Positions 1-50,157 of a DNA stretch of 50,157 nucleotides are shown here, piece by piece. The DNA lies in contig ADNK01000865.1 of the NCBI GenBank assembly GCA_000320545.1, positions 1 through 50,157 of the forward strand, read 5' to 3'. How positions within the stretch are numbered: position 1 is the stretch's first letter; each line of letters begins with the position of its first letter. The DNA is from Bigelowiella natans CCMP2755 (lineage: Eukaryota; Protista; Cercozoa). The position numbers and the translations under genes were made by a program. The notes below the pieces were generated by a model. The model was not told the DNA's origin and did no database searches. It saw only the letters and a program-made list of their open reading frames with translations.

Positions 1-2989
1 ATATAATTATCTAGGTGAACCTGTCCTTCACGCCGCAGGTGTCTCTTCCTCTCACCTTCACCAGGCACAGCATTAATGTTATCCATGATGCGCCTCACTT
101 CTTCTTCAATGGCTTCAGTATCATCTTCCTTAATCTCCTCCTCCATCAAGGTCTTTTCGGTCTGTCCCTCTCCTATTCTTCTTTCGATGCCGTCTCCTTG
201 CTCAAGTGCAGCTCTCTCCTCCACATCTCGTACATCTCCTCCTCCTCCTCCTCCTCCTCCCCTTTCTTCTCTTCCACCCACGGGCCTTTCTTTCCCTGCG
301 ACAACAAAGCGTTGACCATCCGTTCTCCCCCCCCCTGATGCACCAGCATCATCGTCTTTGCCACGTAGACTGGGCCTTTGCTCAGTAAAATCGTCGTTGT
401 CAGTGTTACTGCAAGGTGATTGTTTCTTATGTGATGTTTGGCTCTCTATATCTTCTCCACCTTCGTCTCTTACGACACTACTATATTTTTGGTTCGATTC
501 CTTTTCCTCTTCTTGCTCCTCTTCCTCTTTCTCTTCCCCCGCCTTCTCTTCCTCCTCTGCCTCTTCCTCCTCATGTTGTTGTTGTTGTTGTTGTTGTTGG
601 CGACGATCTTTCTTCCTATCTTGCCTTTCTCGCCTGTTGATGGTGTTGAAGAAGAAGAAGAAGATGATGATGATGATGACTAAACGATACTGATGAGGAT
701 GGTGCTCACAGACATAGCAGCAGTGACAATAGTGGTGATGATGATGGACACAACAACAGCGTATGTCGCATGCTCAACGGCATCATAATGTGCATTTTGC
801 GACATATAAGTGATATGATTATTCGTTTCATCTTTGACGGCAGTGCTCAAACAAGTACTACAACTTTAACAACTACCGATTATTCTTCTTTTTTTTCCCG
901 TCCTCTTTCTGCTGTTGGTGCTGCTGCTGGAGGTCCTGACGCTGCAGCTCGGAGAGAAATACACGGCAAGCCTAGGAAAGGAGTAAGGAGGAGAATATAT
1001 AGATGTCTCACGTAAACTATTCGCAAGATAGAACATGGTGGATGCAGCTGCATAAATATAAGATCCCACACCACCTTCTTTCCCTTATTTTTCCTCTACC
1101 GCTGCTACCACCGCTGCTACTTATAATAATGATAATAGTTGTAATACTTTTCCGTGTGGTACCTTACTATCCATCGCATCATCTTCTATGTGGCCTGGAA
1201 ATGGATGGGGGGAGAAAGAAGAAGCATTGCGTAAAGATTCCATATCAATTTGTCTCTCTCGCGCACAGCTGCCCGAGAGATCGATTTCTGTGTGTTCACG
1301 TTTTTAATTGAAACACATACCACACGCCCGACACGCGTACTGGACGACCTGGCGTTTCCCTTTTCCCTGATATTACGGCATCATTGAAGGATTGGGTGCT
1401 GTATATACGTCTTGCATGTTACATATGGCAAAAATATGCGGTATTCAAAAATTTTGTATATATCGGCCCAGATTTGTTCTCTTGGAGGGGGTATTGGTTC
1501 TCCAGTGAGGAAACGAGGTAGAATGAGAGATAGAGAGACAGAGAGAAATATGTGAGAGTAGGACGGGCAAGGAGGGATCTCATCGAATTCACTACGGATT
1601 TGCTTATATTTGCACAACAACAACAACAACAACAAAAACAACTGCTGCTACAATTGCTACCGATAGCCTCATTGTTGTCTCTGGAATCTTGCAAGCTTTG
1701 AATATAGTAGAGAAATAATTGAGATGATGGTCATCATCATCATCATCATCATCATAATCATCATCATCCTTATAGCTATCATCTTCGTTTTATAAGAGTG
1801 CACTTATCAATCACTGCATCTCTACTACATCTTCTCCATCCAATATCACCCTCCTCCTCCTCCTCATACTCATACTCTCCAATTTACTACCCTTGCACAG
1901 CACGAATCTTGGAACCAACTCATCGATTATGCGACTATCAGTGTTGATTTAGCATCACATCGTCACATGGTGATTGTTGTGCCGAGTCGAGTGAGCAACA
2001 CAAGCGAATAATTAGCCAATAACACAAGGAAACAGCTCTTTTATTCAAAGTTTGGAGCCCATCAGTGTACAGGGAAAGAGAGAAGAGATACAACAGAGAG
2101 GGGTGTAAGAAGGCAGTAGTTTCAAAGTGTCGCAGAGCTATCACAGATTCCACCTTTGCATATCTTCTTGTCTCACGTGACCCTTAAGTACCGCAATATC
2201 TGTAGTAGACGAATTACGTTATTGGCAGGGAGTGATGATGATGACTGGAGCAGGGAAGAGGAGATGATGATAGGCGAATGACAAACGACTATGCATCATT
2301 GCTCTACCTTCTGCCTCATCAGTCTTCACGACCGATGTCTGATGCTATTTGCCCCAAGTTCCGTTATACACACACACACACACACACACACATTATGTAT
2401 ATTATAATATTTATGAAACAGGAGTATGACGTACGTATTAAGCGAAGCTTTGCACACAAATACATTGGTTGAGAAACATCATCGGAAAACAGGCTGGTGG
2501 GTGAGAAAAAAAATATCGATGAGAGTGCTCTTTGAACGGCAACAAGACACGACAGCTAACCAACCGTGAGGCCAAGATATTTGACGATTGCTTCAAATGA
2601 CCTTCCCAGGCACCTTCACAAACGTGAGAAGAGAGCAGAGGATAATAAACTGGGTATACCCACACACACACACATACACATAGTTAAATACCTTGATATC
2701 AATGCCAGATTTGTTATGGTCGTGTGCCCACCTATTCACAAATCTTACGTCAACCACAAAATTGGTGGATGAAAATAAACAAAAACAAGCCAACACGCTC
2801 ACAGTTATAAATATGCACATGCATATACGGACAAAATGACTCATATGCCATCATCTTTATGATAGTGTGAAATCTATCGTCACGTTTGCTCTTCCCATCC
2901 CAAGAAGACTGAAGTCTGGGCATTTTATATCTATAAGAAAGATGCAAAAACTTTAGTTCAAGCCATTTGTCGTGAGGAAACACACACAC

Positions 2990-3052
<63 letters not shown>

Positions 3053-3705
3053 GAGGAGGCTGAAACTCTTCACATGCATACATTCTAGTCACCAAACCTG
3101 TAATTCTCATCATCAGGGTGACCCCCGATGTTGATTCCATTTCCGGTGTTCCTCCCCAGAAAATCGGTCCCCTGTAAAAGAGTATAATGATGATGTGGTA
3201 AGAGTACCGAGCATGGAAAGGAGCAAAGAGCAGAAAAGGGGAACAAAAAGAGTGTTGACTCTCATCATCAGCTTTCCGAAGCTACTCATGCTACCTTTTG
3301 GACATTTTGCAGAATTTTTTGGGCTTGGGTCTGAGCAGGAAGGAGTTAACAGACATATACATAAGCATAATTAAGCGTGCATTTCCTATCACTCATAAAG
3401 AAGCTTTAGTTGTGGTATCTCTTTCAGATACCTGGTGCGATGATAAAGAGAAGAGAAGGCTGTTCCCGCCCCTCAACCGTCTCCACCGTGGAAGAGGTGC
3501 CTTTCTTTCGTTCTATATAGTGAGGGTTGCTATTCTGTATTTTGTCTTCGGTTTTTAAATGCGCTTGTCTGATGCAGGTGTTGATCTACACGCCCCCCTT
3601 AACTCACCCCCCTAATACCGTCACAGCCATCCGAGACCGCACAACTCCGAGATGGGAAACGACCAGAGCGGCCATCAAGACAATTTTTAGCCGAGCCGGA
3701 GACAT
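1..3705 (-). CDS. eIF5-like protein (eIF2beta/eIF5 N-terminal domain) with signal-peptide + basic leader and acidic C-terminal region; multi-exon, 3' end outside window
   Basis: Hand-spliced exons: MSPARLKIVLMAALVVSHLGVVRSRMAVT (3705-3619) | NERKAPLPRWRRLRGGNSLLFSLSSHQ (3512-3432) | TQAQKILQNVQK (3330-3295) | GTDFLGRNTGNGINIGGHPDDENY (from 3171) | RYKMPRLQSSWDGKSK | GHTTITNLALIS | CLGRSFEAIVKYLGLT | ... | DIAVLKGHVRQEDMQ | RIIDELVPRFVLCK | CKIPETTMRLS | KGKRQVVQYACRACG | ... | E/G-rich exon at ~633-55. This matches the eIF5 pattern YRYKMP..., KYFG.ELG, FVLCxxCxxPET, CxACG (zinc finger). One small internal exon near 2300-2500 is not resolved. Confidence 0.85.
2990..3048. repeat. (GA)n microsatellite, intronic
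   Basis: Direct run of GA repeats inside an intron of the eIF5-like gene. Confidence 0.95.
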
Positions 3706-4910
3706 TAGGCTGGGGCCGGATCATATCCACCCACTTCGCTGAGTAGGACGACCCCACATCAGCCGCCCGGGCAGGCAGGGATTGGGGACCTTCATAATGG
3801 TCCCACGAGTTCTGGTAGCTGTTGTTGTTCTCTTTTTTAAGCCGGAAACTTCATACATGAGGCCTTCACCAAATAGCATGCATAAATAGTCATTATTTTA
3901 CCCTTAAAACATCCTAGTTCTAATAACAATAATCAAAGTAATGATGAAGATAAAGATACTACCAACGTATTCAACTGTAGCCACATGTTTTCGTTTGTGT
4001 TAGGTGATTTTCCCATGTAGGAACCCAATGCGCGACGACAGTTGTTGTCGCAAGGGGAACCAAAGAGGCGGTTTTCCCCGTACGACAAGTTTTCGGTATT
4101 GCCACAGTCCGAGTCACCCTTCGATTAACATTTTCATCAGGATTAATGGGAATTTTCATTTGCGACAAACTTGGGTCGATGTCATCGTCCAGATCGCAAA
4201 AATTGGAGCACGCTCTGCGCAAAATGTCGAAAAATATTAGGTCATACGTGAGTAACAAAGGCTCAGTATTACTTGTTCACAACTGCAACAGAGGGAATTT
4301 ATACATTGGATCGTGGTATGGGATATTGTCGTAGGAAATAAACGGCATGTTTTACCAATAAAAATTGCTACGATTCTTTGATGTTATGAGGTTCCACAAC
4401 CGAAGAAGGCCAAACAAGCTAGCTCCTTGGGGCGGCTGCTACACGTACGGCCTGCATGTGTTTTTTCATGTCTAGATTCGTTGACGCTTTTCCAGTTTCG
4501 AAAAAGAAAGTTAAACAATCTTTCAACTCACCACTCTCTTATCTGAGCTGGGCTAAACATTTTAATTCTTTCGGTGAGAGTAATAGATGTTAAAAGAGAC
4601 GAGATCTTGACGTTGTCCACATCCAACTTGACAAATTTGAAGTAAATTATATGGATTCATTCTCAAAAATCAACCACGTTCCTGATTTTAGTCTCCCAAT
4701 CATTTAGAAGTCTCGGCAATGCTCCGGAGATTGACATCTCGATTTTCCCGTCTCGAACGACTTACGAAGAAGAATATGCAACATTTGCCTTCACCTCCGA
4801 AGCTGAGAGGCTGCCGTAGGATCGTGATGCTATCCATGGTATCTATTTCTCTTTGTGATTGATGAGATTCTTCTTCATGCACCTCTCCCTGTTTTCAGGG
4901 TTCGTGTGGC

Positions 4911-6276
4911 ATGTTTCTCGCTGGGTCACTGGGATATTCCCTCATTGTAGCGTCTTTCTTCACATTTTTACGTACGTGATGGGACAAAATACCTATTTCC
5001 CCCCGTCCTATCGCATTATCACCTTTAGGTTGCTGCTGAGGCATTTGGGTCGTCTTACAGGAGCGGTGGCGAGGAGAAGCTGTACTTCGTACCTCATTAC
5101 ACGCTAGAGCGACAGCATATGGCGGAAAAAGCAAAATCTGCACACTTCGATCTTCTGGTTGGGTTCGACAATAGAAATAACACGTCATACATTGCGAATT
5201 CATCCATCGGGACTGGGGACTTTAATGGAAAGCTGATACAGGCTGCAGTAATGTGTCCCCCGGGGATTAACTACAACGATTGGCCCAAAGCAAATATGGT
5301 AGACTTGTACAATGATATCGGATGTATTGTGCACGATCTTAAGAATGACTGCACGGAACGCGCTTGCCCTACAATGAGATTCAGCAGAAACCAATGGCAC
5401 GTACACGCTGACGTCCATGGGAGGGATACCTACGATAGCGCGCCCTCGACAATCGATGCTAAGATGAGCGAGGCAGCATTTTACCTGGGAAACGATTATT
5501 TTAACCTGGCACTTCCTCCTTGGAAGGAAAAAGTTCACATTAACAACAACAGCAACAACTCAGACTCTACCAAGTTGTACCATACAGATGTCGCCCACCT
5601 TGTTGCACTCAATATGGCGCTCGTACTCACGCATCTCCGGCATCACAATGCATCTGGCCATATTCGAGGAATCAGTGCCACGTCCTCCTCAATCCGTTCT
5701 TCTAGATTCAAACATGGTGGCTTATGCTCTTCAGCAGAATCCTCCTCCACATCAGTATCGACAACATCATCATCATCTTCTTCAATAAGCCGTAACACAT
5801 TAACCAAATCACAAGAGTTCCAGGTCTGCCTCTCAAGATTCTTACTCTTCACTGCATACAACGATGTAAGGGAAAACAGCGGATGTTGGAAAATAGGAAG
5901 GAAAGAGAGAAGGGAGAAGAACATATTGTAGTTCACCGAATAATATTTGCAATTTTCTTAATATCGCAAAACGTTTGTATTGGTTTACCACCACTCGAGT
6001 CATCTTCTCCCCACCTTCACTTTCCAATCTATCATACAACCATCATTCATGCTCTCACCATGACCAGCAAGTATGACACATTCATCATACCAAACGGATT
6101 TTCTGTCTCAGATTCTTCTCTGGGACCTTCATTCTGGGGTGCTGGACAGGTGGATGCCTGATCTTACCAGGCAAATGAGAGCGTTCCAGGAGAATGCTCG
6201 CAAGCTGCGACGTGGTCAGAAGCCTGGAGACAAGGATGGTGGTTACGATGGAGATTTCAAAGGGACCAGCATCTAA
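4911..6276 (+). CDS. Divergent MOB1/phocein-family (MOB kinase activator-like) protein
   Basis: ORF 5119-5931 contains IQAAVMCPPGINYNDWPKANMVDLYNDIGCIVHDLKNDCTERACPTM...SAPSTID, comparable to MOB1 LRQAVMLPEGEDLNEW...VDFFNQINMLY...CTEASCPVM...SAPKYID. A GTAAG donor at ~5866 joins a last exon at 6112-6276 (ILLWDLHSGVLDRWMPDL...GTSI*). The start is uncertain: 5119, or 4911 via a short hydrophobic exon. Confidence 0.75.
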
Positions 6277-6878
6277 TTAAAACATTGTGATTAAACTCTA
6301 TCTCGACAATTGCATTGAGAACAGCATTCATTCACTTTTTACAATTCCGTTGATTTTTTCTGAGTCCACACGCCACGCATGCTTTCTACATTATGCTAGT
6401 AGCTCATTCTACAAACCACGTACGCACGTGCGCTGTGCTTGCATCCGACCCAATTGCATTCCATCATTTCTCTCACATCATGCGTGCATTTCTAGCAGAT
6501 CTAGCAGAAACTAGATGTGCATGCACGATGGCGACATGCTAGTATTTGAGCGTAGTATGTAATCCGTACGTTCGCTGTATCGAAGCTGTGACGCTTAATC
6601 GCAACATGCACGTAGTGTGCACGCATCTAAACAACTCGATGTAAAGACCGCGTCTGCCATCCTACAGCGCGCACTGCGGCTGGTTGTTTTTTTTGACTAT
6701 GAACGCGCTTGTGTACGCTGCATGTTATGTGCATGATTGAGCCTAATCTAAATCTCATTAATAGCAAACTGAAAACCTAAATGCTATCTTTGAGATGCAT
6801 AATGAGCATTGTACAAATCAAAGTAACCACTATATGATTCGTGCATTGGAGTTTTTGAAAGTCTGAGACAGGAGAAAG

Positions 6879-7374
6879 CTAGTCATCTTCCCCGTAGCAT
6901 TTGCCCCCGTCCAGCGCTTCGCGGCTATCCAAACTCTCCAACTGGTAACAGGCAGACGTGCCAATCATGACATGAAATCAGCATGTATGAATGAGCACTT
7001 GATTCTTTGCACAACAGCATACATACACTCGCGCACACAGAATTGTTTGGGCAACACCCAGACATTATGTTGGAACTAGAAAAGGTTAGCAATACCCGTA
7101 ACAGATTTGGTGCATCCTCTGGAAGAAGTTGGTCGACTTCGTTCACGAAGTATACCTAAAAAAAAAGGAGGTAGATGAGGTATCGACGGAAAGGGTAGAC
7201 TTCGTCGCATTCTTCTTCCTATTACTACACACACATAAATACACAAACACAGGCGCGTGCGGGCAAAGGCATTCAAGCGACCTTCTTGTTTTTTAAAACA
7301 AAGCGAAACATGTAGCGAGGGTTGTTTTGACCATCAGCAACACCCACACGTTATTATATTCCTCCTGCCCTAGC

Positions 7375-7405
<31 letters not shown>

Positions 7406-10044
7406 CCTGTAGCGCTTGAGTACGTCCTGCAAGAATCGATGTAGCAGAAAAGCCGTAAGACCCCAAATCCTATGGGGCCCTCCTGCGAACTCAAGGGATG
7501 GAACCTGTAATTTTAGCACTTACAATTAAAATGAAGAAATGGCTCAAGAGGGCATGACATCCAAAATACGGTGATGATGATCATTGATGCCGATTTGATA
7601 ATAACAGTAATTATGATGTAGAACAGCCACCAATGCCCTTCTCGCGAAGCAATAAAAGAGAAAAGGCGTAATGATAGCATGCTCATTCAAAGCTGACTAA
7701 CCCCGTCGACTTCGTCGACAATCCAATTTTCCTTCTGGAGGAGATCTTCTACTGGAATGGTGAATGCCGCCTTCACATAAAACACATATGTTTCGGTGTC
7801 GTTCTTATGAAAACAGTATATGCAGCAACATACCTGGACTTCATCGGGATTCATATTGGAGAAGTCGTAGTCTTCTATGTCTCCCATCCAGCCTACTACC
7901 GGTGTTACTGATGATGATGAAGAAGAAGAAGAATAAGGAGAAGAAGAAGATGTGATTGATTACCATGTGCATATGTTGCTGACAATGTATCATGAATTTC
8001 TTTGTCGCTCGTTCGTTCATTTGTTTCTGTGTTTGTGTAAGCGACCGACCGGAAACTCCGACTAACTTTGCAATCGTCCCCCAGTCGCAGCGAAGGACCT
8101 TTCAAATGCCATCACTTAGGGAAATGACCCGAAATCTGTGCATTTCGACCCATCTTTCTCCCTCATATACGATGAGCCAGTCGTGTATTATCACCATTAT
8201 TATAATTCAGTTATTAAAAATGCTGCTGTGTTGTGGCAGATGAACAGATAGGTAGCAATGCAAGTGTGCATGTGACAGTAGTAGGAAAAATTGATACCCC
8301 ACAGACATCCTTAACACCGTCGATACCCATTTCCTCCTTCATCTCACGTAGGCAGGTCTCTACGATGTTCGCGTCTGCTCGATGTTCATGGTACCGATAT
8401 CACCATATATGCATAGACAGTGTCAACACAGGAGAAAACACCGCATCATCAGGATATATGTATTAAATATCAAGGACATAGAATCATGAGGAAGAAACGA
8501 GAATACCCTTTTTATTATCCACGATGCCGCCGGGAAAGCATACCTAGTAGGTCGTGTTCGTAATGTTATTTTGGTGTGCGGTGGCGGCAGGGAGAGCGGA
8601 GGATTTCAGATGATACTGCATGGATAAATGAAGAGTTTGGTATGGAATGTGCTGATCTGAGGATATCGTCATCATCATTATTATCGTAATCCAAACCTGG
8701 CTTTTGTGTGACCGCACAGTGGCAGACCTGTATTGAAATAATACGCTAGCAACACCCTGTGCATTGCAGAGTGGCAGCATCACTGACGCACGCTTCTCCG
8801 CATATCTGGGAAGCTGCCGTGGCATCCGGTGTAAATACCTTTCATGGTGGGATTATAAGTTGGTGAGCGTGCTGTTTTAGCGCGTTGACATATCCTTTTC
8901 TTCATCCCCATTTCCCCAAATGGGATACTCGTTTGCCTCGTTAGCACCACTCACTTGCGAATCATGAAGATGTGCTTTGACTTGAAACCCATATCGAGGA
9001 ACATTTTCCTTCTCTGTTGAATGGCAGTGTTCTTATGATAAAGCAGGATAAAATAGGTGGCAACAATACCTTCAGTCGGCGCTCTGAGATCTTTTCCGTA
9101 TGAAATGGCCGCAAAACCTGAGCAAAACGACTCAGCGACAATTTTTACAAAATTCTACAGAAAAGTAGAAAGGTCTATAGCCGTCGTTCCTGACTTTTCT
9201 GAGTTCTGTCATTCTGTTCTCCCCAAGCAGAATCGCACATATGTGAAGTGTCTCCTGAAAAGAAAAGGTAGAGAGAAGGGTATTACTACTTCCATGTAAG
9301 AATACACGTCCTCTTATCCTACCTCTCGGTCTCTAAGTGCAGCAGCTAAAGCGGGTGTGGTGAAGTTCTGGACTAGATGATTCAAGTCTTTTTGCTTATC
9401 CTGAGAATTGAATGAAGACACCGCAGGATAATATGTTTCCAATCATATCATCATCATACTCTTCATATAAATAATTGTACACAGTGCACCTCAAATATGA
9501 CGCCATGGGCTTTGATAGAATTGATCTCAAGCCCAGTAAACCTGCATAGTGGAAGAGCAAACAGCTGTTTGTTGGTGCGTATGCAGATAACTCGCATGCA
9601 ATGTGTGTTTTGGTGATTACTAAACTCGTCAAATTTCCTCTGCTGTGCAGGCGGTAGGTTTGCCGTAGAAGCAGAATCATCTTCGCTTGGTGTCCATCTC
9701 CGAAAGTTGGTCACATTTGCCCCAGAGCCTGCATACCCATGCGAAAGACGCTATGTGCTTTGATTCGAATGGTTCAAAATAAAACCAACTTACGTTTGTC
9801 GTCCACCCTCACCATCCATCGTCCTCTTTTATGTTTCCCTTTCGACTGCAGATGGAAACACACGTCACATGAAGCTAAAAGGTGAAAATGCTGATAGCGA
9901 CATTCAATAATGCATTTCCAATCGATTGTTCTAGGAAGGGCCCTATCAACACAGCTTCACACACCATCATATTTTCAAGACTTTTTGCACCTTGGAAGTT
10001 GTGCAAAAGCAGGCGGTTCTGAATCTGCGCCTGATCCTCCTCAT
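6879..10044 (-). CDS. NUDT8-like Nudix hydrolase (CoA diphosphatase type) with N-terminal extension, probably mitochondrial
   Basis: Spliced exons give RASVMLPLCNAQGVASVLFQYRSATVRSHKSQ|VCFPGGIVDNKK|DANIVETCLREMKEEMG (Nudix box)...VTPVVGWMGD...NPDEVQ|AAFTIPVEDLL...|GGPHRIWGLTAFLL. First exon MRRIRRRFRTACFCTTSK is Arg-rich and presequence-like. Last exon LESLDSREALDGGKCYGEDD* ends at 6879. Confidence 0.85.
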
Positions 10045-10299
10045 TGCTGCCTGAATGTGCATATTTAGATGGTCGGGGCAAACTGAGGGAGGAGGGGGGC
10101 ACTAAGTTCCGAATGGAACGGAAGGTTTATCGGAGGGAATCGGGCCACAAAAACGTACCAGAAACTACGAAATAATAAACACTACCAAATCTCCAACATG
10201 ATTTGTTGATCATGCTTTAGAGAGGATACTTTGAAAGGAGAATAGCTTGAAATATCGAACGAATTACCAAGGTAAATATGCCATAGATCTATGTTTCAG

Positions 10300-11573
10300 A
10301 TATGATGCTGCCTACTCATTACATGTCATTTAATGTCGGACTCGGTTCATCAGTATTCGAAGACACCACAGCAACTCGAAATTAGACTAGAATTTGCATC
10401 TTTTTCTAGTTTTCTGCGCTCATTTGCATTGTCGTAGATGTAAATCAGCTGGTAAATGGGTTCAATGATGTGTTCGCTGCGTTTTTAGCCGTGAGCTCGT
10501 GAAAAAATATTCACTTCACAGGAGAAAATATTCAGCAATTAATGTAGAGACATACACATTGTGTTGTCGTAGTTGAAAAATTTGTTGTTGTATCTCACAA
10601 GCATCCTCCACATAGTCTGGAATGGCGGACGACTCCATGATAGGTTGGAGGTTATCCCATACCTTCATCTATCTCATCATGCTGGCTTCCTCCTTCATGG
10701 TCAGTGCAACACCTTTAATAAAATCAGTATTCATTTTACGTAGAGAGAGAGGAAGACTTTTCCCGAGTATCGAGTGTTTAATTGCGCTCCACTCACGTGA
10801 AAACCGATGCGGTAAATTTGACTTAATTTGGGAATGACAGAGATCTGAAGCTGGCTTGGATCCTCAAAAACTTGTGGAAGGTGAATACATAGATCTAAAT
10901 TTTATCTTTTCGTATTCCCCGGAGTAAGATTGTGCATTGTGATCGATAATTAACCAGCTGTCAAGGATGGGGTCCGTCAGTTGGAGCAGCTGGAGGAACG
11001 TGCCATTGTCCAACCGTCCTCTGGATCTGAAGAAGGTCCTTCTGTTTCACATGAATTTCTTCAGTATGTTTACTGATTGATTCTCGAATTTCAACTCGTT
11101 CAAGTCTTACATGTTAAAAATTTTCTTCCAATAACCAAAGGTTTCGATATCCTAGGCCACCATCTTGATGTTTCCAAGTACTCTCTCCACCTCACCTATC
11201 TCTCTTGTCCTTCTTCTTCAACTCAAATTTACTCATGATAAATGGAAGAATATCTCAAGAAAGTATTATTTTCATTAGGTATTACGCTTTCAGCGCCATT
11301 GCAATGGTGATCCTTGTTGCCCTGGGGGCAATAATCTTTGTGTTCGCGCGCAGAAGATTCTTTTCCAAGGCAAGAAGAAGAAGTATCGATGAAAATATTG
11401 AAGTTATTGTGCCCTTGACGTCGCACGAAAGAGTAACTTCCATAGAGATGTTGCAGCAAGAGTCGTGCTGTGAACGTGCCTGCAAACGGATGGGATTGGT
11501 TCGAAGCAGAAGGCGTAAGGAGACAAAGTCTGTCTCTAAAAAGCTTCAACCATGGGAAGTGAAAGACTTTTAG
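10300..11573 (+). CDS. Unknown single-pass membrane protein (multi-exon; 5' end unresolved)
   Basis: Last exon YYAFSAIAMVILVALGAIIFVFARRRFFSKARRR...KDF* has a transmembrane helix followed by a basic stop-transfer segment. Upstream AG/GT-bounded exons: DVNQLVNGFNDVFAAFLA, RSEAGLDPQKLVEG, AVKDGVRQLEQLEERAIVQPSSGSEE. No family recognised. Confidence 0.5.
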
Positions 11574-12192
11574 TGATGTTGTATATGTAAACAACAGCAG
11601 CAGCCAGTTTTAAATTAATTAAAGGTAATCCTAATGACGATTTTCCTCTCCGGGGTGACAAAAACACTAATTTCGCATCAGCCATATAAATGGGCAATGG
11701 TTGCATCGTAGAGTGTGCGCACATGCACAACATTATTATGACACACACACACGCGCGCGCGCAATATGTGTACATGTGTGACATCAAATCTACACACATT
11801 TAGTCTGCCTAGCTGCATCCTTCATCCATACATCACGCCAGTATGTGTGTGTCATATTAAGCATCTTATTAGCGCACTTGTCACTTGTATAAGAAACTTT
11901 TGTGTTTGCATAGCGCAGCATAAGCAGATCATGTATCATGTACCAATCATCCTAGCTAGCTAGCATCGTCTGCTTGCATGTAATAATAACCACGGCTGTG
12001 TTTATGTGTATTTCTGCTAATGTACTGTTGGTGATAAGTGGTGGAGGCATAGAGCGTATAAATGTGCAATTATACAATGACGCTGTGCACACATGCATGG
12101 ACAAGCATGGTGTTCAATGATGGCCTATGTGCAATCGTCATGCTAGCATGGTTCATTGTTTTGCTATCGATGCATGTCATCAGCGCCTCGCA

Positions 12193-12284
12193 TCAAGCTT
12201 TTGCAACGAGCTCTTTCAATCCGGTCTCAAGCCTCCCTGATAACGTGTATAGTGGAAGAAACTGGTTACTTTTACATAGCCGTG

Positions 12285-12331
<47 letters not shown>

Positions 12332-12724
12332 AATCTTAGTATGCATGGACTAAGAGAAGTTTTGTCATATGCACTGGCGTTGGTTATCATATCTGATCTT
12401 ACCTATCGCATCTTCAAACCGCCCCGGTGCGAGATTTGCGTAACACACGCGAATATAACCTTGTGTGAATGAACATACACTTATACACTGCAACCACTAT
12501 AATCGTGCTTCCTTTTTGTTAATATGACAAAAAGCTTCACATATATAATAATATGTACATAAAATATAAACATTTATTTAATAAAGTGTGCACATTTGAA
12601 TATGTGAGATTTTAAACGGATATGGATACAGCCAATTAAAAAAAAAAGTCCTCATCAGAGTTATTACCCGGAGCCCCACAAGCGGAGCCAGGAATCACAC
12701 ATACCCCGTGCTGGCCTACCAATA

Positions 12725-12756
<32 letters not shown>

Positions 12757-14378
12757 CACACCGAAATGTGTTATTTTCAGCACTCTAGTGAAAGCGAAAA
12801 GATGAGCGGATAAAGTCGAAAGATGTGTGTTGGATGGTGAAGTAGAGAATCAGAGCTGTTACATACAGGCCACTTGTAGTAGTGGCAGTAGTAGTAGTAG
12901 TGGTAGTGGTAGTAGTAGAAGTAGAACGGACCTGCGAGCCAATCAACGACCTCAGCATCCGAATCGCTGTATTTCTCCGGCAACTTCTTCATGTAATAAA
13001 TCGCGCCGCTGCCACCCCACACAGGACCCCATTCCTGATCATTGAATGGAGTGAAATGATGATGTGCTCACACCCTTGTGTGTGGATACCGCTTGGCTTT
13101 CCGTCATGTAAACCACTTACACATTGGGGCTGGGTGCCACTTGTGAGTGTCTAAATGTCAACCATACTCTCCTACCATAAATACTACTACTGCTGCCGCT
13201 GCTACTATTACACTGAGAGGTGAGAGTGCCTGGAGCATAGACTGTTGGTTTGGATGCAAACTTTCAACCTGGATGTAGGAGGGATTCAAATGGACAAAGA
13301 ATTCGAATTTCTCCCCCGCACCCCCCCCCCCCCCCCCTCCTGTCTCTTTCCGCCCCCTCCATGTTGTGTGTGTGTGTGTGTGTGTGCGTGTGTATTTCAT
13401 CTCTTGGAGCTCTGTTGATACACAGGCATCTCTCACCTTTTTCTCCACCCATTCTCGGCCCGCACTGAGTGCACCTAGCGCCACCTATGGGAAAAGAGGA
13501 AGTGTCCTTACTCTTGGGGAGAATGATCGAATGTCACGTCACTGTCCGCTGACGTTGTATGCTTTTGCTGCTTCACTAACATTTCTACTACTACTATCTC
13601 CACGATTGCTAATGCTACTTGTGCTACTGCTACTTACGACTGACCCTCTGGCTAAGCGTATTCGGGCAAATAGGAATCGTATCTTGCACCTTGAACAACG
13701 ACTCACTGATGCAATCTATGCGGGGATAAGTCAAAGAAATTTTTGAATTCAAGGCAAGGAATGGGTACGCAAGCAGCATCAGTAGTATAGGAGATTAGGC
13801 GACAATGAGGAGGCTCCTCGACGACCCATCTAACACCACCTGGGAACGCAATATAGCCAACACGATGCCCCATCATCCCTAATGGTAAGCAATGTCGTCA
13901 TCGTAGTCCGACAATGGTAAACGACAGCAGCAGCACGAATGAAAAAATAAATGTGAGATTCAAAAGGGAGAAGACAAGCGTGCTTTGTATATGGGAACAA
14001 CGACGAAAGAAGGGGGAAATACTACGCAGAATCGGAAATGCTCCGCATGGAAGAAGGTAGCAGAATGGAGAAAGAGAGATATCAAAAGGGGGAGGGAGGG
14101 AGGGAGGGAGGGAGGGAAGGGGGCCTAAATGGATGCTGTTGTTTACCAAAAGCCTTGCTGAAGCTGAAAACTGATAAAGGATAAGGATAGTGATGTTGTT
14201 GATGATGATGACGACGATGATATGTGATGATTAAAAAACAAGAAAGATGAAGCGAAGGAGTAGTAGAAGAAAAATGGAGTAATATAATGAGTAACAAGGT
14301 GTGCATGTAACAACCTCAAGGTCATCGTCGTATTATAAAATTGGTGGCGATGAAAAATAATCATTCCATCGACGCAGA

Positions 14379-14434
<56 letters not shown>

Positions 14435-16954
14435 CCTCTCTCTTCTCATAGATTTCAACATCAAACCCACCCACTTACCGTTGACAATATGATCATCCTC
14501 TAGACAAGTATGTACCGCATCAGGAACCCCTTCCTCCTCCCCGCTGAGGTACGTAGGTAGTATTAATCAAACTCTCAGTGTCCTCCTTCCTACCACACAT
14601 CTGGATTGCAACTGAACCCAACAGTAAGAGGCTACATCGCAAGGAAAAAGTATTATCTGATGGCTTGTTTCGATCGGCCACACCTTGGGTACACGAAGTG
14701 CTCGTACGTGTTGTCGCAGATTAGCCAGGCCTCATACCGTTTGCAGATATCAGCGATTCTCTGGAGTTTCTCGGGGGGGGTCACAACACCTAAAAGGTAG
14801 AGAGGAGGATGAGAATATTTTCAGTGATGGTGAAGTTAGATTAGACGGACATACAGCGGAGCAGCCAAATGAACATTTTTACCAGCGGTTTTAACATTGT
14901 CGTTGTATAGACTCTCTTAAAGAATTGCCCACATTAACATCATCATCATCATCATCATCATACAGCAGCAGCAGCATCAGCAGCATCATATTATTTATCA
15001 TTCAGCTAGAGCAGAACCTGTTGGGTTGCACGGGTTGCAAACAGTAACCATCTTAACAGGTCTCTCAGAGTCCTTATGCTCCTCTAAAGTCCTTTCCAAC
15101 CTTCACGTGATAACGTTGATTATTGATGGTGATAACGCACTATAAAGAGGGAAAAATAAAAGGCACCAATCTGCGTCAGGTGTCAGCTCCCGTTCGCATA
15201 TCTTTGGTTGAAGTTTTCATCACGATCCAAGAAGGAATGGTGGAGGGGAAGAAGGGGGACTATGAGATCGGTTTAGTAGTGAGAGCGACTAGAACCACGA
15301 AACTCACAACATGCATTTAATTAAACTGGTCATGTTGGTGCTAGATTACTATATTAGTGGCGGCAACTATAGATTTTAAATGGCAATCCATAGCTGCCAG
15401 ATCATACGAATTAGTCTCTTCTTAGTTTCGGATATTCATGTTCATCTATTGTCAATATCGTACGTCTCCAAAGAGCACGCCGTCGGCCCCACCAGTCATT
15501 TGTAGGCACATATAATGGCTATGAAACCAACACAAATACACATCATCCTTTCATCAACCTGCTTTTTCACTATATTTTCTTCTAATGAAGAGTGACGGCT
15601 TATGATTGTCATGTTATGCAAGCTCATGAGTTGTTATCGTCATTCGCTATCTGTGTTGATAGGTAGTTGTCTCTTAACTGACTTGAAATAGTAGGGTTTG
15701 AATAGCACACTTTTGTGAGGGCCATCTAGCAAACTTATCACTAGATTTGTATACGCCTACATTGTACGACGATGCGAACAACATCACTGATAAGATTTGA
15801 CCCAATACATCCACCGCTCTACATCGATGATGGACTTTAATCGAACAGGCTATGAAAATGACAATTCTCATAAAAACATATGGCTCGGTAGAAGCATAAC
15901 TATTCGAGAGTGAGAACAACGACAACGACAGCATAAAATATAATTTTGTATAGGAAATCCGATGCTTTAAGAGCTACCCACCACTACTTATCTCCACTTT
16001 TACCTGATTTGCCCCCGCTGTCACCATAATGCGGCTGTTCTTCAATCTGAAAATGCAAAGTCATAATGAAGAGCAATGGCAAAGTTGATTTGTTCATCTG
16101 TAATCAATATATACACCCCTCCCCCTGCTTTGTTTCTGTCTCTATTTCCTTCACGCTGGTACCCATTCTCCATTTCGATCTTCTCCGTAAGTGCCTAGTC
16201 GAGAGAAGATCCAACAAGAAATTACACCCGGAAAGATAATCAAAATCATTCGTATGTACAAAACAGACATGACGATGATGTTTTTATGACAGCTGTTGAG
16301 TTGTTTGAACCTCTTTGAGCTCTACGATTCCGTCCGCGGGCCTTGCAGACGAATTAAAAGCATCCAAAGCATTACAGAGCGTGTTTTAAAAAAATCGATC
16401 AAAGTCACACTCTTAATTGGATATGCAATTTCGGAACAATTTACAAAGCAACTTTCAACCCATAGAGGTGTATTGCGTCGTCTGCCAGGGCCTTACGTAT
16501 CTCCTCAACCGCCTGTTAAATCAAATGGAATAAATTCTATCTGATTCGGAATCTTATGGCAACAATGATACCTGTTGGGGAGGGTTCCAATGGACAATTC
16601 CCTGAGCCAATGATAACACGCCTCCCTTTCTTTCTTTGTACTTGCCCAGCTAACAAGATAGGACATCATTCTGAACATTACTACTTCTGTTTGAACAAAA
16701 TATTAAGTAGTATGCAGAATCTTAACCATTCGTTGCATCTGGACCACGCAAGGAACGTCTACGTATTGAGTACAACCAGATCATTTTCACAAAAGCTATT
16801 CGCCGCAGTGGAACAAATTAATGGTTCAACCTGTGGCCTGGATGCGTTCGCTCGGGGCCGGATGAAATGGCTGCTGGGATGTAGCGAAGCTCCTCGATCT
16901 CTGCATCCCCCGCGCCATGCATATTCCAATCCTCATTGACGATCGATTCATCAT
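12193..16954 (-). CDS. PLP-dependent class I/II aminotransferase, ISS1/VAS1-like (aromatic/Met aminotransferase)
   Basis: About 18 short exons: VLSLAQGIVHWNPPQQ | YGPADGIVELKE | IMVTAGANQ|AYTNLVISLLDG...FKPYYFN|HYMCLQMTG | MVTVCNPCNPTG | WLICDNTYEHF | HTCLEDDHIVN|VFSFSKAFG|MMGHRVGYIAFP (PLP lysine) | KVQDTIPICP | GVCVIPGSACGAPG|YIRVCYANL | RLETGLKELVAKA*. N-terminus MMNRSSMRIGICMARGMQRSRSFATS resembles a mitochondrial presequence. Confidence 0.9.
12288..12328. repeat. (TA)n microsatellite, intronic
   Basis: Perfect TA run in the last intron of the aminotransferase gene. Confidence 0.95.
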
Positions 16955-17915
16955 ACTCAGAAAATTTGTCCTAAGTGGTCGTTCTGGTCGACGGAAGGAG
17001 GGAGGGGAGAGGGCCTGATGTGTCGCCGTCGGTCCACGTGCCCTGAGAGTGGAATGTGAGCAGCTATCGGCAGCGAGCAGCTTTCACGTTTCAGGATGAA
17101 ATCCAATGGAAATAACCCTAAAAACATCGTAGACTCCTTGTCGTCTTATTGTTTTCGATTCTCAAAGGGCTTTTTCTTCATGCGGCATGTAAATTTCGCT
17201 GTTCCACGACCAAAATTATCTGGGTTTTACGGTCTCTTGCGGTTTTATATTTGCTTCCGTGTCGCAGCTCGACGTTGTCATGCGTTTACCTGCTCGTCCA
17301 AGCACGCTAGGCCAGCAGCATGATCCAGGAGAGCAACTCACTTTTTTTGGTATTTCTCGATCGTTTTTTTTTCCTCATGAAAAACAAGCAGAAACCTGAT
17401 GATTTTGGTCCTACGACTTAATAAATGGGATAATTTAAGGACAAAAGTAGGCGCTTTCGTGGCTGGCTGTCTGGGATCGGTTGTGATTTGTGCTTCACGT
17501 TCTCAGTAGATAGTGTAAGTAGCACGTTGCTCTTTTTTTCTCAGTGTCCAATACAAATCCCCAAACCTTTTCGCCAGGCGGGAGTCGCTGCTAAATGACT
17601 CTATTTCTGTGATCGCAGCTTATGTAGCGCGTGTATCTCGTTCATTACGGAAACTTGATCCGCTGGCGCAAAAAGGAACTTTGTTCCGCAGGGCTACCGC
17701 TCGCACTTTGAAACATTCCCGAAATAGCCAACTCATAGGGGGTGCTCCAGGCATACTTTATTTGGAATGACCTATAGTTTCAGTATGGAATAGCTTCGGC
17801 AACCCAGAATTGTTGTAAAATCATCGGTGTTCTTGTATGCAGCGCAAACCTTGGACAGAGTTTGCGTGAATCCACACCCAGTCTAGCCTCCTCGAGCCAG
17901 AACTCATACTGCATC

Positions 17916-19628
17916 ATGACCTCTGCCTGTGTCCTCCTTCTTGTATTTGCCTCCTTCTTTGCCTGCGGAAACTGGCAGCACCATCGGAGCGAGACCCACC
18001 ATCATCATAATCATCATCATCATCATCATCATCACAAACATCACAAAAAGCACCAGCTCATAGTCGATAAGGAACCTGTTGCCAACAACAGTTCCATGCT
18101 ACGCACACAAGGATATCACATTGAGTCCAAGCCTAAATCACACAAATTTCCAAAGTTTAAATGCGTGCCATGGTCTAAGCTGAAGAACAAATACAAGAAA
18201 CTAAAATCAAAGGCCCCACGGAAACGCGGCAGGCGCCGCCCAAAACGTGTGTTACCAACGTGCGTTCCCGGGTGTGCTCTGGATGAGGATTTCACTGTAG
18301 ATTTTGCAATGTTCGACCATGGCGACAGGATCACGACAGATATTGAGGGCATCTCCGTGAACGTTATCAGCGGCCGAACCAATATGGAAGGAGAAGCCGT
18401 TGTCTTCGACAGCAGCAATTCTGACGCCAACGAGACGGATGACGATTTAGTCGCTGCTATTCAGGCCTCTATCACCGCCGGACAGACCACCAATACAAGG
18501 GTACTCATCATTCAGGAGATTGGCGCGACTCTCCCAGGTGAGAGCAAAACATATCTCTATCTTTCATTTCCTTTCTTGGAGATTAATAAAACATCTTTAC
18601 ATATACGACAGATGATGAAGGTGAGGGAGGAATCTTCACGTTCGTCTTCGCCTGCCCCGTTGTGCTCACGGACATTGCTGTCTATGGTATAGGCGAGGGT
18701 GACGACTCCGGAACGGTAAATTGTGTATACATTTAACTGTTTCTTGTGATGACTGAAATACCCACGACTACGATTGTCAGATTGTGGTCACGACTGCCGC
18801 TGGAGAGATGTCGACATTCAGTGTACCAGATGACAGAGAATTCCAAGTCATCGACATAGGCGTGTCCCAGGCTGTGAAGATGGATGTGAACTTCGTTGGA
18901 TTTTCGGGTGCCATCAGCGATATTAACCTTGACGGTACTTGCAAGTCCGGGCCCACATGCCGCGCCTCTTGCGACGTTCCTGCGGCCCTCACTATGGATT
19001 TCTCGCAATTCTTCCATGGAGATCGAAACCCAGCGTACCCGGGAGTGACAATTTTCGGGGATGTCGATGGAGTTGTACGAGACGTCGTCGTCTTTGATAC
19101 AACGCAGGAAGGCACAGATGATCGCGATCTGGAAGTTGACATGGGGAACACACTCATTCTTCAGGAGGAACCTAGTCCTTCCGAAAGCGATCCGGATGAT
19201 ACAGATCCAGGTAGTTTCACAGCTACATCTATGCTTTATGCTCATAGTAAATGACATACTTTCTTGTTCCATAGATGACGAAGGAGAAGGTGGCTCAATC
19301 ATTTTTATATTTGAGTGCGAGATCCAGATAATTTCTGTTACTGTCGTAGACACCGAGGATGGAGGAGAGGTGTAATTGATTGCTTTCACATACTTCGGCC
19401 TACTTGACAATTGACAATGGTATATTCTCTTCGCAGATCCTGCTATTTGATGATTTTGGAAGAAAAATAACCAAAGTCTACATCCCGCAAGTGGAGGACG
19501 GTGAGGGTGAGATAGTTGAGGTTCAGATTGAGGGAGTTGCAAAGATGGTAGTTTACCTGGAAGGCGCTGGCGCAATAGCTAACATTGAGACGGAATGTAA
19601 GGATTGTCCAACGAAAAAAATGAGTTAG
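17916..19628 (+). CDS. Secreted protein: signal peptide, His-rich and polybasic pro-region, two tandem acidic beta-rich domains
   Basis: Exons 17916-18537, 18612-18715, 18781-19210, 19275-19369, 19437-19628. Signal peptide MTSACVLLLVFASFFACG. Both repeats share DF..F.HGDR...VVFD...TDD.DL....LI(I/L)QE...PDDEGEGG.(F/I).F.F.C...GAI..I. Confidence 0.8.
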
Positions 19629-20118
19629 TGAATCAACCTACACGCATGTAGCATACGTACAGTTGTGGTCAATTTTGTAATAGTAAATACTAGATATATT
19701 TGGCTTTTAGTTTTAGAACTGGTGGCGCACATTGTCTGCGCAAAAGAAGGTGCACTCTAAGCTTCATCTTGGACGGACGTGCATTTTCCGAAATTCCCAA
19801 ACATGTTAGGCTCCGCATATTAAGCGAATCCACACCACAAATCGCCGCGCATTGATGCGGATGCTCAATTTGAATAACGCATCCATATTGGATAATGCAA
19901 TCCAAGCGTGCAGAATGACATTGCTATAGTCCAAATAACACACGCAGGCTTGCGACAAAAGCGTAACCAGATAACTGCTTGCACTGCAAATCTCCATACA
20001 CTTTTTCATATGTAAACCAGCGTACTTACACATGCGCTTCTAAATTTTCGCATTGTTCAGCATTTCTACATAGCTATATAAATGACGAAGACTTCTAATG
20101 TAATAAATGAGAAAAATA

Positions 20119-20397
20119 TTAATTCTCGAGTAATTTAAAGCCTAGCTCATCCAGATTTTCTCCAGGAAATAGTTGTGCTAAGCCGCGATCTTGCATAGCT
20201 TTCAAAACCGCATGAAGCATCTCTGGCTCCATGCCCTGAAATTCTGTCGAACAATCAATGTAGCATACTTCCTTACATTGCTTCCATGTATCATGCTTGA
20301 AATCAAAATTAAAGTGAAGATACTGAGCAAAGAATGGAGGTTCAGAATGGCAAATCTTTCGCTATTTGTTCCCTCAAGGCATAATTGGAAGCTCTGT

Positions 20398-20442
<45 letters not shown>

Positions 20443-20715
20443 ACACACGCACTCAAGCACGGCTCTAAAGGGGCGAAATGAAATGCTTGTTGGTGTGGCT
20501 CGATGTGAGTGCGTTTTGATTTTTTGTCTTCTCCTGACGTGAAGAAAGGCGGGAAGTCATAAAACTTTGGGAACGCAAACTTCTTCTTCTTCTTCCCATC
20601 TGCACGCAATATCAAGCACCAGAGCAAGCACACACACACGCACACACACGCACACACACCACTAATGAGAAGAGAATACATCTTTGCTACATTGCTGACA
20701 ACCATCTTCGCCCAT
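20119..20715 (-). pseudogene. VPS25: VPS25 (ESCRT-II subunit) with central exons absent: truncated copy or assembly collapse
   Basis: N-terminus MGED|DGKKKKKFAFPKFYDFPPFFT (20715-20703, 20599-20539) carries the diagnostic FPPFFT motif. C-terminal exon EFQGMEPEMLHAVLKAMQDRGLAQLFPGENLDELGFKLLEN* lies at 20243-20119. The ~295 nt between them contain no VPS25-like exon that I could find. Confidence 0.7.
20400..20450. repeat. Compound (CT)n(CA)n microsatellite inside VPS25
   Basis: A TC run followed by CA repeats, lying in the interval where the VPS25 exons are missing. Confidence 0.95.
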
Positions 20716-21253
20716 CGAATCTCCTTTTTGGGATGCCAGAACTCCCTGTTGTTCCGCTTTTCAGATGTTAGCAGGCAAAATCATTGTCGTATCATATAAA
20801 AAGCACCCTTTCAGACATATCTTCCAGGTTGTCATTCTGGTACACTTGCATCGGGAGAACATCTTGCAGTGTCTAGTCTTCCAGCAATTTTGCGTTCCGT
20901 AGCTAAATTAGTCTCCGTCTTCTCCAAACGAACACCAATTTGCACAATTCCGGCTAAAAACGGCACATACCTATATTTTTTGCATGCGTCACATCATTTT
21001 CCTTGTCGCACAAGGAAAAAGGAGGGGAATGTTTGTACATTTCCTGCTTGGCTGTCAAATCTTTTCCCCTCTCAGGCGCTCTATACGTTTGTACACAGCA
21101 AATCGGCTGCTTCCGAGTTTGACAGGGGGTCAATGTGCCCCTTTGTGTGGAATTCGCGATTCTTGTAACTGAGCTCTGTTTTAACTAAACCGTTGAGGCT
21201 GCCTCTCCTCCTCCGAAGCCCCTCGTTTCGAGGCAAAACTTGCTGAAGTCCCA

Positions 21254-22491
21254 ATGGGGAATCAGTTAAAAAAACTCCCCGGAAAAGTCTCCTCCTTATG
21301 TTTTTATGCTGACTGCTGTATGTGCCAAAGCGATCTAACAGGTAGGTTCCATCGATAATTGAAGATAAACAGACGTAAAAACTTACTGGTGGTGGTGAAT
21401 GATAATCAGAGGTCAGCAAAGTCAGAGATTACCTTTACCTTGGCTCCTGTCGCTCGGCTGCCAACTTTCCTCACTTGGAGGTAGTAGCAGCACTAATTTT
21501 GTTAAAACCGGCGCTCCAATATACTTGGTTATCTCATCGCAATCTTGATGTTCTTAAACCTGCGCAGGAGGAGGGTATAACCCATATTTTGAACACCGCC
21601 CACGGGATGCTAGACAGGGTACAAATTGTCACTAAAATATTAATGATGATGTACATAAATAATAACAGCTTGTTTGTGGCATGTCCTATTGTAGCAGTGA
21701 CACTTTATTCTTGCTGTACAGTATGCTCGAAACTGGGAGCTCAACCCTGCGAAATTTGATTATCTGCTAATTGACCTAGTGGACAAATCCTCTCAGGTAG
21801 AGCACCGTTCCATCACCACCTTCCTCCCTGCTTTTGTATCACTTAATCTCAAGCACTTTGCTTTTTAAAATCCTACTCATCCCTGTCAGTCAATCTCGGA
21901 ATGGTTCGAGCCGTCATACAATTGGATTGAAAAAGCTCTCAGCGAGTCCAAGGTTGGTCGTGGTGCCTCCTCAACAATTATGTTATTCAGACATTATTTT
22001 TATATGTTTGTGTTCTCAGTGATGTGCGGTGATTTCCTTAAACAGTTTTTTTTTTTTTTTTAATGCGTAAATCATTCAGCCTGAACGACCAACGAAGATC
22101 CTGGTACATTGTGTCCAGGGAAAATCGAGGTGTATATGAGACGTATTATCATCAAATGGCATGTATGGAGCGAAAGCATCGATTCGATTCATCACGTTGC
22201 CCTCCCCCCCCCACCCCCATCTTAGGTCTGTCACGATTGCAATAGCGTATATGATGCGAAAAGAAGGGATTTCGGTGGAGGAAGCTTTAAATCAGGTAGT
22301 CTTGATGAATCTCTTTTAGATCATCCATTGTCTGCTTGATTGTCTATTTATACCTTGCTCAACCTGCTACTGCTGCCACTGCTGCTGCTATGATTAAAAA
22401 AAGATCCGGGACATTCGTGATGTGGTTCATACTCCCAACAAAGGATTTATGAAGCAGGTGTTTTGGAACATGATGAGGGTCTACTCGAATC

Positions 22492-22524
<33 letters not shown>

Positions 22525-22770
22525 AATGACGATGACGAGGAGGAGGGTTATCTGTTCGGCTTGTGTGTGCCTGACGTTACTGCCGTATACTCTTCTTTTT
22601 GCCACTGTTATTTATGCGTACTCTGCTACCATTTGCTAATACTACTACTACTACTACGACTCCTACTACTACTACGACTAATAGCTATATCAGTTCGAAA
22701 AAGAATTAGGAATTGGCGGCGCAAAAAAGGATAATAATAGGCCAGATGTGTACCGTAAACACACAATAGG
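21254..22770 (+). CDS. Atypical dual-specificity protein phosphatase (DUSP15/19/22-like), N-myristoylation motif; true 3' end uncertain
   Basis: MGNQLKKLPGKVSSLCFYADCCMCQSDLT|EVSKVRDYLYLGSCRSAANFPHLE|EEGITHILNTAHG...|...IDLVDKSSQ|SISEWFEPSYNWIEKAL|...KILVHCVQGKSR|SVTIAIAYMM...|...PNKGFMKQ|LYQFEKEL. The HCxxGxxRS catalytic loop is intact. Confidence 0.9.
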
Positions 22771-23086
22771 TGCTGCTGCTGTTACTTCGGAGATCATCAC
22801 TTCCCACCGCAATTCGTTCTCCCTCCCTTTCTCTTCCCTCATCTTCTTTCAATTTGAAGGAGAGTTGCAACCTGCGCTGCTGTGTCCATCATGTTTCTTC
22901 TGATTTTTCTTTCCCTTGTCGTCGTCCTACTTTGTGTTGTTCTTCAATTGCTCACCGACCATCATCATCGTTGACCAGATAATACGAAGATGTCGATGGA
23001 AACGGTAGTTGTAATGATAACAACAAGTGTGTGCTGCTGAATGAACATCATCATTCACCCATTATGTGCGAGCGCGCGCGCGCGCC

Positions 23087-23126
<40 letters not shown>

Positions 23127-23279
23127 CATAAAGCCTGTGACTGCGATTATTGAGATATGGGTGTCCTTTTCATCGAATAAAAACAAGAAGAATGTTTGTT
23201 TGATGTATTATTGTTTTTTATTTAGATGGAGTTAAAAGGGTTAATATCGAAGCGCTCTTCATTAGGGGGGGGGGGGTAC

Positions 23280-23743
23280 AATTTACATACACGCAGCATG
23301 ATTTTGCACCACGATTCTCTCATTCTCCGAGAAACTCACACTTCATCCACGACAACGCTACAAGGAGTAAATGAATGATGGACATCAACAAATCACAACT
23401 AAATATATGAAGATAATTGGCGCTCCACTGTGCGAATAAGAACAGTAGCGCTGATTGATTGATCTCTTTCTTCTTGTTATGAACATCAGCATTATCTCAA
23501 CCACAAGCCTAGATTCTCAGACACAGCCGTACGTGCTATTACTTACTACTAACGCACACAACAGCATCAGCACCACTTGCAGAATACACATTATGAATTA
23601 TCTGCAGCAACGAAGTAACTCGTCTACTCGTGCCATTTATGCTATTATTGATAACACAGTCGAACACCGCCCAATCTAGAGCAGAAGTACGGTGCAAGCA
23701 GCGATAACAACAGTGATACGGATAGCGGTATGCACAGACATGT

Positions 23744-23787
<44 letters not shown>

Positions 23788-25200
23788 GTGTATGCGCGTG
23801 TATTTTTGATTTTAATTCGTGGGAGGATTACTCCTCATTTGGGCTGCTGTACTGTACCTAGCAGGATAAGATCATTCTCTCTCTAGTGCTTACGTTCGTA
23901 TGAAATGATTCACCCCTACTACTCTCAGCGACGATCCAGCAGCAACCTTCATCATCATCAAGAGGAGGAGGAGGAGGAGGCACCACCTCTCAGCAAAAAG
24001 GTACTCTCTATCTATTCATCCATTCAGTCCATCCATGCACGCCTGATTTGCGGCGACGACGAGGCTGTACATGACTCATTGCCACCATAACCTCCTCCTT
24101 TTGCTACAATGCTCCTGCTTTCGTCATCTACACCACCGTCGCCACCATACTTTGTCTCCTCATGTTCCATTCTCCCATTCCTCCTCCTCCTCCTCCTCCT
24201 CCTCCTCCTCCTCCCCCTCCTCGGCATCAAAAGATGTGAAATCATCAGGCCAAAGGCGTAATCTAAAGCTCCGCATTGGAAAGCAGCAGCAACACCGATG
24301 TAGTGATAATTCCAGTGGGCTAAGCAGTCCAAATCTACGTGAAGTAGGAGGTGGCAGAGGTACCTCTAGAGGAGATTCACGGTAATGATAATGATAACGA
24401 TAATAATAATGTGATGGTGATAACAATTATGTTGTGTGGAATTGAATATTCGTTCAACCCTGTCGATATGTATTTTAAAATGATGCATTACTAATTAAGA
24501 ATGCGTGCGCGCGCACACACACAACACACATACACCGCAATTCTTCGTACAGAATATGTAATGAATATATGTGTTGTGTACTACAATACTTCAACTACCA
24601 AAAACGAAGGTTATCGCTGGGGGGAGTCGTATCACCAACGCATTTTGCTGAGCAGGTGGTGTTTGAAGAAGAAGAAGAGGAAGAAGAAGAAGGCAGCAAT
24701 TACGATTCACCACACATCCAACAAGCTCTTGAAACCGATTATATCGATAAAGAGCATTGATTGTTATTGCTATCATTATCATCATCATCATCATCATCGT
24801 CGTCGTCGTTTGGATGAAAAAATGATGGACGTTATCACCCTAGCGTGATGTGCCCTGTCTAAGTATTTCTCTTCTTCGTGATAAAATCTCTTGTGCATTC
24901 ATACACGATTTTGTTTCTTATTTTTCCTGTTCTGTTTCCTCCTCATTCTCATCCTTGTCTCTCTCCCTCTTTTCCTTGCTTCAGGGAGTGATTCCTGAGA
25001 GTCCACAGGAGACTGAATTATCTCCTCAGCACATGCAGCAGGTGTGTGTGCTTGGGGGGGTGGAAGGAGGGGAGGTGGCGATGTTAGTGGTGTATATCAA
25101 CTAATACTGGGGTATGTTTTTATACAACGGCACTAGGGTGAAGGCAGGAACTCCAGGGAAAATGATAAACTAAAAAGAGAAGGCATTGCGGTAGTCTGAA
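23280..25200 (+). other. Probable further low-complexity plus-strand exons (DUSP C-terminal tail or a separate unknown gene)
   Basis: Several AG...GT-bounded open segments with Ser/Glu/Gln-rich translations, e.g. GVIPESPQETELSPQHMQQ at ~24985-25041 and VVFEEEEEEEEEGSNYDSPHIQQ at ~24655-24725. No family recognised, and frames could not be linked confidently. Confidence 0.3.
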
Positions 25201-27152
25201 GAAAGCACTGAATGGTGTGAATGGTGGATGATGTACGGAATTAACTTCCCCATTGGACGATGCACAGCATGATGATGATCATCATTATTATCATCATAAT
25301 CATCATAATCATCATCTAAGTTTGCAGTAGTTAATTGAGTCTCTTGCAACAATAAGTGCAAGTCGCCTCGACTACTCTTATCTAAGCACACGATATGACA
25401 CGTGTCATATACATGATCGTAAAATATGTGAAGTAATCAATTAGAATATTGACTTTTTCATCTAGTAATGTAGACACATAGTGTATGACTTGACTGCACA
25501 GGTCTGTGTAGTAAATACTATTATTCACGCTAGCTGGCAATGTATAATTAATTAGTACAATGTGTCAAATGTGAGCAAAACATATAACGCACGACCCCAA
25601 TTTTCTTAGTGCAGCCCCATATAGGCTCGTACAGAGCTAGTTCGGATTATGTAGTGAGCGTCTGGGCATGCAAGCACTCTGATCGGCAAGTGCCGGCAGC
25701 GATGTGCAATAACGCGAGCCCTTCATACAATTACACAGCACAGCGCGCAGCCGCCCACAGCAGCACAACACCGAGTGAATGTGGCAACAAGTGCATGCTA
25801 GCTGACTAGCATGGCCAACTAGCTGAGCGAACATGCACGCATCTGCATCAATTTGGCGCACAATGTAGCAGATTGATCCTGGAATGGCCCAGACATCTAG
25901 ATGATTCCTCACGACATCGTTTTTGTTGTGCAGCATGACAAGGCGCTGAGGCCAAGCAGGGGCGGGCACGTCTGTCTAGCATAGACGTGATAAGCTACTT
26001 ATCTTCTAAATGATGACGAGGCACTTCATCTATCTGAAATTCGCATTCTTAAATTACACATAAAAAAATAGCAGTAATGGTGGAGATGTATACTAAAACT
26101 GATACTGCAATACTGCGTGCGCCCCCGTTACATTTGATAGGACGGAAGGCTATCATTGTTCTGGTACAAACGTCCTGGGTTGGGATCTAGCATACTTATT
26201 ACCATTTAGATGTTCTTTGACCCCCCTCTCAGTTGAGAATATCGATCAATAGTACACGTTGAATCTCTTCAGATCCTGTGTCATATCCTCTTGCTAAAAA
26301 TGTGCTCGTCATCATTATCGTCTCTCTTTGGGCTCAATATCTTTTTCATTTCCCTAGTCGTATGAAGTAACAACAGATAGACAAAATGGTTTCGTGAGAA
26401 TAGTGATGTGGTAGGAAAACGAAAATGATGCTGGGCCTTTTCAGTCTTATCAGCAGCATCTTTAAGTTTTAACAATATGAAACAGCGGCATGTAAAAAAG
26501 CCTCTTTCATCGTCGTATATGTTAACGTTTACTATTTCGCCTAAGAAGCACCACCTCTGGAAGAAATAAGGTCGCCTCTGTGTCGCAGCATCTGTACTTG
26601 CATTGACCGATGATAGCGTAAATATCTAAGGAGGAAAGAGATCGTGAAGAGTATCAAAAATCCTCCATACAAGTAATCATGTTTACAAAACCCCCAACCG
26701 CCCATATTTTTCTCAGCCTGAGCTTGCGAATAATCGAAATACACACGGATGCATTAAAACGACACGTAGCACACTTGCTGCCAAACTTCTTATTAATAAT
26801 AGTAATAATATAACAGTAAGACGGCCTATACACATCATAGTAGCAGTACTTGATACTCTACGTTTCCGAAAGATATTAGCCCCCCTGACGTGGAAAAGGA
26901 GCATAAAACGTCACCACCGAAAAGCAATAAATTCTTCTAGTTTGCTAATTCTTGGTGACTCTTTGCTCATACAGATTGAGTAGACATCAGAATAGCTCTC
27001 ACACATGCAAGCAGAGTGCAGGTTCGGTCAAGGGCTGACCACCACAATGCGATTCAGTCAAGGACTCACACAAACACCGCCACCACCACACCAGCCTGCA
27101 GGTGATATTGCTACTTTCTACCATTTATCATGTGTTGACATGTCTTTTACAA

Positions 27153-27366
27153 TTAGCAACTACTCGTGAATCGATCTGCGAGGCCTCTGACTCCATCAGG
27201 AATGCCCTCTTGCTTGGAGAATCCTGTAAATACAACGCCACCACCAGCAGTAGTATAAGCAATAGTAGTAGTCAATCGGAGCAGGCAGAGAGGTCACGTA
27301 GGCCAAACACAGAGAATAGTATCCGACCCCACATGAGATGGGTTGTTGAGCCAGTGCTAGTCGCTC

Positions 27367-27408
<42 letters not shown>

Positions 27409-28058
27409 GAAGAAGTACAGATGAATCAACGCGTTACCCAATCTGCCAGCCACTTTCTGTGATGCGATGTTCCTCTTCCTGCCAGAAGTTTGTGCTTATA
27501 TTAGCAAGCTTTCGTCGTGGTTGGTTGGTTGGTTGATTGTTGTTGTTGTTGCGAATCAGGTAGTGGTGTGGAACTTGTGTTCTTCATACCTCGTCGTTAT
27601 GTCTAAGTGATCAAGCCCTAACATCAAATCACGATAACGTGAGCGTTTGGAACTCGTTAGTAGCAAGAACGAATGTAACTAGGAAACATGGAGATGGAAA
27701 GGATACAGCAGCAGCAGCAGGAGGAGGAGGAGGTTTGACAGTCGACGCCACCATTGAATCTCGTTACATTACACTAATGAAGGATAGGAACGGTAGGAGA
27801 CCTGACCTAATGTTTGGAAAGCAATGTCTGCCAACTCCCCCACACATTGCGTCATTATGCCTGGAGAATTTGAAATGGGATAAAACGAGAGCAGAGCAGG
27901 TTACCTGGAAGGATCGGTCAGCAAGAGAGAATGGTTTGTTACCGTATCCTTGGAATAACGGGGAGAGCCAATATCCAATGTACCTAGGTGAAGAATATGC
28001 TATGATGGTGATTCAGCTGCTGAGTGCTTGCAGAGAACACACGCAAAGATATATACAA

Positions 28059-28117
<59 letters not shown>

Positions 28118-28490
28118 AAGAGAGATTGTACACACATGTGATTTGGTGGATGGTGAATATTGGTACCCTATCGACTTCTCTTTGTCTATGCATATAAGGC
28201 TGAGCATTGTTGAGTAGAACCAATGATTAGATCAATAACGACAAAACAGAAAGAGGGAGAACAATCCCCAGACCCCCCTCGCTCCCTGCTGCCTCCTAAA
28301 TCTCCCTTAAACACACACGCGCGCAGAGAGAGAGAGAGAGAGAGATAGAGAGAGAGAGTTGTGAACCCAAGCAATGGGTGATGATTCTTCTGTTCTCACC
28401 CTACTTCACCAGCAAGTGTCCCATTGGCTAATATAACAAAGGGTAGAGATAGTCCAGCCTAATTGTGAATATTGATTATAGCAGTATTTT

Positions 28491-28563
<73 letters not shown>

Positions 28564-29499
28564 GCCAAACAACACAAAATGAATACAGACTTGACAATGA
28601 ATAGACTTTCTGGTCGCACGTAACCAGGCCCAGTGCCATCCACATATCGCCTCCATTCCCTCCCATTCCCCCGTCTGCATGCCTGTCTATGTCTATTATT
28701 CCCGACTTTCATGTGCAGGATATTTCTATCAACGTCGGTCATCACAGAGCCTAAGCTGGTGACGGAATCCCCGAAACTAAGTGCGCGAAGTAGTAGAAGA
28801 AAAAAGAATATTCTTTCAGTTTTTGCGAGGGAAGTATCATTAGATAGCTCAATAAAACATAAAAATCTTATCATCAATATACGTATTCAACAACCAATCC
28901 ATGCAGTTTGGCATTAAATTTGGACAGTATTCTTTATTACGTTGGATCTGTCTGTTGTAGCTCCCTTCTGCTACGTAATATGGTCCTGAGGGTGGCTAAA
29001 GTAAGAAGCAGTGACGACGGTATCTCAAACTATTCACCTGTAGAGATCTATCGCATCATTTTCCTCAACGGGTCGTATTATAACTTCCGTGTTCCCTATC
29101 TTAGAAAGAGCAGTTCGTGTGGTTTGCTGCTATTTTTAGGAGACAACAAAGCAAACGATTACTATTACTTACTACCGTGAAAATCCTCCGTGTTCCGCTG
29201 ACATTTCGTACATCTCCCCCATCATCCTTCTGAAATTCAACTGCCGCCTTTGCATATGTTTGAGGATGCCGCGATTGTTGCCATATCGAGTTCCCCCAAT
29301 GACGAAGTCGAGCTCCGAAAAGCGACGTAGACGTTGAGCACTCCCTCGTTTTTATGGACTTCATTGCTCCCCTCCGGGCTCTTCTCATACGCTGGGAAGG
29401 TGTTCTCGGTATCGAACCTAGTCTAGTAGTTGTGGTGGAGGTGCTTGTGTGCAAGGATAGAAAAAGGGTGAGGAGGAGCGACGTCTGAGCTAGGGTCAT
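27153..29499 (-). CDS. RimJ/RimL-type GNAT N-acetyltransferase with bipartite (signal + transit-like) leader, probably plastid-targeted
   Basis: Exon 1 MTLAQTSLLLTLFLSLHTSTSTTTTRLGSIPRTPSQRMRRARRG... then IIRPVEENDAIDLYR|TILRSRRELQ...|...NILHMK|AGLSLPFVILANGTLAGEVG|LICIDKEKSIG|YIGYWLSPLFQGYG|IMTQCVGELADIAFQTLG|LDHLDITTR|KRNIASQKVAGRLG|FSKQEG. These are the canonical GNAT acetyl-CoA motifs IGYWL..xQGxG and NxASxxVAxRLGF. Confidence 0.85.
28499..28559. repeat. (TA)n microsatellite of ~60 bp, intronic
   Basis: Long perfect TA run in an intron of the GNAT gene. Confidence 0.95.
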
Positions 29500-30266
29500 G
29501 ATGTGTGGAGGGGCATGAAGGTTGTTGGTGGATTGTGTTTGTCTCTTCTTATTAGACTAATTATTATACTAATAATATCTGATACAAAGTAAGTTTACTT
29601 TTCCTTCTTCTCTCCACTGATGACAACAACAACTGAGTGGGTTGAAGTGGTACCAGTAGATCTAGTCACCTGAATTTATGCTAAATATTTTGTACTAAAA
29701 AAATTGAACCTGATCCATTGAATTGTTTGTTGCGACATGCACATACCGTTGTCGTAGGTACTGGTATCCAACCATTGGAACCCTGTAGAAATTTCCGTCA
29801 AGACACTAAGAACCTTTCGTCGGCTGACTCCAGGTCCCCCCCCCCCCGTGTCGGCAACAGAATCTATTTTCCAAAGGTAAATCCGAAAGACAGCGCAGAG
29901 AACCGAATGTTAAATGTTTTTTCAGAGAGAAAAGGAAGAGTGAAAAAGGGTGAGATGAGGTTTATTCAAGGGAAAGCTTGATGTCGAGCTGGTGCCAGCG
30001 GAGAATCTGGCGTAGCCAGGGTGGATAGTTTGAACTTGAAAGCAATTTATGGGCATGCATAATTTTACTTGAGTAAATTGATAATCGTTTTATGCCCCTT
30101 TTGGGTAGAAGGGACGATGAACCATACAACACGTGATGCCACGTCATCACCAGCTACTATCCCGCATGATTCCATGGATCAAATGAAAGATAAAAACAAT
30201 CTTTAATCGTATCATTGCCACTAATTGGTTAAAGGTAGATACTAAGCGCGCTTTTCGACCTTCGAC

Positions 30267-31322
30267 ATGGAAAATCTGACTTCATTCATTGCTCGGGCGG
30301 ACACTGGGATGCTTTTAGTGGAGACAATGACAACACATCCAAGTTCGAAGATGATTGAGTTTAATAATCCTTTACTATGATTGCTTACGACGCGTATTGA
30401 ATGGCTTCCGTCTTCCTTCTCGCCGATTAGGTTGGAGAAAGCAGGCAAAGCAGCTCCTCAGAAACTTTAGCGACAGCTACCCGGACACACCTTCGAGGAG
30501 ATCGTTTGAGAATGGAGACTTTCTGATCCAGTAAACCTAAATATTGTCTTGTTATACAATTAAAGTGGGGCTAACACTGCTCTGTCTAATAATTTAACAG
30601 CTATATCATTGAATCGCGGGTTGTTTTCATGACAATGTGTGACAAGTCATATCCAAAGGTACCTCTTCTCTCACAGCTAACGCTCCTCAATATTTGAACC
30701 TGAATCATTCATTATGTAGGGTTTAGCATTTCAATTCCTCGATGCAGTGCATCAGGCATTTATGCGCGAAAATGGGCGTAAAATACCCACATTCGATCGT
30801 CCATATGCTGCACAAGCAGCGTTTGACATGACGCTAGACAAAGTTAGAAGAGAGTACTTCGGTAAAATCTTCCGTTCTTTAAACCTCGTAAGCAGTATAA
30901 TAAGTGTTCTTTATACTTCTAGATCCTCATTCCCCCGAAAATGTAAAGAAGATGGAAGACGACATCAACGCGATCCACAACATTATGGTCTCGAATATTC
31001 AAGAAGTTCTGAAGCGTGGTGAAAAATTGGAAAGTACTGGACATCACTTCATACATTTTAGTAGTGACAATCGGTAATATTTGATTGGATGATATCATTT
31101 TGAAAACAGAAATGTCATCCTTATCGCAAGATCTCATGGACGAGTCAAAAAGATTTGAACGAAGTGCTAAGTACATGAACTTTCAGGTCTATTAGACACG
31201 CATATAAGAAGTATGGATATATGAGAATGATATTATATCAGATATGGCTCAAACAATTTGGTTTCTATGTCGGAGGAGGCTTGTTTTTCATTATGGTCTT
31301 ATACTGGAGATTTTTTACGTGA
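30267..31322 (+). CDS. SEC22: SEC22 longin R-SNARE
   Basis: MENLTSFIARADTGMLLVETM...|WRKQAKQLLRNF...|YIIESRVVFMTMCDKSYPK|GLAFQFLDAV...DRPYAA...|...IHNIMVSNIQEVLKRGEKLE (NIE-like segment, zero-layer R)|...|IWLKQFGFYVGGGLFFIMVLYWRFFT* (C-terminal TM anchor). Confidence 0.92.
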
Positions 31323-32513
31323 TTAGTCATGAGAAATGGTATTGTTCCTCATTGTCATTCGGTGTTCGTTCATTAGTAAAGCACAATAGCACACAAGTCA
31401 ATCGTTCAATAAGGCGAGGATTGATGATAATTCCGTGTTATACACGCAGTGTCATTGTAGTAGTGTATCGCTATTTAAGAAGCCATAATTTTACAAACTA
31501 AAGTGAAATAATAAGTCGTAGCTAGAATACTGCGCGTACTAACTTTGCTCCTGCACCGCCGATGCAACGTCATTGTTGCTACTGCATCTTCATCTAGTCA
31601 AGCATCTAGATAAATTTGCACATTGCTTCGTTATTCGATCTAGCACTGATGCAATATTGGCTATCTAGCTGTTATGGTGTGCCGCATACATCTGCAAGTC
31701 TGGGCATTCTGTGATGTGATCGATCGAGATCCAATAATTTGCGTAATGCTAAATTTAGAATAACACGCACTAAGTGATAATAATAGGCAGAAATGCATGT
31801 GGGTGGCGCACAAACATGTCTAGACGTCCCAGCTAAAAGATGTACGTCTGCTAGACGTTGTTATGTCATCATCTAATGCTTGTGTCCGTCTGGCCATTGT
31901 TATGCTAGTATGTACTGTGTACATACGACATAAGACTAAGTCCATGCGTTACTGTGTATTCACTTTTCAACATTGTAAATATATCTAGCGTGCTAGCTAG
32001 CTAGCGTGACATGCATGCTAGCATGTCCAGATGTGCGCAGTTCTGAACTAAGTTGTCTACTTAATAGTTATGCTAACGCTGAGTAGGCAGTAGTAGCGTT
32101 GATTCGATTGAATATATACGTGTGATAATGTCCAGATGTTGTAAAGCTACATTAGGATGACAATTGTAAATAATTAAATTCATTACATCCGTCATATTGT
32201 CCAGATGTGCGCACAATATACATATGTTGTGTATATTGTTGTAGTGCAGCGCATATAGGCCGCTAAGACAGCTGCTTCATTATCGCTGCCCTTTGAAATA
32301 AAGATAATATCGTTGATATTTATCGAAGAGCCATGGAGTTCAGAGTTACGTATGTTGGACCTATGATAGTGTGCCAGGAAATCTAGGAGTAGGAATCTCA
32401 TATTAAGAGTATCCTTAGAGAAAATCTTCATCTTCACTGTTTTCCTCGACACTATATCTGAAACAAAACACATATATGAAAATAACGAACTCATAGCTGC
32501 ATGAATAATCATG

Positions 32514-35500
32514 TCACCTGCTGACACGCTCACTAGTTGAATTGTTAAAGTAGGAGCTTTTTGAAGATTTTGTGCGACGTGAAACTGTCTGTTTAGAGCT
32601 GTCTCCTCGAAGATTGCCTTTAATCTCTGCATTCTTTCCGGCTTTATTGCATGCATCGACAACGATTTTGATAAAAGAACATATTCTTGTCGCTCTTCTG
32701 ATTCCGATTCCGTCTAAATCAGCTAGCTCATTCAGGGATCGTGGACAAGTCTGTGCTATTTTCATCAAATTGTCATTCGAACAGACTTGATACGTTTTCA
32801 TCTTTTTGTCACTCTCATCAAGAATTCTCTGTCTTTCACTCATCAAAGCCTCGAAAAGGCGCTCTGTCTGTTCTTTCGGTAGGACGAATTTTTTCTTTTT
32901 GCTCGATCTTGCATCTAAAATTTCCGCTACACCATCGTCATCTCCAAGGTTGACTCTACTTGGCTTATTCACAACAGATTTCCTTACAGACTTTCCACTT
33001 GCCCTAAAATTCATATATAGCTTCAATTTTCCTCGTCGCAAATTATTTGCATCAGTCCCAGGAATCAAAGAGGTGTGCTTCACTGTGAACATCGCGTTAG
33101 GATTTGATATCTCGACTTTCTCAGCAAGAACTTGCTTGCTACAAAGGTGGTGTATAATGCGTTTTACGTCAACAATCTTCTGCCCTTTCATAAAGCCGTA
33201 AAATCTTGATCTTGTATGGGCAGCTTTCATCTTCTTGCTCTTGCTGCCTCTAATTATATCGGCTACGACAGAAGGAGAGATATCCATTCCATTGCGTTTC
33301 ATCTCCTCGATCAAGTCAAGAATCTTTATCGCGTCGGAAGTTATGTCTCTCTGAATGGTCTTCGATGACATCGAACAGTTGTCGCATCCTCGATCACATC
33401 TCTTTGGATCAAATATTTCTCCGAAGTATCTTAGTGTTAGAGCTCGTCTACAATCCACATTATTCTCACAATAACTGACCATATCATACATCTTTTTCAG
33501 GTTTGCTTGAATAACCCTTCTATCTTTTTGGATGCCATCTTCCTCTTTCTTCAGCATGAATTCTATTCTAGATTTATCCTTATAGCTATAAAAGAGTATA
33601 CATTCAGCCGGCTTGCCATCACGTCCTGCTCTCCCTGACTCTTGATAGTAACATTCTAAAGATTTTGGCATTGCGAAATGAAAGACAAACCGAACGTCTG
33701 GCTTGTTAATACCCATTCCAAAAGCCAGAGTAGCGACGATAACTTGTACCTCATCATTCGCCCATTGTGTTTGGCGCCGTGTACGCTCATCGTTGTCAAG
33801 AGATCCATGATAAAATGTGCACCTGATACCTTCACGGCTAAGATCCTCCGACACTCTCTCGCACTCGTTCCGGGATAAACAGTATATTATACCACATTTG
33901 TTCCGATACTTTATTCGAATGGTCTCAGCTATATTTTTCACACAGTTCTTTCCTTTAGACTCTACACGATAGAACAAGTTTACCCTATTGAAGCTTTGGG
34001 AAAAACATATGCATTCTTTAAGCCCTAAACAACGAGTAATGTGGCTTCGCACTTTAGGTGTTGCTGTTGCAGTGAGAGCAAGCACTGGTACATTTGGAAA
34101 ATTCGTTTTGAGTAAGTTCAGACTAAGATAGTCTGGACGAAAGTCATGTCCCCATTGACTAACACAATGCGCCTCATCTATAACAAAGCGCTCAAGTAGC
34201 CCTTTCTCATTTAGTCTTTTTAAGAGATTGCCAAGTGACGTGCTTCTTGCTAACTTCTCAGGTGTGAGGTACACCATACGATAATTCCCATCCATGATAT
34301 GACGCCAGGTGTTGGGATCGTACGATGATCCAGATGTCAAGCTTGTGGCAGCAACCTCGATTGAAAGCATCGCAGAAACTTGGTCATGGATCAGTGACAA
34401 AAGAGGACTAAACACAAATGTGACTCCGTCACATAAAAGGGAGGGTAATTGATAGCACAAGCTTTTCCCTCCACCAGTTGGCATCAAGACAAAACAGTCT
34501 CGCCTTGACATTGTTGCATTCATTATTTCTCGTTGGTTTTGTCTGAACCCGGGGTTTCCAAATATCTTTTTGTTCATTTTGCGAAGAGCCTTTGACCAAC
34601 TGAAATCCGCTCTTCTCCATTGCTGCATAGCTTTCTCGTTAGACTTTGAGGGAGATATTGTATTCATGAAAGTTTGCTCCACTGACTGGTGTATAAGGGA
34701 GGTAGAAGCACCACTACAATTTGAGGTCGGATTTTCTGAAAACGACCCGTCCATGGAGGACGGATAGAACTGTTGGCTTTGAAAATTTTGTTGAATATGA
34801 CTTTCATCAGGAGGATTGAACTGCTTATGATGATTTAATGAAGAAGAAGTGTTATGAAAGTTATTTTCCTGACTTCTAACTTCAATTTCCTCAAGCATGG
34901 GAACAGGCTGTCGACGAGTTTCTACGTCTATGACTTGGATTCCCATGTCATCATGTTGCTTCAGATCACGGTCCTGACGTTGTGGTATTGGCCCAGACTT
35001 TTGCTTCTGCTGCTGTTTTTCTAAACGTTTCATCATGGCAACCCTCCTACTCTTGCAGAGATTTCGCTGCTGAAGGATGATTTTTCGCATTTCTGGATCT
35101 GTTTCATTAAGAACATCCTCCATAAGCTCTAATTCCCGATCTTTTATCTTATCTATCTTCCTCTTCAGTTCAGTGATCACCGTATCCAAATTACTGCTGG
35201 AGTGGTCGTTGTTTGCAGGTCCACCATTGGAATGATGATAATTAACGTTATTATAATTATCTTCATTAATGCTATCACTATTGTTACTGCTGTACGATAC
35301 GGAGCGATTGGCAACATCAGCTCTACCATGCGAAGACATGGTGGCAGCAGTATTACTTCTCCCCGTCAGAGAATTCGACGAGTATGCAGGCCCTTTTCCC
35401 TAAAACGGTAAATAGAATAGGTGTGTTTTATGAATGCGACGAGCTATTCTAGTTTACGGTACCGTAATCATAATCCTCTTCTCGTTCGTCGCCTTTTCAA

Positions 35501-36460
35501 TATCAAAGTTTTGCAACGCATTCTCCCAATGGGCATCGTCGACATCTTCTTTCGCATAATCTTGCCGCAACTTTATCGTGGCTGTGACGTTTTCAATGTC
35601 AACACCTTGCATTGCTTCTTCGAGATCAGACTCATCGTCCATAAAATCACCAGAATATTTCGAAATTGAACTGCTGCCAACTTTTTTCATTTCGCTTTTC
35701 TTCCTTGCTGAAGTTGTGGATATACCATCAATATTCTTCAGACTGTCAGAATTTTCATTCCTGTGATAGATGAAACAAAAAATGTGACTATCGCGACATT
35801 TCTCGTCAGCTCTTGTACCAACCATGTGGTCCAAAACATTACAAATATACCTATATTTTGTCGAGGGGTAGCTCTTGTAACTACTCGCAATGGAGGAAGA
35901 TTGCTCTACAAGCTTCCTTTTCGCAGGTTTGACATTAGTATCCCTTTTACTAAAATGCATAAGGTCGTGTATTGTGCAACGTAAGTCATCAGTGAGAATA
36001 TTTTTACATTATGCAGATGTGTTAGTTGACCAATGAACGATACATTATAAAGACTCCAGCAGATCAACACAGAAAGAAAATTAATGCTACACTCTAAGCG
36101 CGAAGTTACTTTAATTGGGTAATCCATGTTTTTGACTTGAGAACAGAGAGAGCCTATAAATCTTTTAATTAATTGTGAACTTGCTCGAGAATCAAACTTA
36201 CTACCTTTCTAATTTCAGCCTTCCCACATTTTCCACGGAACAGTTTCCTTTTCCATACATCTAGGTCAGTAAGTTACTTTAATTTCGAACAAGCAATTTG
36301 ACCTTCCATCCCGATGTTTCCTCGGATTAAGGGACTGTCTTTTCGGCGGAATTAAATAGCCACGGGCCCTGACAAGGTCTCCTTCAAATGATGCTTTCAA
36401 GATCTTCAACTGGTCATTGAGATTATCAGCTGGGGATCCCTTTTGACCAACATGTGCCAT
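32514..36460 (-). CDS. BLM: RecQ-family DNA helicase, BLM/Sgs1 type
   Basis: The large exon 35399-32514 has motifs [65 protein letters not shown], the RQC Zn site (CRR...CDRGCDNC), a winged helix and an HRDC-like C-terminus. Four upstream exons splice in frame back to [22 protein letters not shown], which resembles the BLM N-terminal PQNNLQEQL motif. Confidence 0.93.
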
Positions 36461-36612
36461 CTCCCGAATGACTCGTGGAAGGGGTTGTTATTCTTATTGT
36501 GCAATGGTCATGGGAGCTTGGCTTGTGTTTTGCGGGAAGGACTTCCGATCCACGTATTGCAAATGTCTTTCATTATTGGACGCCGACAATACATATATCC
36601 TGTCGTAAGGTA

Positions 36613-37400
36613 GAAATCATGTTGGTTCGCACTTGCAAAATTGATGTCGCCACCTTTCCAGCCTTCCTGCTCCGTCTGCCATCTTCGCACGTTGCAAGTG
36701 TCGTGCAACACTTTGGAAATGTCAGTTCATCATCAAAGTTTCATTCTTTCTTTCTTTTAGGTCCTTCACTCGCTGCGGAAGCTTGAGGAAAAGTTGAAGC
36801 AGTCGAGCCAGTCAGGACTCATCACAGAGCCAACACGTCAATTTTCAGTCCTCGTTGAAGTTTCAGCTCTGCACGCTGCGTTCCGTGCTTTGCAAGTGTC
36901 GTGCAACACTTTGCAAAGGCGATCGATCGTCGAGATGTCATGTGCATGTCCATCATGGTTCCTTTTCTTCCAAGTTTCCAGCTTTCTTCCTTTGCGTTTC
37001 GCACTTTGCAAGTGCGTCCACACGTCCTCTTGTGTGCAACACTTGACATGGAAGTGTGGTCGATCACCAAGTTTGCTTCGAGTTTTTCTTTGCATCTCCT
37101 AGCCCTGCTGGTGCGCCGACGCGGGGCTGCTGCTGGCAATGCGTGCACTCGCGGCACGATCAACACACAGATGCGGCTGTGCCGTTGCAACAGCTGGTGC
37201 AATGATGGGCATGCTGAAAAGCATGTGCGCAAATTCACCTGGAGCCGCAGCAGGTGGAAACATGGATCGCATCAAAAAAAGACCGAGCACAAGACTAGAA
37301 GAGAATGCAACGCGCTAAAGAAAGCGCTCTCATTTTGACCACGATTTTTCTTGACGATGATGACTGGGCTGTCAATTCAGCCTCACCATGAGAATTGGCT
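36613..37400. pseudogene. TpA-depleted decayed coding-like relic with a 22-bp direct repeat
   Basis: I count only about 4 TA dinucleotides in ~790 nt. TTGCAAGTGTCGTGCAACACTTTG occurs at ~36692 and ~36889. The minus-strand translation RPHFHVKCCTQEDVWTHLQSAKRKGRKLETWKKRNHDGHAHDISTIDRLCKVLHDTCKARN has no Tyr and excess His/Cys. Confidence 0.5.
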
Positions 37401-37539
37401 TAGCAATGCAAGCGATTCATTTTTACGATTCAGGCTCATTTTGCAATTCTCTAGGCTATCCTTGAAGTCTTACAGATTTGTTGGTGACTCTCTATGAGAC
37501 TACTAACAGATGCGTGTCTGACTCAGTAATAATAGTGAT

Positions 37540-38928
37540 TCACGTGTGAAATAGACTCGGGGGGCCTTTTGATTGCAGACTCCAGTCCAGAGTCTCTCCG
37601 TGTCCTCGCTGCAACCTTACGTGAGCATATATAAGTGATCTACAGGGAGATGAGGAGATTTACCATTAGGTGCTATAGTATGTAAATTACCTTTTTAAAG
37701 ACAGGACCACTCTTGTCTTCATCGCATTGGAGGCAATCATTTAGAGACCCATCCGGTTTGTTGTAGGGAGCATTTACGTTACGCAAGCATGTTCCCTGTT
37801 CACCAAAAATGGATGACGTTTGATTCTAGAGAAGGAGCGAAGACGCTCTTGAACATGTTCGAATGAATTACCAAGCATTCTTTGCGCGTATTTCTTGTAT
37901 TGTAGAACCTAGGTAGAACATTAAAGCCATGTGATTTCTTTCCTTCTTCAACAAAGTAATATTAGAAGACCAGATCTTAGCGCAAGGTTCTGTCAACCCC
38001 AAATTTGACAGGCATTTCATTGCCCACTTCTGGCTCACGAAACCTTTGAACCCACATTTCCTGACCGGAGACGTCATATCCTTGAGGGGGAAACGAAAAA
38101 TTCCATGATCTAGAGTCAATTGACAAATGAAAAGATGAAGGAAAGATGGTAGATAGGTGAAAGAAAGATGGAAAGAAGGCAAATCATCTTTTGGATTCTC
38201 TACCTTATATTGCATGTATGCTGACAAATCTTGTAGTGTTGAGCAAAGGCCTGAGGATCCAATGAATGAAACTATCTTATCCAAAGTACAGTATTCCATC
38301 TTAGTATTTGTAAGTACCACAAGGTCCTGTATGAGTAAGGTATATCCTTCCTGGGGCTTTTGAGGCGGCTTCATCTAAAGCTATTATCAAATTCCATTGT
38401 TAGATTTCAATTGTTGTTGATTTTGATGCCTATACCTTTAGACGAAGGATAGGTGTTGAGTTCGTACTTGAGCCGATCAGAATCGAGATATTTCACTCCA
38501 CAAACACCAACTCTTGAGGTGTTAATCTTTAATCGGTATGGGTCTTTCTCCGGAACAGGGAAGGGGTTTTCCAGGAGCTTCGATTTAAACGCCGATATAA
38601 CGGTGGTATTATAGTGTGGAGGAGTCCAGCAAGAGTCATCCTTTATTAGGGAGGATACTGAAGAGGATGAAGGCTTGACGCCTGGGATGACGGTAAAAAT
38701 TAGGAATGACGAATGGTGTAGTTTAGAATGGTGACTACTTCCAGAATCGCCGGATATGAGCATGAGAGCTGAAGCTATTACAAAGAGGAAAGCCTAAACC
38801 AAACATTGTCGTGAAAATTAGGCTTCTTCTCCCACAGTCCTCCAATGTTGTCCACTGCAACCAACCCCTTGCTTATTCTTAGTATCGACATAAACCTTGG
38901 AACCCCCATTCCTGGAAGGTGCAAGCAT
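37540..38928 (-). CDS. Secreted Cys-rich conserved protein of unknown function
   Basis: MLAPSRNGGSK|AFLFVIASALMLISGDS (signal peptide)...CWTPPHYNTTVI...NPFPVPEKDPY...VCGVKY...YELNTY|...LTHTGPCG|LCSTLQDLSAYMQYK|DMTSPVRKCG...KCLSNLGLTEPCAKIW|FYNTRNTRKECL|GTCLRNVNAPYNKPDGSLNDCLQCDEDKSGPVFKK|VAARTRRDSGLESAIKRP. Splice phases are consistent; the exact 3' end is uncertain. Confidence 0.8.
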
Positions 38929-39364
38929 GTTTGGGATCTAACGTTCCACAGCTTTTAAAGTGTTATTTCCCCCTAAAAACATCTAAGAAACTCTGCCAGC
39001 CCACACGACCATGACATGACGTTCCTCGAATCAATTTAAGTAGTTTACATCTACTGTCGCAGAGCATGAACCACCAGTATTCCAATAGGAAGGACATCGG
39101 TTCCAACATAAAATCTCCATGAACAAGTCTAAAAAAAAAGGATATTTTAGGTATGAAGATTGAAGGTTTGTGGATCGGAACCCTTAGCCCATGTGTAGTA
39201 CTATAGAAGAATATCGATCAATATTATACCTAAAAGATACTAAAAAATTAAACCAAATTCACCGAGCAAGTAGCCCTTCGGAAGGCTTCGCTTCTCTCCT
39301 TGCCTCTTGGTGATCATCCTGTACACAGATCGTCCAGAGGGGTTAGACATAAGCGCCCGGAAGG

Positions 39365-40882
39365 ATGGGAAATTCGGGGTCTAAGGCAGGGCTATCGTAT
39401 GAGGAGGTTTGCCATCCAAACTCTACCTGCAAAATACACCATCATTTGAAGTTGAAATACAATACTCGAACATATATCGTCATCGGATCGAAACAGATGG
39501 CCTGGTTACGTCCCTACTCTTATCACCCTTTTATGGAATATATTCACTTCGTTCTAGACTTTTCTAAACACTACTTTTTCTTCTTATTCATCATTGCTGT
39601 CTTCTCCTACGTTCCGATGTGCCGTCCTCACTTTATCGGTGCTGTTTCCTTTGGTCGAACTTCCCAGGCGAAGTCGCGCTTTAATCCCAGGGAGTGGGCG
39701 CATCTCCTCCGGGTCTACAACCAGATTGCGGATGTAAGAGGAGGTAGGCAAAACATGAAGCATCATATTACTAATTATGCTGTTGGCTAAGAAGTTCCAA
39801 TGTGCTATGTAGGCTCAGCAGCAAGCCCTCGTCTATCCCTGCGAGCATTTCGAGAAGAGGTTTTAGTCTAATTATTCCAGCGAAACTATAGGACCAAAAT
39901 TGAGAAAGCTTCTTCCTCATCTTTTGAAACCCTCTTCCTATAGGCCGCTAACTGTGCTAAATGTTGTTTCAGGTCGTTGGACCTTATTTCATTCCGAGCA
40001 TCATTCTTTTCAGGTCATCAATCAATTATAGTCAGCATTGTGTAAGAGAGACGCGGTCCACCGTATCTAATTTTTTACTTTAATGAAACAACACTTCAGG
40101 ATGTTCAAGGCTATGGGAGGTACCATGATACAATATGTCCAGAAAAGGAGAGAGGGGGGAGGCAAGGATACATTTACTTGTGATTTTTTGATGAAGTGTT
40201 AGAGGTTCAGCACCAAACGTAAGCATGCCTATATTCAGGTGAAAAAGAGGGGCACAAGTTGATTATCGATCAAAAGGTATGTAAGAAATAGTAGCGGAAT
40301 GAGAAAAGACTATCCTGCGCGCAGTGGTGACAGATATATAGATACTCTTATTATAAGTTGTAGTAGTAGCAGTATAGTAGATAGCACGGATAACATTTAA
40401 GTATTTAGTTTTCGTCCATGTTGTTGTCATCTTCATTGTGGTTTTTAGAACTATATGGCGGGCATTGCGCTTCTGATGAAAGGCTCATACGAGGAAAAAC
40501 TAGCGTAAGACTGGCAATAACTCCACCATAAATCAGAAACAATTATACGACGTATTTTGGTAATATGAATACCGTGCTCCATATCCACCATCAGGTTTGT
40601 GTTCTCGATGTACGATGAAACTGCGGCGGGGGTATGCTACTTAACCACTCACGTTAATGTCACCACACCAACGGCACGGAAAAAATGAGGATCAGACTTG
40701 TTCACACACATGAAATCCTACGATATCGATGTGATATAATATACATATACACAATATTTGAAGGTGCTGTCTCACGACGATGTGCTGAAAATGCTGAGAA
40801 TTCTACAGACGTCCTCCCTTCGGACTGTTCTTCAGAGATCGGTTTGAATCATTCATAATTTCAAACACATTGGAAATACGAC

Positions 40883-40917
<35 letters not shown>

Positions 40918-41031
40918 TATCTTTGTACGTACTAATATACTTAATTTCTATTGTATTAGGGTTCTCGAATAAATCTAGCCAATGCGTTACTTAGAAGGGC
41001 GTCAGGCGCATCAGGTCGCTACTATATGTTG

Positions 41032-41068
<37 letters not shown>

Positions 41069-41581
41069 CATTTGTTTGTGTTTTTAGTCGTAAATATTGA
41101 TGTGGTCGTTACTACTATTATTACCACTACTACTGCTACTAATTTGTAGGGATGACACTGCAAGATTTCACTCGAATGAACTCTCATAAACAACTTCCTG
41201 GTAATCTATTGAAAATGATATCCTTTCGATATTCTAAAACGGACATAACCCCTTTATCCTGCCGCTTTCTTCTTCTCGTGGATGTTCCTTCATCTCTCTT
41301 ATTCATGTTGTTCTGAATAATAAACGGCTATTATGTTTGTGCTCTGTTGTGCGATGTTTGCCTCGAAGCTTTGTCGCGTTGGATAGTGGACCTTGCGCTC
41401 CCTTCACACGAATGTAAATGCCCTCTAAAGGCAGCTAGAGGGAAAGGTATTATGAACTGTCGGCGATCATTTCTTATCTCGTGTTCTTCGTCATCATTGC
41501 CGTTCTGTTTTCCTTTGATATGAGGAGAAATACTGAGTATGGATTGGTATTGCGCATAGCTTCCTTCTCATTCGGTGTGTT

Positions 41582-41624
<43 letters not shown>

Positions 41625-41833
41625 TCGGTGACCTTTCCAACCCTCTCCAGGTGCTGCTTTCGGCCAGATAATAGACAAGAAAAGTCTCATCCGTGCGCTG
41701 CTGAGCAACGGGAACAACGCACAAAGTAGAAGCGATAGAAAGATCAACTACTATGATGATGACGACCCCATCTATACAGGAGACCCAGTAAGTCAGTAGT
41801 CAAAGAGAACGATCATATCAATCGACAACTTGC

Positions 41834-41878
<45 letters not shown>

Positions 41879-41955
41879 AGCTAAAACATAATCAGCTGAG
41901 TAGCGAAGAGATACGATACATACCTGTCCATTTTCCCGCTCCCCTTCTCTCCTCG

Positions 41956-41996
<41 letters not shown>

Positions 41997-42360
41997 TAAT
42001 CACGATTCCCTGAATTTTTATTCTCTTTCCGTCCCTTACTGCTTCCCCATCCTATTATTATTTTCCTAATTCGTGCACCTCTCCTTCTCCTATACTTCTA
42101 GTTCCTGTGGAGGAAACGAAGGGCTATGGTTTCGCCGGTCGAAAAACGACACACATATCCTCCTCCCCCCCTCTCTCCCGCTCTCGTATACATATACATA
42201 TTTTAAATAGAACATATATAGCCACCGGCAACGGTTGCTTATAAACCGACCTCTTCATGACTGATGTTGCTGGTTGAATATATTGTCTTTTTAACAATCT
42301 AGGACACCTCTGGATCATCGATATTCGGGGAGAGAGAACTGAGTGCGTTGGAGAGGGAGG

Positions 42361-42399
<39 letters not shown>

Positions 42400-43096
42400 T
42401 CAACTGTGTGTGTTATTGTTACTCATGGTTACACTATCATCATCATCATCATCATCTTGATCATAAATTATTCAACAGTACTTCTCAATGCAATCATTAA
42501 GCTGCGGGTCCACTACTGCTACTACTACTACTACTACTACAACAACAAACGGCAGCAGCAGCAGCAGCAGCAGCACAACTCTCGAGTACTCAGTGATTGC
42601 AGAAGCCATATTCCCTCAGGTCTTCCGATCCATCCACCTCCTTTCGTGATTATTAATCTGTGTGTGATAATGATGATGATGATGATGATGATGATGATGG
42701 TACACGTCGCATAATCCAAGCAAGAATGACCATCATGTATGAAAGAGGCAAAGTTTACTCACTCTCATTTTGTTGGGTTCTGGGCATTAGTGGCAGCAGT
42801 AGTAGAAATAGCAGTACTTCTAGTAGTAAGTAGCATGGATAATCACATCACCGCTGTATTTTCTTATCATCATCAGATTATTCCAAAGTCGTTGAGAGAT
42901 CCACTCCTGGCCGGGTTCGCTTCCCTTTCGTCACATCGACGGCGAAGAAGACAGCATGCTGCTGCGAACTATGAGAAGGAGGAGGCAGAAGAGGAAGATG
43001 GAGAGGACATAGACGATAAAGTACCACTTGCATGTTTCTAAACAATTTTTGTGCCCCACAGAACCCCCTCCCCCCTCGCTTCTCTCTGAAAGTGTG

Positions 43097-43133
<37 letters not shown>

Positions 43134-43646
43134 ATATATTTTACACGTATTCATATGCACAAGTTTGAAGTTCATTTGCGTTGGATTCTCCTCTTCTTCA
43201 TCATCATCTTCTTCTTCTTCTTCGACTTGATACAGAGAGTGAGTCTTGAGGCGTTTGTGCAAGGAGTTCGGTTATGTACAAGGGAGGGGAATCTTGGTAT
43301 TTTAGTACAGTAGTAGCAGTAGTAGTAGTAGTAGTAGTAGTAGCAGCAGAAGTAATAGTAGAAGGAGCTCTCACTTGCTGCAACCGATCTCATCCTTCAA
43401 GCTAATAAAGTTTTCCTTTCCACCCCCCTTTTTTGCGACAGGACGGGTACGCTTTTTCGTAGCAATGGCTGCGGACATTGCCAAGCGCAGCTCCCAAGAC
43501 AACAAGAAAAGAAGTGGTATGAAAAAGAGCCGGGGAGAGCCATCATCATCATCATCATCATCATCAACATCAACAACAACACAGAGTGGCAGCCCTCTCC
43601 AGGACAATGTCCAGAGGAGCAGCAAAAACGCTAAGGATATCGACAA

Positions 43647-43680
<34 letters not shown>

Positions 43681-43932
43681 TGTTCAAACAACAACAAGAA
43701 GAAGAAGAAGAAGAAGAAGCTTCAGCAGCAACAGAAGCAGTCAGAAGGACAGCGAGTCCTACTACTACAACAAAAACAACAATTACGGGAAATGGCAAGC
43801 GCACAGGATCTTCTTAAGGCGTACTCCTATATGCTAGCGGCAAAGCAAAGGTGGTGCTTGATGATGGGAAAGAACAACACACGGTTTAGCGAATCTGCAT
43901 TGTGACGACTAATTATTCCATTCGATACCGAT

Positions 43933-43975
<43 letters not shown>

Positions 43976-46068
43976 CGTGTGCGTGCTTTTGTAAGCTGAC
44001 CTTTCACAGAACTAAGTCCAAATTTTTACTACTACTGCCGCTCCTGCTGCTGTTCGTTGTTGCTGTTGCTGCATATGTGTGTACTTCTTCAACGACAGAT
44101 GCACAACGGGGACTGCCTCTTCTCCCACCGAAGTAATACTGGTAATGATAGTAGCATAAATCAACATTTGAGGTCGTCTGTCTCCCCCCCCATAACTCAG
44201 GAAAAGCAAATGGAAGACTATCTGAAACCGGAGTTGAAAGAAACGATTCTCGCACTATGGGATGGCCTCAACGATGATGGTCATCATCATGAAAGAGAGA
44301 AGAAGTGCAGTAGACAGAAAGAACTGGGAGGTACAAATATTGCCTGTAGGACAACTTTATAGCTTGTGTGTAGGCGAGGGACGTTTTAACCGCTTCTTCC
44401 CCTCTTTCTCCCCCCCCCCCCTCCTTTCCCTTGTATTCTTATTCATTCTGGCGAATGGGTATGAGCACAGACGACGACGATATTGACAGGCTGGCGTTGC
44501 TGCTGCAAGAAGGATTTGATTGGTTTTTCGGTAATTATAATACCTAAAAAGTGGAAATATGAGAGGGAGAGCAGCAGCAGTAGCCGTAGCAGCAGCAGGA
44601 TGAGGAGGAGGAGGAGGAGGAGGAGGAGGAGATGGGGCAAAGAAGATGATCGTAGTCGTGAAAAGGGAGGGCTGGATAGAGAGTCTGTATAAATCTGTTG
44701 TTGCAATGATGGGGGGCGAGAAGTCTAACTTCGAGTAGTAGTACCCCAAGCTGCACTGTCTTATAGATTATTCAACTACCACAGCCATGCTGCTACCTAT
44801 TGCCAACTACCGCATATTACCAGCGATTCTTAATGTTGACACATGATGCTCTATTACAATCCCCATAAATGATGATGACGATGATGATGATGATGATAAT
44901 GGTGATGGTGATAGGGGAGATAGTCGATGAAACACCATGCATGCATCGAAACTCGCTAGAAGCCAACGGCTACTAACCACTACTTTGATAACAACAGGCG
45001 AGTTTGAGCGCTTTGCCGCTGTAGACCTGGTGATGCAGTACTAATTGAATCATACGAATTACAATAATTATCAACAACAATAATAATAATAATAATAATA
45101 ATAATACATGGTGCTGCGAACAACAACACTTTCTACTGCGACAGTATTATTGGGATGAGTAGGAGGAGGAAGAGGGGAGCTAGAAGGAGGAATCGGGCGA
45201 TGATGCTTCCTGTTTTTAAAAGTGTGTCTAATGATGCATGCATCATTAGGGTGTAAAACCTAAGGACGCTCTGGCAGAAAGAAGGGTGATTCTGAGGATT
45301 CTATCACCTCCAGCAGCATCACAAGTCACAATCGCCAGCGACAGCAACAGGGGTGAGTAGTGCAATGGTTCCTTATGTTCGTTCCGAATCATCAATATCG
45401 TGATCCTTTTTAGAGACGAAGAAGAACAATGATGGGGGGGGTGATGGTGGTAACGGCGATGATATTACAAAAGGGCTTCTATCCATCGGTCAAACGGTAC
45501 GTTTAGTTGCGACTGTAGAAAATAAGGATTGAGAAGAAGAAGAAGAAAAAGAAGAAGGATTAATAGAGAGCAGTGAGTGCTGCTCTTTCTTGATCTAATT
45601 GGAAAAGCGTGTGACAAAGAGATTATCTAGGACTGAGATATGACTTGTTGTTGGCTTCTTCTGCGTCGTCTTCGTCACATTTTCTCTCTTTCCTCCCCTT
45701 CCTCCTCCTGCTCCTCCTCCTGCTCCCCCCTCCTCCCTCCTTAAGGTTTATGTTGTGTCGGCGGCTTGGGCAAGGAAATGGGCCCGATTCATAGGCATAA
45801 ACTATTTGAAAATCCATGCTCCGATGATGGGGAGGAGGAGGAGTATGATGACGACGACGAATGCTATTTCGAGGAGGAGGACAGCACCAGCACCAACAAC
45901 ACCACCACCAACAACAGCCTCATCATCCTCCAAGGATATAGATGAGCTTACTCAGAAGGAAGAAGAGGATGAAAGGAAGAGTAGTAAAGGTGTGATGGCT
46001 ACAGTCTTTTCAGAAAATGAAGATGAATTCGAACAATCCAAATATTCTCTCAAAATAAACATATACTG

Positions 46069-46113
<45 letters not shown>

Positions 46114-46186
46114 TGTTCGTATGTATATGTTTGTACTTGTATACATGCAATAAACAATATCATAAATACAGCGAGTGCATCATCAT

Positions 46187-46218
<32 letters not shown>

Positions 46219-46731
46219 GGAGGAGGAGTAGGCAGCACCCCAGGACGCATTCAGAACATCGACATATTAGAAGAATCAACCGATTCTATCACGGTACGTA
46301 TACGTACTACTACTACTACTACTACTGGTAATCTCACCCGCTTATTGATGTAACCGTCCCCGCCATCATTAGGCGTTACGAAGCGGGCTTGTGGAGAAGA
46401 AGCACTACATCGTTGTCACGCAAAAGGTATCGACAGAACACCATTACTAATCACAACAGAACGACGCCTGGTGATGATCATTAAGAAGCTTAGAGCGTGC
46501 ATTTATTGAGGGATGTCTGTTATTATTACATTACTACTTCCGTGAGCCATCTTCCTCTCATTAATATCGCCATCCCTGCTTTATTATTCTCTCCTTGTGA
46601 TTGTCTTGTCAGATTTGGACGATATTATCCAATTGGTACGGGGGCGGGCCGATGATTCCACGCCTCGTAATAAGCAATTATGAAGAGATTCTCTTGTATC
46701 TACGCTACTACGCTGCTGCTGGAAGAAGAGA

Positions 46732-46779
<48 letters not shown>

Positions 46780-47457
46780 CATATAGAGCATTTTGAGAGG
46801 GGAAAGGGGTGGTGGAGAGGGGGAGGAATGTTGCTTATTTAAGGGATACTGTCAGCCTGTCTTGCGACCTACGTCGGATTTGCTCTTTACATCATCATCA
46901 CCATCATCATTGCATGATCATCAAGGTTGTCCCCAAGCGAAAAAGAGGTCATCATTCATCATCCTCCTCACTCCTTGAGGGGGGACACAATAGCGACCAA
47001 ACGCTGTCGTCGTCGTCAAGATCGGGAGGTGCTGGTGGTGGAGGAGGAGGAGGGGGGGGGGGAATTCAGCAAGGAGGTAGTGCGACATTCAATGATGATG
47101 ATGGTGAGGAGGAGGAAAAGGAGGAGGATGGTAGTCGGTGCGTTTCACCGAAAATCATCGGAAAATGCTTAACAAAGGATATGCGTTTGCTTTTCCTCTT
47201 TCCCACTTCATTCTAGATGTATTTGTTTTCTTCATGCTGAAGCGCTCTGGTTGAGCTATTGCGTGCTGCTACCGCTACTGATGGTGATAATAATGCTCTT
47301 AGCCCTAGTCGCAGCTGAGGTGGAGCTGTACCCATGGCGACTGTTGTGCCGCACAGTTGACAACTCACAAAATGTCTTCATTACCATCTCAAGGTAGATC
47401 GAGATCGTTCGTAGTTAATTAATAGCAGGGTTAATGCTAGTCATAATAGCGTATTAC

Positions 47458-47493
<36 letters not shown>

Positions 47494-48048
47494 AGGAAGT
47501 ACACGATAATTCCATATGATGCTTCTTCCCAGCTCTCTGCTACCGACTGATGTGAATATTTATGGCTGATTTACACTACAGAACCGTCTGATCTTATCAT
47601 TATTGCATTATTGCTAATGTTATCTATGTTACTAATATTCTTGTAAACCCATGCGATGTGACAGGTCGGCAAGTTTGCAATCCCTCAAAACACAAGTGAG
47701 CAGTCAATCGTAGTGAGATATTATTAAGATGATTTCCCTCCTATTTTTCTCCTGCCAATGATGCCGCTGCCAGGAGTGCATTTCTTCTTCTCACATAAAG
47801 CAATCTACGTTTCTTCCCACATGACTCAATATTTAGGTGTGCGAGTACTTGGACTTACAGACGCACAGGGTAAGGGGGGTAGCAAAAGCAGCAAATATGC
47901 TATTGTCATTGATCGCGAATTCTCCTTTAAAAGCAGCAGAAGCCTTATTTTTACATCCATACGACTTATTCTGATGGTGTTTAGCATGCCTCCTAACCCA
48001 CCCTCTGATCATCTGTGAATTATTACATCTGTTGTGTTGTCGTATAGC

Positions 48049-48084
<36 letters not shown>

Positions 48085-49222
48085 TTTATTATTTATTTGT
48101 TGTTTGTTTGTTGATTGTTGACATTGTTACGAACAAATTCGTAAAAAGGCTCGATTGTGGAGCTTTCATAAGCCGAAGGGAGCGCCCCTGGTGATATTTC
48201 TGCTACTGCGTTGTTGATTCAACGATAATCTATTGTTTTAATCCAAAACCTTCATGTTCTCCTTCCTTATCCACCTCTTCCTGCCCGTCTCTCATCATCA
48301 TCTCTTCTTCCTTACAACTTGATCATATAATTGACTTTCCAGCCTATGCCAGTGATGCTGGAAAGCGAGTTGACGTTAGAAGAAGCAGGTGGTCGCACAC
48401 AGAGTTAGTCTTGAATAATACGTGCCAATTCCCTCCCCCCCCCCTCCCATCCCCTCCTATTCCATCTGTGGGCCTCCAAAGCCTTTCAGAGGATATAACC
48501 GTTGGTTATGCGAACCTAATAGTTGGATGTATTGCGGCGATAGTACACCGTTCTTCTCTTATTTTCAATTCTTCCTTATCTAACGTTCTGATGTTGTATT
48601 CTTCCCCCCCCCTCCTCCTCCTCTTCCCCACCTCCACCATCATCTTGCGTAGGTTTGCGAAGGGGACAAGAGATCGTGGTTGAGCAGCAGGGCAAGGGAA
48701 ACAGATGGGAGGGAGTCCCAGAATTTAAGGAAAGGGCACGTCAAGGTTTTGTCGCGTTGCTGCTCGATATTCTTTATTTTCATCTTCCATCCTCCCCCTC
48801 TTCCCCCCTAATTTACTGTACCTATGCTCGCAGAAACACCTCATTCCTCTTTCTTAACTGTCATATGCAGCACGAGAAGTAGCGCTGAGAAACGCTAAAG
48901 GCCAAAGGCAAACGGAGACTACGACAACAACAGCGGCGGCAGCAGTCAATACGGGTATACTTCGATACCATCATCATTATTATCAACATCTCCATCATCA
49001 TCATTATCATCATTGTCATCATTATCATCATTGTCATCATCATCACTTGTAAATTGACTGATACATGAAACTACACTGTGCCTCAGGAGGAACGGTTCCA
49101 AGGGCAGTGTTGACCCAACAAGGACGTATGGGCAGCGGTGGAGCTGCTGTGAAGGGGGGTACGCTGAGCACATGAAGTTGTGTGCGTGTTTGTGTTTGTT
49201 TGGGTATGTGTGTTTGTGTGTG

Positions 49223-49258
<36 letters not shown>

Positions 49259-49514
49259 TTGCACGTCGTTCATTAAAGAGGAGATGGGGGGGGATACACA
49301 CGCATGAAGGATACTGTTTGTTCTGTTATGGATTTGATCAGGTCGGCGCAGAAGGCGGTTTACGCTCGGTAGTCGTGACAAAAGAGATAGATTGTCATAA
49401 TCATCGCCTAACCACGAGGACACCCTCTTTCTTTTTTTGCCATGTTCTACCATCATCAGCGCGGACTGGGCTCTACAATCTCGGCAACACATGCTTCCTC
49501 AATTCGGTTCGTCT

Positions 49515-49553
<39 letters not shown>

Positions 49554-50157
49554 ATCGTCGTTGTTGTTGTTGTTGTTGTTGTTGTGTGAATCGTTGTTAC
49601 GTAGTGCTATAGTGTGGCAGGCAGATATTCGTGGTCTCCATAATGCATGCATACATCAGAATCATATTATTCTCGTGTGTAAGAAGAAGATGATAATGAT
49701 GATGATGATGATGATGATGATGATAATGATGATGATGCTGTTGTTTACAGGCCCTCCAGTGCATGGCAGCAACCGCCCCTTTGACTCGCTACTTCCTCGC
49801 GGAGCTGTATCTGCGCGGTCAGTCAAATACAATAGAAGCATATGCTCCTTCCGTGGTTGTAATACATCATGCATCGTGACGGGTGGGTATGAGGAGGGAT
49901 CTTAGTACTGCGATTGATGAGCTGCTGCTGCTCTATCATCGTCGCTATCATCATCATCTATCATCACACTACTGCAGAGCTAAACCAATCGAATCCTTTG
50001 GGGACATCCGGTCAGCTAGCTCTCCAGTAAGTAAAGACAGACGACACCAGCAATGAGAGAAAGAGAAGAATAAGAACAACCAAGAACAAAATCAAGAGTT
50101 GAGTAGAAGAGAGAGGGAAAAAGGGACACCACCCCTTGCTATCTGGGGACTATATCT
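39365..50157 (+). CDS. USP32-like ubiquitin-specific protease (myristoyl motif + EF-hands + DUSP + Ubl + USP catalytic domain), 3' end outside window
   Basis: MGNSGSKAGLSYEE|AKSRFNPREW... EF-hand region NYMAGIALLMKGSYEEKLA|FVFSMYDETAAG|VLSHDDVLKML. DUSP domain VYVVSAAWARKWARFIG...LRSGLVEKKHYIVVTQK|IWTILSNWYGGGPMIPRL. AEVELYPWRL segment. Cys-box RTGLYNLGNTCFLNS|ALQCMAATAPLTRYFL...|ELNQSNPLGTSGQLA at ~49460-50025. Many internal exon boundaries are unresolved. Confidence 0.88.
41030..49960. repeat. Dense di- and trinucleotide microsatellites (CA/GT, GA, TA, GAT, TAG, CAG, AAG) in introns and low-complexity exons of the USP gene
   Basis: Numerous perfect runs, e.g. ~41590-41622, 41838-41874, 42363-42397, 42671-42699, 47458-47492, 49690-49737. 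Confidence 0.9.

What the first reader, a model, noticed from the sequence alone, without database searches (positions are those of the whole stretch)
1320..3705. eIF5-like factor with a signal peptide and RLRGG leader: candidate nucleus-encoded translation factor for the periplastid (nucleomorph) cytosol
Seen in sequence: the eIF5-type domain, which normally begins at the protein N-terminus, is preceded by three phase-compatible exons. They encode a hydrophobic signal-like peptide (MSPARLKIVLMAALVVSHLGVVRS) and an Arg-rich segment (PRWRRLRGG). The domain is strongly diverged but keeps the GAP Arg in YRYKMP and the four Zn-finger Cys. Established: eIF5 serves 80S initiation, so it has no obvious role in the ER lumen or plastid stroma, while nucleomorph-bearing algae import host-encoded eukaryotic-type translation factors (EFL, eIF1) into the periplastid compartment using bipartite leaders. 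Inference: this is the eIF5 or eIF2beta-like factor for the endosymbiont's remnant 80S ribosomes.
Basis: partly seen in the sequence, partly recalled or inferred. Interest (0 to 1): 0.8.

Follow-up and report, generated by a model that had tools for sequence, protein, structure and literature searches.

The report
Leader-bearing eIF5-like gene of Bigelowiella
The alga Bigelowiella natans has a third, fast-evolving copy of the start-of-translation factor eIF5 whose predicted front end carries a secretory-type address label, so it may be sent to the remnant cytoplasm of the swallowed green alga, but no RNA evidence for it could be found.

Summary
On the minus strand there is a gene of at least 15 small exons, all with AG..GT borders. 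Exons 4-13 encode an eIF5-type N-terminal domain (Pfam PF01873, 60 bits; every solved-structure hit is eIF5).

Three in-phase exons lie upstream. They add about 80 residues: a signal-peptide-like start, then a basic stretch containing RLRGG.

The genome is Bigelowiella natans. The gene is JGI's ab initio model Bigna1 71669, which also starts at exon 1 but skips exon 2 (the RLRGG exon) and exon 8.

In favour of periplastid targeting:
- A normal, leaderless, transcribed eIF5 exists on another contig.
- The published nucleomorph gene list has no eIF5.
- An NTF2 paralogue in this genome carries the same kind of leader ending in LRGG.

Against:
- I found no transcript-derived protein or orthologue in three word searches and one full HMMER search, although both other eIF5-like genes are in B. 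natans transcriptome assemblies.
- No W2 domain is detectable.
- The start-codon loop GRGNG is replaced.
- The phylogeny is unresolved.

The gene looks like a sister of a conserved, leaderless, W2-less eIF5-like family of chlorarachniophytes.

Verdict: a plausible but unproven periplastid eIF5-like factor, a new member of a known kind. The scan has already noted signal-plus-LRGG leaders on other genes of this genome, though not on this gene.

The parts
3619..3705 (-). Exon 1: ATG at 3705, then 29 codons. It has a basic n-region, a hydrophobic core (IVLMAALVVS) and V-R-S at -3..-1, so it looks like a signal peptide.
   Evidence: only 1.2% of random ATG-initiated open 29-mers are as signal-like. 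It is also the first exon of JGI model Bigna1 71669.
3432..3512 (-). Exon 2: 27 codons, a basic transit-like stretch containing RLRGG (codons at 3465-3479). It is absent from the JGI model, and skipping it keeps the frame.
   Evidence: Its codon-usage score is +10.4 bits, in the top 1.6% of open intron chunks. LRGG is rare by chance and recurs in the NTF2 leader.
3295..3330 (-). Exon 3: 12 codons of leader. It contains an out-of-frame ATG that could start a leaderless product only through a poor GAG acceptor at 3153-3152.
   Evidence: Acceptor position -3 is never G in the 12 acceptors as I model them.
3098..3171 (-). Exon 4: the end of the leader, then the start of the eIF5 domain (INIGGHPDDENYR). 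It has no in-frame ATG.
   Evidence: tblastn with 88 eIF5 queries hits 3135-3094.
1163..2930 (-). Exons 5-13 (2930-2884, 2731-2692, 2613-2565, 2344-2308, 2199-2154, 1934-1891, 1695-1661, 1366-1321, 1194-1163): the rest of the eIF5 N-terminal domain, including the Arg-finger motif and the C4 zinc ribbon.
   Evidence: Exon 8 (2344-2308) is missing from the JGI model but restores the canonical spacing.
877..971 (-). Exon 14: the helix after the zinc ribbon (ACRVFLSEL, matching HKLCTFILKN of human eIF5), then the start of a Q/K-rich linker.
   Evidence: alignment.
21..633 (-). Exon 15: a 204-codon, highly charged, low-complexity region (Q/E/K/G-rich). A donor at 20 leads off the contig. The JGI model continues on contig C2873:26545-24463.

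Best explanation
This is a nuclear gene of Bigelowiella natans (JGI Bigna1 71669) for a divergent eIF5-like protein: the GTPase-activating N-terminal domain of eIF5, without a recognisable W2 domain.

The precursor most likely starts at 3705 with a signal peptide followed by a basic transit-like stretch. That is the bipartite leader chlorarachniophytes use to send nucleus-encoded proteins through the ER into the complex plastid.

An eIF5 domain only makes sense next to 80S ribosomes and eIF2. The most likely destination is therefore the periplastidal compartment, where it would act on the nucleomorph-encoded eIF2-gamma during start-codon selection.

Shown: the exon structure is consistent, the domain is eIF5-type, the Arg finger and the zinc ribbon are kept, a separate canonical eIF5 exists, and the nucleomorph gene list lacks eIF5.

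Inferred: use of exon 1 as the start, inclusion of exon 2, expression, import, and GAP activity.
For: - Gene model: 15 exons with AG..GT borders and one open frame.
- Start: no in-frame ATG in exons 3-4, and the only leaderless alternative needs a GAG acceptor, unlike the 12 acceptors as I model them.
- Independent model: FGENESH chose the same first exon.
- Leader: exon 1 is signal-like at the 1.2% level. Exons 1-3 together score +14 bits on codon usage, against -18 +/- 11 for open intron chunks.
- LRGG: rare by chance, and it also closes the leader of an NTF2 paralogue in this genome, 4 residues before the native Met.
- Domain: PF01873 at 60 bits, hhalign probability 99.7%, and solved-structure hits that are all eIF5.
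- Other copy: a canonical leaderless eIF5 with transcripts lies on C3234.
- Need: the nucleomorph gene list lacks eIF5, eIF2-alpha and eIF2-beta but has eif2G.
- Precedent: imported periplastid EFL and eIF1 are established, as cited in PMC5635652 and PMC6411479.
- Rate: the very long branch (2.4 changes per site) fits the fast evolution reported for nucleomorph-associated proteins.
Against: - Expression: no transcript-derived protein was found in length ranges 66-210, 144-458 and 384-1223 aa, nor among the 50% representatives. My model would have ranked third. Both other eIF5-like genes are present in B. natans transcriptome assemblies.
- DNA scans: the exon 4/5 junction and an exon 15 31-mer are absent from metagenome contigs. 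This is weak evidence, because no positive control was possible.
- Annotation: the JGI model name (fgenesh1_pg) marks an ab initio prediction.
- Conservation: no orthologue in other chlorarachniophytes turned up among the best 150 HMMER hits.
- Architecture: no W2 domain. The GRGNG(I)K loop is replaced by KSKRGH and ELGAQ is lost, so classical eIF5 function is doubtful.
- Leader chemistry: after the signal peptide the leader is strongly basic with almost no acidic residues. From memory, acidic residues were reported as important for periplastid retention (Hirakawa 2010, which I could not read here).
- Motif position: RLRGG lies 35 residues before the domain, not at the end of the leader.
Confidence: 0.45

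Rival explanations
1. The gene is an unexpressed, barely expressed or decaying paralogue: a lineage-specific duplicate of the chlorarachniophyte eIF5-like family whose predicted leader has no function.
For: There is no transcript-derived protein in any search, while both paralogues have them. Only an ab initio model exists. No orthologue was found. The branch is very long and conserved motifs are lost. An out-of-frame ELGAN relic lies just upstream of exon 8, next to a (GT)n run.
Against: Fifteen exons keep one frame and canonical splice sites despite about 2.4 changes per site. The Arg finger, all four Cys and 22 of 31 invariant residues are kept. The alignment to eIF5 runs across nine exon junctions with only small gaps. 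The leader exons look coding-like.
Confidence: 0.25
2. The protein is a host-cytosolic eIF5-like regulator, like its leaderless sister family. In this reading the leader exons are a gene-model artefact, and the real product starts elsewhere, for example at the ATG in exon 3 spliced to the AG at 3153-3152. That would give an N-terminus with the same 10-residue spacing before NIGG as the sister protein.
For: The sister family (Bigna1 85066 and Lotharella relatives) is leaderless, with in-frame stops upstream of its ATG in five transcript assemblies. The alternative start gives the same spacing before NIGG. The junctions are unverified.
Against: The alternative acceptor is GAG, lies 20 bases behind a strong pyrimidine-rich CAG acceptor, and is unlike all 12 acceptors as I model them. 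The signal-like exon, the LRGG motif and the coding-like score of exons 1-3 would all have to be chance.
Confidence: 0.12
3. The leader is real but sends the protein somewhere other than the periplastidal compartment (ER or secretory route, or plastid stroma), where the eIF5-like fold has taken on a role outside translation.
For: The transit-like part is strongly basic and poor in acidic residues, as in stromal precursors (the retention rule is from memory). There is no W2 domain and the start-codon loop is altered. The JGI model has an unrelated C-terminal region with faint Tudor-like hints.
Against: No function is known for an eIF5 N-terminal domain away from eIF2 and 40S subunits. The Arg finger and zinc ribbon are kept. 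The nucleomorph lacks eIF5 while keeping eIF2-gamma.
Confidence: 0.08

Closest known systems
Canonical eIF5 (for example human EIF5, N-terminal domain structures 2G2K and 2E9H; B. natans eIF5 on contig C3234 = P0004)
   Same: The N-terminal eIF-5_eIF-2B domain, the NIGG..YRYKMP Arg-finger motif, the C4 zinc ribbon, the helix after it, and a charged linker.
   Different: An N-terminal extension of about 80 residues. The GRGNG(I)K loop and ELGAQ are replaced. The zinc-ribbon loop is 4 residues longer. No W2 domain. Best identity is only 41%, on a very long branch.
[quoted passage not shown] 2009, 2010, as cited in PMC5635652 and PMC6411479)
   Same: A eukaryotic cytosolic-type translation factor, encoded in the host nucleus beside a leaderless host copy, with a signal peptide plus transit-like leader. 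The function is missing from the nucleomorph genome.
   Different: Those were found as transcripts and localised with GFP. This gene has no transcript or localisation evidence, and its leader chemistry was not compared with theirs.
Short W2-less eIF5-like family of chlorarachniophytes (Bigna1 85066 = P0001; Lotharella UniRef A0A7S3Z098 = P0121; L. oceanica P0270; P0271)
   Same: A divergent eIF5 N-terminal domain, no W2, and a shared G/K-rich lengthening of the zinc-ribbon loop (21-22 residues against 17-19). The two group together in the best tree, with support 83/84.
   Different: That family is leaderless, transcribed, conserved in several genera and ends in GGLFEIQ. The window gene has a leader, a long charged region, and no detected transcript or orthologue.
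NTF2 paralogue of B. natans with a signal-like start and a leader ending in LRGG (contig C3434, locus L032)
   Same: A cytosolic- or nuclear-type protein with a hydrophobic N-terminal start, an Arg-rich stretch and LRGG in the leader.
   Different: There LRGG lies 4 residues before the native Met. Here it lies 35 residues before the domain, on an exon that the public model omits.

Membership tests
eIF5 (eukaryotic translation initiation factor 5) | N-terminal eIF-5_eIF-2B domain (Pfam PF01873) above the curated cut-off | tested here: met
   60.1 bits against a cut-off of 27, residues 62-171 of P0125, profile positions 6-116 of 117. hhalign probability 99.7%.
eIF5 (eukaryotic translation initiation factor 5) | eIF5-specific N-terminal motif with the GAP arginine (Y-R-Y-K-M-P) and a C4 zinc ribbon | tested here: met
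   Y13, R14, Y15, K16, P18 and C98, C101, C119, C122 (numbered on B. natans eIF5) are all kept. All solved-structure hits are eIF5 and none is eIF2-beta.
eIF5 (eukaryotic translation initiation factor 5) | Conserved loop E-G-R-G-N-G-I-K, invariant in 16 canonical eIF5s. From memory it holds the yeast SUI5 G31 and K33 sites. | tested here: not met
   K23S, E25D, R27K, G28S, N29K and G30R. The loop reads DGKSKRGH.
eIF5 (eukaryotic translation initiation factor 5) | C-terminal W2 / HEAT domain (PF02020) | tested here: not met
   No PF02020 hit in P0125. hhalign matches only the N-terminal domain. The six-frame genome search finds W2 only on C3234 and C2956. Caveat: the 3' gene structure is an ab initio model, and small exons can escape six-frame search.
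eIF5 (eukaryotic translation initiation factor 5) | The domain begins at the protein's N-terminus | tested here: not met
   The motif starts at offset 12-20 in 115 of the 119 relatives in which it was found. Here it starts at about residue 93 with exon 2 included, or 66 in the JGI model.
Nucleus-encoded periplastid-targeted proteins of chlorarachniophytes | N-terminal signal peptide followed by a transit-peptide-like stretch | tested here: inconclusive
   Hydrophobic core with mean Kyte-Doolittle score 2.9, a basic n-region and small residues at -3/-1, a combination seen in 1.2% of random starts. It is followed by a basic, Ser/Leu-rich stretch. No SignalP or chlorarachniophyte-trained predictor was on hand. 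The start codon and exon 2 are not confirmed by RNA.
Nucleus-encoded periplastid-targeted proteins of chlorarachniophytes | A separate leaderless host-cytosolic copy exists | tested here: met
   Canonical eIF5 lies on C3234. It is identical to the transcript-derived P0004 and starts MLNIGG.
Nucleus-encoded periplastid-targeted proteins of chlorarachniophytes | The function is not encoded by the nucleomorph | tested here: met
   The published list has only eif1A, eif2G, eif4A and eif6 (PMC4035089, supplement 1). I could not search the nucleomorph genome itself: G000 lacks it, since only one eIF6 locus was found and its GC is 47%.
Nucleus-encoded periplastid-targeted proteins of chlorarachniophytes | The leader is present on the mRNA, and the protein is localised to the periplastidal compartment | not testable with these tools
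   No read-level RNA data and no experiment were available. Protein-level and pattern searches found no transcript.
eIF2-beta | Lys-box N-terminus and best similarity to eIF2-beta rather than eIF5 | tested here: not met
   All best hits are eIF5. The two eIF2-beta genes of the genome lie elsewhere, on C2996 and C2728.

The most novel reading that the evidence does not exclude
The periplastidal compartment of B. natans runs a stripped-down initiation pathway. In it a host-encoded, W2-less eIF5-like GAP with a rebuilt start-codon loop serves the nucleomorph-encoded eIF2-gamma. Its precursor belongs to a class of leaders marked by a ubiquitin-tail-like (R)LRGG motif, which would be the cutting site for a ubiquitin-protease-like processing enzyme. 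Neither the motif nor the factor appears in the literature I could search.
Probability: 0.25. Interest if true: 0.7.

Novelty: new member of a known kind. Interest (0 to 1): 0.45.

Why it matters
Nucleomorph genomes lack several initiation factors that are essential in yeast, eIF5 among them. How the remnant cytoplasm starts translation is an open question. A host-encoded, imported eIF5-like protein would fill one of these gaps. Because it lacks W2 and the usual start-codon loop, it would also show which parts of eIF5 a minimal eukaryotic translation system can do without.

The finding also corrects a public gene model: two small exons are missing. It adds one more case to a recurring LRGG-containing leader type in this alga. 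The value is limited for now, because expression and location are unproven.

Tried and rejected
1. Six-frame Pfam search of the genome did not see the window's own domain, because the exons are only 32-87 bases long. The exons were found by reading the sequence and confirmed exon by exon with tblastn.

2. I tried to retrieve a transcript-derived protein with profiles in which exons were given as separate referenced rows (A4, A13) and with P0125 residues 1-200. Only the ab initio model P0125 turned up. Alignments A1-A3, A5-A12 were discarded because MAFFT scattered the short exon rows.

3. Two exact-pattern scans of metagenome contigs (the exon 4/5 junction and an exon 15 31-mer) found nothing.

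4. Phylogeny: the window gene is a 2.4-changes-per-site branch. AU tests reject neither a green-plant clade (p 0.15) nor a clade with host eIF5 (p 0.20).

5. I looked for the rest of the gene on contig C2871 and found nothing. The JGI model continues on C2873 instead.

6. I looked for a signal-like exon within 4.9 kb upstream of the second eIF2-beta gene (C2728) and found none.

7. The eIF2-beta-like reading was rejected.

8. Curtis et al. 2012 and Gilson et al. 2006 could not be read. Suzuki et al. 2016 has no supplements held.

9. NBP35 and eIF5A loci were fetched to check further LRGG leaders, but the N-terminal exons were not in the fetched pieces.
Full report
**What is in the sequence.**
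Reading 1000-4200 on the minus strand and assembling exons in a script from window.fa gives 13 exons with AG..GT borders and one continuous frame. They are 3705-3619, 3512-3432, 3330-3295, 3171-3098, 2930-2884, 2731-2692, 2613-2565, 2344-2308, 2199-2154, 1934-1891, 1695-1661, 1366-1321 and 1194-1163. Two more follow at 971-877 and 633-21. A donor at 20 then leads off the contig, since window base 1 is base 1 of contig C2872.

Exons 1-3 are all phase 0. Exon 1 starts with ATG and encodes a basic n-region, a hydrophobic core and V-R-S. Exon 2 encodes a basic stretch with RLRGG. Exon 4 carries the last leader residues and then INIGGHPDDENYR, which runs into YKMPRL in exon 5. Exons 3 and 4 have no in-frame ATG, so translation must begin upstream.

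**A note on method.**
The joined spliced model was built only inside local scripts, from window.fa. It was used for translation, for local BLAST and HMMER against proteins already fetched, and for trees. It was never typed or sent to a database tool. Database searches used exons by reference, as separate alignment rows, and later the public model P0125 that a search returned. The joined-model database search was therefore left out.

**Is it eIF5?**
The local model aligns from residue 81 to 209 with residues 2-128 of canonical eIF5s, with up to 41% identity and E 1e-29. tblastn supports exons 4, 5, 10, 11 and 12 one by one.

The public model P0125 scores 60.1 bits on PF01873 and 99.7% probability in hhalign against 16 canonical eIF5s. 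It hits only eIF5 chains among solved structures, the best at 2.8e-14.

Of 31 residues invariant in those 16 eIF5 N-terminal domains, 22 are kept. These include the Arg of YRYKMP and all four Cys. The losses cluster in the loop EGRGNG, which here reads DGKSKR, and in ELGAQ.

No W2 domain is found in the model or near the locus. It is therefore an eIF5-like protein with the eIF5 N-terminal domain. It does not meet all the defining features of eIF5.

**Organism and annotation.**
P0125 is EukProt Bigelowiella_natans P005195, which is jgi/Bigna1/71669 (fgenesh1_pg.16), an ab initio model of 699 aa. The genome is 91.4 Mb in 3736 contigs.

The JGI model independently starts at the same exon 1. It skips exon 2 and, by using a donor 4 bases further on, skips exon 8 as well. 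Exon 8 restores the canonical spacing between the FFG and VNG positions, where the JGI model has a 10-12 residue gap.

The JGI model runs on through a 204-codon charged region and onto contig C2873. Its tail there has no known domain, only faint Tudor-like hints. That part may be a fusion with a neighbouring gene.

**Other eIF5 and eIF2-beta genes.**
The genome holds:
- A canonical leaderless eIF5 on C3234. It starts MLNIGG, has a W2 domain, and its N-terminal domain as modelled from the exons is identical to the transcript-derived P0004.
- A short, W2-less eIF5-like gene on C3647 (P0001 = Bigna1 85066).
- Two eIF2-beta genes, on C2996 and C2728.

The short gene is present in five B. natans transcriptome assemblies held by JGI, with in-frame stops upstream of its ATG. 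It has relatives in Lotharella and other chlorarachniophytes that end in GGLFEIQ.

The window gene and this short family share a lengthened, G/K-rich zinc-ribbon loop: 21-22 residues between the Cys pairs, against 17-19 in canonical eIF5s. They are on the same side of a branch in the best tree, with support 83/84. However, both are long branches. AU tests cannot reject a green-plant clade (p 0.15) or a clade with the host's canonical eIF5 (p 0.20). The origin is unresolved.

**Is the leader real?**
For:
- No other start is available except a product beginning at the out-of-frame ATG of exon 3. That needs a GAG acceptor 20 bases behind a strong CAG acceptor, and none of the 12 acceptors as I model them has G at -3.
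- FGENESH picked exon 1 independently.
- Only 1.2% of ATG-initiated open 29-mers in the window are as signal-like as exon 1.
- Exons 1-3 score +14 bits on a small codon-usage model, against -18 +/- 11 for open chunks of the gene's own introns.
- A Mob1-like gene starts divergently at 5119, so only 1.4 kb is left for further upstream exons.
- LRGG occurs at 3-5 per 100,000 six-frame residues, so about 0.3-0.4% of 80-residue leaders would contain it by chance.

Notes of this scan list several B. natans leaders with LRGG. I checked one of them myself. An NTF2 paralogue on C3434 has a hydrophobic start, an Arg-rich stretch and HLRGG 4 residues before its native Met, with the Pfam NTF2 domain starting 12 residues later. 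This changed my view of exon 2 from possible chance to probably a real leader exon. No paper in the searchable library joins LRGG with nucleomorphs.

Against:
- No transcript-derived protein of this gene exists in the 15-billion-protein collection within 66-210, 144-458 or 384-1223 aa, nor among the 50% representatives.
- A local replay showed that my model would have ranked third.
- Two exact-pattern scans found nothing, though without a positive control.
- The junctions therefore remain predictions.

**Does the compartment need it?**
The published nucleomorph gene list for L. oceanica and B. natans holds only eif1A, eif2G, eif4A and eif6 among initiation factors (PMC4035089, supplement 1). 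For the cryptophyte Guillardia the lack of eIF5 is stated outright (PMC3388326). Import of EFL and eIF1 is established, as cited in PMC5635652 and PMC6411479. The nucleomorph genome is not part of this assembly, so I could not search it directly.

**Verdict.**
The periplastid reading is the best single explanation (0.45) but is not shown. The main rival is an unexpressed or decaying paralogue (0.25). Next come a mis-modelled 5' end on a cytosolic protein (0.12) and another destination (0.08). The kind is known, so this is a new candidate member. Its unusual features are the lack of W2 and the rebuilt loop.

Noticed in passing
L004:1186-1974 (-) = G000:C3647, protein P0001: A short (250-340 aa), leaderless, W2-less eIF5-like family is conserved in chlorarachniophytes (B. 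natans, Lotharella species and others). It ends in GGLFEIQ, has a long basic insert in the domain, and is transcribed in five assemblies. Its role is unknown.
   Followed up: partly
L001:1180-1914 (+) = G000:C2728:105421-106155: There is a second nuclear eIF2-beta gene (PF01873, 95 bits, no intron in the domain) besides the one on C2996. No signal-like exon was found within 4.9 kb upstream. The nucleomorph list has no eIF2-beta, so its destination is worth checking.
   Followed up: partly
L032:1018-1869 (+) = G000:C3434: An NTF2 paralogue has a hydrophobic N-terminal start, an Arg-rich stretch and HLRGG 4 residues before the native Met. This is the same leader type as in exon 2 of the window gene.
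   Followed up: partly
window 3432-3512 and 2308-2344 (-): The public model Bigna1 71669 omits two small in-frame exons (81 and 37 bases). It probably also fuses an unrelated C-terminal region from contig C2873, which has faint Tudor-like hints.
   Followed up: partly
window 2347-2361 (-): Just upstream of the exon 8 acceptor, in another frame and next to a (GT)n run, the DNA reads ELGAN. This is the conserved ELGAQ motif that the modelled protein lacks, so it may be a relic of a shifted exon border.
   Followed up: no
window 5119-5931 (+): A Mob1/phocein-family open frame (PF03637, 44.6 bits, partial) is oriented divergently from the eIF5-like gene, with 1.4 kb between the two ATGs.
   Followed up: partly
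window 2995-3050, 2370-2400, 2655-2680, 1735-1790 (-): The introns of the gene hold microsatellites: (CT)n, (GT)n and (ATG/ATC)n runs.
   Followed up: no
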